A stretch of DNA of 64,000 bases from an uncultured virus (IMG/VR IMGVR_UViG_3300020603_000002) (lineage: Duplodnaviria > Heunggongvirae > Uroviricota > Caudoviricetes): the IMG/VR virus record IMGVR_UViG_3300020603_000002. One strand, written 5' to 3'. Within the stretch, counting starts at the first letter, position 1. Every line of letters starts with the position of its first letter. This document shows positions 1 through 64,000 of this stretch, in pieces. A program made the position numbers and the translations under genes. Below the pieces are notes generated by a model that was not told the DNA's origin, searched no databases, and saw nothing but the letters and a program-made list of their open reading frames with translations.

Positions 1-100
1 TAGATTGTAATTTATTCATCTTGGTTATCATAGTCAGATATCCAACCATATAGAGTACAAAAATAATTGTACCAATAATAAACATTCCTTTATTCTCCAT
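1..100 (-). CDS. small membrane protein, partial (runs off the window start)
   Basis: Manual translation from ATG at 100: MENKGMFIIGTIIFVLYMVGYLTMITKMNKLQS...; abuts the stop of 101..310. Confidence 0.6.
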   Translation of the reverse strand, partial: MENKGMFIIGTIIFVLYMVGYLTMITKMNKLQS

Positions 101-310
101 TTATTTATTTTTCTTTTTGTTTTTGAAAAAATCATTTCTACGTTGTCTAATGGCTATAGCAAAAGCTAGTATTGAAGGAACCCAAATTCCAACAAATATT
201 CCTTCTAGTTTCTGTCCACTAAACCAGAGTGTTACTGAATAGAGAAAAGAAATAAAGGCAAGTACGACGGGGTAATAAAGTCCCCAAAATTCAATTAGTT
301 TGTTTTTCAT
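101..310 (-). CDS. small membrane protein
   Basis: 69 aa, two hydrophobic segments (GIFVGIWVPSIL), basic tail. Confidence 0.7.
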   Translation of the reverse strand: MKNKLIEFWGLYYPVVLAFISFLYSVTLWFSGQKLEGIFVGIWVPSILAFAIAIRQRRNDFFKNKKKNK

Positions 311-388
311 AGTTTATATTTTATTTTGTTTATTCTCTAATATAAATAATATTTTTTTTATATTCAAATTTAATTTAGTATTATGTTT

Positions 389-619
389 TTATAAGTAATG
401 ATTATTTTTGACTTCACACTTTTTGTGGTGTCGATAATCTTTAATACCTATAATTAATGATAATAAACCAACTAAAGCCCATAGAATTGAAAACCAAATA
501 GAATGTGTTTCATGTGTCTCACTAATTAATAAAACACTTTGTATAAATTGAATTATATGGAACATTCCATGTGTAAAATTTAATAATCCTAATCCTATTG
601 CTATTTTAAATGATTTCAT
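389..619 (-). CDS. hypothetical membrane protein
   Basis: 76 aa ORF with two hydrophobic stretches. Confidence 0.6.
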   Translation of the reverse strand: MKSFKIAIGLGLLNFTHGMFHIIQFIQSVLLISETHETHSIWFSILWALVGLLSLIIGIKDYRHHKKCEVKNNHYL

Positions 620-644
620 AGTTGTTTAATTTAATAAAGGTCCT

Positions 645-878
645 TTAAGAGTTAAGTGTGATTGATAGTTTATATTTTAATGTTCTATCACTCATATTCA
701 TAACACCAAACACAACAGAATTATCTTCTAGGTTAATCATAGTAGGTGTTATCATATAGCCCTCAATATTATCTAATGTTTGTTTTACCTGATTAACTAA
801 ATCAACAGGTATTTTAGTCTCAATTTCTGATTTTTCAAATGTTTCTGGATTGTAATAATCCGCTTTGTAATTTTTCAT
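645..878 (-). CDS. hypothetical protein
   Basis: 77 aa ORF in a tightly packed run. Confidence 0.65.
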   Translation of the reverse strand: MKNYKADYYNPETFEKSEIETKIPVDLVNQVKQTLDNIEGYMITPTMINLEDNSVVFGVMNMSDRTLKYKLSITLNS

Positions 879-881
879 AAT

Positions 882-1184
882 TCATTTTTTTGTATATTTT
901 TTTATTAAATTGAAAATTTCTTTAATATCTGTAAAGTCGGATGGTGGTGAGTCATTTCTTCCTGGAAGAAACATCACAGTAAATCCGTGATTTGCTTGGA
1001 AAGTTTCTTTAACTCTTATACCATTGATTTCACTAATATAAACCCAAGGAAAGTTCCCTGATAGTTTTACATCTATTCCTATTTTTTTAAGTCGTTCAAT
1101 AAACACTCCGAGTTTATCTGTACTTATTTTTGTGCTGTTTCTTGTTTCCATTGTATATGTTCCAAATTTAGTTTTTACTTTCAT
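882..1184 (-). CDS. hypothetical protein (start revised from 1217 to ATG 1184)
   Basis: TATCTTTG promoter motif at 1189-1196 lies 4 nt before the in-frame ATG at 1184; the longer start overlaps the upstream gene. Confidence 0.65.
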   Translation of the reverse strand: MKVKTKFGTYTMETRNSTKISTDKLGVFIERLKKIGIDVKLSGNFPWVYISEINGIRVKETFQANHGFTVMFLPGRNDSPPSDFTDIKEIFNLIKKYTKK

Positions 1185-1200
1185 TTTACAAAGATAATAA

Positions 1201-1500
1201 TTATTTTTGATTTTCAATAACCCATCTAACCACTTCTTCCCTTGTTAAACCCATTAACTTACCATTTTTGTTATTGAAATCCTCATAAAACTTTTCCCCT
1301 AAATATGATGGGATTTCGTGATGTTTCAAAACATAATCTCCGTGTTCTATTTCAAAAAAATAAGCTCTAACATAATCTTTTTGCGGTGGTGGTAACGTTT
1401 CAATGTCTCTTCCTGTCCTTAAAAAATGTTTTAACCTTAAAAGATGTGCTTTACCCTTCAAGATATTAAACAATACCCATTTTTTAATTTCTTTAATCAT
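1201..1500 (-). CDS. hypothetical protein
   Basis: ORF 1201..1521; likely start MIKEIKK coupled to the upstream stop. Confidence 0.6.
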   Translation of the reverse strand: MIKEIKKWVLFNILKGKAHLLRLKHFLRTGRDIETLPPPQKDYVRAYFFEIEHGDYVLKHHEIPSYLGEKFYEDFNNKNGKLMGLTREEVVRWVIENQK

Positions 1501-1678
1501 TTTTACTTCCATAACATTCAAGTTTTTTATCCGTTACATTCCACAAATCTTTTTTTCCTTCTGTCATATGACAGTTGTGTTTCTTTCCAGTTCTTTTTCC
1601 GAACTCCACAATCATATCATTATGACGATTACGAATAAGATGGGGGCACTCCTTACAGGGTTTTTTCATTATTGACAA
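1493..1678 (-). CDS. small Cys/His-rich, probably metal-binding protein
   Basis: CKECP...HNCH...C motif. Confidence 0.6.
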   Translation of the reverse strand: MSIMKKPCKECPHLIRNRHNDMIVEFGKRTGKKHNCHMTEGKKDLWNVTDKKLECYGSKND

Positions 1679-1914
1679 TGTATTTTATAAATTAAATAAC
1701 CCTCAATGTCTCTTAAAATTTGACTTATACCATTTTTAGCAGAGTCCAAATATAAAAACCCACCACCATTTTTAATTGAGACAATTTTACCATTAGATAA
1801 ATGAATCCTTTTTTTGGTTTTTTTAACCACGACCACATCGTTGTATCCTTCACCCACATTTAAGGATAATAAAAACCTCTCAGCAAATTCAAAATCATTC
1901 ATTTTCATTTTCAT
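1669..1914 (-). CDS. hypothetical protein
   Basis: 81 aa ORF overlapping its neighbours' start and stop. Confidence 0.6.
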   Translation of the reverse strand: MKMKMNDFEFAERFLLSLNVGEGYNDVVVVKKTKKRIHLSNGKIVSIKNGGGFLYLDSAKNGISQILRDIEGYLIYKIHCQ

Positions 1915-2144
1915 ATTTTATCAAAGATTGAATCAATATAGTTTTTTACATCTCTTAACAATTCTGATTCGTATTTAACACCATCAAGCTCAACCCAATA
2001 AGAATGCCATTTGGTAAATCTACTATCGTCTTTTTGAATTGTGCGTGGATCTCTATGTCTAAAAGAGTCTTTAACTTTTGATCCTTCAAACTTCCATATT
2101 GTTACTCCACGATATTCTCTTTTGGTTTGTTTAGTTGTCCACAT
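1911..2144 (-). CDS. hypothetical protein
   Basis: 77 aa ORF; TATCTTTG 4 nt upstream of ATG. Confidence 0.7.
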   Translation of the reverse strand: MWTTKQTKREYRGVTIWKFEGSKVKDSFRHRDPRTIQKDDSRFTKWHSYWVELDGVKYESELLRDVKNYIDSIFDKI

Positions 2145-2148
2145 GGAA

Positions 2149-2156
2149 CAAAGATA
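2149..2156 (-). promoter_or_regulatory. Bacteroidota-type -7 promoter element TAnnTTTG (representative; also 1189-1196, 4916-4923, 7129-7136, 11509-11516, 17302-17309, 19808-19815, 34613-34620)
   Basis: TATCTTTG/TATATTTG/TAAATTTG recurs upstream of minus-strand genes and matches the Bacteroidota housekeeping-sigma consensus. Confidence 0.75.
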
Positions 2157-2167
2157 AGAATAATATT

Positions 2168-2374
2168 TTAATTAAATAAGTTTGTGTCAGAAAAAAAATA
2201 AATCATAAATAAAACATAATCCTTAACAAAATAATAGATTAATACAAATGAAATTAATAAAATACAAATGGTAAGATTTCTATTTTCAACCCACATAAAA
2301 TCAAGTGTTTCATAAAGGTCAATAAAAAAAAATCCCAACATGAAAAATACTAATAAAAAAAATAGTAATATCAT
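2168..2374 (-). CDS. hypothetical membrane protein
   Basis: 68 aa, very hydrophobic; low complexity makes it uncertain. Confidence 0.4.
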   Translation of the reverse strand: MILLFFLLVFFMLGFFFIDLYETLDFMWVENRNLTICILLISFVLIYYFVKDYVLFMIYFFSDTNLFN

Positions 2375-2599
2375 CCAATTAGTTTTTTAGGGGTTCAGTT
2401 CAATTATTATGTGTTATTATTTATACATAATAAATACTTTATGTAAGGTGTATATCTAACACATCAAACAAATTGATACCTTGTGTTATTTTAATTTCTT
2501 TTGAGTAAACCACAGACCCCCTTGAAATCTTTGAGAATTTAGTTGAAGTGTATATTGAGAATTATGAATTTAGCAAAACAAATGTTTGTACTATTATTT

Positions 2600-3841
2600 T
2601 TAATATTTATATGTTGTGGATATTTTCCTCTTACCATATTTTTTTTCCATAATTTTTTGATAGAGATCCCAATTCAAAATTGATTCATTAACTTGACTCT
2701 CATCATCTTTTGCCATTGCGTATAGTTTTCCAATCTTTTTTAACATTTTAGTTGAAACATAGTTAAATTTTTCAATTTCCACTTCGAAAAATTTTTTAGG
2801 ATTGTCCTGATACTTGGTTACATATTTTAAAAATTTTTGTCTAATCTCATTTGTTTTTTGTAATTCTTTTATTCTTTCTTTAACATCAGAAGTTAAAATA
2901 CCAAGTGATTCCGCAAATTCTAAAAATATGTCACTTTCGTGCTCTGTCATATTTATGAATAGTTCCATTTTATTGTTAACCAAATCAATGTAAGCCACTT
3001 CTAAAACTTTATTAATTTTTTCATCAATATTCATTTCGGAAGGTTCCTCACCTATGTGCTCTAAAAGTGCATTAAGTCTATCTTCACTTCCTTTTAATTG
3101 GTTAATAAAATCATCATATGTAAAGTTTTTTATTTCTAATAATTCTTTATAAACTCTGTTATTTTCCAAAAACTCTCTAAATTGAGACTTTGTGATATTT
3201 TTTCTTTTCATGGAATAAGCAACCTCTGTTGGTCTAACAAGGTTTTCGATTCCCGAGATATAATACATATATCTAAAAAAAACTGTATCTAAAACTGGTA
3301 TTCCGAAAGTTCCTCGTTTTTGAATAGCTTGATATTCTGCGTCAGGACCAATCAAACCATATAATTTGGATTGTTTATCATACTTGTGTTTAATTTCGTG
3401 AGCTAAACTAGAGACATGTTCATCCCTCTCTTCTTCCATTTTTTTTATAAGTTCTTTGGGTCTCCAATTGTCTCCTACCGCAAATGTAATTATTAATTCC
3501 AAAGTACTCGAAGGTTGATTTTGTTTCATAAATTTATCTCTGTCGAACCCAAAAAATCCGCCCATGGTCATTTGAACTATATCTAAAACTCCTTCCTCTC
3601 CATCAATTTTTTCAAGATTTACAGTGAGTTTATATGAATCAATTTTAACTTTTTTCTTGTCTCCTAATTCAAATCGAATATTACCATTAAAAGTATACTC
3701 ATCTTGTTTTGTATCGATGGATTTAATATCTCTTTCAACAACATCATATAACATATCAGCGGCGTTTAATATATTATCAGGGACCCCTAAGGCCTCAGTA
3801 ATTAACTTGAGTTGATTATTAGTGATTATGATTTTTTTCAT
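2600..3841 (-). CDS. putative zinc metallopeptidase-like protein with shared N-terminal leader
   Basis: HExxH (AHEIKH); N-terminus MKKIIITNNQLKLITE; TATTTAT motif just upstream. Confidence 0.6.
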   Translation of the reverse strand: MKKIIITNNQLKLITEALGVPDNILNAADMLYDVVERDIKSIDTKQDEYTFNGNIRFELGDKKKVKIDSYKLTVNLEKIDGEEGVLDIVQMTMGGFFGFDRDKFMKQNQPSSTLELIITFAVGDNWRPKELIKKMEEERDEHVSSLAHEIKHKYDKQSKLYGLIGPDAEYQAIQKRGTFGIPVLDTVFFRYMYYISGIENLVRPTEVAYSMKRKNITKSQFREFLENNRVYKELLEIKNFTYDDFINQLKGSEDRLNALLEHIGEEPSEMNIDEKINKVLEVAYIDLVNNKMELFINMTEHESDIFLEFAESLGILTSDVKERIKELQKTNEIRQKFLKYVTKYQDNPKKFFEVEIEKFNYVSTKMLKKIGKLYAMAKDDESQVNESILNWDLYQKIMEKKYGKRKISTTYKY

Positions 3842-3868
3842 ATAAATAAATATATTGGAGTTGTCGTT

Positions 3869-4525
3869 TTACCCAACAACTCCAACTAGGTCATCTAAGT
3901 TGTAATCATTTGAAATGTCCGATCCTATACTTCGTTTGTCCATCATGTGTACAATTTCAGAAACACTATAGGGATGCATAGAATTTCCATCCATACCAAC
4001 ATCCAACTTTTTACCGTTACCCCATTTGTTTTTTGCATTTAAGTGAACATGACCGTGAAGGTGGATAACACCTTTTTTTAGTCCGTACCAACTAGCTAAT
4101 GGATAGTGACATAAAACAAAGTTTACATCATGTATTTTTACCTCCAAATAATGATTAACACTTAAGAATTTAGTTTGGATTTCAAACCTATTGTTTTTAA
4201 TATGTTGATCATGATTACCTAAAACTAAGTGTACGTTTTTACAAATCAAACGATCTAAAAACTCTCCAATCCTATCAAATCCACCAAATGAAACATTACC
4301 CAAGTGAATTAGAGTATCATTTTGACCAACCTTGGAGTTTATATTATTTACAATCTCATCGTTCATTTCAGACACGCTTTGGAAGTTTCTTGTGAATCCT
4401 GCAGATATTTGACCATCTTGGGTTCTAAAATTTGTAATACCTCGACATATGTTTTTGTGATCGTAGTGAGTGTCGGATGTTATCCACACTCTACCAGTTG
4501 TTAATATTTTATCAAATTTCATCAT
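3869..4525 (-). CDS. calcineurin-like metallophosphoesterase
   Basis: SDTH, LGN (variant of LGD), GNHD, CHYP, HGHVH motifs. Confidence 0.85.
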   Translation of the reverse strand: MMKFDKILTTGRVWITSDTHYDHKNICRGITNFRTQDGQISAGFTRNFQSVSEMNDEIVNNINSKVGQNDTLIHLGNVSFGGFDRIGEFLDRLICKNVHLVLGNHDQHIKNNRFEIQTKFLSVNHYLEVKIHDVNFVLCHYPLASWYGLKKGVIHLHGHVHLNAKNKWGNGKKLDVGMDGNSMHPYSVSEIVHMMDKRSIGSDISNDYNLDDLVGVVG

Positions 4526-4911
4526 AACTTAAATTCAAAACGATTTTTCATTTGTTCTAACTTATCTTCAGGAACTCCGTGTTGATTAACTCCACCGTGT
4601 CTATTTTCAACCACAATACTAAAGACCACATATCCATGTTCTTTTGCAAGTTTAAAGTACGGTTCCATTTCCCACTCTTGTGTGAAGGTATTGGATACCG
4701 CAATTTTTTTAATACCTGATGTCATGGCATGTCCAACAAACTCCTGACATTCTTTATGGGCCTCTTTTATTTCTGAAGGAACAAAATTATAGTTTCCATC
4801 ATTATCATAAAAATAGTGATCAGCTTCAAATACATTTGCCGTTAATTGTTGTGCTAATGTCGTTTTTCCTGATCCTGGTACACCCCTGACAATGTATAAT
4901 ACTTTTTCCAT
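4522..4911 (-). CDS. P-loop kinase (AAA_33 / polynucleotide kinase-like)
   Basis: Walker A GVPGSGKT; EAD, VSNTF and HGVP motifs. Confidence 0.85.
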   Translation of the reverse strand: MEKVLYIVRGVPGSGKTTLAQQLTANVFEADHYFYDNDGNYNFVPSEIKEAHKECQEFVGHAMTSGIKKIAVSNTFTQEWEMEPYFKLAKEHGYVVFSIVVENRHGGVNQHGVPEDKLEQMKNRFEFKL

Positions 4912-4940
4912 GACACAAATTTAAGAAAAAAAAATGCATA

Positions 4941-4963
4941 AAAAAAGGGAACTATGTCCCTTT
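4941..4963 (-). terminator. intrinsic terminator
   Basis: AAAGGGA-CATAGT-TCCCTTT hairpin followed by a T-run on the minus strand. Confidence 0.65.
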
Positions 4964-5028
4964 AGTTGAATTAATAACTGAAATTTTTTAAGATACGGTA
5001 TTTTATCTAAACATGAATCTTGAAAGAG

Positions 5029-5262
5029 TTAATCGTATGTCTCAATACTAACCGGTATTTGAAGGTATTTTTCGATTGCGTTTTTGGTACTTGGTCCACA
5101 GATACCGTCTTCACTTATACCAGCAGAAAAACATTTATTTAAAGCTCTTTGAATGGTAATTACTTCATTATACGTATTGCTTGCTTCAGTAAGTAAGGCG
5201 GATTCAACAATATTTTCTTTTAATTTGTTGTATTGTCTTTGGGTTATTTGAATTTTACTCAT
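5029..5262 (-). CDS. small peptidoglycan-binding-domain protein with shared N-terminal leader
   Basis: IQRALN...EDGICGPSTKNAI matches the PG_binding_1 pattern (Q..L....DG..G..T..A). Confidence 0.7.
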   Translation of the reverse strand: MSKIQITQRQYNKLKENIVESALLTEASNTYNEVITIQRALNKCFSAGISEDGICGPSTKNAIEKYLQIPVSIETYD

Positions 5263-5275
5263 AATTATTTTTTTT

Positions 5276-6277
5276 TTATTTACTCCAATTTGAGAAGTTA
5301 TCAGTAGTCACCGTAGTGTCTACTTTCTTTTCTGTAGTGGCTTTCCAATCATCGGTGAAATTATCTTCACCTTCTTCACCACCTGATCCAGAAGAACATT
5401 TTTTCTTTTTAAGTGCATTTAAAGCGTCTTGGTAGTTGAAAGAATATCTTTGACCTCTTCGTGGTCGTGGATCTGGGTCTGGTACCACATTATTACATTT
5501 CCACCCACTATTTTTATAATCTTCCCAATTAGCGTGACCACATCTTTTAGCCTTTTCTTCTTTTTCATTTTTTGATTTGTCTTTTGGACATCTCCATCCA
5601 GAGTTCCTATATCCGTCTACATCATTACCCCAACCACATGCTTTAGCATTTTCTTTGAGTTTTTCATCAGGTATTTTTTTAGTTTTCTTTGCCAACTCAC
5701 TTATAGGAATCCAAACATAATCCCTCCAATCATTATCCAAATCAATGTCTCCATCAAAGTTTTCAAATAAAGTTTCATTAAATCTTTGTTGATAAATTTC
5801 GCTTATTTTACATAAATCGGGAATTGTTTTTAACATTCTTAAATTGTTCTGTATCAATCTTTCATCTGTACCAAAACCTGAAGTAGCAGCATGAAAATTA
5901 TCTGCAATCCCACGAAGAGTTTCAATACTGTTCACAGGTTTTCCCATGTTTTGTCTATTGTTTCTACAAAATACAAAAGCCTTTCTAACTCTATCGGCAT
6001 ATCCACCCCCTGTAGTTAACCAACCCGCAAGTGCTCCAACACCAGCTCCAATAACAGCACCCACAGCCGCACCTGCAGGTCCTGCTGCTGCAAGCCCTAT
6101 AAGAGCGCCTGTTCCTGCACCTGAACCAGAAGCTGCCATGATTCTACCTGTAGATTGTCCGGGATCTTTATAAGTTTCACCTTCGTTAATTAGATTTCTT
6201 TCTTTTTGTATTCTTTTCTTATGTAATGATAAAATCCTATTTGATTCTTCTTCTGTTAAAACAATTTTATTTTTCAT
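5276..6277 (-). CDS. glycine-zipper + annexin-like repeat + Cys/Trp repeat protein
   Basis: GxxxG-rich hydrophobic segment; GFGTDE annexin-type motif; two CG...Y.NSGW.C repeats. Confidence 0.65.
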   Translation of the reverse strand: MKNKIVLTEEESNRILSLHKKRIQKERNLINEGETYKDPGQSTGRIMAASGSGAGTGALIGLAAAGPAGAAVGAVIGAGVGALAGWLTTGGGYADRVRKAFVFCRNNRQNMGKPVNSIETLRGIADNFHAATSGFGTDERLIQNNLRMLKTIPDLCKISEIYQQRFNETLFENFDGDIDLDNDWRDYVWIPISELAKKTKKIPDEKLKENAKACGWGNDVDGYRNSGWRCPKDKSKNEKEEKAKRCGHANWEDYKNSGWKCNNVVPDPDPRPRRGQRYSFNYQDALNALKKKKCSSGSGGEEGEDNFTDDWKATTEKKVDTTVTTDNFSNWSK

Positions 6278-6312
6278 ATTTTAATTTTTTTTATATAAAT
6301 ATATGAAAAAAG

Positions 6313-6341
6313 AAAAAAGGTGAGAATTCTCACCTTTTTTT
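6313..6341 (-). terminator. intrinsic terminator (palindromic, possibly bidirectional)
   Basis: AAAAAAGGTGAGAATTCTCACCTTTTTT perfect inverted repeat. Confidence 0.75.
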
Positions 6342-6402
6342 GGGTCGACACTAAATTTAGTCATCTAATCCACCATCTTATTTTTTTAAAAAACAAGAAA
6401 AA

Positions 6403-6840
6403 CTACTGTTTGTAAATCCAAAGTCTAATAGAAAAACTGTTGTTGTAATAATTTTTGAATTCAATATTTTCAATTATGCCTTGAGTAATATTATAATCAT
6501 AAATTGTTCCAGAGAGATGTCCCCAAGTTGTGTTATTTAACACCAAAGTATATCCAAATGAGTTTCTATAAATATGATATGTCGATTCGACATTATTAAA
6601 TTTATATTTATTATACGAAATAAACTTAAGAGTGTCATTTCTGAGTTCTTCATTGTAGTTTGTATTTAATATTTTTTTAATAACCCAAACTGTATTTTTT
6701 AAACTTATTGTCGTATCGGTGTAGGTTGAATCGGTTATATAATCGATGGGATTGTTGGGTTTTTGGGGTTTGAATTCTTGTTTTGCACATGAAAACAATA
6801 CCACAACCATAAATAAAACTAAAAAAATTAATTTTTTCAT
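6403..6840 (-). CDS. putative lipoprotein
   Basis: MKK + hydrophobic segment + lipobox LFSC. Confidence 0.7.
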   Translation of the reverse strand: MKKLIFLVLFMVVVLFSCAKQEFKPQKPNNPIDYITDSTYTDTTISLKNTVWVIKKILNTNYNEELRNDTLKFISYNKYKFNNVESTYHIYRNSFGYTLVLNNTTWGHLSGTIYDYNITQGIIENIEFKNYYNNSFSIRLWIYKQ

Positions 6841-7112
6841 ACTAATGTTTCAATTTTGTTTCTTACTTGTTCTACTAAATTTAACTCAACTACACTTGTT
6901 AATACAACAGATTCTTTTAGAATTTTATGAGGAATGTGAACTAAAAAAGTATCACCATTAAAGTAGGATAAGTTTTCACCTAAATTTAAAGCCCCGTCAA
7001 CCATTTTCAGAAAAATTTTAAACTGAACAGAATCTACAAATGTTTCAGATAGTAAAGTTCCAAACTTTTCGTTTATAATGGTTATTTTGTGATTGAATGT
7101 TGTTTTTATCAT
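6837..7112 (-). CDS. hypothetical protein
   Basis: 91 aa ORF with TATATTTG upstream. Confidence 0.7.
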   Translation of the reverse strand: MIKTTFNHKITIINEKFGTLLSETFVDSVQFKIFLKMVDGALNLGENLSYFNGDTFLVHIPHKILKESVVLTSVVELNLVEQVRNKIETLV

Positions 7113-7160
7113 TTGAGTTTTATTTCTACAAATATAATAAAATATTTTTGAAGAAAAAAA

Positions 7161-7577
7161 TTATTCGAATATTTTGGTCAAAATATCTAGTAATTGTTTG
7201 TTTTCTTTTTGATTTGGTATGTTTTCTTTCTTAAAGTACTTACACTTGGTATGTTCTTGTCCATCAGAAGCTTTATTCAAATTTGGTTCTTTTTTATTTT
7301 TGGTTTCTTGTAAAAAAACAAACATAATACCTTTTTTTATTTTTTCTTCTGAAAAAATATCAATAAATCCAATGAAATCTAAATCGGTGTTCAATTCAAT
7401 ATTTGTTTCTTCATAAAACTCCCTGATGGCGGCATATCCAGGTGATTCACCATTTTCAATACCACCGGAAGGGATTGACCATATGTTTGGTAAAGATTTG
7501 TCGGGAGATCTTTTACAAAGTAAAACTTCATCTCTACATTTTAAAATAACTCCAGCATTTTTTTTAAATTTTTTCAT
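7161..7577 (-). CDS. Nudix hydrolase
   Basis: Nudix box GGIENGESPGYAAIREFYEETNI. Confidence 0.9.
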   Translation of the reverse strand: MKKFKKNAGVILKCRDEVLLCKRSPDKSLPNIWSIPSGGIENGESPGYAAIREFYEETNIELNTDLDFIGFIDIFSEEKIKKGIMFVFLQETKNKKEPNLNKASDGQEHTKCKYFKKENIPNQKENKQLLDILTKIFE

Positions 7578-7579
7578 TG

Positions 7580-7593
7580 ATATTTATAAATAT
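7580..7593. promoter_or_regulatory. palindromic, bidirectional copy of the putative late promoter motif
   Basis: ATATTTATAAATAT perfect palindrome between divergent ATGs at 7577(-) and 7592(+). Confidence 0.6.
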
Positions 7594-7936
7594 GAGAGCT
7601 AAGATAAATGATAATTTTTTCGATCTAAAAACTGTTTTTTTGGACAAAGACATACAAAATGGTATGATGAAAAAAAAATTTGATGGTTCATACAATGGAA
7701 TGTTATTTTTGATGAAAAATTTATCGCACTCGTTTTGGATGAAAAATTGTATTGTTCATTTGGACATTATTCACATTAAAAACAAAAAAATTTTAAAAAT
7801 TCACCACAATTGTAAGCCTTGTTTTACTAATGAATGTGATAATTTCGAAGGTGAGGGCGATATGGTTTTAGAATTACCAGGAAATACTTGTAAAGAATAT
7901 AATATAAAGGAAGGAGATATACTTCAACTAAGTTAA
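7592..7936 (+). CDS. DUF192 family protein (start revised to ATG 7592)
   Basis: GMM...GMLF...FWMKNC..LDII...VLELP....I..GD pattern. Confidence 0.85.
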   Translation: MRAKINDNFFDLKTVFLDKDIQNGMMKKKFDGSYNGMLFLMKNLSHSFWMKNCIVHLDIIHIKNKKILKIHHNCKPCFTNECDNFEGEGDMVLELPGNTCKEYNIKEGDILQLS

Positions 7937-8119
7937 CGAGTTTAATAAATCTAATATTGGATCATCAGAATCTGTGGGTTTACTATCAAAATCAATCGAA
8001 TCAAAATTATCAATATCAGTCTTTGATATTTCACCCTGATCGTCATTTTCGTTTTCGCAAATTTGAACGTTTTCTAAAATTTTTTCAAGTTGTCTGTTTG
8101 TAAATAAATAATTTTTCAT
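7928..8119 (-). CDS. small acidic protein with shared N-terminal leader
   Basis: MKNYLFTNRQLEKILE; TATTTATA 4 nt upstream. Confidence 0.55.
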   Translation of the reverse strand: MKNYLFTNRQLEKILENVQICENENDDQGEISKTDIDNFDSIDFDSKPTDSDDPILDLLNSLT

Positions 8120-8123
8120 ATAT

Positions 8124-8131
8124 TATAAATA
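8124..8131 (-). promoter_or_regulatory. putative phage late promoter TATTTAT(A) (representative; also near 3846, 6294, 12751, 12815+, 13069+, 15374, 19501, 21086, 22545, 28753, 32976, 43203+, 45320, 48572, 50729, 58341)
   Basis: Recurs on the coding strand 3-30 nt upstream of structural and leader-bearing genes. Confidence 0.7.
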
Positions 8132-8134
8132 TCA

Positions 8135-8983
8135 TTAAAATTGAATTTTAATTTTTCGTTTTTCATCAACAAATGTTTGAACTCTTTTTTTTGCAACTTC
8201 ACAATATTTTGGTGAGAGTTCAATTCCTAACCATCTTCGATCTAATATTTCTGCCGCGACTAAAGTAGTTCCCGAACCAACAAAAGGATCCAAAATAACA
8301 TCGTTCTTGTATGACAAGATCTTGATTGCTTTGGTTGGTATGTCCATAGAAAATGTTGCTTTAGTCAAAGACTTGGTATCAGCAAAATAATTCCACTGAC
8401 CAAACACAAGTTCCATAAATTCTTTTTTATCATTCTCACTATAAACCATTTTTTTTCTTTTAGTCCCATCCTGATTTTCAATTTCAGTTAACTCACCAGT
8501 CCACTCAGGTTGTCCTTTTACTTTCTTGATGTGTTTGTTTTTGTATGCTAATATTATACACTCCTTCGGGTTATAAATGTAAGGTCCGCTGGGACTCATC
8601 CACGATCCCCAAGCTGTAGTTTTACTTCTATGTGGTGATTGTTCCTCTAAATCAATAATACCAAAAAAACCATAACCAATCTTTTTCATGATTTGCCAAA
8701 TCTCTGAAACAAAAAATATACGACCACCTTTCTTTTGACGGTTAATCTCGTAAGGAATGTTAAGTGCGATTCTTCCGTCATCTTTTAATACTCTATATGT
8801 TTCTGTTAACCAGTCACGACTGAATATTTTATAGTCTTCAAATTCAACATCATCTTCATAGACATCATAATCAATACCAACACCATATGGACAACTTGTG
8901 ACCACCAAATCAATTGATCCTTCAGGTAAGGTTTTCATTACCTCAACACAATCTCCATTTATAATTTTTCCTGTTTCTATCAT
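8135..8983 (-). CDS. DNA methyltransferase, beta class (N4-C/N6-A)
   Basis: N-terminal TSCPY (SPPY-like motif IV) and C-terminal DPFVGSGT motif I. Confidence 0.9.
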   Translation of the reverse strand: MIETGKIINGDCVEVMKTLPEGSIDLVVTSCPYGVGIDYDVYEDDVEFEDYKIFSRDWLTETYRVLKDDGRIALNIPYEINRQKKGGRIFFVSEIWQIMKKIGYGFFGIIDLEEQSPHRSKTTAWGSWMSPSGPYIYNPKECIILAYKNKHIKKVKGQPEWTGELTEIENQDGTKRKKMVYSENDKKEFMELVFGQWNYFADTKSLTKATFSMDIPTKAIKILSYKNDVILDPFVGSGTTLVAAEILDRRWLGIELSPKYCEVAKKRVQTFVDEKRKIKIQF

Positions 8984-8986
8984 TTT

Positions 8987-9085
8987 TCAAAATATTATTT
9001 TTATTAATTCGCACACCAATTTCCAAGTAAAACCTAACCAAAAAATGACAAGTGTCATTAATATTATTCTGTAAAAATGTTTCAT
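8987..9085 (-). CDS. small membrane peptide (not in ORF track)
   Basis: MKHFYRIILMTLVIFWLGFTWKLVCELIKIIF*, 32 aa, fills the gap exactly with ATGA coupling. Confidence 0.55.
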   Translation of the reverse strand: MKHFYRIILMTLVIFWLGFTWKLVCELIKIIF

Positions 9086-9471
9086 ACCACATTCACTAAC
9101 AGTTGAGCAACTTTATATCCTGTGAAAGCCCCTGCCGCTGCAGAACCCGGCAACACAATGAACTTTCCAAGAATTGTGTCATATTTTTTTCTATTCACAA
9201 TATAAGAAATTAGGATGTAATAAACAATATAATTGATCAAAACTAAAAGATCTAACTCTTTAGCAACAAATACAACTATTGAATTTCCAAGGAACCCCCA
9301 CATGAAATTAATAAGAGTTTCTCTCATCAATTCGTTTGGTGTTGTAAGTGCGTCTAAAACTGTAATCTCTCGATCAAATCCTTTTCTCGAGTTGTTGAAT
9401 GTGGTGTTCGAGATACCATTTTGCTTTTCTAAGGTCTTCGAGTTCCTTGTTTTTTCCTTTTTTTCCTGCAC
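9082..9471 (-). CDS. membrane protein (start uncertain)
   Basis: Three hydrophobic segments; N-terminus overlaps the upstream gene. Confidence 0.65.
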   Translation of the reverse strand: MQEKKEKTRNSKTLEKQNGISNTTFNNSRKGFDREITVLDALTTPNELMRETLINFMWGFLGNSIVVFVAKELDLLVLINYIVYYILISYIVNRKKYDTILGKFIVLPGSAAAGAFTGYKVAQLLVNVV

Positions 9472-9595
9472 GACTAATATATTTTATTGTGTTTCCCAAA
9501 CTAAATCCCAATCCCCAAGCATCTATCACTTTGATTGCTTCGTAATAATTATTTTTTCCTCCGTAATGATCTGGATGGTTTATTTGTTCAATCAT
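9374..9595 (-). CDS. DUF3310 (SaV-like) protein
   Basis: INHPDHY...EAI...GNTIKYISRAGKK...EDLRKAKWYL. Confidence 0.9.
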   Translation of the reverse strand: MIEQINHPDHYGGKNNYYEAIKVIDAWGLGFSLGNTIKYISRAGKKGKNKELEDLRKAKWYLEHHIQQLEKRI

Positions 9596-10725
9596 TCCTC
9601 CTCTCTGTATTCTTTTAATAACTCATCGTTGGATTTTGTCCCATATTTTCCTTCTAATGATTTGAGATCAACATGTGAATTCATCATATTTTTCATTTCG
9701 TAAATTTGGTGCGTTGTGTTAAGTGACTTTACAATTTCAGAAATAATTTTGTATGGGTCCGCATTTGATCCTGGTCTTCTATCTTCAACATAACCTTTCC
9801 ATTCGTTTGCCGTGCCCTGTGGTACCCTGATTGATGCTCCACGATCAGACACACCCCAACTAAACTTATCAATTGATTGTGTCTCGAATTGACCTGTAAG
9901 TCTCAAATGGTTTTGTGATCCATAAGCCCTAATATGATCTTGGTGTCTTGATTCAAATGCATTAAATAGTGCCATAAAATATTTTTCGTCTCGTTCATTT
10001 CTCATTTTATCTGTTGAAAAGTTTGTGTGCATCCCCGATCCGTTCCATTCACCATGAGTTAAAGGTTTCGGATGCAGTTCAATATGATATCCATATTTCT
10101 CTGAAACTTTATAGAGTAAGTACCTTGTCATCCAAAGATCGTCCCCCCCTTTATGTTTTCCTTCCGAAAATACTTGATATTCCCATTGACCTAATGCAAC
10201 TTCTGCGTTTATACCGGTAATATTGATTCCATAATTTAAACACATATTCAAATGTTCGTCCACAAATGACCTACCTACCACATTATGTCCAACACCACAA
10301 TAGTATTCACCTTGACCTTTAAGAATATTTCTTTTATGGCCCAAAATACTTCCATTTATTTCTTCACGAATAAAATATTCTTGTTCAAAACCAAACCAAA
10401 GATCCTCGAAACCTTCACCAATTTCGGATCTTTTATTTGTTTCATGTGGTGTACCATCAGGGTTTAATACCTCACACAAAACATAAACGGTATTGTTTTC
10501 TAGTGGAAAAGTTTGTGGAATATAGTGTCTGACGGGGTTTAATAAACAATCTGAGTTTCCTGTATCGGCTTGATTTGTTGATGATCCATCAAAGTTCCAT
10601 ATTGGAAAGTTGCCATCTAAAAACGAATTTTTAACTTCATCGTATTTGACAATTTTAACTTTGCTTCTGAGGTTTGGTTCTGGTTTATACCCGTCTAACC
10701 AAATGTATTCTAGTTTAATTTTCAT
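9592..10725 (-). CDS. glnII: glutamine synthetase type II
   Basis: EYIWLDG, WNFDGSST, GFEQEY, QGEYYCGVG, NAEVALGQWEYQ, WNGSGMHTNFS, RLTG..ET, RGASIRVP, EDRRP. Confidence 0.95.
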   Translation of the reverse strand: MKIKLEYIWLDGYKPEPNLRSKVKIVKYDEVKNSFLDGNFPIWNFDGSSTNQADTGNSDCLLNPVRHYIPQTFPLENNTVYVLCEVLNPDGTPHETNKRSEIGEGFEDLWFGFEQEYFIREEINGSILGHKRNILKGQGEYYCGVGHNVVGRSFVDEHLNMCLNYGINITGINAEVALGQWEYQVFSEGKHKGGDDLWMTRYLLYKVSEKYGYHIELHPKPLTHGEWNGSGMHTNFSTDKMRNERDEKYFMALFNAFESRHQDHIRAYGSQNHLRLTGQFETQSIDKFSWGVSDRGASIRVPQGTANEWKGYVEDRRPGSNADPYKIISEIVKSLNTTHQIYEMKNMMNSHVDLKSLEGKYGTKSNDELLKEYREEE

Positions 10726-10732
10726 GTTATTT

Positions 10733-11491
10733 TTATTGTGTTATTTGTTCGTATTTTTTTGTTTGAGAAATGATTCCAGAAATTCTTCTTTTAAACATAG
10801 GAAGCAAAGTTTCGTTAATAGGAAAAATGTCTTTTGATGTCATTAAAAATATTGGTCCAGTTTTTTTATCAACACTCTCAAACGTAGAAAAGTTATTTAT
10901 AATTTTTGGTATTGTCAATTCGTTAATTTGATCTTGATAAATTAATTTAACTTTGGTCATTTGTTGAGGATTATATTTTGTTTCTTTTTTAATGATATAT
11001 TCCCATACATAATGATTTTTTTTATGATCAACAAAATAAAAAAAACCTTTTGGGTGTAGAATATTTTTTTTGTTTCTTTTTATTTTCATATCCAAAGAAT
11101 CAAAGACTATGGTCCATACAGATTTTGCGATACTGAAATATTCCATTATTCTTGGTGCAGAATACATTAAAATTTTTCTAAACTCTTGGGATTCTTGTTT
11201 GGACATTTGTGGTATTTCTTTGAACTTGAGATCTTTAACCATTATCTCATCATCAATATTGGTAAGTTTTTTGTCGGTATAAATTATTTTATGATCTCTC
11301 ATGAGTGCCTGAACGTTCATTAAATGCAATGAAAGTTCAATAAAACCTGGATACAATTCCAATTTATCAAGTCTGTCTCCCATTTTTTGAAAGTAAGAAA
11401 GTAGTTTGTATTCTTTGTATTCTCGATCAATTGGTTTTTCAAACATCCAATCGGTGTTCAATAAAAACTCTATTTTATTTCTTCGTGCCAT
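10733..11491 (-). CDS. hypothetical protein
   Basis: 252 aa ORF; TATATTTG promoter motif upstream. Confidence 0.75.
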   Translation of the reverse strand: MARRNKIEFLLNTDWMFEKPIDREYKEYKLLSYFQKMGDRLDKLELYPGFIELSLHLMNVQALMRDHKIIYTDKKLTNIDDEIMVKDLKFKEIPQMSKQESQEFRKILMYSAPRIMEYFSIAKSVWTIVFDSLDMKIKRNKKNILHPKGFFYFVDHKKNHYVWEYIIKKETKYNPQQMTKVKLIYQDQINELTIPKIINNFSTFESVDKKTGPIFLMTSKDIFPINETLLPMFKRRISGIISQTKKYEQITQ

Positions 11492-11531
11492 TCATTTGAA
11501 ACATAAGACAAATATATAAAGAAATAAAGGT

Positions 11532-12746
11532 CTATGATACTCTCATGACATAATACTCCGTTCCATTTATATCATATGTCTCGTGATCACCATCATAAGA
11601 GTTAAGTAATGATCCATATCCATCTGAACTAACTACCGTATTTACAATACTATCAGTGTCAATAAAATCCATAATAAAGGTTTTATCATAACCGTAGTGA
11701 CTTATAAAATCTTTTATGTCGTCTTCCCATTCACTAACTCTATCATTTATTTCGTTTTCTATTGCACTTTCGTCATAACCACCTTGGGGATCTTCTTTGA
11801 TTTCTTCTATTGTTTCTTCTAAACCTTCAATTTTTAACTCAAGAGCTTCATATTGATCATCAGGTAAATCTTCATTTTCCAATCTTTTATTTAAAGAGTC
11901 TAAGGTTACCTGAAGTTGTTGGACCTGTCTCATTTGTTGTTGGGAAAGTTCTAATGGAATGTCGTAATTTTCAGGATCATCTCTTACTATATCATCGTAA
12001 AAATCATATAACCAACTTGCCCAACTTTCCGTATCTAATGCACCATCAAAAACCCACTCTGAAAAGGCATCCATACCCATGTCATCTAACAAACTGTCAA
12101 CTGCGTTTTTAGCGGCATAATCGGCTTCTTCTTCTGTATAAACATCATAGGTATTTGGATTAAATCTATTATCACCACCTAACCATTGGTATTGTTTTCC
12201 ATGACCATAGGTTGCTCTTCCACTTGGGTATATGAAATATTTGTCTTCAGGAATCTCATTTCCTTCTTCATCCTCAACCATATCAATATCACCCCTCTGT
12301 TTCAAAAAATCGTAAAGAGCTTCAGTTCTTTCAGAATCATCTTCACCATTTTCAACATCCCATTCACCTTCTTCTCTTTTTTCGTCTAACTCATCAAGTT
12401 TTTGATCCAATTTTGCTTGTTCCCTTATTTTCCACATAGTAGATCCGTAGTCAGATATGTAACTATCTACGGTAATTCCTTCTGTACTCGGTACATTGGT
12501 GTAACTTATGTCTAACCTACCCATAACTCTAACGACACCGGTAAGTGATCCAACATTTTTATTCCCACTAACATCTAACGAACCAGTAATTACAATACCT
12601 TTACCTCTATATGGTTTGAGTTTAGATATTCTTTCAGCAATACCTCCAACATCTTCCAATAAATCTAAGTATTCATAAGGTGAAATTGAAACCAAATTCT
12701 CATCTTGTTCTAAAATATAGTTTTTCAAAAATTTTTTTAACGACAT
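11532..12746 (-). CDS. acidic hypothetical protein (late-motif gene)
   Basis: 404 aa, D/E-rich, N-terminal G.LD.S beta-repeat; TATTTATA 4 nt upstream. Confidence 0.8.
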   Translation of the reverse strand: MSLKKFLKNYILEQDENLVSISPYEYLDLLEDVGGIAERISKLKPYRGKGIVITGSLDVSGNKNVGSLTGVVRVMGRLDISYTNVPSTEGITVDSYISDYGSTMWKIREQAKLDQKLDELDEKREEGEWDVENGEDDSERTEALYDFLKQRGDIDMVEDEEGNEIPEDKYFIYPSGRATYGHGKQYQWLGGDNRFNPNTYDVYTEEEADYAAKNAVDSLLDDMGMDAFSEWVFDGALDTESWASWLYDFYDDIVRDDPENYDIPLELSQQQMRQVQQLQVTLDSLNKRLENEDLPDDQYEALELKIEGLEETIEEIKEDPQGGYDESAIENEINDRVSEWEDDIKDFISHYGYDKTFIMDFIDTDSIVNTVVSSDGYGSLLNSYDGDHETYDINGTEYYVMRVS

Positions 12747-12850
12747 ATGTTATAAATATCCAAAAAAATATAATTGATTTTTTTTATTTAGTGATTAAAG
12801 TTTATTTTGTTAGATATTTATAATCAAATAAACCACTTAAAATAATTATC

Positions 12851-13009
12851 ATGGGCTGCGGATGCAAAAACAAAGCGAATCAACAAGCACAACAACCAAT
12901 CCAACAGGTGAGTCAAGCACAACAACAAGGCGGAGGAAACGCCGCTCAACCAAAAACAAGTGTCCAAGAAAATGTTAAGAAAATAATTTCTAAATATTAC
13001 AGAAGGTAA
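12851..13009 (+). CDS. small Q-rich protein with MGCGCK N-terminus (not in ORF track)
   Basis: MGCGCKNKANQQAQQPIQQVSQAQQQGGGNAAQPKTSVQENVKKIISKYYRR*; late motif at 12815; own terminator. Confidence 0.75.
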   Translation: MGCGCKNKANQQAQQPIQQVSQAQQQGGGNAAQPKTSVQENVKKIISKYYRR

Positions 13010-13033
13010 CCTTTGTTGTGTTAAAAAAATTAT

Positions 13034-13062
13034 AGGTGTTCTTTCGGGACACCTTTTTTTTT
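13034..13062 (+). terminator. intrinsic terminator
   Basis: AGGTGTTC..GGGACACCT hairpin followed by a T-run. Confidence 0.7.
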
Positions 13063-13080
13063 GTTTGATATTTATAACAT

Positions 13081-14205
13081 ATGAGTTTAGAAAGAGCAAG
13101 AAATTTAGTTCAGTTATTTAACAATGATGAATACCATGATGAGATTGAACCGTATTTTAATACTTTAATGAATTTCTTAAAGTTCATTAAAAAATATGGT
13201 TTATTAGATGAACTTGATTTAACACAAATACCATCAAGAGATTTTGATGACGAACTTTTTTCTTTTTTAGCTGAAAATGGTGTTGTGTCAAACATGGACT
13301 ATGATAATATACCAGGTCAATTCAAAAATCATTTTTTACTTTATGGTTTAGAAAACAACTATGAAGACACAATGGTGTTTATAACAAATAATCTTATTAC
13401 TGATGTAGATATTAGACCAGACGGTTTTTATCTTCATTTAAGAGATAGAGAAGAATTAGAAATTCTTTTTTGTGGTGGAAGACGAAATGAAGGTGCAAGA
13501 GGTGTGGCAAAAATAATTTTAAGTGAAGATGGTTTAGGTTATGATTGGTATTATAGCGATTATGTAAAACCATATCAAGTTGTTGAGGAACTGGATGACT
13601 CAAACATTACAGCACTTAAAGATATTATTTTTAAAGAAATCGGGGATAAAGAATTGTCTTTAGAGGATTATGACTCTGACTTTTTTTCTGAACTTTCCGA
13701 AGAACAAGGAACTGAAGGTTATTTTAGAATAAGAGCCGAAGACTTAAATGGTTTAGTTAGTGATGAAGATGCTTTTAACGAGTTATGTAAAAATGATTTG
13801 GATGAATTAGGGCTTAATTTAAGGAGTTTATATGGGCAAGCAGAAAATAGTGCGTATGAAGATGAATTATATGATCTTGTCTATGGTGGTTTAGACGAAT
13901 ACTTTGAAGGAAGAATTAGTGAAGTTCCAAGAGAGGTTACTAGAACTGATGGGTCTAAAATAACAAGATATGATAGTTACATTAAAATTAGAGATTTTCA
14001 AAACATAATTGATACTTTTTTACAATCTAATAAAGGTGGTTATTGGAATGATTCTCATCTAGAATATTTTGGTGGTTTAATTTCGTTAATGGTTGGTATG
14101 ATGAATAACGACGAGATTGATTGTATTGATTTTAGAGCCCCTGACTATCCTGACTGGAACAGAACAACAAAGAATATTAACGAATTCTTTTACGATTACA
14201 TCTAA
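13081..14205 (+). CDS. acidic hypothetical protein
   Basis: 374 aa ORF; TATTTATA 4 nt upstream. Confidence 0.8.
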   Translation: MSLERARNLVQLFNNDEYHDEIEPYFNTLMNFLKFIKKYGLLDELDLTQIPSRDFDDELFSFLAENGVVSNMDYDNIPGQFKNHFLLYGLENNYEDTMVFITNNLITDVDIRPDGFYLHLRDREELEILFCGGRRNEGARGVAKIILSEDGLGYDWYYSDYVKPYQVVEELDDSNITALKDIIFKEIGDKELSLEDYDSDFFSELSEEQGTEGYFRIRAEDLNGLVSDEDAFNELCKNDLDELGLNLRSLYGQAENSAYEDELYDLVYGGLDEYFEGRISEVPREVTRTDGSKITRYDSYIKIRDFQNIIDTFLQSNKGGYWNDSHLEYFGGLISLMVGMMNNDEIDCIDFRAPDYPDWNRTTKNINEFFYDYI

Positions 14206-14254
14206 CTATTTATAGTTTAAATTATTTCTCATATACATTTTAAAAATCAAAAAT

Positions 14255-14950
14255 ATGAGAAAATTAGAAAAAAACACAAGACGGTATTTTGTAAATCTAT
14301 TTGCCGACTACATTCTATCTAAATTTGACAAATCAGAAAACACTATTATTCAAGTAACGGACTTTGAAAACTTTGTTGTTGTAAATGGTCAGACAACAAG
14401 TTCAAAAGTTTTAGATCTTAACGAAATTAAATATGAATTTTCAGGTTGGTTTGATGACTTATTAAGTAGTATTGGAATGAAGGATATAAACCTTATTGAT
14501 ATTATTAAGTATGAACAGGACATACCCGATTTTTCAAAAGGGTGGGTTGATGTAAATAAGTCTTTACGTGTACAAGTTTACGAACCGATTTCTGAAATAA
14601 ATGTTTCATCAGAATTTCCCTATGGACACAGTTTAGGTTGTGGTCGAGCTATGTACTACTACTCACACTATATCTTTAACCACATGTACTCTTTATTGGG
14701 TGTAGATCAATTGTATTTTAGATACTCAAGTCAGTTAGATGAAAATGAAGATTACAAAATCAAAGTTGTATCAAAATCTTCAATTGATAAGTCAAAGATA
14801 GAGAGTTTGGTCTTAGATGTTTTTGATATGAATTTAACTGATTTTAAAGAGAAACTTTCGAACTATCAGTTGTTTGATGATATAACAGATCCCAACTCAC
14901 AAAAACCATATTTAATTCAGGATCGATTAAAAGATGTAATATTATTATAA
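14255..14950 (+). CDS. degenerate S-adenosylmethionine synthetase (MetK)-like protein
   Basis: NLFADYIL / FVVVNGQTTS / LVLDVFDMNL resemble MetK DQISDAIL / VLVAGEITT / V...FDL; catalytic motifs absent. Confidence 0.45.
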   Translation: MRKLEKNTRRYFVNLFADYILSKFDKSENTIIQVTDFENFVVVNGQTTSSKVLDLNEIKYEFSGWFDDLLSSIGMKDINLIDIIKYEQDIPDFSKGWVDVNKSLRVQVYEPISEINVSSEFPYGHSLGCGRAMYYYSHYIFNHMYSLLGVDQLYFRYSSQLDENEDYKIKVVSKSSIDKSKIESLVLDVFDMNLTDFKEKLSNYQLFDDITDPNSQKPYLIQDRLKDVILL

Positions 14951-14987
14951 AAATAAACCCCACTTTAAAGGTTAAGTTTTTTTAATA

Positions 14988-15356
14988 TTAACCGGCCAAT
15001 GCTCCGATGTCATTCATGTGTTCTCTTGCTTCTTCCATATCATCAAAAGTCCCTGAATGTGCCTTAGCTTGATAATTATTACCAACCAATGCGATTTTAT
15101 TATCATCTTCATCTCTATAATATCTAATTTCATTTGGGTAAAAACCAAGAACTCTAAATACTTTTTTATATTTTACACCATCAATATCAATCAGACTTCT
15201 ATCTACACTATCTACAGAACTATTTTTAGTTTTGTCTTTTCTACCGAAAAAGTTACTTAAGAAACCTTCTTCCATTTTTTTTTCTTGAGTTTCACGAATA
15301 ACTCGTCTAACGATACGAGCCAAATCATTTTCTGTAAGTCTTACTATTCTTTTCAT
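14988..15356 (-). CDS. hypothetical protein with shared N-terminal leader
   Basis: MKRIVRLTENDLARIVRRVIRE; late motif at 15374. Confidence 0.75.
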   Translation of the reverse strand: MKRIVRLTENDLARIVRRVIRETQEKKMEEGFLSNFFGRKDKTKNSSVDSVDRSLIDIDGVKYKKVFRVLGFYPNEIRYYRDEDDNKIALVGNNYQAKAHSGTFDDMEEAREHMNDIGALAG

Positions 15357-15421
15357 AAATTATTAATTTCTTTTATAAATACAATCGAAAAAAAAAAAGA
15401 ATCAAAAATTATAAAAAAAAA

Positions 15422-15709
15422 TTATCTTTCGTAAAACTCTTTGATAATCTTTACACCATTTTCAATATTATCAAAATGTTGATCAGGAGCATATAATGAA
15501 GTTGTTGGTTTTTTACTCTCAAAATCTTGGATCAACATAAATGCTGGAACGTAATCGTTTCCTGTTGCATTTACAAATAAGTCGTATTCTTCTTCGAATT
15601 CAAAAATGTCTCTATCAACATAATCTACATTGGCCTCATCAAGTTGTTCTTTGAAGTCCACGCAGTGTGGACATGTTTTCATTGTATATATGACTACTAA
15701 CTTATCCAT
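15422..15709 (-). CDS. glutaredoxin-like protein
   Basis: IYTMKTCPHC...YVP motif. Confidence 0.85.
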   Translation of the reverse strand: MDKLVVIYTMKTCPHCVDFKEQLDEANVDYVDRDIFEFEEEYDLFVNATGNDYVPAFMLIQDFESKKPTTSLYAPDQHFDNIENGVKIIKEFYER

Positions 15710-16016
15710 TGATTAATTCTGTTACTAAACTTTTTATTTCCCCCTCAGAAAGAATACCAACTTTATTACCCACAACTTTTCCTCTATTGAAGGTTATGGT
15801 GTTAGGTATACTTCTAACATTAAGGCTCAATGCCGCCTCTCTATTCAAGTCTACATCCATAGTATACATTCCAACACCTGTTGTGTTTTCTGAAGCAACT
15901 TTTTCGAATATTGGTTTCATTAACCCGCAGGGGCGACACCACGGAGCCCAAAAATCAACAATTATTTTTTCTCCGTTGTTAATTTTTTCTTGTAATTCTA
16001 ATCCTGTAACTTCCAT
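15702..16016 (-). CDS. trxA: thioredoxin
   Basis: VDFWAPWCRPC, DVD, VRSIP. Confidence 0.9.
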   Translation of the reverse strand: MEVTGLELQEKINNGEKIIVDFWAPWCRPCGLMKPIFEKVASENTTGVGMYTMDVDLNREAALSLNVRSIPNTITFNRGKVVGNKVGILSEGEIKSLVTELING

Positions 16017-16020
16017 TAAT

Positions 16021-16359
16021 TTAATTTTTTTTAATTTTTTTTAAGTTTAATATAAAGAAATCAACGTCTCTCAATTTTCTTATAGGATAATAAATCTTAC
16101 AAGAAAAAGAAGAGATCGTAGGTTCACTTTTAGATAAATATATGTGAATGTCGTTGTCAAAGACAAAAATTGAATCTAAATAAATTGTTCCGTCTGCATA
16201 ATTTGTCCCCTCTAAAAAGTATGGTGTGAACTTTGGTTTATTCATTAGAGATCCGCATGTTAATCCATGTCCATCTGTTAGTTCTGTAATAGAAAATAAC
16301 TCACCAGTTTTTTCTGTTATAAGTTTTAAAAATCTTTCTTCGTGTTTAAATTTTTCCAT
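16021..16359 (-). CDS. hypothetical protein
   Basis: 112 aa ORF in the operon. Confidence 0.65.
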   Translation of the reverse strand: MEKFKHEERFLKLITEKTGELFSITELTDGHGLTCGSLMNKPKFTPYFLEGTNYADGTIYLDSIFVFDNDIHIYLSKSEPTISSFSCKIYYPIRKLRDVDFFILNLKKIKKN

Positions 16360-16364
16360 GATGT

Positions 16365-16392
16365 AAAATGGGGGTCACTGACCCCCGTTTTT
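16365..16392 (-). terminator. intrinsic terminator
   Basis: GGGGGTC-ACT-GACCCCC hairpin flanked by A and T runs. Confidence 0.7.
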
Positions 16393-16396
16393 TGTT

Positions 16397-17158
16397 TTAT
16401 ACCAATAACAAGTCTTCTGCCGCTTCCCAAAGTTTTGTGTTCAATCGATGTGACGCTTGGATACTCTTGATCCCACGTAATTTGGTTGTTCTTCCTCGTG
16501 GTGTTTGGTAAGAGAATCCGCCTCTCATCATTTTCTCTTGTACCACGTTAAATACGGTCCAAAGATCACTACCCTCATCCTCAGGACGAAACGGTGTTAG
16601 AAGGTCACTTACGTCAATGGATGCTGGAGCATTTCCAACGGCCCATCGGATTTCAACTGCTCGTTTGATCAAACGAAGTTTTTCTTTTTCAGTAAGTTCT
16701 TTTTCCATCATCTTAGAAACTGACTCTTCAATTTTTGGAAGTTTTTTTGAGAAGTCCTCAGCCAAACCTTTCACCTCATCTAATGAGAAGTGGTTGTGAC
16801 GAAGTGAGAATCGTTCTGCAACTGAAGTAGGTACTGTAAGTCCGTTTGAACATACCAAACGAAATAGTCCTGCTCCCATAGAAAATGTTGCCGATCCATC
16901 GTGAGAGTTACGGATGATTGCTTCAACCACAGTGTCACCAACTTTGGGTAGTTGTCCGTTGCGGTACTTAAGTTCGTGTACTCCGTGAATACCACGACCT
17001 GATTGTTTTACTGAAGAAAGTTGCCAACCTTCACGATCGAACATCTCCATAACTTCGTTCGTTGGTACGAACTCATATTTGTTAGTCAGTTTTAAAGATG
17101 GTGATGTTGCGAATACTGCCGGGGCGATTGATTTGATTAGTTCTGGTGTATATATCAT
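16397..17158 (-). CDS. DUF932/DUF945 family phage/plasmid protein
   Basis: NSHDGS...GLFRLVCSNG...LWTVFNVVQE...N.KLW motifs. Confidence 0.85.
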   Translation of the reverse strand: MIYTPELIKSIAPAVFATSPSLKLTNKYEFVPTNEVMEMFDREGWQLSSVKQSGRGIHGVHELKYRNGQLPKVGDTVVEAIIRNSHDGSATFSMGAGLFRLVCSNGLTVPTSVAERFSLRHNHFSLDEVKGLAEDFSKKLPKIEESVSKMMEKELTEKEKLRLIKRAVEIRWAVGNAPASIDVSDLLTPFRPEDEGSDLWTVFNVVQEKMMRGGFSYQTPRGRTTKLRGIKSIQASHRLNTKLWEAAEDLLLV

Positions 17159-17161
17159 AGT

Positions 17162-17278
17162 TTAATTATTTTCTTTGTTTTTGTGTTTTGTTTTACGAGT
17201 ATAGGTTTTCTTACTTTTTTGAACACAGGGTCTAGTTACCTGCCATATTTCTTTCATCGTAAGTTCTATTGTTTTCAT
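17162..17278 (-). CDS. small basic protein with ArfA-like motif (not in ORF track)
   Basis: MKTIELTMKEIWQVTRPCVQKSKKTYTRKTKHKNKENN*; TATCTTTG promoter motif at 17302. Confidence 0.65.
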   Translation of the reverse strand: MKTIELTMKEIWQVTRPCVQKSKKTYTRKTKHKNKENN

Positions 17279-17341
17279 TTCGTTTCTCGTTAATCACATT
17301 ACAAAGATAATAAACTTTTTATAAATACCAAAAGTTTTAAT

Positions 17342-17370
17342 AAAAAAACCACGGTGTTCTGAGCGTGGTT
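17342..17370 (-). terminator. intrinsic terminator
   Basis: AACCACG...CGTGGTT stem with a T-run on the minus strand. Confidence 0.55.
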
Positions 17371-17398
17371 AAAATAATTGTATTCTGACAATTAATTT

Positions 17399-17476
17399 TT
17401 AGTATGAATCGCACCAACCAAAACAAATTTTACCGAATGTAATTTTTTTTACTAATAAACAAATTGTTTTTTTCAT
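17399..17476 (-). CDS. 25-aa Cys-containing amphipathic peptide (not in ORF track)
   Basis: MKKTICLLVKKITFGKICFGWCDSY*; A-rich leader; lies between a gene and a terminator. Confidence 0.45.
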   Translation of the reverse strand: MKKTICLLVKKITFGKICFGWCDSY

Positions 17477-17489
17477 TTTTATTTTTTTT

Positions 17490-17816
17490 TTAGTTTAGAA
17501 TTATATTACCCCATTTTGTTTTTTGGACACACACATTAATTTTTTCAATCGACTCTTGGATCTCAATTAACTCATGTAATTTAAGTTGTATAACAATATT
17601 TACCATTTGTTGTTTAGTGATAATATAATCATCACTTTCTTTCAAATTTTTTTCACATTGTTCTCTTAACTTACCATAAAACTTTTGTTTTTTAACCTGT
17701 CCTATTAAATCCATAAGATCATTTGAATTACTTTCAAAAAAAGTAATGAGTCGTCTTATATATATTTCAAAATCCACATTTCCCATTACAACAATATAAC
17801 TTTTTATTAATTTCAA
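17490..17816 (-). CDS. hypothetical protein
   Basis: ORF; likely start at the internal Met (MGNVDFEIY). Confidence 0.65.
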   Translation of the reverse strand: MKLIKSYIVVMGNVDFEIYIRRLITFFESNSNDLMDLIGQVKKQKFYGKLREQCEKNLKESDDYIITKQQMVNIVIQLKLHELIEIQESIEKINVCVQKTKWGNIILN

Positions 17817-17824
17817 GTCAAAAA

Positions 17825-19066
17825 TTAAAAATCCAAGTCGCTCAAATCGACATCATCATATCCCTCTTCCTCATCGTCATTATAACCCATAGCATCTTTA
17901 TACTCTTGTTCTTTCAACTCTTTGACAATATCATCAACCATTCTTTGAATGTATTGTTCACCTCTAGAATCACCACTCAAGATCATCTTCGCAACTCTCA
18001 TAAACTCGTCGGCTTTTAATGAAGAGAATCGCATAAACAAGTAATGTTGGATGTGTTTTTTATCATCATCAAATAATTCTAAAGGATAGGTTGCTAAAAA
18101 CTTTTCCCAAAATACAGGTCCAAGACGAGAATCCCAAATTTCAGCCGGAAGTGAATCTTCAGCCCCTAATACCATTTCAGCTTGTCTTGGGTCGTCAGGT
18201 AAACCATGTGTACCAAACACCTCATAAACTCCTTTAACTAATTCGTGAACTAATAATGGGAAAGTTACGGCTCTTGCCTTGACTGTTGGTGGATCTGTTT
18301 CTGCATCAAACTCTGATTGACCCATTTGACCACTACCGCTTCCAGCCATTCCTTCCATGTCAGGAAATATCCAATAAGCATGTTCCATAAGTGCTTGTGT
18401 AACGGCGTATAGGTTCATTAATTGGGGATTCATATTATTAATCTCATCTCTCACCAAATTATACATGTGCCCTCCTTTGAAAGCGGCCCCTTGAATAAGT
18501 GAGTTAATGAATCTTCGTTTTGCTCTCTCCAAATTAAAGTTTTCCATATCTCCCATTAATTCTTGAACCTCTTCTTCACTTGGCATTTCAGGTTCACTTT
18601 TCATTCCTTCAGCAGCACTCATAGGTTGTGTTACAAGTTCAGCGTCAAACTGCATTGCTCCTTCAGGTATTCCTAACTCTCTAACCACTAATTCAACTGC
18701 TAAATCTTCAAGTTCTTCTTTATTTTGAGACTGAATCATCATTAGTCTTTGCATGGCCTGACCTACCGTCATCATAAGTTGCATAAGAGCGTTTCCACCT
18801 TGAATGGTTCTTGTGTCTCCCATCGCCATTCTTACTTTCTCAACTGAGTCTTTGAATCTTTTCGAAGATATTAACTCAACAAAGTCTCTGTCCATATTTG
18901 GCATTGCTGGAAAATTTGAGTATGGTGTTTGTTTTCCTAAGATTTTTCTTTCAACGTCACCAGCCATTCTTTCAGGTCCTTCGTAGTCAATTGGTGCTTC
19001 CATCAATTTGATGAACTCTTTTTTTGAAATTCCTTCCGTATATAATCTTTTTTTAATATTTCCCAT
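17825..19066 (-). CDS. hypothetical protein, possibly virion-associated
   Basis: 413 aa, Met/Glu-rich; co-transcribed from the late motif at 19501. Confidence 0.8.
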   Translation of the reverse strand: MGNIKKRLYTEGISKKEFIKLMEAPIDYEGPERMAGDVERKILGKQTPYSNFPAMPNMDRDFVELISSKRFKDSVEKVRMAMGDTRTIQGGNALMQLMMTVGQAMQRLMMIQSQNKEELEDLAVELVVRELGIPEGAMQFDAELVTQPMSAAEGMKSEPEMPSEEEVQELMGDMENFNLERAKRRFINSLIQGAAFKGGHMYNLVRDEINNMNPQLMNLYAVTQALMEHAYWIFPDMEGMAGSGSGQMGQSEFDAETDPPTVKARAVTFPLLVHELVKGVYEVFGTHGLPDDPRQAEMVLGAEDSLPAEIWDSRLGPVFWEKFLATYPLELFDDDKKHIQHYLFMRFSSLKADEFMRVAKMILSGDSRGEQYIQRMVDDIVKELKEQEYKDAMGYNDDEEEGYDDVDLSDLDF

Positions 19067-19067
19067 C

Positions 19068-19487
19068 TTATTTAAATTCTATTCCAAGTTCATCGAAGGT
19101 TAACCAATCAGGCATATCACCTTCTCTTCCCGCCTTAGGGTCTGGTTTTGGCCCTGGTTTTGGTTTGTAAGGTGTTTTGGGTTGCTTAGGTTTGGTTCCC
19201 GGATCTATTTTAATTCTTTCTTTTTCTTTTGTACCAGGTAACATTACAGGAAGATCCATTTCTTCATCAAGTTCAATATCACCATTTGGTTTTGCCATCC
19301 CTTTGAACATTCCATCTAAGTCAAAAGAAGGAACATCTCCACTATAATCATCCATATCTACAAAACCTTCTTCGTAGTCATCAAGGTGGACTTCCTTAAC
19401 CTCAGGTTGTTCTGATAAGATACGACCTCTGTTATAGTTTAACAGATACTTCATATCTTTAATTTCCTCAATAATTTGTTTTTTCAT
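19068..19487 (-). CDS. hypothetical protein with Pro/Lys-rich segment
   Basis: 139 aa; PKPGPKPDPK; late motif upstream. Confidence 0.75.
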   Translation of the reverse strand: MKKQIIEEIKDMKYLLNYNRGRILSEQPEVKEVHLDDYEEGFVDMDDYSGDVPSFDLDGMFKGMAKPNGDIELDEEMDLPVMLPGTKEKERIKIDPGTKPKQPKTPYKPKPGPKPDPKAGREGDMPDWLTFDELGIEFK

Positions 19488-19518
19488 ATCGGTTTTATTT
19501 TATAAATATCAAGTTTTT

Positions 19519-19803
19519 TTATTCAGGCACCATATAGTACTGATATCCTAAAGAATAATATAAGAATTGTCCTTTATTCTTCAATACAGAATTAATATCG
19601 GCTTGTTTTGTAACCTTAACTCCAACAATCTTTTTGTCCTTTGGTATTTTTCTACCAGGGTGTGTATTCAATACATCCTCAACAGGATCCAAATAGTATT
19701 TGAGTTTTTTAATTAGGGTTTTCTTATCACCTACGGTTCCAATTCCGTATTGTTTACAAAGTGATTTGATTTCGGGTAATTCAAGTTTAGTTAAGTCTTC
19801 CAT
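19519..19803 (-). CDS. SAP/HeH-domain nucleic-acid-binding protein
   Basis: LTKLELPEIKSLCKQYGIGTVGDKKTLIKKL fits the SAP consensus. Confidence 0.65.
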   Translation of the reverse strand: MEDLTKLELPEIKSLCKQYGIGTVGDKKTLIKKLKYYLDPVEDVLNTHPGRKIPKDKKIVGVKVTKQADINSVLKNKGQFLYYSLGYQYYMVPE

Positions 19804-19827
19804 TCTACAAAGATAAGGAATTAAACT

Positions 19828-20082
19828 TCAATTTCCAAATGAACTGTTTTTGAAGTAGTTTAGATATTTAGCGGAATGTTGATCCCAAACAGGTTTTTTA
19901 CCTCTTTCTTTGTCAGTGTAACCTTGATCATATGAATGATTGACTATTTGTTTTTCTAAGGGTTTAATTTCCTTTTGAAGGTTCTCTAAAACTAAACGTG
20001 TTTCTTCTGAAAGTCCCTCAACTTTCAAATACTGATCTATTTTTTTTACAATTGGTCCCATGTTGTTAAATATATCAATCAA
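19828..20082 (-). CDS. hypothetical protein
   Basis: 84 aa ORF. Confidence 0.6.
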   Translation of the reverse strand: MIDIFNNMGPIVKKIDQYLKVEGLSEETRLVLENLQKEIKPLEKQIVNHSYDQGYTDKERGKKPVWDQHSAKYLNYFKNSSFGN

Positions 20083-20674
20083 AGTTTTCTAAATCAACTT
20101 CCACATCAATAGGAATACCGTATTTTTCTAATAATTTGTAGAAAAACTCATAACATTGGTTATTTAGTCCGCCAAAAAAATCTCCCGTTTCATATGCTTC
20201 TTGAGCTTCGTACAGTGCATCCCAAAGATTACCTTTCACTAAACTTTGTTCCTCAGTCTCAGGATCAAGAAAATAATAACTTACTGTTCCATTACCATCA
20301 ATATCTATCGATAGATCGACAATATCATATTTATAACCTTTTACTTCTTCGATATTAGTGACTTTAATTTCAGTATCTAAGTCTAATTCAGGAACAACAA
20401 GTCTAAAAGTTTTATCTAAGACTTCTTCTTTAAGTTTTTTATATAAATTATTAAATCCACCATTATATCTATACCAAATTGGTCTAATTGTTTGAAAGTC
20501 TTCAGTTGTATTCTTTTCAATTCCAGAAATATCATAGATAATATCATCAAGATGAGGTTCTTCACCCATCTTTTTTTGTTTGTCCCAAACTTTATAACAA
20601 AATTTACGAAGATTTTCTTCGGTAATATTTTCCATTATTAAATTTTGTTGTCGTTCTGTTATTATTATTTTCAT
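20075..20674 (-). CDS. hypothetical protein with shared N-terminal leader
   Basis: MKIIITERQQNLIME. Confidence 0.75.
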   Translation of the reverse strand: MKIIITERQQNLIMENITEENLRKFCYKVWDKQKKMGEEPHLDDIIYDISGIEKNTTEDFQTIRPIWYRYNGGFNNLYKKLKEEVLDKTFRLVVPELDLDTEIKVTNIEEVKGYKYDIVDLSIDIDGNGTVSYYFLDPETEEQSLVKGNLWDALYEAQEAYETGDFFGGLNNQCYEFFYKLLEKYGIPIDVEVDLENFD

Positions 20675-20697
20675 TATCCAAAGAAGGGTTAAAAGAT

Positions 20698-21081
20698 TTA
20701 TGGAATATTAAATATGTTTGCTCCATTAACCTCTTTTATTTCTACATCAGGAAATAATACTTTGAAGTAGTCGTATATTAAGTGTTTGATGTGTCTTGAC
20801 CTAATATGACTTGGAATAATTCCCTCCATCTCATCTTCTAGTGAATAATTATAATATAATGTTTTAGATCCCATCATATAAGTAAATAAACTTTAACCAT
20901 TCTCATTTTTTAATCGTATAGCTGAATACCCTTGATGTGATGAGTCAACATCTTGTTTCAACATTTTAATAAACAACTTTTTATACTTTGGGTATTCATC
21001 ACTATACTCAGCGTCCCAACGATCTCTTCTATAGTTTTCGTTGATTAAATTTAACTGACCTTCCGTGATAATGATTCTCAT
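20698..21081 (-). pseudogene. leader-bearing gene interrupted by an in-frame TAA
   Basis: MRIIITEGQLNLINE...LKNENG*SLFTYMMGSK...GANIFNIP*; the frame stays open for 64 codons after the TAA at 20893-20895. Confidence 0.7.
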
Positions 21082-21103
21082 AATAATAAATACCTTGTAA
21101 AAT

Positions 21104-21129
21104 AAAAAACCCACCATAGAGGTGGGTTA
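21104..21129 (-). terminator. intrinsic terminator
   Basis: AACCCACC-ATAGA-GGTGGGTT hairpin with a T-run on the minus strand. Confidence 0.7.
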
Positions 21130-21147
21130 TATTTGATGTTTGTTTTC

Positions 21148-22527
21148 TTATGTAAACAAGTTGAAGTCTTCATCCTCCTCAGCTCTTCTTAGAACTGAAT
21201 CAGGTATAATATTCTTACCTTCAGATCCTGGTATGTTTAACACCATTAGATTTGGCATGTCTCCAACACACTCAGGTAATCTTTGAAGGTTTTTATTATC
21301 AACCAAAGATAGGTATTGTAAATTAGGTAACTCACAAATTGATTCAGGTAAAGACACAATACAATTAACGAAGTTAAGTGCTTGTAATTGTTTAAATCTA
21401 CTAACATCACTAGGAATATTTAATTCAATATTATCACCTGATCTTGATGAGTTCTTGAATGTGAATCTTTTTAGGTTTTCGGGTAATGTCGCAAATAACT
21501 CATCAAACCCATAAAGAGCGACAAATTTAGATGCTGAGTCACCAGGGTAGTCAATAACCACTTTATCACCTTTTTCACCCGCCAATGACTTCATGAACTC
21601 AGGTTTGAAGAATTGTTTAAGTTCTTCTTCATTTGTGTTAAGGAATTCCACAAGATTGATTTGTCTATCTGATGGGTCCATGTATTGGTTAGAAGGGAAG
21701 TGGAATTGATAACGAAGGGCTGGAAGACCTGATACATCACCATGTTCTTTTTCTCCTCTATGTTTCTGACCTTTATTTGGAATAACAACATATAAAGGAC
21801 CATCTTTGATATAACGCTCAAACCAACTTAAACCAGGTGAAGATGTGCACCATCTTGTTTCACCTTTACTTTCTTCTTGATATGAACCTCCGTAGAAACA
21901 TGCAGCATTTTTACCAAGTTTACCAGTGTCTGATATTTTAGCAACAGTCCAATCTTGACCACGATAAACAATTTCAGCACCAGGGTGAGCATATGTTTTA
22001 GACGCCTCTTTTTTTTCAGTTGCAGAAGCTTTGGTTTTTTCTAAACTGAAATCTTTAACATTATCATATAAAGTATCAGGAGTCAATTTATTGATGTCTC
22101 TAAACTCTTGAGGTAATCTATTTTTGAATCTTTCAAACTTTTTAAGGTCACCAGTAACCTTATATAAGTCTTCCATGAAAAGATCTTGGAATTGTTTAAG
22201 GGCCGCCTTGTATTGACCTGATTGAGGATCCACAATGTTTAATGGATGGTCACCTGGTAACTTAGGTGTTACAAAGTTTTTTAACAACCACTGAGTATAT
22301 TTTCCGATTTTCACTCGGTCCATATCTTGTGGTTTTATATTGTCTATATCCATACCTTCAGGAAAGCTTGAAGTTGGGTCGGCTGCGATAAAAGCAATCA
22401 AAGTTTCAAACGGCATGATACCCTTTTTTCCCTTTTCTTTTGGTTTTACGAACTTATCAAAAAGGACTTGAAATCTTGAACTTTCAACAATAAGATCTCT
22501 AAGAAGATTGGTGAATCTAAGTGACAT
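21148..22527 (-). CDS. leucine-rich-repeat protein with N-terminal WCT-motif domain
   Basis: C-terminal LxxLxLxxN/LP repeats (LPESICELPNLQYLSLVDNKNLQRLPECV); central GETRWCTS. Confidence 0.75.
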   Translation of the reverse strand: MSLRFTNLLRDLIVESSRFQVLFDKFVKPKEKGKKGIMPFETLIAFIAADPTSSFPEGMDIDNIKPQDMDRVKIGKYTQWLLKNFVTPKLPGDHPLNIVDPQSGQYKAALKQFQDLFMEDLYKVTGDLKKFERFKNRLPQEFRDINKLTPDTLYDNVKDFSLEKTKASATEKKEASKTYAHPGAEIVYRGQDWTVAKISDTGKLGKNAACFYGGSYQEESKGETRWCTSSPGLSWFERYIKDGPLYVVIPNKGQKHRGEKEHGDVSGLPALRYQFHFPSNQYMDPSDRQINLVEFLNTNEEELKQFFKPEFMKSLAGEKGDKVVIDYPGDSASKFVALYGFDELFATLPENLKRFTFKNSSRSGDNIELNIPSDVSRFKQLQALNFVNCIVSLPESICELPNLQYLSLVDNKNLQRLPECVGDMPNLMVLNIPGSEGKNIIPDSVLRRAEEDEDFNLFT

Positions 22528-22569
22528 ATTAATTTTATTTTTAAATAAATATTTGTAATTATAAAAAAA

Positions 22570-23421
22570 TTAGTAATTCATGATAAGTAATTCTTCTCCC
22601 ATGTTTTGTTTTTCACCTTTTTTTGCTGAAGCGGCCTTTGTAAACTTTTTTGTAACCCAAGTGTATTGATCTTTAGGAAACCATTCGTGAAGTAATTCAA
22701 AGTCATAATAAGACAATGAAAACTTACCTTGAACTCCGTGTAGTACATTTGCCAACCTTTCGTGATCTTGTGTTTCAAAGTTGTGATTGGAGTAATAAGA
22801 TCCTTCACCAACGATATAATACGGTGGATCAACGTAAAAATATGTTGTAGGTGAGTCATATTTTGTGATTACATCTTCAAAATCCATGTTTTCAACAAAA
22901 GTAATAGATTCAAACATCTTTTGCCACTTTTCGTTTTTTAATTTATTCATGAATGAAGTGAACTTTGAGTGGTATTTACCTTTTAAATCTATAAATTTTG
23001 ATTTTGATGGATTAGCGCCAGAAAAAACTTGTGTTAATACATATATGTATTTTGCGGCAACTTCATAATCATAAGCTTCAGGAGTGAAATTTTCTTTGAA
23101 TATTTGAGCTTGGAAGTTGATAAATTGTTCTTTACAAATTGGATCGGTAGAGTGTTCGTCTTTTTTTTGAACCACTAATTTCTCACACTCTTGTAGAAGT
23201 CGTTTATGATTTTTCAAACACTGATACATGTTGTAGTTTAATTTATTAAAATCGTTGTAAACAACGGTTTTTAGATTTGGATAGTCTATTAAATTCATTT
23301 TAAAGAATGTCCAGAATTGACCACTAAATGGCTCAACATATGTTTCAATATCTTTTGGTATATTGGGGATTATTAATTGTGGGGCAATTTTTGATTTACC
23401 ACCAATATATGATACACACAT
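22570..23421 (-). CDS. dam: Dam-like DNA adenine methyltransferase (D12 class)
   Basis: YIGGKS, YVEPFSG, YNDFN, YVDPPY, ELLIMNY. Confidence 0.9.
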   Translation of the reverse strand: MCVSYIGGKSKIAPQLIIPNIPKDIETYVEPFSGQFWTFFKMNLIDYPNLKTVVYNDFNKLNYNMYQCLKNHKRLLQECEKLVVQKKDEHSTDPICKEQFINFQAQIFKENFTPEAYDYEVAAKYIYVLTQVFSGANPSKSKFIDLKGKYHSKFTSFMNKLKNEKWQKMFESITFVENMDFEDVITKYDSPTTYFYVDPPYYIVGEGSYYSNHNFETQDHERLANVLHGVQGKFSLSYYDFELLHEWFPKDQYTWVTKKFTKAASAKKGEKQNMGEELLIMNY

Positions 23422-23424
23422 GAC

Positions 23425-23633
23425 CTATTTTTTAATAATTTTATTTGGTTTAGCTAAATTTTATTTATCCTATGAAGGTTGAAAATTATCTAACTAATTA
23501 ATAATAGATATTTTTTCTGACTTATCAAACTTTGAAATTGGTTTTACATGGTAAATATGCTACTAACCCCAATTATTCCAAAACATCCCATCTGTAAATT
23601 ATTTTTTAATGTTTATTTTCAACGTTGCAATAT
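23425..23633 (-). pseudogene. decayed HNH endonuclease remnant
   Basis: Reads FTDGMFWNNWG**HIYHVKPISKFD...N*LDNFQPS*DK*NLAKPNK, the GMsWdNyGeWHiDHikP...NlQPlw..eNl.K HNH pattern with multiple stops. Confidence 0.75.
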
Positions 23634-23646
23634 TTAAATTATAGTT

Positions 23647-23817
23647 ATGGAAGATAAAAAAGCAACAGAAGTAAAATGCCACACCTGTGACAAAAGTAAG
23701 CAAGTCAAAAATACACAAATCTTGGTTTTAGTTTTTGGTGGTATTTTCTTTTTTTTCGGTGTATACGGAATTGTGTCTTTTGTTCACGATATTATTTCAC
23801 TTTTTCAATCCCTTTGA
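23647..23817 (+). CDS. small CxxC + transmembrane protein (not in ORF track)
   Basis: [56 protein letters not shown]. Confidence 0.65.
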
Positions 23818-24722
23818 TATTTTAAGTATTGATTTACAATCAAATCACCAACAGTTTCTAATCTAAATCCTTTTGACTTAACTCTCAAAGGTGTGGAAGT
23901 ATCTATATTTTTAGGTAATTTAATATTCAACTCACCATCAGGATGAGGAACAGAAATATAACCATTTTGTAAATCGTGTAAATTAAAGTAAGCATTATAA
24001 ACCAAATGATTAGCCAATTTATTAAAATTATTCTGTGGTTTGAGTTCAATTCTTATGACTAAATCACCGTAAGACCCATTTTTAAAATCCCCAACGTTCT
24101 TAAGCCTGAGGAACTGACCATTATCCACTCCATGAGGTAATGATACGTCTAAATTTTTTATTTCACGTTTCGAACCAATACCATTACAAAGAAAACAAGG
24201 TGTTATAAGTTTATTTCCATGACCACCACAATTTTCACACGTTGTCTGTATTACCTGTATAAAAAATCCAGACCCTACTTTTCTAATCACAACACCCGAC
24301 CCATTACAAACATTACAAAGTTTTCTTTCCCCCCCTGTTCCGTTACAAGGTTCACACATAATTGATCTTCTGTAAGAAAGAGTGTGTCTATTACCCATAT
24401 AGGAGTCTAGAACCCCGACATTTACAGTAATGTTAGTTGTATGGACAGATTGATTCGGTTTTCTTATATTAAACAAGTCAGAAAAAAGATCTTCAGAATT
24501 GTCCAAATTTACAAACGGATTTTTTCTTTTCAAGTCATAATCTTTTCTTTTATTTTCATCACTCAAAATATCATATGCGACCGATATTTTTTTAAACTTA
24601 TCTTCATTTCCTCCTTTATCGGGATGATTTTTTTTTGCCAATTTTCTATAAGCAACCTTTATTTCATCTTGTGTTGCATTTTCCTGTACTTCAAGTACTT
24701 CGTAATAGTTTTCAATATTCAT
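23805..24722 (-). CDS. dnaJ: DnaJ chaperone
   Basis: J domain with HPD, four CxxCxGxG repeats, C-terminal substrate-binding domain. Confidence 0.95.
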
Positions 24723-24752
24723 TTATTTTTTTGAAATGTTATTATTTGTTTT

Positions 24753-25391
24753 ATGAATTATTTAGTTGTTTTATTCAAAAATAAAAAAAGAAAAAAAATA
24801 ATCAACAAGTTTATAACGAGAGAAAAAGCAGAAAAATTTTTTGATAGTCTTATCAAAAAAAACTCAACTGTTCAATTTGAAGTCCAAGTCGAGAATGCTA
24901 ATGTTATAAACTATGAATTATGTTTACTGCAAAAAAGAGATGACAACTTCGAAAAAATTTTTATCAAAGATAGTTTAGGGAGACAAAAACTTGTTGAAAC
25001 TGATGATCCAAATTACAAAATAATCAGAGTTGAAAGATACAAAATTTCCGAAAAAATATTTGATATTGAAAAAAAAACAAAAATAACTTTGGAGGAATTT
25101 ATAGAAAATTATCTTTCTAATTTTGATTTGAAACTTTTATCTATACTTAACAACAAAGTTGTGTTACAAAATAATGATGTTATAAAATTATTTTCTCTAA
25201 AAAATGAACACGAGTCCAAGAGATTTTTGGAAATTCTTAATCATTTAATGATGAGAAGTCAAAGATCGGATTGTATAATAGTTTCTGATTCATCAAAAAG
25301 TCAAAAAAAATACCTGTATAATATTTTAGATAATCAGGGGTTTCGTAAGCAGTGTTTGTATAGAAAATCAACTACTTTTAAACATAGATAA
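24753..25391 (+). CDS. hypothetical protein
   Basis: 212 aa ORF divergent from dnaJ. Confidence 0.7.
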   Translation: MNYLVVLFKNKKRKKIINKFITREKAEKFFDSLIKKNSTVQFEVQVENANVINYELCLLQKRDDNFEKIFIKDSLGRQKLVETDDPNYKIIRVERYKISEKIFDIEKKTKITLEEFIENYLSNFDLKLLSILNNKVVLQNNDVIKLFSLKNEHESKRFLEILNHLMMRSQRSDCIIVSDSSKSQKKYLYNILDNQGFRKQCLYRKSTTFKHR

Positions 25392-25676
25392 TATTTTTTT
25401 TAAAAAACTTTTTTTGAATGATATTTCTATTGGTTTCTGTTCTGTTTGTTCGGAAACGTCTTCTATAAAAACATGTTCTATTTCAGATATATTTATCGAA
25501 AATCTTTTGTGTACGTGATCTATTTTTCTGAAGTTTTCTTGAACACTTTTAAAATCAGTTTCATTTAATTGATACACACATATAACTTTACCTTCGGGAA
25601 AGGTATTTTGTATTGCATCTGTAACAAGAGCCAACTTTTCTATAATCCCAAAATCACTTTTTTGATTTTTTTCCAT
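25368..25676 (-). CDS. hypothetical protein
   Basis: 102 aa ORF. Confidence 0.65.
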   Translation of the reverse strand: MEKNQKSDFGIIEKLALVTDAIQNTFPEGKVICVYQLNETDFKSVQENFRKIDHVHKRFSINISEIEHVFIEDVSEQTEQKPIEISFKKSFLKKILSMFKSS

Positions 25677-25843
25677 AAAGTCAATTTTTCGGTTTTTGGT
25701 AAAAGATCTTGTTTTTCAAATGTTTTTATTTCATGAATTAACTTTAATTTTTTACTATCCAATTCTTTTTGATCCTTTTCAAGTTCACTTTTCAACCAAG
25801 TTAGAGTTTGTTCCTCTCGTGTCAACAATTTCTTCTCCATCAT
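25640..25843 (-). CDS. hypothetical coiled-coil protein
   Basis: ORF 25640..25867; likely start MMEKK. Confidence 0.55.
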   Translation of the reverse strand: MMEKKLLTREEQTLTWLKSELEKDQKELDSKKLKLIHEIKTFEKQDLLPKTEKLTLWKKIKKVILGL

Positions 25844-26213
25844 ACAATTTTTCTTCTGTGATATCAAATTTTAATGATTGTAAATTATCAAAATTTTGTT
25901 TTTCAAAAATTTTCTTTAATTCATCAATTTTTTGTTTTAACAACCTTTCTTTCATTTCTATTTCACGATTATAAGAAATAATATTTTTAATACTATTAAT
26001 AGTTTCATTCATGAACTTATCGTCAAACTCACAAACGAAAGAAAAAAATCTGTATCCTTCTTTTAATTTTTCATTTTCAATTATTTTATCTTCAATGACG
26101 TATTTTTTTGGTATTTTCCAAGTATCGGGAAATTCAATATCAATTGCTAAGTATGTCTTTAATTTTCTGACCGATACTAAAAAAGTAAAAATTTCTTTTA
26201 ATTGATTGTACAT
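25785..26213 (-). CDS. hypothetical protein
   Basis: 142 aa ORF. Confidence 0.7.
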   Translation of the reverse strand: MYNQLKEIFTFLVSVRKLKTYLAIDIEFPDTWKIPKKYVIEDKIIENEKLKEGYRFFSFVCEFDDKFMNETINSIKNIISYNREIEMKERLLKQKIDELKKIFEKQNFDNLQSLKFDITEEKLYDGEEIVDTRGTNSNLVEK

Positions 26214-26219
26214 GTTATT

Positions 26220-26414
26220 TTATAAAAATTTTGTTAAAATATAGGTTATTAAATAAGAAATAAAAAAGTAATTGGATATTTTGTCAAATTGATCATAAAT
26301 TATTTTATTGGGATTTTCATTCGATATTTCTCTTATTATTATCGTTAATCTATTCAAAATAAAGACGATAGACAAAACAAAAATAAACAAAGTTAAAATA
26401 TCAAATATTTCCAT
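26220..26414 (-). CDS. small membrane protein
   Basis: 64 aa, two hydrophobic segments. Confidence 0.6.
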   Translation of the reverse strand: MEIFDILTLFIFVLSIVFILNRLTIIIREISNENPNKIIYDQFDKISNYFFISYLITYILTKFL

Positions 26415-26415
26415 A

Positions 26416-26586
26416 TTATTTTTTCTTTTCTTCTAAAATTTGACCCCTCAATTGTTGTAAAAGTGATTTTAAATCCTGTGAGGTTTTTCTTGCTCTTGTT
26501 CCAGCACTTTTGTTTCCGCTGAAAAATTTGTTAACATCAACACTTAGTTGTTCAGTTAGTTCTTTAATTTTTTCTAAAGTTTCCAT
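26416..26586 (-). CDS. histone H1-like protein, Hc1 family (not in ORF track)
   Basis: METLEKIKELTEQLSVDVNKFFSGNKSAGTRARKTSQDLKSLLQQLRGQILEEKKK*; GNKxAGTRARK signature. Confidence 0.85.
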   Translation of the reverse strand: METLEKIKELTEQLSVDVNKFFSGNKSAGTRARKTSQDLKSLLQQLRGQILEEKKK

Positions 26587-26651
26587 TTTAAAAATAAAAA
26601 ATTATTGTTTATTAAAATAAATAATAAAAATAATGAGTGTTAATGTAAAGG

Positions 26652-27119
26652 TTACTTTTTGAGATTTTTATCAAGTGATTTATAAATGTTTGATATCAAA
26701 TCTAAATCTACTTGTGTGAAAGGTTTTTCACGGTTGAACAGATCATTAAAAAAAATATCAATAGAATTTCTCAACTCATCTCTATCCTGTTTGTAGTATA
26801 TTTCATTGAAGAGTGCGTAAAAGTATTCACAATGTTCACCTTTTATTTCAAATGAAATGTTTTCTTTTTCAAAGTTATCGATAACTTGTTTCCAACACCA
26901 CTCGAAATGTTTTTTATTATCTTCTTCATTCATTTTGATGGTAGTTTCATTCGATTCATAACCTTCACCTAAATATGTTGATTTGATCATGACAAACAAA
27001 CTGTAAGATAAATCATAATAAAGATCCATCTTTTCTGGTATAATGTTATTAATTCTAAACCAAACATCTACATGTTCGGGATCAACATTTTTAGTAATGT
27101 AATTGTAAAAATTATCCAT
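26652..27119 (-). CDS. hypothetical protein
   Basis: 155 aa ORF. Confidence 0.75.
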   Translation of the reverse strand: MDNFYNYITKNVDPEHVDVWFRINNIIPEKMDLYYDLSYSLFVMIKSTYLGEGYESNETTIKMNEEDNKKHFEWCWKQVIDNFEKENISFEIKGEHCEYFYALFNEIYYKQDRDELRNSIDIFFNDLFNREKPFTQVDLDLISNIYKSLDKNLKK

Positions 27120-27166
27120 AGTTTCAAACTACGAAAATATTATAATTGAAAATTTTTTAATGTAAA

Positions 27167-28738
27167 TTATTGAGTTTTTCCATCATAAGTCATTAGCTTA
27201 TGTATTTTTAAAAATTCTTCCGTTAGTTTTTCAACTTGTTTTTCGTTAACCGATTCTTCGATTTTACTCAAAACAGATTGTGAGCTTTTTTTACCTCTTT
27301 TGGTTTTCAAAGATCCTATTTCAGTATCTTCACCAGCTTGATCAACGGGTTGTGGTTGTCTTTTGTAAGACGCGTCTGCCTGTTCTTGACCGTAAAGATT
27401 TTCTTCAAAGTTTTTAAAGAATTTGTCTCCTACGTTTGAAGGTACGACATTCCCTAAAGCGTTTCCATCTTCATCAACTTGAGCATTTCCTGTTGTACTA
27501 TGACCTTTCAAATATTTTTCAATATTCTTTTTATTTGGTTTGATTTCATCAAATCTTAAGTTAGTTAGACCTGGACGTGAAAAAGCATCATTATAATCAT
27601 CAACAGCATCCGATGGTGTATATTTTTTTCTGATACCTTTTTTCAGACCACCATTTTCAGTTGGGAATTTTTGAGTTTGTTTCATTTCCCATTTTGAATC
27701 TTTGTCCGAAACTCCTTTTAAATAGTTAGTTATTTTTTTTGCAACACTATTTAAATAATTATCATTTTCTTTTTTATCCGCTTTATGAGCTCTTTCATAT
27801 TCTTTATATCCCTTAGGTTCTTTGAATGAAAACTTTTTTTCTTCATTAACTAAATTTTCAATAAAACTTATTAATTCATTTTCGGAAAAAATTAAACTTT
27901 CGACACTCTTACTATTTGCGATTTGTTTTCTTTTTTCAGTGATATAGGATTCTTTTACAGGAAGTGTTTTTCCGTCGAATTTAAATGTTTTTTTACCTGC
28001 TAATTTGGCTTTGTTTACTTCATTTGCAAACTTATTCCCTTCTTCAACTTCTTTTTCGAACTTAACTTCATAAAGTGGTTCTTCATCTTGTTGTTTTCTT
28101 AACATTTTAAAATCTTCTTTATCAAGTCTACCATTTTTGTTTTTATCTAATCTATGTTGTTTACCATGAAGTTTTTCTGTTATTTCTTTATCGTCACTAT
28201 ATCTATATTTAGTTTTATATGATGGCATATCGTCAGGTAATGGTGCATCAAACCTAAAATCATCTTCATCTTCCTCATAATCGTAATCCGGTGATGGCGC
28301 ATTAAACCTGAAGTCATCTTCATCTTCCTCATAATCGTAATCCGGTGATGGCGCATTAAGCCTGAAGTCATCTTCATCGAAATCATCACCATATTCATAA
28401 CTCCTGTCTGACATAAGATCCGCTTTATCTCTTCTTGACATTTTAGCAAAGTTTTTATTACCAAATCTCGGGTGTCCATCATCCATACCTCCAAGTTCCA
28501 TAATTTCAACTCCTTCGTTGTTATATCCACACTCAGAACATTCACCTTCTTTTATTTCACCACCACATTCCTCACACATTGATTTTTCCTCTTGTACATA
28601 ATCGAAAGAACCACCCGCAGGATGAAACGGAGTTTTATCGTCATAATTCAATTTATTCAAAATTGAGTTTGCTTTTTCATTCAAACTTTCATTCAAAATT
28701 TTTTGAAATCTTGATTTAATATATTGGTGTGTATTCAT
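27167..28738 (-). CDS. large acidic/basic protein with CxxC pair, tandem repeats and EF-hand-like loop
   Basis: CEECG..CSECG; 18-aa repeats; DKNKNGRLDKED; late motif at 28753. Confidence 0.8.
   Translation of the reverse strand: MNTHQYIKSRFQKILNESLNEKANSILNKLNYDDKTPFHPAGGSFDYVQEEKSMCEECGGEIKEGECSECGYNNEGVEIMELGGMDDGHPRFGNKNFAKMSRRDKADLMSDRSYEYGDDFDEDDFRLNAPSPDYDYEEDEDDFRFNAPSPDYDYEEDEDDFRFDAPLPDDMPSYKTKYRYSDDKEITEKLHGKQHRLDKNKNGRLDKEDFKMLRKQQDEEPLYEVKFEKEVEEGNKFANEVNKAKLAGKKTFKFDGKTLPVKESYITEKRKQIANSKSVESLIFSENELISFIENLVNEEKKFSFKEPKGYKEYERAHKADKKENDNYLNSVAKKITNYLKGVSDKDSKWEMKQTQKFPTENGGLKKGIRKKYTPSDAVDDYNDAFSRPGLTNLRFDEIKPNKKNIEKYLKGHSTTGNAQVDEDGNALGNVVPSNVGDKFFKNFEENLYGQEQADASYKRQPQPVDQAGEDTEIGSLKTKRGKKSSQSVLSKIEESVNEKQVEKLTEEFLKIHKLMTYDGKTQ
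28260..28377. repeat. 54-bp in-frame tandem repeat (2 near-perfect copies plus partial flanks)
   Basis: Units 28260-28313 and 28314-28367 differ at one base; encodes FRxNAPSPDYDYEEDEDD. Confidence 0.9.
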
Positions 28739-28769
28739 TTTTTATTTTTCTTTATAAATATCTTTATTT

Positions 28770-29507
28770 TTATCTTTTTTTGATTTGTTCAAAAACAATT
28801 TTCGAAATAAAGTTTTTATCAATCCCATAATTACTCGAGACACTGTCAATTGCGTTTTGGACAGACTCGTTTTCAAATATTCTAAGGGCCTTTATATCTC
28901 CTTGATTACAATATGGGAATTTTTTACACTGTTTTTTAACTTGAACTCTTTTTGCACCGGGCATATACTTTGTTGAGGCGCCTTTCCAATGTTTTTTACT
29001 CATAGATTTTGCCCAAATAGCCGGTTGATTATATTGACCCGATGAAGATGAGGTTGTGGCCTCTTTAGTTTCTATTTTCTGCTCTTTTCGTTCTCTAACT
29101 GTTTTAACTAAATCTCCTTTAGTAATTGTTTTTTCTGGTCCCGATGAGAGAAATGGCATTGTATAGCCACCTCCTGAAGCGGTGTCAGTGGCTTCTTTGT
29201 TTTCTTCTTTTTTCTTAGCTTTGTTTAAATTTAAAATCGATTCTAAGAATTGTTTTAAGTCATCAGGATCTTTTAAATATTCTTTTATTTTTTTTCTTAT
29301 TTCGTTATTTGACATTTTTTTGTTCCTTACTAAACTATAAATTGTTTTCAAATCTTCTTTGTTTTTCAGGTAATTTAGAAAATGATTTTCTTCATTTAAT
29401 TCAGATGCGGTTTTATTTATCACTTTAATCGCGTCGAGTTTTGCATCTATATTACTACTTAATCCTTCACCTACTTTTTTTTTAAGATCACTTAAATAAT
29501 TTTCCAC
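28770..29507 (-). CDS. hypothetical protein
   Basis: 245 aa; duplicated KEAT...SG.Y..P motif; CKKFPYCNQG. Confidence 0.75.
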   Translation of the reverse strand: MENYLSDLKKKVGEGLSSNIDAKLDAIKVINKTASELNEENHFLNYLKNKEDLKTIYSLVRNKKMSNNEIRKKIKEYLKDPDDLKQFLESILNLNKAKKKEENKEATDTASGGGYTMPFLSSGPEKTITKGDLVKTVRERKEQKIETKEATTSSSSGQYNQPAIWAKSMSKKHWKGASTKYMPGAKRVQVKKQCKKFPYCNQGDIKALRIFENESVQNAIDSVSSNYGIDKNFISKIVFEQIKKR

Positions 29508-29752
29508 TATGCGTTTCTAAATTTAGACTCCCAAAAATATCTTTGTTGATACATTGTTGCGAAATATTCTTGGAAAGATTTTATTACTATTTCTTTAACA
29601 TTTTTTTTTAATTCTCCCTTTTCAATTTCTTTTGAAATTTTATTGATAAGTTTTTCCTCAAATTGTTTGGCAGTGTTAGAATCGAAAAAGTCTTTTATTT
29701 CTTTTCTCATCATAATTTCCAATTCTTTTTTTTCTGAGGAAGTAAGTGCCAT
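29507..29752 (-). CDS. hypothetical protein
   Basis: 81 aa, coupled to its neighbours. Confidence 0.65.
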   Translation of the reverse strand: MALTSSEKKELEIMMRKEIKDFFDSNTAKQFEEKLINKISKEIEKGELKKNVKEIVIKSFQEYFATMYQQRYFWESKFRNA

Positions 29753-30174
29753 TATTTTGAAATCAAAGCATACGTTAATGGTGCTATTATAATACCCGCT
29801 ATAATATTAAATAGTGTATTTTTAGTTTTGAGTCTTTTATTTTCTTTAGCCAGGTTTATATTTTCTTCTTTATATATTTTAACACTTTTTTGTTTTTCAG
29901 AAATAATTTCTTTATTGAGTTTGTTTTCTTCTTTCCAAAACTCGGTTTCTTTTTTTTGAAGAATTATTTTGCCATTCAGTTCATGAATTTCATTTTCATA
30001 TGTTAAAACAATTTCTTTTAACTTATCGTATTCATTGAGGTCCAAAAGTATTTGTTGGACAACATTATAAGGAATACACATTTTGGTGGTATCCACAATA
30101 GGTTTTTGAGGGACTTGTGAGTTTAAGTTTATAACTGTAAAAAATAAAGTTAAAATTAATATTATGTTTTTCAT
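29752..30174 (-). CDS. signal peptide + coiled coil + C-terminal hydrophobic segment (spanin-like candidate)
   Basis: N-terminal hydrophobic segment, heptads, C-terminal IIAGIIIAPL; near the amidase. Confidence 0.5.
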   Translation of the reverse strand: MKNIILILTLFFTVINLNSQVPQKPIVDTTKMCIPYNVVQQILLDLNEYDKLKEIVLTYENEIHELNGKIILQKKETEFWKEENKLNKEIISEKQKSVKIYKEENINLAKENKRLKTKNTLFNIIAGIIIAPLTYALISK

Positions 30175-30178
30175 TTTT

Positions 30179-30532
30179 TTAAAATTTGTATCTGTTTCTT
30201 AGTAAACTATCAATTTTTTTTTCATCCGCATTTTTAATTTCGTTTTCCTTGACAGTATAGTAGTTTTTTATTTCGTTTCTTTGGATTTTGATTTTGGATA
30301 TTTTTTTATCAATTTTTTTTATTTCAGATTGGTAAAAAGTTATAGAATCTTGTATTTGAGATTGTTTTTTTTGTATTTCTTTGATTCGGGTTTCTATTTG
30401 TTCTAGTTTATATTTATTTAATTCAGTTACGGTTTTAACAGGTGTAAAAACTTTCATAAGTAAATATGATAGAACTATACCTAATATTATTAGTATTATG
30501 TTTTTCCAATTATATGTAAAAAATTTTTTCAT
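30179..30532 (-). CDS. membrane-anchored coiled-coil protein (i-spanin-like candidate)
   Basis: N-terminal TM helix followed by a long coiled coil. Confidence 0.5.
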   Translation of the reverse strand: MKKFFTYNWKNIILIILGIVLSYLLMKVFTPVKTVTELNKYKLEQIETRIKEIQKKQSQIQDSITFYQSEIKKIDKKISKIKIQRNEIKNYYTVKENEIKNADEKKIDSLLRNRYKF

Positions 30533-31116
30533 TTTTTGGTATCTTCTTGTCTTGAAGCAACAATTTTACTCCATTTATTTTTAAATTTTTGGTAATAAGA
30601 TTGTAACTTTGATATAGTTAATAAATGATTTTGATCAATTTTTATCATTTGACCATTTATATAAATTCCGTCGGATTCATTTACTGTATAAAAAAATTCC
30701 AAATTACTTTCTAATAATTTTCCTGTCCATTCTACGTTTTCACTGAAAACATTTAATTTACCAAATTCAACAAGTTCTGCAACATCCGTTCTAAACTCAT
30801 CCACGCTAGAAGTAAAAGCATTTTTCTCGTCTGTTGTAATTTGTAAGTCAGCCTCTTTTTTTCCGTGGAAAACTATCAGATTACCCAAAATTCTGTATGT
30901 TTTTTGTTTATCTTTTTTTATCCCAATTTCGTCAGAATCTTTTTTTTCTTTATTGGATAAAGATCCGTCTGAATCTTCGATTTTATCTTTTTCTAAAATT
31001 GCCTCACTTAAAATACCATATTTTTTTTTGATATTACTTACATCTTCGTTGAGTTCTTTATTAAGAATTACTTTGGATCTCTTGATTAAACTCTTTATTT
31101 CTTCAAAATTATTCAT
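30529..31116 (-). CDS. hypothetical protein
   Basis: 195 aa ORF. Confidence 0.7.
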   Translation of the reverse strand: MNNFEEIKSLIKRSKVILNKELNEDVSNIKKKYGILSEAILEKDKIEDSDGSLSNKEKKDSDEIGIKKDKQKTYRILGNLIVFHGKKEADLQITTDEKNAFTSSVDEFRTDVAELVEFGKLNVFSENVEWTGKLLESNLEFFYTVNESDGIYINGQMIKIDQNHLLTISKLQSYYQKFKNKWSKIVASRQEDTKK

Positions 31117-31702
31117 TTTCTAATAGTTTTTTAAATTTTTCAAAATTAAATGCCGGACTCAAATCCGTCGCAAATTCATCGAAGTTCGATCTACTAAATA
31201 TACCATTATAAGACTCAATACCTCTAATTTTTGTATTATGTCCTATAAAGTTTTTCGAAAAATTATATTTTTTTGTTAAATTAATACACAATTCAGCTGT
31301 TTTATTTATTTGAATTTCAGTGTACGGATGCCAAAAAAAATAATCTCTCCATTTACGATCATAAACTTTTTCTTTATAAATATTACCAATCCAGTTAATG
31401 TGATAATGTTTTAATGGTTCTTTTTTTAGCCAACCTAAATTTTCTAAACAAACAAATATTGATTTTGAATTAATTTTATCATTATTAGAAAAATTTCCGT
31501 TCAAATAATCATTAATTAATTTAATAATTTTACCTTCTCTTGAGATAATATAATGTGGTAATTTGATTGGTTTACCACCAAATCTAAATTTTATAGAAAT
31601 CATATAATCAAGAAGAGTTCTAGAGGTGTGACATAAAACTATTTGATTTTTTTTGTCTTCTTTTTTAAAATTTGTTTGGATTAAATTTTCTATTATTTCC
31701 AT
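31109..31702 (-). CDS. N-acetylmuramoyl-L-alanine amidase-like (Amidase_2 fold), possibly degenerate
   Basis: IVLCHT, PHYIISREGKI, N.KSIFVCLEN, YTEIQ, IGH, DLSP. Confidence 0.7.
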   Translation of the reverse strand: MEIIENLIQTNFKKEDKKNQIVLCHTSRTLLDYMISIKFRFGGKPIKLPHYIISREGKIIKLINDYLNGNFSNNDKINSKSIFVCLENLGWLKKEPLKHYHINWIGNIYKEKVYDRKWRDYFFWHPYTEIQINKTAELCINLTKKYNFSKNFIGHNTKIRGIESYNGIFSRSNFDEFATDLSPAFNFEKFKKLLENE

Positions 31703-31705
31703 AGA

Positions 31706-32962
31706 TTATTTATGATATTTTAAAACTCTCTTTTTAGTCTCCTCTAACTTTTTATTAAATAATCCTTCCTCCAATTTGTTTCCTTGGTCATCGAATATTT
31801 GACCGTTATCATTTACATAGTATTTAAAAGGAACCTCAACTTCTTTTATTACTTCTACAGGAACCTCTCTAACTATTTCAACTAATTTATCCACAGGAAC
31901 TTCAACAATCTTTTCAACTTCCCTAATCACCTCCACAGGAACTTCAACAATCTTTTCAACTTCCCTAATCACCTCCACAGGAACTTCAACAATCTTTTCA
32001 ACTTCCCTAATCACCTCCACAGGAACTTCAACAATCTTTTCATTTATTTGTGTCTCTTGTTGTTTTTGCGTTTCGGAACTGAATTTTGATATATCATCTA
32101 TTAGATAAAAAAAATTTTCAGGTACTTCGATATCTTCGTATTCTTTTTCTTCTTCTTTTCTTCTTCTATAATTTTTGAATGCTTGGTTTGTTGCAATAAC
32201 CAAAGCAATTGCTAGAGGATCAAAAACAAAAATTAAAGTTAGAATGAAAAAGTTTGCGGTTTTTTTTATATCCCATCCAGTTATTTCACTTAAATATTTT
32301 ATTGCTCCCAATTCACCTGTTTCAATTTCCTTTGATGTTATATCTAAAATGAGAATGTCTAAGTTCGTAATACTATCATTTATTGCGTCAATTTTAGACG
32401 AAAGTGTGTCTTTACTTTGTTGTGCAATTTTTAATTGTTTTTCAAACGCTTTTCTGTTTCCAGCATTCGCTTTTGTAATTACTTGTCCTGATTTTCTATC
32501 AATCGTTTGTGTTGTTGTGTTTGTTGAGAGGGCATTTCTTAAATTGGTAATATCTGCATTCAGAACTTTTTTTTCTTTTTGGTGTTCTTCTTTTATTTTT
32601 TCAAATCTTTCTTTCTTTACCTCAATATTATTAATTTTTTTGTTACTAATTTCGAGTCCTGAAATACTTTTTTGAAACCCTGTTGCTAACAAACCATATA
32701 TACCAATTGAGGTCAAAATTGATAATACCAAAATGGCGATTGTTAAATAAATCTTTAAAATACCGTATGTTTTTTTCCAACTATCGTGAAGATAAGTTGC
32801 GATTGCAATTTTAGAAACTTCCAAAAAAGAACCCATAATAATAACAGGAATTGCAACGCCCGAGAAAATAATGGAGAGTCCGTAAACACTATAATATGCC
32901 GCTGTAGATGAAAGTCCAAGAGCACAAAATAGTAATAACCATGATAATAATTTATTATTCAT
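31706..32962 (-). CDS. multi-TM coiled-coil membrane protein with EKIVEVP repeats
   Basis: Three N-terminal TMs, coiled coil, LIFVFDPLA TM, repeat tail. Confidence 0.8.
   Translation of the reverse strand: MNNKLLSWLLLFCALGLSSTAAYYSVYGLSIIFSGVAIPVIIMGSFLEVSKIAIATYLHDSWKKTYGILKIYLTIAILVLSILTSIGIYGLLATGFQKSISGLEISNKKINNIEVKKERFEKIKEEHQKEKKVLNADITNLRNALSTNTTTQTIDRKSGQVITKANAGNRKAFEKQLKIAQQSKDTLSSKIDAINDSITNLDILILDITSKEIETGELGAIKYLSEITGWDIKKTANFFILTLIFVFDPLAIALVIATNQAFKNYRRRKEEEKEYEDIEVPENFFYLIDDISKFSSETQKQQETQINEKIVEVPVEVIREVEKIVEVPVEVIREVEKIVEVPVEVIREVEKIVEVPVDKLVEIVREVPVEVIKEVEVPFKYYVNDNGQIFDDQGNKLEEGLFNKKLEETKKRVLKYHK
31890..32042. repeat. 42-bp perfect tandem repeat, about 3.6 copies
   Basis: Unit TCCACAGGAACTTCAACAATCTTTTCAACTTCCCTAATCACC; encodes EKIVEVPVEVIREV. 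Confidence 0.95.
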
Positions 32963-33007
32963 TTTGTTTTTTTTTTATAAATATTAAATTTAAAGTATTT
33001 GAAATAT

Positions 33008-33034
33008 AAAAAAGGGTGGAATAAAATCCACCCT
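33008..33034 (-). terminator. intrinsic terminator
   Basis: AGGGTGGA..TCCACCCT hairpin followed by a T-run on the minus strand. Confidence 0.75.
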
Positions 33035-33200
33035 AATTGGTTTCATATCAAGAAATTGGTCATACATTTGTATGAGTATGGATAAGACGGTGATCACCAC
33101 ATTTCTGCGTATTTAGCAAATGTCCCTATTTTTTAATCATCATAACCCTACCTAAACAGGGTTATGAAAATTTTTTAATGGAAAGTCACAAAACCAATTA
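33034..33200 (-). ncRNA. candidate structured non-coding RNA
   Basis: 10-bp closing stem (33034-43 with 33191-200) enclosing several hairpins; no ORF in the track; ends at a terminator. Confidence 0.5.
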
Positions 33201-33252
33201 TCTAACTCGTCACTAAAAAAATAATTCTTTTTTTGAATCACCAAAAATTATT

Positions 33253-34053
33253 TTATAAATAATCAAATAATTCTGTAGAATCGTTTCTTAGTCGACGAAT
33301 AGCCTTTTCTTTAATCTGACGAACTCTTTCTTTTGTTAAACCAAAATCACTTCCAATATCTTCTAAAGTTCGTGGTGTTCCCGTCAAACCAAAATAATCA
33401 CAAACAATAACTTTTTCGCGAGTGTCTAAAACATCTAAAAGAGTCATCAACTTATCTTTAAGAATATCTTGGGTATTAAAAAATGCGTCAGGCAAAACGG
33501 CATTTTTATTTTCAATCATATCTAACAAAGTATCACCTTCTTCATTGATATTCATGTCAAGATCGATTATTGAAGGTAATGTTGAAAACTTGTCCTCAAG
33601 TTTTTTTCCTGACTGCTCAACCTCTTTTTTTGCCTTTTGTAGATCCTGCACCACATTGACCGGTAGTCGAATGGTTCTTGCGTTGTCATTTAAAGACTGA
33701 ATGATCGATTGTTTAATCCACCACACACCATAAGATATAAAACGGAGATCTTTTTCCCAATCAAAGTTTTTAATTGCCTTCATAAGTCCTAAATTTCCTT
33801 CAGCAATCAAATCAGACAAATCAAGTCCTTGATTTTGATATTGTTTTGCTACCGTAATTACAAAACGAAGATTTCCTTCAATGATCTCTTGCTCAATTCG
33901 TCTTCGTTCATAAGTTGGTGTTTCTTCTGACTTCATTTTTTTTGCCAACTCTTTTTCTCTTTCTACAGTCATTACCTTAATTTTTCGAATATCCTTTAGG
34001 TAATGTTGTATTTCCTCTTGATTTATATGTGCTCCCGTGTTTTTGTCTTTCAT
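33253..34053 (-). CDS. RNA polymerase sigma-70 family factor
   Basis: YLKDI, NLRFVITVAKQY, DLIAEGNLGL, RFISYGVWWIKQSI, IRLP, TLEDIG..FGLTKERVRQI. Confidence 0.95.
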   Translation of the reverse strand: MKDKNTGAHINQEEIQHYLKDIRKIKVMTVEREKELAKKMKSEETPTYERRRIEQEIIEGNLRFVITVAKQYQNQGLDLSDLIAEGNLGLMKAIKNFDWEKDLRFISYGVWWIKQSIIQSLNDNARTIRLPVNVVQDLQKAKKEVEQSGKKLEDKFSTLPSIIDLDMNINEEGDTLLDMIENKNAVLPDAFFNTQDILKDKLMTLLDVLDTREKVIVCDYFGLTGTPRTLEDIGSDFGLTKERVRQIKEKAIRRLRNDSTELFDYL

Positions 34054-34062
34054 ATATTATAA

Positions 34063-34590
34063 TTAGATTGATTTTGAGTACTCTTGTAATTTTTGTTTTT
34101 CTATTTCTGTAAGTGACTCCATACCTTGAAAGCTAATCTTATCAAGTAACTCGTCAAGTGTCATGTTACAAACCTGTGGTTTTTTTATTTTCATAATGAG
34201 ATCTGATAAGTCCAAAAAAATTTCGCCATCTTTTGATGCTTTGAATTCATAATTGATTTTTGGGGGTGTTGGTTTGTTTTTTGATTTGGTTTTCTTTAAC
34301 GACAACAAGTGCTCAAGGTTGTCTTTTGGCATGTTGGACGCTGAACTTCTTGGTTTGGGTGTTAGAAAATATTCAAAACAATTAAGTTCGTCGTTGATAA
34401 TATTGATCCATCCTGCCATTTCATCGATTGTCATGTCTGATGCGAAGTGAAATATTGCGTGTTTGTCTCCAAACATAAATTTCGCTTCCTTGGATGTCAT
34501 TTGTTCTGCAATTCTACTTGCAATTTCATTTGTGGATATTTCTGAGTTTTCAACTGTGTTGTCGTAATAAACAAAAAGTAAGTAATTCAT
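34063..34590 (-). CDS. hypothetical protein with C-terminal DUF6576-like helical domain
   Basis: LDELLDKISFQGMESLTEIEKQKL. Confidence 0.65.
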   Translation of the reverse strand: MNYLLFVYYDNTVENSEISTNEIASRIAEQMTSKEAKFMFGDKHAIFHFASDMTIDEMAGWINIINDELNCFEYFLTPKPRSSASNMPKDNLEHLLSLKKTKSKNKPTPPKINYEFKASKDGEIFLDLSDLIMKIKKPQVCNMTLDELLDKISFQGMESLTEIEKQKLQEYSKSI

Positions 34591-34641
34591 GTGTTGTTTT
34601 TAAAATGTTCTACAAATATACTAATAAAATTGGGATTTGTT

Positions 34642-35460
34642 CTAATTTTTCACCCTTTCAAGACAAATATTAAAATATTGCTCAGATATTTCAGATCCTA
34701 TATAATTTCTTTGTGTTTCTATTGCACCTTTTGCTGTTGTACCACTACCCATAAATGGGTCAAAGACAACATCATTTGGGTTTGTCCAACTTATTATATG
34801 GTCCTTTACAAGTTGTATTGGGAATATTGCTGGATGTTGGTACGCAATCTCATCTTCTTGACCATTTTTTGATGTTTTATATGTCCAAACATTATATCTT
34901 TGACCATATTCTTCTATGACTTTCTTTTTCCTCTCAACCATAGTCCCATCAACTTGTCTTGATGTATTTTTACCCCAACTTCCAACTTGGCCTCCATACA
35001 CATTTTTTCTATCTTTAATTGAATTAAATGTTTTCGGTTTACCTTTTGAAAAAACGAACATATATTCGAATATTTGATGGTAACGATTTGAGGACGGATT
35101 CGAAAAATTATTCTTCATGTAGATCATAGTGTCGTGAATATTAAATCCAAGTTCTTTAAAGAATAAGGCTTGTCTAAAAGATGTTCCAGTTTCACTTCCT
35201 TTTTCCGTCCCATCACCTACAACCCAAACAACAACACCACCAGGTTTTGTTACCCTATAAAGTTCTTTGGCAATATTTTCAAAATCGAAAGAATATCCAT
35301 TAAATTCAGTTTTCTTTCCTGTAATATGATTATTGTATGTTCTTAAGTCATCATATGGGGGGGAAGTGACTGTCAAATCAATATTATTATCGGGTATTTT
35401 AGACAATGTTTCTAAACAATTTTCATTGTATATCTTATTTATTTCTATCATATTTTTCAA
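34642..35460 (-). CDS. DNA methyltransferase, beta class (SPPY; probably N4-C)
   Basis: TSPPY, HPAIFP, DPFMGSGTT. Confidence 0.9.
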   Translation of the reverse strand: MKNMIEINKIYNENCLETLSKIPDNNIDLTVTSPPYDDLRTYNNHITGKKTEFNGYSFDFENIAKELYRVTKPGGVVVWVVGDGTEKGSETGTSFRQALFFKELGFNIHDTMIYMKNNFSNPSSNRYHQIFEYMFVFSKGKPKTFNSIKDRKNVYGGQVGSWGKNTSRQVDGTMVERKKKVIEEYGQRYNVWTYKTSKNGQEDEIAYQHPAIFPIQLVKDHIISWTNPNDVVFDPFMGSGTTAKGAIETQRNYIGSEISEQYFNICLERVKN

Positions 35461-35896
35461 AAAATTTTTTGGAGGAAATTGATTTATTTTTACCCAATGG
35501 TAATTTCATAATATCCTCTTTAGTTAATTCAATTGTATTAATTATTCCTTCTTCAATTAATCTCTTATCTATAAGTACAAACTGATCCACAGAAAGTAAT
35601 TTTTCTGAGAATCCTTTTTCAGTGACTTTTCTACCAAAACCAACTTCTTTAGATGACGCAAAACTAACTTTGTCAGTTATAGTTCTTATCTCACTTTTAC
35701 TGTTGTTTTTTTCTTTAACATCAAAAGATGAATTTTCTTTTTCTCTAACACCATTATTAGAATTTTGATGTAAAAATTCTCCAATTCTACCTAACATTCT
35801 TCCATCGTTAAACATTTCAATAGTTTTATCTATTGGTAAACCAAATCCTTGAGCAATCATTACCCAATTCAAATTATATGTGTTCATTCCCCTCAT
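35435..35896 (-). CDS. putative small PD-(D/E)xK-type nuclease
   Basis: GE...FDV....SEIR motif; overlaps the methyltransferase start. Confidence 0.4.
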   Translation of the reverse strand: MRGMNTYNLNWVMIAQGFGLPIDKTIEMFNDGRMLGRIGEFLHQNSNNGVREKENSSFDVKEKNNSKSEIRTITDKVSFASSKEVGFGRKVTEKGFSEKLLSVDQFVLIDKRLIEEGIINTIELTKEDIMKLPLGKNKSISSKKFFEKYDRNK

Positions 35897-35924
35897 AAAA
35901 CAAAACTACAAATAATATTTCAAA

Positions 35925-38297
35925 TTACAAAACTTTTGACACATTATTTTCTTTACGAATTTTAACAACGTGTTCTCCCCACTGATTAATTAGGTTAGAG
36001 TGGGATATAATGAACACTTTCTCAAAGTAATTTTTTACTTTAATAAAGAACTCGTATAACATATCATAGTTATCGGGAGACACCTTACCAAACACCTCGT
36101 CCATCACGACCAAATTTGGTGTAGGGAGCGTACAGATCTTAGTCAATACCGATCTTAAAGCTAGTGAAGCAATAGTTTTTTCATAACCTGAACCACTTGT
36201 CATAAGTTTTTCAACACCAGTACTGTTATCAATCATCATAAACTCAACCTCATTCTTATCGTTGATTCTGATTTCAAGTTTGAAGTAGCAAGAATCTTCC
36301 ATAAGTCTTTGTAATTCTGAATTAATCAGCGGCATCATAGTTTTCATTATGATTTTAGAAACTCCATTTTTACCATAAGCTTCCAAGTATATCTTATAGA
36401 TTTTTTCTTTTTCCTCTTCTTCTTTGATTTTAACAATCATTTTTTTGTTGTTATCAATCTTTTCATTTAACGAGGTAATTGAAACTTTGTTACCAGAAAT
36501 TACGGAATTTATTTTTGTTTTTTCTCTTTCAAGTTCTTCAAGTCTTGAATCAGCCTTGATTAGTTGTCCGTCAATCTTTTGATTTTCTTGGATCTTGTCT
36601 TGGATTTCTTCCCACCTTTTAAGTTTGTCTTTTAACGCACTTATTTTCAAATCACAACTTTCAACTGAGATCTCATACTTTTCTTTAACAAGTTTGTTTT
36701 TTTCATACTCATCAAACTCTTTTTTTAACTGAACAAAACTTTGTTCTTTGCGGGATAAATCCTGCATAAGTGTCGTTTTTGTGTTTTTTTGCACGATTAA
36801 TCCATCAAGTTCTGCAATTTTAGCATTTGTGATTGCTGCGTTCATTAATTCAATACCACAGTGTTCACACTTGATTCCACCTTCTACTTCAGATTTCAAT
36901 TTGTTGATTGATGAAATTTCGGTATCAATCTGAACGATCTCTTTGTAGACCTCATTATATTGTTCTTTAACCTCATCGTGTTTGTCCTCATGATAAAACT
37001 CACTTGGTTCAACTACTTTAAGTTCGTTGATTTTAGAAACGTAACCTTTCTTTTCAAAATCAATCGTGTTGATTTCTTCTTGAGTGTTGGTTGGGTTTAA
37101 TCTACTAATTTCTTGGTCAATGTTTGTATGTTTCTTTTTCAACATGTCATCACGATAGTTTTTACCTTTCGTAATTGCATCTTCAACATTTGTTAATTCT
37201 TTTTGAATTTCATCAATTTGAGTTGTAAGTGTCCCAATTGATTCTTCGTGAGTAGTAATATCATTTTTCAATTCTTCAGATGAATATATGTTTGACAACT
37301 TTTGTTTTGAAAATTCTCCGTAGATTTCTTTAGCAACCTCCTCTTTCTTTTTCAAAAACTCAAGACCCATAAATCTTGATAGAACCTGACCACGAGCCGT
37401 TGGTTTTGACTCCAATAATTCTTCAAGGTTTGATCCTGTTGTAAGAATGGTCATTAAAAAGTCTTCTTTGGTTCCAATTGAGGTTTTGATGAAAGCTTCA
37501 GTTTCTCTTCTTTGTTCTCCTGTAAAGTTTAATAACGTTCCGTCAGATAGTTTTTTAAAAAAGTCTAATTCGGTTTTAACATTCCATTCACCTTTCTTGG
37601 ACATCTTTCTTTCAATATTTCTAACAATAACATATTCTTCACCATCAATTGTGATTTCACCTTTAACATGAACTTTGTCTTTGTTTGAAAATCTGTTGAA
37701 TATTTCTTCAGCCTTTGTTGTCTTTGTTGTTTCGTTAAAGAACAAGAACATTAAAAGATCCACCGTCAATACGGTTTTACCACCGAAGTTTGGTGGATCT
37801 GACTCTACCACCACAATACCATTTAATTTATCAAAATCTAATTTTTGATTTTCACCGTATGATAAAAAGTTTGAGAACTCAATGTTTCTAATATACCACT
37901 TCTTAAACTGAGATTGGTTTTCCTCATCACCATTCATTTTGTTTTCAACCATTTTGTTGATCCCAAAAATATCATCAGTCTTATCTTTATGTCCTTTTGA
38001 CTCAATAAAGTTCTTTAATAGATCCAATTGGTAATTCGCATCACTAATGTTTACTGAAACATCAATAGATTGCATTTCATCAGTTTGCACCGTTTTAGCT
38101 TTGGTTAAAACGTTAACATTTGTGGTGTTGTATTTTTTCGAGAAGTAATGTTTTACACTTTTGATTTTATCTTGTGTAAAGTTTTCTGGTAAATCTTCCC
38201 ATACAACTTGTATTATGGGATTTTTAAAGCTTGGAAAGTCCAAATCTTTTATCATGATTTTGTAGTTAAATAATTTCAGTGGATTAAATAAATCCAT
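35925..38297 (-). CDS. sbcC: SbcC/Rad50/gp46-like ATPase
   Basis: NFLSYG, NFGGKT Walker A, central CEHCG zinc hook in coiled coil, SGYE signature, MDEVFG Walker B, ISH. Confidence 0.92.
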   Translation of the reverse strand: MDLFNPLKLFNYKIMIKDLDFPSFKNPIIQVVWEDLPENFTQDKIKSVKHYFSKKYNTTNVNVLTKAKTVQTDEMQSIDVSVNISDANYQLDLLKNFIESKGHKDKTDDIFGINKMVENKMNGDEENQSQFKKWYIRNIEFSNFLSYGENQKLDFDKLNGIVVVESDPPNFGGKTVLTVDLLMFLFFNETTKTTKAEEIFNRFSNKDKVHVKGEITIDGEEYVIVRNIERKMSKKGEWNVKTELDFFKKLSDGTLLNFTGEQRRETEAFIKTSIGTKEDFLMTILTTGSNLEELLESKPTARGQVLSRFMGLEFLKKKEEVAKEIYGEFSKQKLSNIYSSEELKNDITTHEESIGTLTTQIDEIQKELTNVEDAITKGKNYRDDMLKKKHTNIDQEISRLNPTNTQEEINTIDFEKKGYVSKINELKVVEPSEFYHEDKHDEVKEQYNEVYKEIVQIDTEISSINKLKSEVEGGIKCEHCGIELMNAAITNAKIAELDGLIVQKNTKTTLMQDLSRKEQSFVQLKKEFDEYEKNKLVKEKYEISVESCDLKISALKDKLKRWEEIQDKIQENQKIDGQLIKADSRLEELEREKTKINSVISGNKVSITSLNEKIDNNKKMIVKIKEEEEKEKIYKIYLEAYGKNGVSKIIMKTMMPLINSELQRLMEDSCYFKLEIRINDKNEVEFMMIDNSTGVEKLMTSGSGYEKTIASLALRSVLTKICTLPTPNLVVMDEVFGKVSPDNYDMLYEFFIKVKNYFEKVFIISHSNLINQWGEHVVKIRKENNVSKVL

Positions 38298-38299
38298 TT

Positions 38300-38617
38300 T
38301 TATTCTTCAGTAGGTATTTCTCTATCTTCAATTGTATAACCCGTACTATAATACTCAGGTTCAAATTCTTTGTTAATTTTCGCTGACTCCTCTTCATTTG
38401 GTGTAAATTTGAATGCGTGATCGATAGTTTTGTGTTCAACAACTTCATAATTTATTTCGTTTCCTTGGACTTCGACCTTTATTTCATCATCTTTTAATTT
38501 ATTCAATTGTTCTTGTAATAAAAGATCAAATGCTTTTTGCGTTTCTGATTTTTGTTGTTTAATTTTTGCGTTTCTTTTTGCAACTTTTGCTCTGTGTTCT
38601 TTAGCCTTCTTACCCAT
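38300..38617 (-). CDS. hypothetical protein
   Basis: 105 aa, basic N-terminus. Confidence 0.65.
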   Translation of the reverse strand: MGKKAKEHRAKVAKRNAKIKQQKSETQKAFDLLLQEQLNKLKDDEIKVEVQGNEINYEVVEHKTIDHAFKFTPNEEESAKINKEFEPEYYSTGYTIEDREIPTEE

Positions 38618-38631
38618 TTTATTTTTTTTTA

Positions 38632-38985
38632 TTAATTATTACTCGGTCTATTTTCTTCAAACCATTCAATTATTCCGTTAATTGCCCATACAGCCCCTGC
38701 TGAGACAATACCGTCAAAAAACCAAGAATACGAAATTGGTGTGTTGAACATATGATTTGTAGGTGAAAAAATCAATAAGGACAATACAAATCCACCCCAC
38801 GTTGAAAAGCAAAGTGGACAGTTAATTAATCCTGATAAAAATTTACCTATTGGTTGTAATGGTAATAATTCATTATTAGCCCATCGGCCTAAAAAATCTC
38901 TTAATCCTTGGAATATTGATCCGTAAACCATAATATTCATTAGTCCATAACTCATAATGAACCATACTAAAACTTTTGTTATCAT
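38632..38985 (-). CDS. membrane protein, DUF1360-like
   Basis: IF..LR...LINCPLCFSTW motif with TM segments. Confidence 0.65.
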   Translation of the reverse strand: MITKVLVWFIMSYGLMNIMVYGSIFQGLRDFLGRWANNELLPLQPIGKFLSGLINCPLCFSTWGGFVLSLLIFSPTNHMFNTPISYSWFFDGIVSAGAVWAINGIIEWFEENRPSNN

Positions 38986-39620
38986 ACTCGTTTGTTTAAA
39001 TTTGATCCCCTGAGTAGATAAGCCTGATTTTGGTTACCATTCAAAAGGTCTCGGTTTATTTTTTCTAATTGTTTTATTTGTTCGTTCTTTTGTTGTAGTT
39101 CAGTTCTTAGATTTTGTAATGTCTCTTGAAGTAGTTTTGCTTTGTCATTACCTTTTGAAATGTATAAACTTCGTCTAAGTTCATCTATTTCTTCATTCTT
39201 TTTAAACATTTCATTTTCCAAGTTTACAATTATTTCGCCAAGTTCATTTTCAGTTGTTTTGTCACTAATATATTCTATTTTTGTGACAACTTTTTCGACA
39301 GGTATTTCTTTAAGTACCTCAACTATTTTTTCAACTTCAACGATTCTATCAACAGAAACCTCAACAATTTTTTCCACCTCTTTTATCACTTCAACAGGTA
39401 TTTCGTTTTCCGCCCATTTTTTTTGTTCCACCCCTGTTTTTAAGTTTTTTTCACTATCATTGAGTGTTTTTTCTAAAAGTCCATATTTTTTAATATCAAA
39501 ACCTTGTTTAAAACATAGATACATAAAGTTATCCACATCTTCAATTTCTTGTGATTCACAAAAGGCAGATACCGCCAGCATTATTTCTTTATTAAAGATT
39601 TTGAAGTTTTTCAATTCCAT
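38982..39620 (-). CDS. coiled-coil protein with EKIVEV repeats
   Basis: PVEVIKEVEKIVEV...VEKIVEV; C-terminal heptads. Confidence 0.7.
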   Translation of the reverse strand: MELKNFKIFNKEIMLAVSAFCESQEIEDVDNFMYLCFKQGFDIKKYGLLEKTLNDSEKNLKTGVEQKKWAENEIPVEVIKEVEKIVEVSVDRIVEVEKIVEVLKEIPVEKVVTKIEYISDKTTENELGEIIVNLENEMFKKNEEIDELRRSLYISKGNDKAKLLQETLQNLRTELQQKNEQIKQLEKINRDLLNGNQNQAYLLRGSNLNKRV

Positions 39621-40383
39621 TTTCGATATCTTCGAATGATTTTATTTTGAACTTTAAAAATGGTTTCGGGTTCGGTAGATCAACATAAGAATATTCTTTT
39701 GTTTCAACATCATAAATTCCATATCCATGTCGTTCAATATTTTCTCCGATGTTTTGTTGGATTGGTGATCCGATCATATAACCCTTTCCTGTTTTGAATT
39801 GGAACTCTTGTCGTTTATGAATATCACCACATAATACAGTTTCAAGTCCATCAAACTTTTCAACATCATACGCTTCTTGACCGAAGTCAAATCCAAGATC
39901 GGTTTTCATTCCTTGAATTGGTCCATGAAACAATCCAATTCGTTTACCTTTAGATTCTGTAATATCAGGTGGAATATTTCCTTGGTATTGTGAATACACA
40001 CACCAACTAATATTATCATCTTCATACACACCACGGTCTTTGTAGTAAACAATATTTTTACTATTAAGTGATTTAATTATTGGTGATAGTGCGTCCAATC
40101 GTTCTGTATTATTTACCAAGAAGTCGTGGTTACCTGGTATGATAATTGTTTTACAAATGAATGAACATTCAGTTAAAATCCAACTAACCATTTCAATAAG
40201 TTCAGGTGTCATTTGATTTTTAGAATGAACAAGGTCACCAGTAAAAACAATCCTATCAGGTTCCAATTCTCGCCATTGTTCAATTGCAGTTTCTAAGATT
40301 GACTTGTAAAGATCGTGGTCTTTAAATAGTCTGATGTGTAAATCCGAGAAATGAACTAATTTTTTAATCATATTATTTTTCAA
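39592..40383 (-). CDS. sbcD: SbcD/Mre11/gp47-like nuclease
   Basis: HFSDLH, TGDLVH, PGNHD, FHG, GDIH, GS motifs; near sbcC. Confidence 0.88.
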   Translation of the reverse strand: MKNNMIKKLVHFSDLHIRLFKDHDLYKSILETAIEQWRELEPDRIVFTGDLVHSKNQMTPELIEMVSWILTECSFICKTIIIPGNHDFLVNNTERLDALSPIIKSLNSKNIVYYKDRGVYEDDNISWCVYSQYQGNIPPDITESKGKRIGLFHGPIQGMKTDLGFDFGQEAYDVEKFDGLETVLCGDIHKRQEFQFKTGKGYMIGSPIQQNIGENIERHGYGIYDVETKEYSYVDLPNPKPFLKFKIKSFEDIENGIEKLQNL

Positions 40384-40594
40384 TTCTCATATTTGTATTT
40401 GCGATTGGTGCTCTAAACACAGGAATTGATGTGTGTGAGTCCTCATCAACTTTTTTCATGACTTCGTAAAAACCAAGTTCACTACATTTAACGGTTGATA
40501 TATTTTCGAAAGTTAATAATACATTTGATTTTCCTATTGAACCTTCTAACAAGGTTACATCTTTTGTTGTTGTGTTAAAAATTAATGTTTGCAT
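40373..40594 (-). CDS. hypothetical protein
   Basis: 73 aa ORF. Confidence 0.65.
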   Translation of the reverse strand: MQTLIFNTTTKDVTLLEGSIGKSNVLLTFENISTVKCSELGFYEVMKKVDEDSHTSIPVFRAPIANTNMRIEK

Positions 40595-40595
40595 T

Positions 40596-40838
40596 TTAAT
40601 CGTTTAATTGTTGTTTAGTTTCACAATAGACCTCAAATGGTGGTGAATATGGGTCTGTTTTTGGAAATGGGTTAATTGGAACTGGAATTTGTTCATACCT
40701 ATGAATTGATGGTTTTGGATTTTCATCTTCAACCATATTCATTTTTTCAACTATAGGTGTAATATCTATGTGTTTGTTTTCAAGTTTACCATGTAGGTAT
40801 CCTTCTAACCAAATATAAAATTCTTTATAACTTAACAT
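40596..40838 (-). CDS. hypothetical protein (start revised to MLSYKEF)
   Basis: The upstream part of ORF 40596..40901 overlaps a NUMOD1 remnant in another frame. Confidence 0.65.
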   Translation of the reverse strand: MLSYKEFYIWLEGYLHGKLENKHIDITPIVEKMNMVEDENPKPSIHRYEQIPVPINPFPKTDPYSPPFEVYCETKQQLND

Positions 40839-40839
40839 A

Positions 40840-40995
40840 TTAAATATATTTCCATTTATAACCACCAGCGGTTTTTGTTCTATTTTGTAAACAATTGACA
40901 ATTGATGTTCTCAAAATTTTAGTTTCAATTGATGCTTGTTTAGTATTACTATAAGTTTTTTTTCATATTATCGTCAAGTGTAGACTGAAGTATTT
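40840..40995 (-). pseudogene. NUMOD1 domain remnant of a homing endonuclease
   Basis: KILQSTLDDNMKK[frameshift in A8]TYSNTKQASIETKILRTSIVNCLQNRTKTAGGYKWKYI*. Confidence 0.7.
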
Positions 40996-41136
40996 TTATT
41001 CTCTACAATATAAAGTCGCAAGTATCATTCTTGCAAACTTGAAGTGTTTAACTTTGTTTAACTTCAAACCGTACATTGAAGCAATGCTTTGCAAATATGG
41101 TTTAGCTTCGCTTATGGTCATTTTTCCAATTTCCAT
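40996..41136 (-). CDS. small hypothetical protein (not in ORF track)
   Basis: MEIGKMTISEAKPYLQSIASMYGLKLNKVKHFKFARMILATLYCRE*; start coupled to the upstream stop. Confidence 0.6.
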   Translation of the reverse strand: MEIGKMTISEAKPYLQSIASMYGLKLNKVKHFKFARMILATLYCRE

Positions 41137-41354
41137 TAGTCTATAAATAATTCAAAATCACCATTAACGTGTCCGCATTCGTTACACATGTATGTTGGAA
41201 ATGGAACAATCGTGTCTTCAGAACTTCCTGTTAGTAATTTTGGAACTTTTTTTAACATCGTTATTTCTTTAAAAAACTTTGAACCACACTTTTCACATTT
41301 GATCGTTTGTTGTTGTCGTAAGTCAATTTTGGGTCTAATAATTTCGTCGTTCAT
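41136..41354 (-). CDS. zinc-ribbon protein
   Basis: CEKCG...CNECGH. Confidence 0.75.
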   Translation of the reverse strand: MNDEIIRPKIDLRQQQTIKCEKCGSKFFKEITMLKKVPKLLTGSSEDTIVPFPTYMCNECGHVNGDFELFID

Positions 41355-41378
41355 AATTTTTTTTATTTAAAATATAGT

Positions 41379-42242
41379 TTATTTTTTAAGTTTAGTCAAA
41401 TATTGTTTCATGTCCATTTCGAGAATTGTATTCATAGTTTTCTTAGAAACTCTGTGTTCATGGTATTCTTTTTTATCAGTTAACAATACAATAATACACC
41501 CCAATAATTGAATATCCTCGTATTTAGATCCTTCCAACATTTTCAACAATAATTTACCATAAAAAGGTAGTTGAGTGTTGTAGTGGCCAAGAGCGTTATC
41601 AAATAGATCATGAAATGGTGATTTCATTTTTTTTGTATATCGTGTGGTTTCAAAGTTCTTAGGTTTATTACTTTTCCAATCAGTTATTAAAATACCAACT
41701 TTTCCGTTTGTTCCAACAACTAACCAGACCTTATCGGGTTGACCAGTATATCCAAGTTCAGGATGACCTAACACTATCTCCGTATCAATCAACACACACC
41801 CTCTTTCTTTTAGAAGATCAATATATTTTTTACCTGCAATAATCATAGAATCACTTTTAATGATCTGTTCAGGGTCACATTGAAATATTGGTTGACGAAC
41901 CTGTTTTTCGATACCAAACTCTTTAAGAGTGTGTTCCTCTAAAATAAAGTGACAACGAGAACCTAAGTTAGTTGATTTTCTACCGGCTTCAGCCCACTCT
42001 TCCATTAATCTTTTAGCTCCATCTACATCCCAACCTGCCTTGTTAAACGCGGCCTGCTCTGTTGGAAAGTCGTCGTAGAAAAGTTTCATGACTTTTGAAA
42101 CTGATGGAAAATCACTTCTCAATTTTCCCTTCTCATCTAACATCGTATATGTGTGACTTTCTTCTACAAAAGTTATCTGAAACTCTTTTTGTCTTTCAGA
42201 CAAGATATCTCGTATTTCTTGTGCTATTTTTTTTAAATCCAT
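41379..42242 (-). CDS. PD-(D/E)xK exonuclease (Cas4/RecB-like)
   Basis: PSVS, GSRCH, TE, GQPD, ITDWKSN, QL..Y. Confidence 0.85.
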   Translation of the reverse strand: MDLKKIAQEIRDILSERQKEFQITFVEESHTYTMLDEKGKLRSDFPSVSKVMKLFYDDFPTEQAAFNKAGWDVDGAKRLMEEWAEAGRKSTNLGSRCHFILEEHTLKEFGIEKQVRQPIFQCDPEQIIKSDSMIIAGKKYIDLLKERGCVLIDTEIVLGHPELGYTGQPDKVWLVVGTNGKVGILITDWKSNKPKNFETTRYTKKMKSPFHDLFDNALGHYNTQLPFYGKLLLKMLEGSKYEDIQLLGCIIVLLTDKKEYHEHRVSKKTMNTILEMDMKQYLTKLKK

Positions 42243-43141
42243 TATCTTATTATATAATAATATTCATTTTTTATTTCACCCCTAAGATCGGCAATATCTT
42301 TTTCGTCAGGTAACTTTATTAATTTAATTCTACCCCATAATTCACCACCATGTAACTCGTGATAAAGTTTCACCGCATTTTCCCATGCGTCGGCATCCAA
42401 ACAGATAATAATATTCCCTTTGGCCTTTTGGTAGATTGTTTCGAACAAAAGTTCTGACATATGTTTACCTAACATCGGAATCGCATTGTCTAAAAACAAA
42501 CCATCAAAGGCCCCCTCAACCAAATAGATATCACGATCCCAATCAATAAGGTTTTCCCAAAATATAATTTTGTCTTTTTCTGCTTCAGGATTTTTATATT
42601 TAGCTCGAGCCATCGGGTTCCAACTTCTGGCTATATAATAATTCAATTCACCCTTACTATCGTATGATGGAATCACAATACGACCAGCGTGATCACCTTT
42701 ATCACAAAAACCAATTTGATATTTTTCGATCATATAATCGGTAATTCCCCGATTATATAAATAATTTAACGCAGCTTTTCTAACAGGATAAACAGGACTT
42801 GAATCTTTGAACAAAGTGTATCTATCGGGAAGTCTTAGTTTTTTTTTGGGTTTTTCTCTTCTAAATACCGTTTCAGGTTTTAATACTTGATATAGTTTTT
42901 TTTGTTTTTTATTTCCATATTTGTCAAATAATTTCCCGAGTGACCCTCGAGTACCTTCACTATCAGAACAACTCCAACACTTGAACACGTTGTCTATATA
43001 ATTGACCTCTAAATTATGTTTATTTCTATCGTCATCACATACAGGACAGTTAAAGGATATTTGCCCACGATTGGGGTAGTGGAGTCCGTGCTCCCCCAAA
43101 ACATCCTCTAATAACTCAACTAAAGCATCATTTTCATCCAT
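42242..43141 (-). CDS. dnaG: DNA primase (Zn finger + TOPRIM)
   Basis: CPVC...CWSC; RIVIP; YKNP; LVEGAFD; LDAD; D.AD. Confidence 0.9.
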   Translation of the reverse strand: MDENDALVELLEDVLGEHGLHYPNRGQISFNCPVCDDDRNKHNLEVNYIDNVFKCWSCSDSEGTRGSLGKLFDKYGNKKQKKLYQVLKPETVFRREKPKKKLRLPDRYTLFKDSSPVYPVRKAALNYLYNRGITDYMIEKYQIGFCDKGDHAGRIVIPSYDSKGELNYYIARSWNPMARAKYKNPEAEKDKIIFWENLIDWDRDIYLVEGAFDGLFLDNAIPMLGKHMSELLFETIYQKAKGNIIICLDADAWENAVKLYHELHGGELWGRIKLIKLPDEKDIADLRGEIKNEYYYIIR

Positions 43142-43216
43142 CCTTTATAATATAGTCATAAACTTTTTATCAATCAACTACACAAAGTTTTATCATTTTT
43201 TATATTTATTATTGAC

Positions 43217-43453
43217 ATGCCAACACAAATTACTGTTAATTTTTCGGGTGGTTCACCTCCATTTGATATTTATACTTGTGATACGGGTTACACGACTTGT
43301 ATTTATGTAGACACGGTTGGTTTTGGAGAATTACCATATTCGTTTGACCTTCCATTTGTTTTGGAGGGTATGTCTTCTGTTGGAGTAAAGGTAGTTGACA
43401 GTAATGATTGTTTTGCATCAAATAATTCAATAATAGAATATGGCAAGTTGTAA
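43217..43453 (+). CDS. small structural-type protein (paralog of 52007..52231)
   Basis: PPF...CD....CIY...P..F.LP.......V.D..C pattern shared; late motif upstream. Confidence 0.65.
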   Translation: MPTQITVNFSGGSPPFDIYTCDTGYTTCIYVDTVGFGELPYSFDLPFVLEGMSSVGVKVVDSNDCFASNNSIIEYGKL

Positions 43454-44930
43454 TAATTTAGGAGTATTTGCACTTGACACTTCAGCTAGTCTAAATCTTT
43501 GTCTTTCAGCCCAAACAAATAATGTTTATGGTGATAGTTTAGTAGTTAGTAAGGGAGTTTATTTAGACTCAGGATGCACAATGGCTTTAACAACAATTTA
43601 TTTAAGTAATGGTATTAACTTATATGAAACGAATTCTATAGGAGAAATTATAGGTATTACAGGATGTCCTTGTAATTATTTAGGGACTTTTTCATCTGCC
43701 TCAGATCCTGACACAAGTTGTTTAGGGCCATTTATATTTGAGGTATATGGTTCAAACCTAAATATCGGAAAAACTCTATATTCGAACTCTTCATGTACAA
43801 TTAATTATATTACAACTTTTTTATCCGACGGTGTTAACGTGTACAGTGTTGATTCAGTAGGAGTTATTGATACTATTTACGGTTGTTCGTGTGGAGCATT
43901 TGTTTGTGTTCATAACGACACCGTTTATGACGACCAATATCAGTTTGCAGGGGTTTTCGATAGTCAAAACTATTACACAGGACAAACAACCAATTTTAAC
44001 ATATTTTATTCATCAAGTGAATCTCGTTGGTGTTTAGCCCAAAACCTTGGCGATCCTTGCGATCAGTTTGGTCCCTTTGGAAGTACTTCGTCCTGTCCTG
44101 ATTTTGATGACACGGTTGCCTATACAGGATTTTGTGTAACGACCACTACTACAACAAATCCTTGTGTTGATTTTGATTTTGATGCGGTTTTTGATTGTTA
44201 TGTACCGCCAACTCCAACTTTGACTGCAACAAACACGCCAACTCCAACGCCAACTCCAACACCATCAACATCTGCAATTTGTGGTGGACTATCTATTGAT
44301 GTATCGGTAAGTGGTTACACACCAACCCCAACGCCGACATATAGCCCCACCCCAACCCCGACAAGTCAAATTAAGCGAAACTGTAATTTTAGTGGTGAAG
44401 TTGTATTTAATACATTCAATGAAATACTTCAATGTGCAAATAGTAAAAAATTTAAAGATTGTTTCACGGGTCAAGAGTATTTTTCTTCGGATTTAATTTT
44501 AATATCAGAAACAACTTCGAAACCTAAAGAAGGTTACGTATATAATGCAATAATAAACAATCAAGGACGTTGTGTTATTTATGAAGGGTTATTTGAAAAC
44601 ATAAGTGGTGTAGATGACGTAATTCTTAAAAATGAAGTTGGTTCTAGAATCGATGGGTCCTGTTTACAATGTATTCCAAACCTTTCTGCGACCCCAACTC
44701 CAACTCCAACACAGACTCCAACACCTACTCCTTCGACGACACCATGTGTATTAGTTAGATGGTATGTTGCAAACAATAGTCTAAACGAAATTAAATATGT
44801 TTATTATAATTGTGGTGAAGAATTGACTGGCGGACTAAACGCCTATTCCTCCCTCTATGTATGTTCGAGTTCCACCCCAACATCAAACTCTCCCAACTTC
44901 ACTGTAACATCATCTCAAACAATTTGTTAA
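43440..44930 (+). CDS. Cys-rich putative virion surface protein with PT/T-rich tracts
   Basis: Duplicated N-terminal Cys repeat; three (PT)n tracts; TTTTTT. Confidence 0.75.
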   Translation: MASCNNLGVFALDTSASLNLCLSAQTNNVYGDSLVVSKGVYLDSGCTMALTTIYLSNGINLYETNSIGEIIGITGCPCNYLGTFSSASDPDTSCLGPFIFEVYGSNLNIGKTLYSNSSCTINYITTFLSDGVNVYSVDSVGVIDTIYGCSCGAFVCVHNDTVYDDQYQFAGVFDSQNYYTGQTTNFNIFYSSSESRWCLAQNLGDPCDQFGPFGSTSSCPDFDDTVAYTGFCVTTTTTTNPCVDFDFDAVFDCYVPPTPTLTATNTPTPTPTPTPSTSAICGGLSIDVSVSGYTPTPTPTYSPTPTPTSQIKRNCNFSGEVVFNTFNEILQCANSKKFKDCFTGQEYFSSDLILISETTSKPKEGYVYNAIINNQGRCVIYEGLFENISGVDDVILKNEVGSRIDGSCLQCIPNLSATPTPTPTQTPTPTPSTTPCVLVRWYVANNSLNEIKYVYYNCGEELTGGLNAYSSLYVCSSSTPTSNSPNFTVTSSQTIC

Positions 44931-44960
44931 AAAAAATATCGTCCAAAAGGACGATATTTC
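44930..44960. terminator. bidirectional terminator between convergent genes
   Basis: AAATATCGTCC-AAAA-GGACGATATTT. Confidence 0.75.
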
Positions 44961-44984
44961 AAATTATCGGTATTTAAAACGATA

Positions 44985-45308
44985 TTATCTTCGTCTTCTA
45001 AAATATCTTGATTCCGACATTGTCTCCATATCCATATCCATTTTGTTTTTACCCCAATTTGGATTTGGTCTTTGACTTGCAATGTCCATATCATTTTTTT
45101 CACTTCTAATTGCAAATTCCAATTCTTTCAAGTCAGACATAATTTCATCTGGTGTTCTTGCACCCAATGTACCACCTCTTTCTTCTAAAAAACTTCTCAA
45201 AAAGTCCATAGCACTTCTTTGTTCTGTTCTTTCATCTTCCATTTCAAAAATGGTTCTTTTAACTATTCTTGATAAATCTCTTTCTGTTAATTTAACTATT
45301 TTTTTCAT
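44985..45308 (-). CDS. hypothetical protein with shared N-terminal leader
   Basis: MKKIVKLTERDLSRIVKRTIFE; late motif at 45320. Confidence 0.75.
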   Translation of the reverse strand: MKKIVKLTERDLSRIVKRTIFEMEDERTEQRSAMDFLRSFLEERGGTLGARTPDEIMSDLKELEFAIRSEKNDMDIASQRPNPNWGKNKMDMDMETMSESRYFRRRR

Positions 45309-45348
45309 ATTTTTTTAATTATAAATATAGAGGTAATTGAAAAATTTT

Positions 45349-45957
45349 TTAATTCCAAATTTTTTTGTATCTCATAAATCCTAAAACACAAGTATAGGCA
45401 TCTGTTTGATCAAAATTTTCTTTTTTAAGTGTATTGTTTTTAGTATAATGCCAAGTAATCTGAGGTTCTCTTTTAGCCACCTTTTCCCAAATTATTATTT
45501 TTTTATCAACATCTTTAGGTAGTCCACCAAATAATACAAATTTCTTTTTATCATTTTCTTGGACCAATTCAGGAAATGCAAATTTTCTTGAATTATAAGT
45601 TGAAATAAATTCAGGAACTATATCTAAAACATTATAAATTTCTTTAAAAATAAAACTATTGAATCTAAGAAGAGTTTGTATTGTATGAAGATTGTTAGAA
45701 TTCAAAAGTGGTTCTTCTATTATCACTCTAACTATACCTAAATTTTTATAATATTTTAATTTTTCGGCAAATATTTCAGACTTAAGTATAAGTTCTTTTA
45801 ATTTTTCGTCTTCTTTTTCCATTTTGGGTCTTGGTGAAACATGTGTAAGTTCCAAAAGATCTTGACTTTGAATATCGAATAATGCCCAACCAATAGTGCG
45901 GGTTGAAACGTCAAGTCCTAATATTTTAGGGGTGTTTTTTAATTTTGTGTTATTCAT
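45349..45957 (-). CDS. ruvC: RuvC-like Holliday junction resolvase
   Basis: ILGLDVST..GW, IIEE, D..DA RNase H-fold motifs. Confidence 0.8.
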   Translation of the reverse strand: MNNTKLKNTPKILGLDVSTRTIGWALFDIQSQDLLELTHVSPRPKMEKEDEKLKELILKSEIFAEKLKYYKNLGIVRVIIEEPLLNSNNLHTIQTLLRFNSFIFKEIYNVLDIVPEFISTYNSRKFAFPELVQENDKKKFVLFGGLPKDVDKKIIIWEKVAKREPQITWHYTKNNTLKKENFDQTDAYTCVLGFMRYKKIWN

Positions 45958-46056
45958 TTAAATTTTCTTAGAAAGAATTTTCTTATTTGCATATAAGATT
46001 CAAAATTTTAACTCACCGTAAAGTTCGGTAAAAAGTTTAAATTGTAAAGTTTCCGA

Positions 46057-48564
46057 TTAAATATCTAATTTAACAAAATATTGTTGAATTCCCTGTCTCA
46101 AAACTGGCGATTGCATTTTGGACATTATTAAAACATCTTTGTTTTCATCCATCAATGCAATTTCCGTAATGTAAGATGGTGTTCCGAAAGTCCAAGTTGG
46201 ATTTTGCGAAATTATGAATTCATTTACGCTCAAATTAATTTTATATTTCATTTCGTAAATTGTTGCTTGGATGTCTGTTTCCAAATTTCCATAAAAATAG
46301 TATTCATCCCCGAAATTTAAATTTACTCCACTTGCACCGTTTGGTACTAAACTTACATAATCATTTAAGTCATAATAAGGTGCCGAGTAATAGTTTTCTG
46401 AAGTGATTACAAATGTGGTTGCTGTAAGAGATTCTTGAGTTACAAACCCATTTATAAAATCATTTTGTATCTGACTTGTAAAATCTATCATCCTCCATAA
46501 AGTAGGGTCAGGTCTTACACCTGTTGGTCTAATTTGTGCTAAAATTTGAAATTCTTGAGCGTAAAATCCAGCAGGGACAACACATGTTGGACATTGAGTT
46601 GTGGTTGTTGTTGTGTAAGGATAAAATGTGGTGGTAGTTGTTGTGTTAGGATAAATTGTGGTGGTAGTTGTTGTGGTTGTTGGTGAATATCCAGGTTGAA
46701 CTAAACATGGAAATTCACCACCAAATCTTACTGCAACATTTTTTGGTGTGTCTGGTGTGCAAATATTTTCAGTTCCCACAACACTCGTGTAATAATTACT
46801 ATGTAAAGAATTTGTGAATGTATTGGTATTTGACAGTCTATAAGTAACCCATAATGTTTCTGCTCCTCCAGTTAAAACACCTGTAGTATTCGAGGTTCCA
46901 CAAGTATTCGGTGTAATCAATGAAACTTGTGGTGCTGGTAGAGTCCAGTTTCTGTTTGATTTATTGGATAATGCCGCAACCAATTCTTCGTCATCAATGA
47001 TGATTAGTTTGGAATCGGGATATACTTTTCCAATTCTACTTGGCAAACCATTAGATTGTGCAAATGTGTCCCACAAATTATAATATCTAATACCAAGTTG
47101 ATTCATCTGTTGTGATATTTTAGACTTAGTAAATTGTACTTGAAATAAATTTTGATTTTCGAATCCTGGTGGATCAACAAAAAAAGTTTGCCCAAAACAA
47201 CATTCAGGATTTTTATGCCACATTATTGTTGGCATGTAAAGTTTGAAATTTCTTGCTTGGCCTTGCGTATTTTCGGGATTCGTAAAATCATAAGGTTCTA
47301 ATGCAAATTTTTCACCATAAAAAAAATCAATTGTTTGATTGGTATAATGAATAATTGCGATTGCTTTTTGTTCTTCAGGTGTCACTACAATTTTTTCTTT
47401 GAAAGAATTATAGTAATAAACATCATCGGTAGAACTTTGACCCTTTGATGAATTATAACCAAAGTATTCTTTTTGACCTATATAATTTATTGAGCCGAAT
47501 TTTGTGTAATCTTGGAATTTAGTCGATATCAAACCAGCAGGGCTTTCAGTCCACGGAATATTCATATTCCATATTTTAACATCAAACTGATCCGTATCAC
47601 AAACAGATTCAAAATCAATAACATTTTTATTCCAATGTGGTTCAGGAGTAAAACTATCATATATTGGAACCATCTGCGGGGGATAAATTAAAGTTCTTGC
47701 CAAACAATCGCTTGATAAATTAGTAAAGTCAGGTGTATTTCTGTCTAATGTTAATAGGTTACCGCAAACATCAACAATTTTATAAGTAAGAATTGAAAAA
47801 CAACTAACGACATCTTTTATACAATCTGGTGGTTGAGGTATTGGACATTGAGCGCTTGGTGTGGGTGTTAAACATGGAGTATGTGTCGGTGATGGTGTAG
47901 GTGTAGGTGACGCACATGGTTCTGATAATGTGCTTGTAGGAGTGGGTGTTGGTGTTGGTGTACTGTAAAGGGATGGTGTTGGTGTTGGTGTTGGATAATT
48001 ACTACAAACACAATCAGTTTTTGCCCTACCATCGTAATAAATTGTTATAAAATCACCAACATTCGGGGTGTTGTTGTTTTGAACGTTACAGTCCATTTTT
48101 TCGACCAAAATTTGATTTGTTCCTTTAAGAGTGGACATATTAACCACATAATTTGGAGTTATGACATACGAATTATTTACAAGTGCCTTCCAATCTATTG
48201 TAGTTGCGGTTGTATTTCCCGTAAAAAAACCTCTCATTGCGGCCCTATTATAAACAGAATTAATATCAGAGTCCATAAAAGGTATACCATATATGTTAGT
48301 TTCACCTTGATCAACCAAATAAGGATATTTTATATATTGTCGGTTTGACTCAGGAACACCCGAACTATTTTGGGCATTAAATTGTGGCTCTAAAACTACA
48401 GTATTTGTTTGGTTATAGGTTGTAGGTAATTCATCATATGTAATTTCACTATCTCCAACCGCAAAATAGACAATATTAAATCTCCCTTCAGACATTCTTT
48501 GTCTTCCTGTATCAGTTACCCTTGTATTAACTAAACCTGATGTGTTTTTTATTATATATGCCAT
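46057..48564 (-). CDS. tail/baseplate structural protein with PT- and T-rich insertions
   Basis: N-terminal TDTGR...F.VGD and C-terminal ITEIAL.D...L...K, typical of tail-collar/baseplate proteins. Confidence 0.65.
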   Translation of the reverse strand: MAYIIKNTSGLVNTRVTDTGRQRMSEGRFNIVYFAVGDSEITYDELPTTYNQTNTVVLEPQFNAQNSSGVPESNRQYIKYPYLVDQGETNIYGIPFMDSDINSVYNRAAMRGFFTGNTTATTIDWKALVNNSYVITPNYVVNMSTLKGTNQILVEKMDCNVQNNNTPNVGDFITIYYDGRAKTDCVCSNYPTPTPTPSLYSTPTPTPTPTSTLSEPCASPTPTPSPTHTPCLTPTPSAQCPIPQPPDCIKDVVSCFSILTYKIVDVCGNLLTLDRNTPDFTNLSSDCLARTLIYPPQMVPIYDSFTPEPHWNKNVIDFESVCDTDQFDVKIWNMNIPWTESPAGLISTKFQDYTKFGSINYIGQKEYFGYNSSKGQSSTDDVYYYNSFKEKIVVTPEEQKAIAIIHYTNQTIDFFYGEKFALEPYDFTNPENTQGQARNFKLYMPTIMWHKNPECCFGQTFFVDPPGFENQNLFQVQFTKSKISQQMNQLGIRYYNLWDTFAQSNGLPSRIGKVYPDSKLIIIDDEELVAALSNKSNRNWTLPAPQVSLITPNTCGTSNTTGVLTGGAETLWVTYRLSNTNTFTNSLHSNYYTSVVGTENICTPDTPKNVAVRFGGEFPCLVQPGYSPTTTTTTTTIYPNTTTTTTFYPYTTTTTTQCPTCVVPAGFYAQEFQILAQIRPTGVRPDPTLWRMIDFTSQIQNDFINGFVTQESLTATTFVITSENYYSAPYYDLNDYVSLVPNGASGVNLNFGDEYYFYGNLETDIQATIYEMKYKINLSVNEFIISQNPTWTFGTPSYITEIALMDENKDVLIMSKMQSPVLRQGIQQYFVKLDI

Positions 48565-48591
48565 TTATTTAATAAATATTCTTATTTTGAT

Positions 48592-50721
48592 TTATTCATT
48601 CGGTTGTGGTGTAGGTGGTGAAGTGATGATTGTTTTAGGATTACAACAACTACAATTGTTTAAAACAACATTCGATAGCGTAAGTGAATAATATCCTAAT
48701 GCAAATTTACAAAGTCCAACTGGTTGATTGATTATGTTTGTAGAAGTGCTCCCTGATATTACTTGACCACTTGTCATAGTTATTGTATTTAAGAATTGTT
48801 TTACGATTTGTGTATTATTAATAGGTCCTGTTATACTACACGGACCACCTAATGCATAAACATTGACTAATGTGTTTACAAGTGTCATATTCCCAACACC
48901 TTGAATATTTGTGAAATTATTATATGTTGGTATTGGAATTAAATTTTGGGGGTAATAATTAAAAGTTGAATTCATTACGACATCTAATGTAATGGTCACT
49001 CCAATCGGTAGAGACGGAGCGGTTAAAACAAAAGTATTATTGTTGTAATTTATATTGAAATCGATCACATAATCTGTTATAGGAACATTACCAACCACAA
49101 TGTTTGTTAATGAACCTGTTACATTATTTGAGTCTAATACAAAAATATCGTAATTGCCAGGTGACAAACTACCGAATATTGGTGACGATTGATATGTAAG
49201 TCCTCCATTGATAGAATATTGATAAGGCATTTGACCTCCATTTGCACTTACGGTAATACTTCCATTAGTATTACATTCTGCGTCATTTACAACAGTTGAA
49301 ACCACAATTTCATAAGAATCCAAACATTCGCCTTGAGTCATTTGTAAACTTAAAACTTCAGGAGGTCCATAAATTTGCCAATTACTTAATGGTGGATATG
49401 TCGGGTCATTGTTAACAATATTTATTAACGAATTTGAATAACCTGTAAATACCCATTGTGGCGGTGTTGATCCAATGTTCCAATAAACAACATATTGACC
49501 TGATGTTGAAGAAGTACCAGTCGAAGGGGAGGAAGGGGCCGAAGGAGAAGCTGAAGAACTTGTTGATGAAGACCAACTTGGTTCTCCATTTATTGTATTA
49601 CCCGAATCTAACTGTATTTGTAGTAATTCAACAGGAGAATCTGTTTTTGATGATCTTATAGTTAAAGTTACACACAATGATGTCAATTCAATAGGTATAG
49701 TCGGCTCTTCACAATTACCTAATGTGGATTGAGTTATCGAATATTGTGTGTCAGAAATAATTACCCAATTTCCTGTTGAACCAGTAGGATATAAATAATC
49801 ATTTTTGGTTAAAATGTTGTAGGGTTCCCCTTGACATTCCAAAGTAGTACAAAAAACCCACATATTATTATTTTGATCCCAAAATACATACCCCAAAAGT
49901 TCTACACCATATTGTATGATAAAATAAGGTTTTGTGTTTTTGAAACCTTCGGGTTGTGAATTTATAAAAACAAGTTCGCTTTCAACCAAACCAGTAAGTA
50001 CAAAACACATACCAGAAAAATTTGTGGTTTCAGCAGTTAAACTACAAGTTGTTGTCGCCGAAAAATCACCATAGTAGTCAGTAATTGTTGCCGAATAATC
50101 TCCAACCCCCAAATTAGTTAGTGCTGGAGCAAAACTTCCGATTTCCCAAAAAATAATATAAGGCGGAGTTCCACCTGTAACGATCAATTCTACCGCACCA
50201 TCAAAAGTTCTATCTGAGGAGGGTTGTTGTGTAAAACAACTAACTCCCATTGGAAATATCGTAATCACATCGCATTCATTTTTGGGTTTAACCGAAGGAA
50301 TACTTGTCGGACATTGATTGTCTTCACAAATATCCGTTAACTTTAAAGGTATCTGAATTTGATCATCAAACTGAGGATAAATTTTACTACAAATATTGTA
50401 AGTTAAACCTTGTGTAATTGTGTCTACAACAATGTTGTCATTACAATCGACATATGTTATGTCTGTTGTTTGGTCTTTTGATTTTATAAAATAACAATAA
50501 CAGTTACAAGTGCAAGTAATTCCTGTATTGATTGTAATTTCATATGTTATATCACATTCCACAATACCTAAATCGACAACAAAAAAACAAGTATCAGGTG
50601 TTTGTCCAGATATATCAATAGAAACATAATTAAATGATGACTCACTCAAACCAGAAAAATTTGATATAATTGGAGGATATGTTCCATCACAGGAATAGAG
50701 TATATAACAGTTTTCTATCAT
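48592..50721 (-). CDS. virion protein with SprB-like repeats
   Basis: DG.V.L.VTGGTPPY...L..G.Y...ITD and NGSITV...GG..PY.YS repeats. Confidence 0.7.
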   Translation of the reverse strand: MIENCYILYSCDGTYPPIISNFSGLSESSFNYVSIDISGQTPDTCFFVVDLGIVECDITYEITINTGITCTCNCYCYFIKSKDQTTDITYVDCNDNIVVDTITQGLTYNICSKIYPQFDDQIQIPLKLTDICEDNQCPTSIPSVKPKNECDVITIFPMGVSCFTQQPSSDRTFDGAVELIVTGGTPPYIIFWEIGSFAPALTNLGVGDYSATITDYYGDFSATTTCSLTAETTNFSGMCFVLTGLVESELVFINSQPEGFKNTKPYFIIQYGVELLGYVFWDQNNNMWVFCTTLECQGEPYNILTKNDYLYPTGSTGNWVIISDTQYSITQSTLGNCEEPTIPIELTSLCVTLTIRSSKTDSPVELLQIQLDSGNTINGEPSWSSSTSSSASPSAPSSPSTGTSSTSGQYVVYWNIGSTPPQWVFTGYSNSLINIVNNDPTYPPLSNWQIYGPPEVLSLQMTQGECLDSYEIVVSTVVNDAECNTNGSITVSANGGQMPYQYSINGGLTYQSSPIFGSLSPGNYDIFVLDSNNVTGSLTNIVVGNVPITDYVIDFNINYNNNTFVLTAPSLPIGVTITLDVVMNSTFNYYPQNLIPIPTYNNFTNIQGVGNMTLVNTLVNVYALGGPCSITGPINNTQIVKQFLNTITMTSGQVISGSTSTNIINQPVGLCKFALGYYSLTLSNVVLNNCSCCNPKTIITSPPTPQPNE

Positions 50722-50737
50722 GTTTTAATATAAATAA

Positions 50738-51718
50738 TTAAAAACTGTATTTTTGAAGATAAGTTTTCATGTTTTCAATATATTTTATTGTTGAGCTTTT
50801 AGAATCTATATAATCAAAATAATTTATGTTTTCTTTTAATTTTTTTAATGGGTCTATATTAATATAGGAACCTTTGTAGAATTTTGTATTTTTTAAGTCT
50901 TCAGTAACTCCTGCCATATGTAAAATTGGTTTTTTTTCATAGACTTCAATATTGTCGGTCGCCCATGAAAAATCAAGTTCTTTTGTTATAACTGTTTGTT
51001 TGTTGTCCTTCCACAAGTTCCACAATAAACTCCACATTTCTGCAGTCCAAAATTGAATTTCTCCAGGTGATATTGGAAATCTTTTTTGATAATCTAACAT
51101 TTGATTATACAACCCTATTGAGTCTTCATATATTTTTTCCCACAACTCATATGTTGTATCTTTGATAATATACTGACCTCCACCTGAATGTAGTCTATTT
51201 TTTTCAATAACGTCGATATCAATTTTTACAATTTCTGCCATTTCTTCTAACAACTGATTTCTTGTTGAACTCGGGTATTGTTGTTCATATCTTCTACAAC
51301 AATCAACTATATAGTCATAACTAATATATCCATTCGTGTCTGACAAATAACAAACGTCATCTTGAATCATTTTTTCAAAATTTGGTAAAGTTCTAAATAT
51401 TATATCCGCGTCATGTAGAAAAAATAATTTTCCGTTTTGAGGACAATCTTTAATCCACTTTGAAATCAGGTATGGTTTTATAGAAGGTATGTAATGTTTT
51501 TTTTTTCTTTCGTCAAAATAGTAATGGACTTTTACTCCCATTTTTTTTAACTCTGAAGACTCCTTAGATGGCTCTTGACTTGGGGTTACAATTGCAAAAA
51601 TTATATGAATATTTGATGGGTCAATTTTTTTTTCAATAAAGTTGTGAATATAAAGTTTGGCTTGCCAAATGAAGTATGGAACATCTGGTTGTGCTGTGAC
51701 AAATAATAGATTTTCCAT
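50738..51718 (-). CDS. GT-A fold glycosyltransferase
   Basis: Y..WQ, Y.PS.KP, HDADIIF (DxD), GGGQY, WTAEMWS, ILH.AG. Confidence 0.75.
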   Translation of the reverse strand: MENLLFVTAQPDVPYFIWQAKLYIHNFIEKKIDPSNIHIIFAIVTPSQEPSKESSELKKMGVKVHYYFDERKKKHYIPSIKPYLISKWIKDCPQNGKLFFLHDADIIFRTLPNFEKMIQDDVCYLSDTNGYISYDYIVDCCRRYEQQYPSSTRNQLLEEMAEIVKIDIDVIEKNRLHSGGGQYIIKDTTYELWEKIYEDSIGLYNQMLDYQKRFPISPGEIQFWTAEMWSLLWNLWKDNKQTVITKELDFSWATDNIEVYEKKPILHMAGVTEDLKNTKFYKGSYINIDPLKKLKENINYFDYIDSKSSTIKYIENMKTYLQKYSF

Positions 51719-51752
51719 AAAAAAAAAATAAATAAAAAAACTATAAAGTGAA

Positions 51753-52003
51753 TTAACCTACCTTATCAATTGTAACAATTCAATATGGAATTACTGTAAC
51801 GTTTCATGAAGCCACTTGATGTTTTATAAACATCTGATTATTAACATTACTATTTATCTCCCATTTTAATTTTACATTCTTGTTCGCGGTTGTTGTTTGG
51901 AAAAATAAGTTCCAAGCAGGAACAACATAAAGAGAATTCTATGATTAACCGATTCGACTTAAACTATTAGGAACATCTAAACCGTTTTGGTAAAGTCAAA
52001 ATC
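51753..52003 (-). pseudogene. decayed C-terminal fragment of a tail-fibre / C1q-like beta-domain gene
   Basis: *LYQNGLDVPNSLSRIG*S*NSLYVVPAWNLFFQ...LKW...VIPY*IVTIDKVG*, with several stops and no start. Confidence 0.6.
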
Positions 52004-52006
52004 TGT

Positions 52007-52231
52007 TTATGAAGAACAGTAAACAATTTCATAAAACAAACACCCCTGACTATCAATGATGGTGAGTTGCATGGCAGGAGCTGTGTCGAATTGCGAAGGT
52101 AAATTAAAAATATGAGGTAAGGTTGATCCTGTTCCTAAATATTGGCATTGATTACCATATATATCACAAGCAATACCACTAAATGGCGGGACTAAATCAA
52201 CTATTGTTGTGACTGAAACTTGGTTTGCCAT
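52007..52231 (-). CDS. small structural-type protein (paralog of 43217..43453)
   Basis: PPF...CD.YGNQC.Y...LP...IIDS.GC. Confidence 0.65.
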   Translation of the reverse strand: MANQVSVTTIVDLVPPFSGIACDIYGNQCQYLGTGSTLPHIFNLPSQFDTAPAMQLTIIDSQGCLFYEIVYCSS

Positions 52232-54430
52232 TTAACTACAATCTACACAAGAAATGTTATAATCAATTACTAAATTAACTTCTATTTCTGTATCTTGTAA
52301 TGGATTTATAACTTGTGGTTTACAGGATTTATTAATTTCTTCACAGTTTGTTTTTATCGTAATTCTATTAGAAACTAAATCAATAGTTACGTCCGAAATT
52401 CCAACAAAACCATTCAAAATGTCAGTGATCGCTTCCGCCCACTGAATATCGTTAGGATAATCTGTTCCACCATTAGATGAATAAAATTCAGTAATGGCGG
52501 ATTGTGAACCCACTTTAGCTGAAATAGAAAATGTCGCAGAGTCTATAATACAATTGGTATCTCCACTTGTTAAATCATAAAACCCTTCTAGAAACATTGA
52601 TCTAACAGTTCTTTTTGTGACTAATCCACTATCGATAAAAATATTATTACAAACATTGTAATATTGATAATTACTAAATTTTTTTGTTCCTTGTAAGGTT
52701 GTGTATTTCGTAAGACTACATCCACTTTCGTCAATCACAGTTAAACTATAAGTGCCTGCGGTTAGACCAGTCACAACATAGCCATCTTGTGTCTCTGCAG
52801 TACCTCCACTCCAATTGAGAGTAAATGGCGGAGTTCCTTGTGTTATAAATGCGGTTATAGACCCGTCTTTACCAACAATTGGTTGGTTAGGAACTAAATT
52901 AAAATTTACAGGTTGACTTGTTGATATGTTTATTGGAAATGTTTGAATACAATTAGGTGTTGAAGAATCTTGTATTGTTAATACATAATTTCCCGTGTAT
53001 AAGTTGTTAAAAACATTGAATGGACTTGTGACTGTTGTTGGATTTGTACCTGTGGGTCCTACCAAAGTATAAATATACGGAAATGTTCCACCAGTTGATG
53101 CTTCAACTTGTAAAATCCCATTGTTCAAACCACAAGTTGTTCCTGTCACTTGAGTTGTAGCACTAAATAAATTAACAGACTCAATTACTGTGGATGTAGT
53201 ATAAGTACACCCTGTCGATGTGACTGTAACAATATAAGTTCCATTTGATAACCCATTGAAAGTTTGATTAGAATTTCCCATTAAGCCAACTTTACTAATA
53301 CCTGTAGAACCAGATATAGAAATTTGTAGATTTAATACGGGACTTAATCCACCATCAACTAAAACATTCAAAGATCCATTGTTCACTGAACAAGTAGAAT
53401 TTGTTGTCGTTAACTGAACGGTTGTAAAAGAATTAGGAGTTGTCAAACTTACTGAATCGTAAATTGTACATAGTCCGGCATCGGTGACTAAAAAAGAATA
53501 AAATCCTGTTGACAATCCTGTAAATGTAACTGATGAACTAAATGTTATTTCAACTTGTCCTGTAGAAGCACTAAAAAAATATGGTGGAGTTCCATCTACA
53601 ATTATAAATTCTACCTCTCCATCGTTACTAAAACATGTTGGTTGTGAAATTACAATAAAACCACCCGAAGTTAATGGGGCAACTGAATTAACCGTAAATG
53701 ATTGTGAGGAGGAACAACCAATAGAATTAGTAACTGTTGCGATATATACACCTGCCGTTAGACCGGTAATTGTAGACCCTGTTTGACCATTTGCGTTGGA
53801 AGACCACGTTATTGTGTAATCGACTGATGGCGATGTTAAACCTGTGATAAATATTTTACCACTTCCATTTCCAATACAACTAGCATCATCAACAACATAA
53901 CCACCAAAGGTGATACCTGATGATGGATTTAAAATTACTGAAGCGGTAATTCCATTACATCCTCCACCATCATCGGCAACTATGTAGTAAGTTCCCGCAG
54001 ACAGACTTGTGAAATCTAAATAGTTTGTGGTAGAAATTCCACTAGTTATTAGATTATTCGTAATGTCATAAAGTAAAAATGTTGTAAAACCATAAACGGA
54101 TGAGGTGAATCCTGTTATACTTCCGTTGTTGAATCCACAACTAGTATTTGTAGAATCAATTGTGGCGGTTGTTCCTGTTGAAATATAGACTGTAATTATA
54201 ATTGAAGCCGAAGTACCGTCAGTTATTTGTAAAAAGTAAGTTCCACCTGATAAACCAGTTACCCTATATTCGTATGGTTCGGTTAGAGCTGAAGTTGGTA
54301 GTGGACAACCTGCGGTTATACAGTTTACCGCAAATGGGGGTGTTGATCCTGTGACGCTGAAAAACAGCTCAGCTGAGTTTGTATTTGTACAATCACCTCT
54401 TACACTATATTGTTCAATCGAAATACTCAT
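52232..54430 (-). CDS. SprB-repeat-rich virion protein (fibre/adhesin-like)
   Basis: About 7 repeats of C...G.I......GG..P.......GL.AG.Y...V.D..GC. Confidence 0.75.
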   Translation of the reverse strand: MSISIEQYSVRGDCTNTNSAELFFSVTGSTPPFAVNCITAGCPLPTSALTEPYEYRVTGLSGGTYFLQITDGTSASIIITVYISTGTTATIDSTNTSCGFNNGSITGFTSSVYGFTTFLLYDITNNLITSGISTTNYLDFTSLSAGTYYIVADDGGGCNGITASVILNPSSGITFGGYVVDDASCIGNGSGKIFITGLTSPSVDYTITWSSNANGQTGSTITGLTAGVYIATVTNSIGCSSSQSFTVNSVAPLTSGGFIVISQPTCFSNDGEVEFIIVDGTPPYFFSASTGQVEITFSSSVTFTGLSTGFYSFLVTDAGLCTIYDSVSLTTPNSFTTVQLTTTNSTCSVNNGSLNVLVDGGLSPVLNLQISISGSTGISKVGLMGNSNQTFNGLSNGTYIVTVTSTGCTYTTSTVIESVNLFSATTQVTGTTCGLNNGILQVEASTGGTFPYIYTLVGPTGTNPTTVTSPFNVFNNLYTGNYVLTIQDSSTPNCIQTFPINISTSQPVNFNLVPNQPIVGKDGSITAFITQGTPPFTLNWSGGTAETQDGYVVTGLTAGTYSLTVIDESGCSLTKYTTLQGTKKFSNYQYYNVCNNIFIDSGLVTKRTVRSMFLEGFYDLTSGDTNCIIDSATFSISAKVGSQSAITEFYSSNGGTDYPNDIQWAEAITDILNGFVGISDVTIDLVSNRITIKTNCEEINKSCKPQVINPLQDTEIEVNLVIDYNISCVDCS

Positions 54431-57417
54431 TATTGATTACAATAGATTTCGAACGATAATCCGATGTTTATTTCAAACTGATTAAAGTTCGGTATGCAAT
54501 TATTATTGAAAACGGTCACAATTTCATCATCTTCATTAATATTATAACTGTAACCTGAAAGTTGTAAATTATTTAACGCCTCAGTTAATCCATTAATCCA
54601 ATCTTGATTAGTCGGAACATTGAAAGGTCCGACTCCAACAAAAAATTCATAGTTTGTAAGTACAACGCCATTTAATCTCAAATCCGCGTACCATGTAGAA
54701 ACTACAGTATTCGGTAAACACGTTGCCGAATCCAAAGAATTATTAGAGTAAAAACTGTCTAAAGTAGAATTTAACACAGACCCCATCGAGGTAATGATTG
54801 GGTTATCATTCCAAGGATATAATCCACATATAACTTGTTGGACTGGACAATCGTAAACAAAAACTTGAGTAGAAAGTGAACATGGTTTACATGGTACGGG
54901 AACAATTTTACATCCTTCTTGTCTTCTCCATACAAACTTTTGTCTATGAAAAATAGAATTTTCTAATTTTACACCTGTATTCCAAATAGTGGTTGCAGGA
55001 ACCATTTGTTCAACCATTCTAATCCAATAGCTTCCCATACCATTGATATAATCTATCATAGTTTGATATGTAAAATTATCGTTAGTAATTCCTGCTTGTG
55101 TTTGTGATTCTAAATATTTCCAATATATAGATTGCAGTGTTGGGTATCCCCCTGTTTTGCCGTCCGTTATAAATTGTCTATTTCTAGTGTTTACCATGTT
55201 TCTCCAAAAAGTTTGAGCAAATTCGAAAAAAGTTTTTTGTTTTGGTTTTGGAACTATTGTTGTCCAATCTATACCTCCGTATCTCGGGTAGAGATTTTGT
55301 ACCTTACAAGGCGTATCCGGTGTGTAGAAAAGACCTTGTTCGGGGATTGGGTAATTATATTGTCGAGACATTGTCCAAACATCATAGACTAAACCTTGTG
55401 CGGGATTCATCATAATGTCCACATTTTTAACATTTAATGTTAAACATTCTTCACCAACAGAATAATAAGCCGTAAATCCACCATCAGATGCGAGTCTGAG
55501 TGTTGGATTTGTATCTGTCCAACTTTTTTTGTTGTCACTAATTCTTTTTAACTTATATCCCAAATTCATGTATGGGAAATTTCTATACAATTGAAGATAT
55601 TCTTCACCGTAATTGAAAGGTAATAATTCTGTTTGAAAATTAGGGTTGTTACCTATAAATATTTGATTTGTTGGTGGTGCAAACTCCGGCATTCTATGAT
55701 CTGGTGTTGATTCAAACCAACCTCCACCTATTTGGAAAAAATACGATTCTGATTGAGTTGCCATCTTTGGACATCCAAAATCATCAACAGGATAATCTTC
55801 TCTTGTTGTTAAAACTGTTCGATTTGCTAACGTTGTTGTAAAACCAGTGTATTGAATTCCTTGTATGGAAAATGTGTTGTTTGTTTCTAGTACTGGAAAT
55901 TGTTCAGTAAATGTTCCTCCAGATAAACTTAAAAACTGTTGTTGGAATTCAGACATGTTGATTCTTTGATCGGCAACATAAATGTATTCGTTAAAATCTA
56001 TCAGTGCTTCTGGAGCCCCCACCATTCTAAGCAAACATTCTATTGATTTACGAGTTCCTTTGGATTTGAACAACCACGCCGAATTTATAATTAAATTTCT
56101 ATAAAATTGATAGTTTATCTCTTCAGGTGTTGGTCCTATTTGTAATCCAGGAAATGTGTTTGGTTGGGTTGTAAAAACCGCTTGTAATAATTCTTCGTTT
56201 GATATTGGCGAAAAGTTTGTAACCCATCCTAATGTTTGAGCCAAATTTTTAAGAAGTTGTGATGGTATGTCATTTTTAACGGTATAATGAACACTATTAA
56301 TATTCCCTAAAACAGAAATGAAGGACTTTGTTTGATCAAAACTTCTACCATAAATTTGTAACAATTTTTCAAATTTACGATCTGGAGTATCAAATTCTTT
56401 CAAGCATCCAGTTGTCAAAAATCTCGATATAATATTTGTATTATACGTATCTAAATTAATTGCAAAATCATTAATTTTGGTAAGATAATTATCGAAAACT
56501 TGGGATTCAATATCTAAATTCCACACCCCACTTTTTGGAAATGTTGCAAGTTCAGTTGTTATAGTAAAAGTTCCATCTTCTTGTTCTTTAGGAACCGTAA
56601 AGGTTGCGGTATATGCCGGAGTTATATTTCTATTCAGTAAAAATTTTTCTACTGGATCAAACTTCAAGTTGAAAACTCTGTTAACTTCAAAACTATTTGG
56701 TCGAATAACCAAATAGTCGTATGAAATACTGTCTCGATTAAATGGATTACCATCAACTATCATTTTTAAAGAAGTAGATTTATTAGTTGTTGGGTATAAA
56801 TAATTTATTGGATATTCATTTCCATTCACTACTAATACATATTTTTTATATTCCAACTTCATGTTTCTCAAAATAGAAATTTCCATTTCATTGAACAACA
56901 TATTGGTTTCTGCGTTAACTGTGTAATCTATATCGAATGGGTTTCTTATCGATGTTATCAGTATTTCTAAAGTTGTATCGTTTTCAACTGAGTCATAAGT
57001 TATATTAAAGGCTGTCTCTTGTGTGATAAATTTGTCAGTAGTTGGAGAAACTTCTAAACCTGCCGGAAAAAAATTTATTATTTTGGTTATTGATACTGAA
57101 AATCTTTTAATCAATGATCCATACTGTGTAAAATTAGTAACTTGGGATAAATCGTAGTTAGGATATACTCTGTAGTTGTTCGCCAATATTTCCGCGGCTT
57201 CGACGTTGTTTTCAATATTTATACCTTGTAAATTTATAGGATCTGAAAAAGTTCCGATATTAAATTTTCTAGTTTGTTTTTCAGAAATATTTGTGGTAAA
57301 GTTGAAATTTGCTTGTGTCAAACCTCCTCCAGTTACTAACTGAACTCCAACCAAATTATTTGAAAATTGATTGGCGGCGCTACTCTGAGTGGGACAAGTA
57401 AATTTATTAACCGCCAT
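54430..57417 (-). CDS. large baseplate-type structural protein
   Basis: LL..LA..LGW and LFKSKGTRKSIE motifs, typical of baseplate wedge/tail proteins. Confidence 0.65.
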   Translation of the reverse strand: MAVNKFTCPTQSSAANQFSNNLVGVQLVTGGGLTQANFNFTTNISEKQTRKFNIGTFSDPINLQGINIENNVEAAEILANNYRVYPNYDLSQVTNFTQYGSLIKRFSVSITKIINFFPAGLEVSPTTDKFITQETAFNITYDSVENDTTLEILITSIRNPFDIDYTVNAETNMLFNEMEISILRNMKLEYKKYVLVVNGNEYPINYLYPTTNKSTSLKMIVDGNPFNRDSISYDYLVIRPNSFEVNRVFNLKFDPVEKFLLNRNITPAYTATFTVPKEQEDGTFTITTELATFPKSGVWNLDIESQVFDNYLTKINDFAINLDTYNTNIISRFLTTGCLKEFDTPDRKFEKLLQIYGRSFDQTKSFISVLGNINSVHYTVKNDIPSQLLKNLAQTLGWVTNFSPISNEELLQAVFTTQPNTFPGLQIGPTPEEINYQFYRNLIINSAWLFKSKGTRKSIECLLRMVGAPEALIDFNEYIYVADQRINMSEFQQQFLSLSGGTFTEQFPVLETNNTFSIQGIQYTGFTTTLANRTVLTTREDYPVDDFGCPKMATQSESYFFQIGGGWFESTPDHRMPEFAPPTNQIFIGNNPNFQTELLPFNYGEEYLQLYRNFPYMNLGYKLKRISDNKKSWTDTNPTLRLASDGGFTAYYSVGEECLTLNVKNVDIMMNPAQGLVYDVWTMSRQYNYPIPEQGLFYTPDTPCKVQNLYPRYGGIDWTTIVPKPKQKTFFEFAQTFWRNMVNTRNRQFITDGKTGGYPTLQSIYWKYLESQTQAGITNDNFTYQTMIDYINGMGSYWIRMVEQMVPATTIWNTGVKLENSIFHRQKFVWRRQEGCKIVPVPCKPCSLSTQVFVYDCPVQQVICGLYPWNDNPIITSMGSVLNSTLDSFYSNNSLDSATCLPNTVVSTWYADLRLNGVVLTNYEFFVGVGPFNVPTNQDWINGLTEALNNLQLSGYSYNINEDDEIVTVFNNNCIPNFNQFEINIGLSFEIYCNQ

Positions 57418-58322
57418 TAAGGTGTGATATTATTAAATGCTTTAGAAAAATCAATATTGTCGCCTCGGTTTTCTCTTACTTCATAGAGTAGAGAGTTGAA
57501 TTGGTCTTTGATTTCATATAAGTTATACTGTTTATAAATATTATTATCAGTATCGTAAATTGTATAGATACCGTCTTCAATCGACTTAGTTTGGTTTCCA
57601 TATAAGGCAATTGCAAGGGTTGAGATGTCTTGGTCTACAATTTCAATTTCTGTTGAAATTGGATTAAAATATGTGTTTGTTATAATAATATTTTGATTAG
57701 GTTGTCCAATGAATGGAGTTGCACTTGGTTTGTTACTAGGCGAAGACGATGGTGATAAAGTACAAAACATCAAATTTGTTGCACCCTCCACATATCGATA
57801 TCTAATTGATTTTTGAATTGTGTTGGTTAAGTTTTGAATGACGGGTTCGCAATAAAAGGATGAAGTTATTATTCTAAAAAAATTTGGAATTTTAGTCCCA
57901 TCTGAATTCAAATACTCAACTCTAAATCCAACGAGACCTTGATTTATAAATTTATTTTTGTATTCAACAGGAACATTATTAAGATCAATTACAATTCCTT
58001 TGACATTAGGTAATGCAGACAAAACCCCACAATCAGTTATTGTTGTTCTAATTTGTGCTGGTCTTATCATAAGTGTATATATTCCTAAACTAGTGAATTG
58101 ATCTGCGGGTAATTTTAAACTGTATAATCCCCCTAAAACCTCCACAGTATTTCCACCAGTCTCATTATTGTTAAAGTAGGGCCTCAAAACATCTTGTGCG
58201 TTTAAAGTGGTTAAAATAAAGTTTTCCGTGTCATCTCTTGATGGTGTATAAACCATGACAATTTCTACGTCCTCGGGGCTTACGTCTGCCGGTCTTATTG
58301 TCCCATAATTACCTGTTGCCAT
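57417..58322 (-). CDS. putative structural protein
   Basis: 301 aa in the structural module; late motif at 58341. Confidence 0.65.
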   Translation of the reverse strand: MATGNYGTIRPADVSPEDVEIVMVYTPSRDDTENFILTTLNAQDVLRPYFNNNETGGNTVEVLGGLYSLKLPADQFTSLGIYTLMIRPAQIRTTITDCGVLSALPNVKGIVIDLNNVPVEYKNKFINQGLVGFRVEYLNSDGTKIPNFFRIITSSFYCEPVIQNLTNTIQKSIRYRYVEGATNLMFCTLSPSSSPSNKPSATPFIGQPNQNIIITNTYFNPISTEIEIVDQDISTLAIALYGNQTKSIEDGIYTIYDTDNNIYKQYNLYEIKDQFNSLLYEVRENRGDNIDFSKAFNNITP

Positions 58323-58348
58323 TTTTTTTTCTTTTTTTTAATAAATAG

Positions 58349-59524
58349 TTATGTTGATATTTTTTCAATGTTAAAGTATTTGTATCCATATTTTTCCAAA
58401 TCACCTACATTATCAACTTCACCAATTCTTTGTATATTTTCTAGTGGGGTGTATTTACCCCTTTCTACAAAAACATTAGTTATAATTTCGGGTTCATCAA
58501 TAACATTAATCAAAGCCTCATTTTTTGTTAGAGCACTCAATACTATGTCACCAGGTGCCAACCCATATGAATCTGTGACATATATCGTAAAATCTTCATA
58601 ATCTAAGTATGTTATTCCATTAATTGTATAGGCAGTATAAGTATTAGATTGATTTGGTCCCCAAAACGTTCCTATTGCACCTGTTGTTCCAGTTACTTGT
58701 AGTCCTAATTTAAATTTGCCAGCATACAAACTTGATTTTGGTCCAAATTGTGATAAATCATTTACAGTCGATAAAGTTAAACCTGTGATTTGGAATGGAA
58801 CTGTTGTATAGTTATATGAATAATAATCATTAATATTTGTGTTCGAATCTCCTGTGAAAATATAATCGTAACTTAACGGGGTGTTCGCCCAACTACCTCC
58901 CGCAGGATAAAATGTTATTGATCCATTAGGGTTTGATATTGTTGCGTTTGTGAAAGGAATATTAATTTTTTTTTGAACTTTAGAAATGCCCCAAGGCGAG
59001 TTTGCCGTCAAAGTTATTGTATAACTTGTTTGACTAACAGGATAAGTATGTGTAATTGGAGTAATACCCAAAACTAATTGTGTTGGGGAACCGTCACCCC
59101 AATTAATTGTGTAAGTAGTTAATTGTAAAAATTTTATCAACTCCAAGTCAGAAGTGTTATAGAATGTATAGGTATAAGGGTTTAATGTGGTTGCAGTAAC
59201 AATAAAATTGTTTAACACGTCAAGTTGTAAAATCATTCCGTCTGTTGGAGTATAATAACCCAAATCGACAGTAGATTCAGTAAACATTATATTGATACTC
59301 AAACCACTAAGAAATGAAGTGCCTCCAGTGTTTCCTGATAATATATACTCCATTGGAAGATAAATTCCCGTTGTTCCTGTTGTAGTCGCACTGAGTGTTG
59401 TTGCAGTCAAACAACATGGATCTATAATTGTTGTGATATCGGTTTCGCCTGTATACGTTACGTACACTAAATCACTTTTAATGTTCTCAGGAGATACTAT
59501 AAAATTATATTGTTGTAGTTCCAT
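58349..59524 (-). CDS. structural protein with PKD-like domain
   Basis: YTINWGDGS...ITHTY....YTITLT. Confidence 0.7.
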   Translation of the reverse strand: MELQQYNFIVSPENIKSDLVYVTYTGETDITTIIDPCCLTATTLSATTTGTTGIYLPMEYILSGNTGGTSFLSGLSINIMFTESTVDLGYYTPTDGMILQLDVLNNFIVTATTLNPYTYTFYNTSDLELIKFLQLTTYTINWGDGSPTQLVLGITPITHTYPVSQTSYTITLTANSPWGISKVQKKINIPFTNATISNPNGSITFYPAGGSWANTPLSYDYIFTGDSNTNINDYYSYNYTTVPFQITGLTLSTVNDLSQFGPKSSLYAGKFKLGLQVTGTTGAIGTFWGPNQSNTYTAYTINGITYLDYEDFTIYVTDSYGLAPGDIVLSALTKNEALINVIDEPEIITNVFVERGKYTPLENIQRIGEVDNVGDLEKYGYKYFNIEKIST

Positions 59525-60327
59525 TATGGGTTAACGTATTCATACCATTTTATCGGTGTTACTGAATCTCCAACTCGCAAATTTGTTGAGGTGGAAAACA
59601 CTTCATATGTTTTAGTTGAGTAATTCAACTCATACCTATAATAGAAATAATCAGAATTATTAAAAGTAAACTTGTTTGGTAATATTAAATCTTGTTTAGT
59701 ATTGGTCATTTGTTTGAATGTTCCTATTCTTGCATCAAAAAATTTTGCGGTTACATAAAATTCATCTATATATATGAAATTTTTGCTCCTTAGCCAATAG
59801 ATGAAAAAACCTTCTTTATCACCTATAAAATCCAAAATCATTTGCGGTTTTTTAATATCAACTTGAGGAACTAAACTTGATAATGTTGCAATTTGTGTAG
59901 TTCCTTGTTGAACTGGAAGAATTATTGATAAGTAAATTTGTTGTTGTTTTTCATCTACACTATCATAAAAATCCAACTTGAAAAAAGATTTTGTAAATGG
60001 TTTAGAATAATAATAAATTTCACTAACACTAAATCCATTATTGAGATATGAAATCGACCAATTACCAACTGTATTTGCAGTTATAGGTTGTGAATAATCA
60101 TAAAAATAAAAATCATATTGTATCGAGGTGTTTTGGTTTGGAAATATATTTTGTGAAAATCTTGCAATTTCAAAATCTGCTGCAGGCCCAATGACTTGAT
60201 CAATAACTTCAACTTCATATTCATCAATCGCCTGATCTTTACCCGTAAAATCCCACTGCATATTGATTGGAACGTTGACATAACCATCGATACTACTTTT
60301 TATTATTTTAATTCTATTCGCATTCAT
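59524..60327 (-). CDS. putative structural protein
   Basis: 267 aa, coupled within the module. Confidence 0.65.
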   Translation of the reverse strand: MNANRIKIIKSSIDGYVNVPINMQWDFTGKDQAIDEYEVEVIDQVIGPAADFEIARFSQNIFPNQNTSIQYDFYFYDYSQPITANTVGNWSISYLNNGFSVSEIYYYSKPFTKSFFKLDFYDSVDEKQQQIYLSIILPVQQGTTQIATLSSLVPQVDIKKPQMILDFIGDKEGFFIYWLRSKNFIYIDEFYVTAKFFDARIGTFKQMTNTKQDLILPNKFTFNNSDYFYYRYELNYSTKTYEVFSTSTNLRVGDSVTPIKWYEYVNP

Positions 60328-62125
60328 CGGATAAAGGATCTGCTATTGTTGTAATATTCAACGGTATTGAACCTGAAGTTGCGTAATCATTGGGTATATT
60401 AAATAATTCTGGCGTAATTCTGAATATTGTATTTTTGTATGGATAATGTGCATCATTTAAAAAAGGATAATCTACACCAATACCATCAGTATCGATAAAC
60501 CCGTATGGATATTTATCTCTCCACCTGAAAAGTACCGCTAACGTTGAGTAATAAGAATAATCAGGTATTCCGACTACATTCAATGAATCTGCTTCTTCAA
60601 CATAATCTGAAAAAGCCGCAATTCGAATTACACTATGTGGTTGATAAAAATAACCAGGTTGATTGGTCGGCGTGAAATTAGTAAGTAAGGTAAACCAATT
60701 TGTATTATATTTTATTTTGTGTTGATATTCTGAAATAACCCTTTCAAATTGATTATAGTCATTCCATTCACAAAAATCCCCATCTATTGTGTCTCCTGAT
60801 TGTAAAAAATTGTTATAAAAAAATGGACCTGATCCAATAAGTGAAACATAGCTATTTTGTCCTATTAATGGGTTCGAGTTTATATTATTGTCATCCCACC
60901 AAATTTGGGGTTTATTGTTTTCTAAAAAAGTATTAAAATACCAACCTTGTTTTAAATTTTTAGTCCACCCAAAATACCCTCTCCAAATTGTAGTAAAAAA
61001 TAATTCAGATAAAGGTCTTCCTTGATTGTCACTCAATCCTTGTATGTTAACATCACAATTGAAGGAAAGGGTGTATGTTCTACTTCCTTCTTTCGTTGAG
61101 GTCCTGTTTCGATTATCTGGTGTTAATGCGTCTACTTCACATTTTACTTTGTCACCATATATGTTTCTTTCAAAACCTGCATTTACAACTACCGCACATT
61201 CAGGATTTGTAAGAATTCTATGTCTTCTAACATAATATTTACTTATTGTGTCTGCAGAATTGGCAACGTTAATAATTCTTCTGAAAGTTCCTTGTTGATT
61301 ACTGTTAAAAGTTGTACCAGTATATCCAATATTTTTTATATTGAATATAAATTGGTCTGAGCCTTTTCCCGAATTTCCTAAGCTTGCTACTTGAAATATT
61401 TCAATTCCATTATAATTGATTGTTAAATAAACATATTCACCAACCTCCAACCCGTGTCTAACGGGACATTTGAATGATATTTCATTAGTATTGTTATTAT
61501 TTCCAACAATTACATAGAATGGGATCCCATCAGATGCCGTCCAATTCCAAGTAATTTGTTTTCTCGGTTCAGAAGCAAACAATTGTTTATTATAATCATT
61601 ATTAAATGCGTAACTAATATAATGACTCCAATTATAAGTTGAAGCACTTACGTTTTTGAAGTTCAAATGATTACTAGGTGGTTGAGTATATCCTACAACA
61701 TCGTTGTCTGTTCTGATAAAATCGAATTCGAAATATTGTGGAAATCCACTCCAAAGAACTAAAGGATTTATTGGTGGGTTTGGAATCAATCCATTAATGT
61801 TTGCATTACCCGATGGGTAATAATTTGCCGCGTTTTGAACTTCGTTTGTGTAATATAAATTGTTTCTAAAAGGTATATATTTTGTAGCTCCTGTCAAACC
61901 ATTTTCAAATAAAATTGTATATTTCGAAACAGGTCTAAAGACTGTTGAAGCTTGTCGTTCTTCATCAAATACTGTTGCTAAATTAACATCTACACTTCTA
62001 TCATATTCGATTAGATTTCTGAAACTTTGAGTAAAAGGCACGTTCAAAAATTCATCTTGTTTAGGTGCGGATTTAAATCTTTGTGTTGAAAGAATTATTT
62101 TGGTTGAGGGATCTACATTCATCAT
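60314..62125 (-). CDS. putative structural protein
   Basis: 603 aa, coupled within the module. Confidence 0.65.
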   Translation of the reverse strand: MMNVDPSTKIILSTQRFKSAPKQDEFLNVPFTQSFRNLIEYDRSVDVNLATVFDEERQASTVFRPVSKYTILFENGLTGATKYIPFRNNLYYTNEVQNAANYYPSGNANINGLIPNPPINPLVLWSGFPQYFEFDFIRTDNDVVGYTQPPSNHLNFKNVSASTYNWSHYISYAFNNDYNKQLFASEPRKQITWNWTASDGIPFYVIVGNNNNTNEISFKCPVRHGLEVGEYVYLTINYNGIEIFQVASLGNSGKGSDQFIFNIKNIGYTGTTFNSNQQGTFRRIINVANSADTISKYYVRRHRILTNPECAVVVNAGFERNIYGDKVKCEVDALTPDNRNRTSTKEGSRTYTLSFNCDVNIQGLSDNQGRPLSELFFTTIWRGYFGWTKNLKQGWYFNTFLENNKPQIWWDDNNINSNPLIGQNSYVSLIGSGPFFYNNFLQSGDTIDGDFCEWNDYNQFERVISEYQHKIKYNTNWFTLLTNFTPTNQPGYFYQPHSVIRIAAFSDYVEEADSLNVVGIPDYSYYSTLAVLFRWRDKYPYGFIDTDGIGVDYPFLNDAHYPYKNTIFRITPELFNIPNDYATSGSIPLNITTIADPLSDECE

Positions 62126-64000
62126 TCTTCTTCTACTGAGACGTAAAGTTTATAAAATCTATCGATTGCCGTTTTACCATTATTTAATCCAAAATAGAAG
62201 TGATATGGTGCACCAACCACAACCGCTTGATTAGGTATTCCTGAAGGTTGTCCGAAATTTACAACAGTTGGTGGAATTAATGGTTCTGGAACTCCAGCCA
62301 AAGTATAGTTTGTAATATAACCTAAATTAGTTGTACTAGTTTTATATTTTTCTCCCGATGTTGTAAAATTTAAATCTTGATAATTTTTCTTAAAAAAACC
62401 TTGTCCTATGATATCAGTATACCAATTATTATCTTCTGTTCCAAAAATATTCTGACTAGGATTACTTTTTTTCAAACTCCATTTATAGTGAGGAACTTCT
62501 TGTGATTTAGGATAACCAAAGTAGTTTTGAATCAAAGGATTGAATGAGTATGTCTCGATTCCTGGCGATTCTATTTGTCTATATCTTGAACTTTCTTCAG
62601 GTGTTTGAAAAAACAAACCAAGTACAGGTTTAATTTCCGCGCCAGAAGGTGGGTTAGAGGGATAATAGTTGTCTCCGAAAAAAATATAGGAATTTGCATT
62701 AGGTCCTTGTAAATTTTCAACTATGAAGGGAAGAACTTTCCATTCAGAGTTAATTGACAACATTTGAGCCCAATCTCCATCAATTCTATCTCCACCTCGA
62801 TTACTGTTAAAAAACTGAACGATACCTTTTCCTTCCGAGTTCTTTCCACCAGTACTGATAGGTATGATTCTTTGTCTGACTCCTTGATTCAATATTCTAG
62901 ATAAAAATCCTAATTGGACTATATCTGCGTTATCTTGGTAAGATGTTGACTTTAACTGATCGGCATAATATGACGATGCATCAGTTTTACAACAAATTTC
63001 ATTAATAAAAGAATCCCTTGGACCTAAGTCCACTAATGTAGTTGGAAATTGTATTTGTCTTTTATTATAACCATATCCAGGATAGTTTATCAGAGATGAG
63101 GGAATGTTGGGATTTGGGGTCGGACTTGCCTTTCCAATAAATTCTTGAATTGTATTATTCCAAGGTGAAGACCTGTAATAAAAAATATTATTGATATCAT
63201 CGAATATGATTACATTTTTACAATATGAATAGTTTGATGATGAAGGATTTAAACTAAATTGGAGTCTTTTATTAAAGTTAAACATATATAAAACTCCGTT
63301 TATCCAATTGTTTTGAAATGCTTGTGCAAATACCCCCCTACAAGCCGCAAAATTCATTGTAAATCTAACTTTCCATTCTAAAAACAATCTCACATCTTCA
63401 TCGTATTGTGAGACATATTTTTTGTTCAATAAACAGTAGCATCCATTAATCATTCTATTTGCAGGAATTGAGCATTGTCCCGCAGGTAACACACCAACGT
63501 TATTACCCGAACCACTATAACAAGCTAAAGGAACCATTCCCTCGCAAGTCAAAGTATTAGTTAAACCTGATGTGATATCATCTTGATCTAAAGATTCACC
63601 ACTCGGTAAATCTAAACCTGCACTAATTGTTGGTGGAGATAATACTCCTCCAACGGCGTAAAATGCAAAATTATTATTTTGATGTAACGCATATCCTGTA
63701 TTAATTTGTGCGCCATTTTCTGTTTTGGTAGAAGTTGGTAATCTGTCACTTCTCATAACTATTCTATTGGAGTCTAAGAAATTAATCTCTGAAAGTGGAT
63801 ATGTATAGTATGCCGGTGAATATGTAGATACAAGTCCTGCTTGAGCTATAAAATATGGACCATTTACTGGATGTTTATAATATTGTTGTTTCTGACAATT
63901 TGAATTGCAACTACCACCACTACCCGTAGTTAATGCAATAGGTAAACTTACGTTTGAATTCCATCTCATATATGTACCCCCAACAGTATAAAAAGAAACA
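62122..64000 (-). CDS. large putative structural protein, partial (start beyond the window)
   Basis: The frame stays open from 63969 to the window edge (VSFYTVGGTY-M...). Confidence 0.7.
   Translation of the reverse strand, partial: VSFYTVGGTYMRWNSNVSLPIALTTGSGGSCNSNCQKQQYYKHPVNGPYFIAQAGLVSTYSPAYYTYPLSEINFLDSNRIVMRSDRLPTSTKTENGAQINTGYALHQNNNFAFYAVGGVLSPPTISAGLDLPSGESLDQDDITSGLTNTLTCEGMVPLACYSGSGNNVGVLPAGQCSIPANRMINGCYCLLNKKYVSQYDEDVRLFLEWKVRFTMNFAACRGVFAQAFQNNWINGVLYMFNFNKRLQFSLNPSSSNYSYCKNVIIFDDINNIFYYRSSPWNNTIQEFIGKASPTPNPNIPSSLINYPGYGYNKRQIQFPTTLVDLGPRDSFINEICCKTDASSYYADQLKSTSYQDNADIVQLGFLSRILNQGVRQRIIPISTGGKNSEGKGIVQFFNSNRGGDRIDGDWAQMLSINSEWKVLPFIVENLQGPNANSYIFFGDNYYPSNPPSGAEIKPVLGLFFQTPEESSRYRQIESPGIETYSFNPLIQNYFGYPKSQEVPHYKWSLKKSNPSQNIFGTEDNNWYTDIIGQGFFKKNYQDLNFTTSGEKYKTSTTNLGYITNYTLAGVPEPLIPPTVVNFGQPSGIPNQAVVVGAPYHFYFGLNNGKTAIDRFYKLYVSVEEE

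Follow-up and report, generated by a model that had tools for sequence, protein, structure and literature searches.

A single annexin repeat behind a putative head-targeting leader in a giant T4-like phage

Annexin repeats, familiar above all from animal cells, bind calcium and lipid. The type II calcium site of annexins consists of a GxGT loop and an aspartate or glutamate approximately 40 residues further downstream, as described in PMC3588008. The survey reported in PMC3894181 found annexins in neither viruses nor archaea, and as of PMC10569963, no prokaryotic annexin had been characterised biochemically. A virus-encoded annexin was not found in the literature covered here (listings and abstracts), and the word “annexin” is absent from two jumbo-phage reviews in their available form (PMC7824862, PMC13282480). 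According to PMC3482391, single annexin domains occur in toxins delivered by phage-tail-like PVC systems, and these domains are the nearest precedent for the protein described here. In phage T4, the head protease gp21 cuts after the motif L/I-X-E and thus removes the targeting propeptides of internal proteins (as outlined in PMC9026906 and PMC5694885).

In this work we analysed a window, i.e., the whole stretch of 64,000 nucleotides, which is part of the large (giant) T4-like genome of an uncultured phage. The gene reported in the first-pass annotation is present on the minus strand (6277-5276) and codes for 333 amino acids, and the plus-strand frame over the same stretch is closed. The gene and its immediate surroundings comprise the following features:

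5276..6277, minus strand: gene for a 333-residue protein with leader, glycine zipper, capped annexin repeat (disulfide-type), two Cys/Trp repeats and a variable tail, assigned from sequence and predicted fold
6182..6277, minus strand: basic helical leader, residues 1-32, ending in LINE; putative head-targeting propeptide with a T4-type L/I-X-E site
6014..6142, minus strand: glycine zipper, residues 46-88, an uncharged, Gly/Ala-rich hydrophobic hairpin; probable membrane anchor, optional across the family
5960..6001, minus strand: extra helix ahead of the repeat, residues 93-106, carrying the conserved C104 (5966-5968)
5684..5926, minus strand: single annexin repeat, helices A-E, residues 118-198, with the conserved C156 (5810-5812) in helix C
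5861..5878, minus strand: GxGTDE loop of the type II calcium site, residues 134-139
5747..5749, minus strand: D177, the acidic cap, 40 positions past T137 and inside a conserved acidic DGDID loop
5585..5659, minus strand: first Cys/Trp repeat, residues 207-231, two short helices and one Cys pair
5492..5563, minus strand: second Cys/Trp repeat, residues 239-262
5279..5491, minus strand: tail, residues 263-333, Pro/Gly-rich and mostly of low confidence, common to alleles in which other cargo replaces the annexin module
5029..5262, minus strand: gene for a 77-residue protein with its own leader and a stand-alone peptidoglycan-binding domain, without a catalytic domain
6295..6301, minus strand: TATTTAT, 24 nt ahead of the annexin gene start; putative late promoter element
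6313..6340, minus strand: terminator-like hairpin ending the upstream genes
4944..4963, minus strand: terminator-like hairpin ending the two-gene unit for the annexin and peptidoglycan-binding proteins

Relatives of the 333-residue protein are encoded in 77 viral loci (4 identical). One of these, L076, shares its neighbours with the window and sits in a record of 272,576 bases that also holds genes for a gp21-type protease, a gp23-type capsid protein, portal and terminase. No match to the protein was found in the nearest virus record (G001, 52% complete), and none to the whole protein in GenBank phage records at E≤0.01, where the module yielded one chance match (E=0.5). Prokaryotic genomes were searched with a single pattern, which 1 of 69 stretches passed through a 15-residue match that is not an orthologue, and the ESM Atlas returned no usable match for either the whole protein or residues 200-266. 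A PHROGs assignment as tape-measure protein was rejected, since the protein has only 333 residues, is encoded away from the tail genes and matches via low-complexity sequence.

Directly upstream of the locus lies a conserved lipoprotein-like gene (6403-6840; hydrophobic signal, Cys, then charged residues), a pattern that presumably recalls the surface lipoproteins of Bacteroidota and may hint at the host. Elsewhere, the window contains host-like genes for glutamine synthetase (9592-10725), DnaJ (23805-24722) and a sigma-70 factor (33253-34053), small thioredoxin- and glutaredoxin-like genes with CxxC motifs (15422-16016), as well as an array of large genes rich in Cys, Thr and Pro (43440-63969), which probably code for tail and baseplate components and mostly lack family matches.

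The annexin repeat and its calcium site

The annexin-like stretch proposed in the first-pass annotation corresponds to residues 124-178. A Pfam search, which had been suggested as a check, matched PF00191 at E=0.0014 and 19.1 bits; this is under the cut-off of 25 for the protein alone, while the cut-off is passed by 11 of 101 distant single-repeat relatives, and 24 of these 101 reach E≤0.001. Annexin XII is matched by the protein alone at E=4.5e-6, summed over four repeats. A module profile, built from 32 viral copies of residues 93-200, retrieved 77 distinct PDB sequences at E≤0.01, and the 60 listed among these are without exception annexins or annexin fusions. Annexin VI reached E=4.3e-22 with this profile when summed over its repeats, and 0.0066 for the best single repeat.

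AlphaFold2 predicts the five annexin helices (residues 118-133, 139-147, 152-166, 170-177 and 181-198; pLDDT 85-95), and the predicted annexin fold extends over the GTDE region. Upon comparison of the model with 48,161 solved chains, ranks 1-7 are taken by annexins or giardins (rmsd 1.3-3.1 Å, 62-78 residues) with Z values of 9.4-7.6, a range which, according to the tool's warning, unrelated helical bundles can also reach. Rank 8 is astrotactin-2 (Z 7.1), where the matched region is presumably its annexin-like domain, and the next match follows at Z 6.1. Foldseek, the second check suggested, returned nothing from the PDB at E≤0.001, yet an annexin or giardin appears in 45 of the 48 titles listed. 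Viral models likewise gave no match at E≤0.001, the best being an uncharacterised phage protein of 801 residues (rmsd 2.1 Å, 85 columns, E=0.074).

Because the Z range is ambiguous and no Foldseek match reached E≤0.001, the case for an annexin rests on sequence, predicted fold and conserved calcium ligands combined. A chance resemblance was rejected in view of the profile matches in the PDB, the Pfam matches of the relatives and the conserved ligands, and the protein almost certainly carries one true annexin repeat. The canonical annexin core comprises four or eight repeats; here there is one, and each of five related records (5/5) contains a single copy of the module. One relative has already been labelled “Annexin” by a database source.

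A profile search of 1.84 billion representatives yielded 1,534 proteins at E≤0.001. The best 150 of these 1,534 were pooled with another relative set to give 205 proteins, of which 157 contain a single full module, 44 are long and carry multiple repeats, and 4 belong to neither group. Most of the 157 listed single-module relatives come without genomic context, and they are treated as phage proteins because of their leaders. The 44 long proteins (within P0060-P0199) contain 3-9 annexin repeats, are mostly unnamed and include one from a diplonemid transcriptome, which suggests a much wider distribution of multi-repeat annexins than that given in the 2014 survey.

The type II site is formed here by G134, G136 and T137 together with D177. 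Among the 157 listed relatives, the loop threonine is conserved in 156 and the acidic cap in 154, while 145 combine G-T with the cap, and the spacing from threonine to cap is 40 residues in 105 (range 38-44). As judged from the sequences, the calcium site is intact, and Ca2+-dependent lipid binding is predicted; a single site may bind a membrane weakly. An acidic DGDID-type loop, a Trp and a Pro are conserved like the calcium ligands, and in 134 of the 157, the loop position between the two glycines holds a hydrophobic residue (L, F, V, W, M, I or Y).

Alternatively, the calcium site could have been retained solely because the fold, or the recognition of a target protein (as a decoy or inhibitor), depends on it, with no lipid being bound. 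A single repeat lacks the multivalency that four repeats provide (as described in PMC3588008), and the acidic loop, Trp and Pro, being equally conserved, could form another surface. Still, a hydrophobic loop residue is shared with bacterial and plant annexins, where it has been linked to membrane binding (PMC3894181), and 137 of the 157 listed relatives have a hydrophobic segment ahead of the module, which renders such a non-lipid role quite unlikely.

The positions of C104 (extra helix) and C156 (helix C) are both occupied by cysteine in 153 of the 157 relatives; both cysteines are absent in 3, and only one is present in 1. Since the cysteines are kept or lost as a pair, a C104-C156 disulfide is suggested. 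The predicted extra helix and this conserved pair set the family apart from known annexins. The Cys/Trp repeats, which follow the module, each span approximately 25 residues, with a predicted fold of two short helices, and occur in two copies in 11 listed relatives, in one copy in 46 and not at all in 100. Folded alone from a poor 13-row alignment, they reached an uninformative best structural Z of 2.2. No catalytic family was found for the C-terminal part in Pfam, PHROGs or NCBIfam, and it comprises the two 25-residue repeats and the low-confidence tail.

Leader motif and exchange of cargo

The leader ends in LINE (residues 29-32; INE at 30-32) and thus contains the L/I-X-E motif of T4 propeptides. 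A gp21-type protease along with a gp23-type capsid protein is encoded in 3 of 5 related records, and in both of the two records that are at least 90% complete. LINE also occurs at residues 57-60 in all 3 related-phage capsid proteins examined, 12 residues ahead of an anchor located 27 residues into the mature form of T4 gp23, and hence close to the T4 position without coinciding with it.

Within the first 50 residues of 148 relatives, L/I-X-E is found 369 times, compared to 142.6 times in shuffled sequences (2.6-fold), and 89 of 92 distant representatives bear it within residues 15-50 (40.4 expected), figures which concern a short motif and related sequences that are not independent. In the mature parts, the motif occurs at 0.87 (module) and 0.72 (after the module) times expectation, and four further copies lie in the mature part of this protein (158, 170, 192, 207). 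A stricter leader pattern matched 132 of 148 relatives (26 expected), but had been designed after the sequences were seen, and therefore, the published motif was used instead. In relatives that lack the zipper, the module begins directly after the L/I-X-E motif.

TATTTAT, a candidate late promoter element, precedes 27 of 32 distinct annexin genes, compared to 68 of 268 background non-leader genes in G003. The motif also lies ahead of portal, terminase and protease genes, and of one NUDIX gene. In the window alone, where leaders were assigned with a crude classifier, TATTTAT is found at 3 of 10 leader genes and 15 of 74 other genes (p=0.44), i.e., without a link.

The protein is likely packaged into the head and cleaved in the manner of T4-type cargo. 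The first-pass annotation had described it as ejected; this claim has gained indirect support, which stems from evidence other than that originally adduced, namely from a leader with a T4 head-protease motif and from the late-type upstream motif.

About a dozen unrelated proteins of the window possess short basic leaders that end in an (I/L)-x-E-type motif, and they form a probable set of head-packaged cargo. The leader-bearing genes are:

2600-3841, 5029-5262, 7928-8119, 11532-12746, 14988-15356, 19068-19487, 20075-20674, 20893-21117, 21148-22527, 27167-28738, 30529-31116, 44985-45308

In G003, the motif is present at residues 9-45 of 24 out of 219 proteins, as compared to 5 out of 219 for mid-protein segments. 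The leader-bearing 413-residue product of 2600-3841 harbours an HExxH motif (residues ~148-152) and is possibly a zinc protease cargo; it belongs to no Pfam, PHROG or NCBIfam family, and it is conserved downstream of the locus in relatives. The leader-bearing product of 21148-22527 (459 residues) carries C-terminal leucine-rich repeats (Pfam LRR_14, E=3.8e-6), which match models of LRR effectors through the repeats only and far under the cut-off.

The zipper-annexin cassette follows several leaders that are unrelated to one another. At 4 loci (L078-L081) the window's locus holds other cargo in place of this cassette: there, as well as at L045:8970-9953, an allele or tandem paralogue keeps leader and tail but bears an unrelated, beta-rich-looking domain instead of zipper and annexin. 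At L077:7656-9497 and L075:143-1474 the cassette is inserted within a homologue of the window's 523-residue leader-bearing protein (27167-28738), which points to movement of the cassette between cargo genes.

Peptidoglycan-binding neighbour, glycine zipper and proposed function

Our preferred explanation of the whole, to which we assign a probability of roughly 0.45, is that the protein serves as an accessory virion cargo that would bind host membrane lipid via calcium. It is probably loaded in the head and released onto the host cell envelope. Provided that it is packaged, calcium-dependent lipid binding on the envelope side appears reasonably likely, and the original description as membrane-acting is plausible. 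In detail, the annexin protein would be made late in infection, its leader would load it into the prohead, and the phage's T4-type head protease would trim it after E32. At infection, the protein would be ejected into the periplasm, a step less well supported than packaging. There, the cysteine pairs would oxidise, the freed N-terminal glycine hairpin would insert in a membrane, and the annexin face would clamp anionic phospholipid via Ca2+. Together with the co-transcribed peptidoglycan-binding peptide, the protein would then stabilise the envelope where injection takes place, or patch it there, and would not build a DNA channel.

The peptidoglycan-binding gene (5262-5029) indeed lies directly behind the annexin gene, as the first-pass annotation had it, and starts 13 nt downstream. 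Its product matches Pfam PG_binding_1 at E=1.4e-4 and 22.4 bits (cut-off 23), and the two genes sit together between two terminator-like hairpins. The loci contain 47 distinct annexin-bearing sequences, 9 of which were dropped as truncated; of the 38 assessed, 24 have a peptidoglycan-binding gene as direct neighbour and 2 have one no more than 2.5 kb away, while for the other 12 none was detected. The gene is also present beside the non-annexin alleles (4/4 loci), and a peptidoglycan-binding domain is fused to the annexin relative in 7 of 101 cases by Pfam and in 8 of the 157 listed relatives by a local profile. The proposal of an “entry pair” is thus favoured by the two-gene unit and the frequent adjacency, and disfavoured by the undetected cases and the company of non-annexin alleles; the link between annexin and peptidoglycan binding is real but loose.

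An extracytoplasmic site of action is favoured, because the cysteine pairs are kept and a peptidoglycan-binding domain is adjacent or fused. The internal proteins of T4 act in the cytoplasm and not in the periplasm, which counts against a periplasmic site. In an alternative reading, the protein would be packaged in the head but delivered to the cytoplasm, where it would bind the inner face of the inner membrane as Ca2+ leaks in at the puncture, and either seal the site or shield against host defences that damage membranes. The evidence for packaging is identical in this case, T4 IPI* is a counter-defence cargo acting in the cytoplasm (PMC3012670), eukaryotic annexins are described to repair membranes, annexin A4 affects cell division in Escherichia coli (as stated in PMC10569963), and the locus swaps cargo like arms-race loci do. 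We consider cytoplasmic delivery rather unlikely, given that the cysteine pairs in the annexin module and the Cys/Trp repeats, as well as the linkage or fusion to peptidoglycan binding, point outside the cytoplasm, and that cytoplasmic Ca2+ is generally low.

The glycine zipper, which had also been noted ahead of the repeat, is present at residues 46-88 (G53-G57-G61 and G69-G73-G77-G81-G85). It features eight glycines in register and no charge, and Gly and Ala make up 62% of residues 46-92. Its hydropathy of 1.9 over 19 residues is enough to span a membrane, and its pLDDT in the model is <50 over most of its length. Known zipper families are matched by this protein only below their cut-offs, and by 10-11 of 42 relatives at E≤0.01. 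Among the 20 listed relatives outside the 137 with a hydrophobic segment, about 11 are, by our own reading, full-length without any segment, and the rest are borderline or truncated; in some relatives, the zipper is shortened.

The first-pass annotation associated the zipper with pore formation, and in the strong form of this idea the zipper would oligomerise to a pore or DNA conduit, which the annexin repeat docks on the membrane. The zipper does resemble membrane segments of ejection proteins: it matches the crAss001 cargo protein gp45 at E=0.004, for which a membrane helix is predicted at residues 136-158 (PMC10172136), and P22 gp7 is matched in 2 of 42 relatives. Yet, both are low-complexity Gly/Ala matches, and a low-confidence segment with sub-cut-off family matches, which about 11 of the 157 listed relatives lack and others have shortened, leaves pore formation unsupported. 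Moreover, an essential conduit is hardly compatible with the replacement of the whole cassette at the same locus in 4 loci, and T4-type tails are thought to form the conduit with the tape measure protein (PMC9022992). A pore or conduit is therefore distinctly improbable, and since the zipper is optional in the family, it is better explained as a dispensable anchor than as an essential pore.

An anchor of this kind could also belong to a late protein that never enters the virion, with the zipper in the inner membrane and the annexin in the periplasm, tying the membrane to the wall for lysis timing or superinfection exclusion. The membrane-spanning hydropathy, the cysteine pairs, the peptidoglycan-binding partner and the late-type motif would all fit. 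However, the approximately 11 relatives without a hydrophobic segment would have no export route, and their module starts at the L/I-X-E motif; furthermore, the peptidoglycan-binding partner has a similar leader and neither signal peptide nor membrane segment. A non-virion role is thus improbable, and head-packaged, envelope-directed cargo remains the preferred reading.

A more speculative and unlikely elaboration of this reading is a virus-encoded membrane tether or patch, the calcium face of which would grip a second or sharply curved bilayer. Helix C, the site of C156, is located on the concave side of annexins, opposite to the calcium face (as described in PMC3588008). Should a C104-C156 bond fix the extra helix, together with the hairpin anchor, to this concave side, the calcium face would point away from the anchoring membrane. 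The inner membrane is drawn up to the tail in T4 infection (PMC9022992); ejected copies of a tether might draw the inner membrane to the tail, or seal the puncture after passage of a 300-kb genome, and would then be the phage's single-repeat equivalent of annexin-based membrane repair in eukaryotes.

Comparison with known systems

The family offers roughly 100 small and diverse annexins that have a single repeat and an intact calcium site. They constitute a natural series with or without anchor, with or without cysteines, and with the peptidoglycan-binding domain fused or separate, which makes an old question testable: does one annexin repeat alone bind calcium and membrane? In addition, the family suggests a class of cargo in phage heads whose site of action would be the host envelope and not the cytoplasm.

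Compared to eukaryotic annexins and alpha-giardins (PF00191; annexin A2, A5, A6 and XII), the phage protein has one repeat instead of four or eight, and adds an N-terminal helix, a cysteine pair, a hydrophobic hairpin and a phage leader. It shares the single repeat, the GxGTD motif and the hydrophobic loop residue with the bacterial annexins described by Kodavali et al. 2014 (PMC3894181), which include single-domain ones in Bacteroidetes, and some of which also possess membrane segments and extra domains. Bacterial annexins are almost devoid of cysteines according to the same survey, whereas the phage family has kept the cysteine pair almost without exception and strongly conserves the acidic cap.

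As in the toxins of PVC secretion systems reported by Zhang et al. 2012 (PMC3482391), one annexin repeat forms part of what is, in the phage, a putative injected cargo: the toxins travel in a phage-tail-like contractile injector, and their annexin domain has been proposed to assist in breaching or engaging target membranes. In these toxins, the annexin domain always precedes an enzymatic domain, whereas the phage protein has no detected catalytic domain and its putative vehicle is the phage head. The Gly/Ala-rich hydrophobic segment near the N-terminus is reminiscent of crAss001 gp45 and P22 gp7; these belong to short-tailed phages that build a conduit, while in this family the zipper can be missing and the gene can be replaced. 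Finally, a putative N-terminal propeptide ending in L/I-X-E and variable cargo behind a shared leader are found as in the gp21-cut T4 proteins IPI-III and Alt, and the corresponding gp21- and gp23-type genes are present in the relatives' records. In contrast to T4, where the leader comprises 10-20 residues, the leader has approximately 32 residues here, the cargo looks extracytoplasmic, and packaging is putative.
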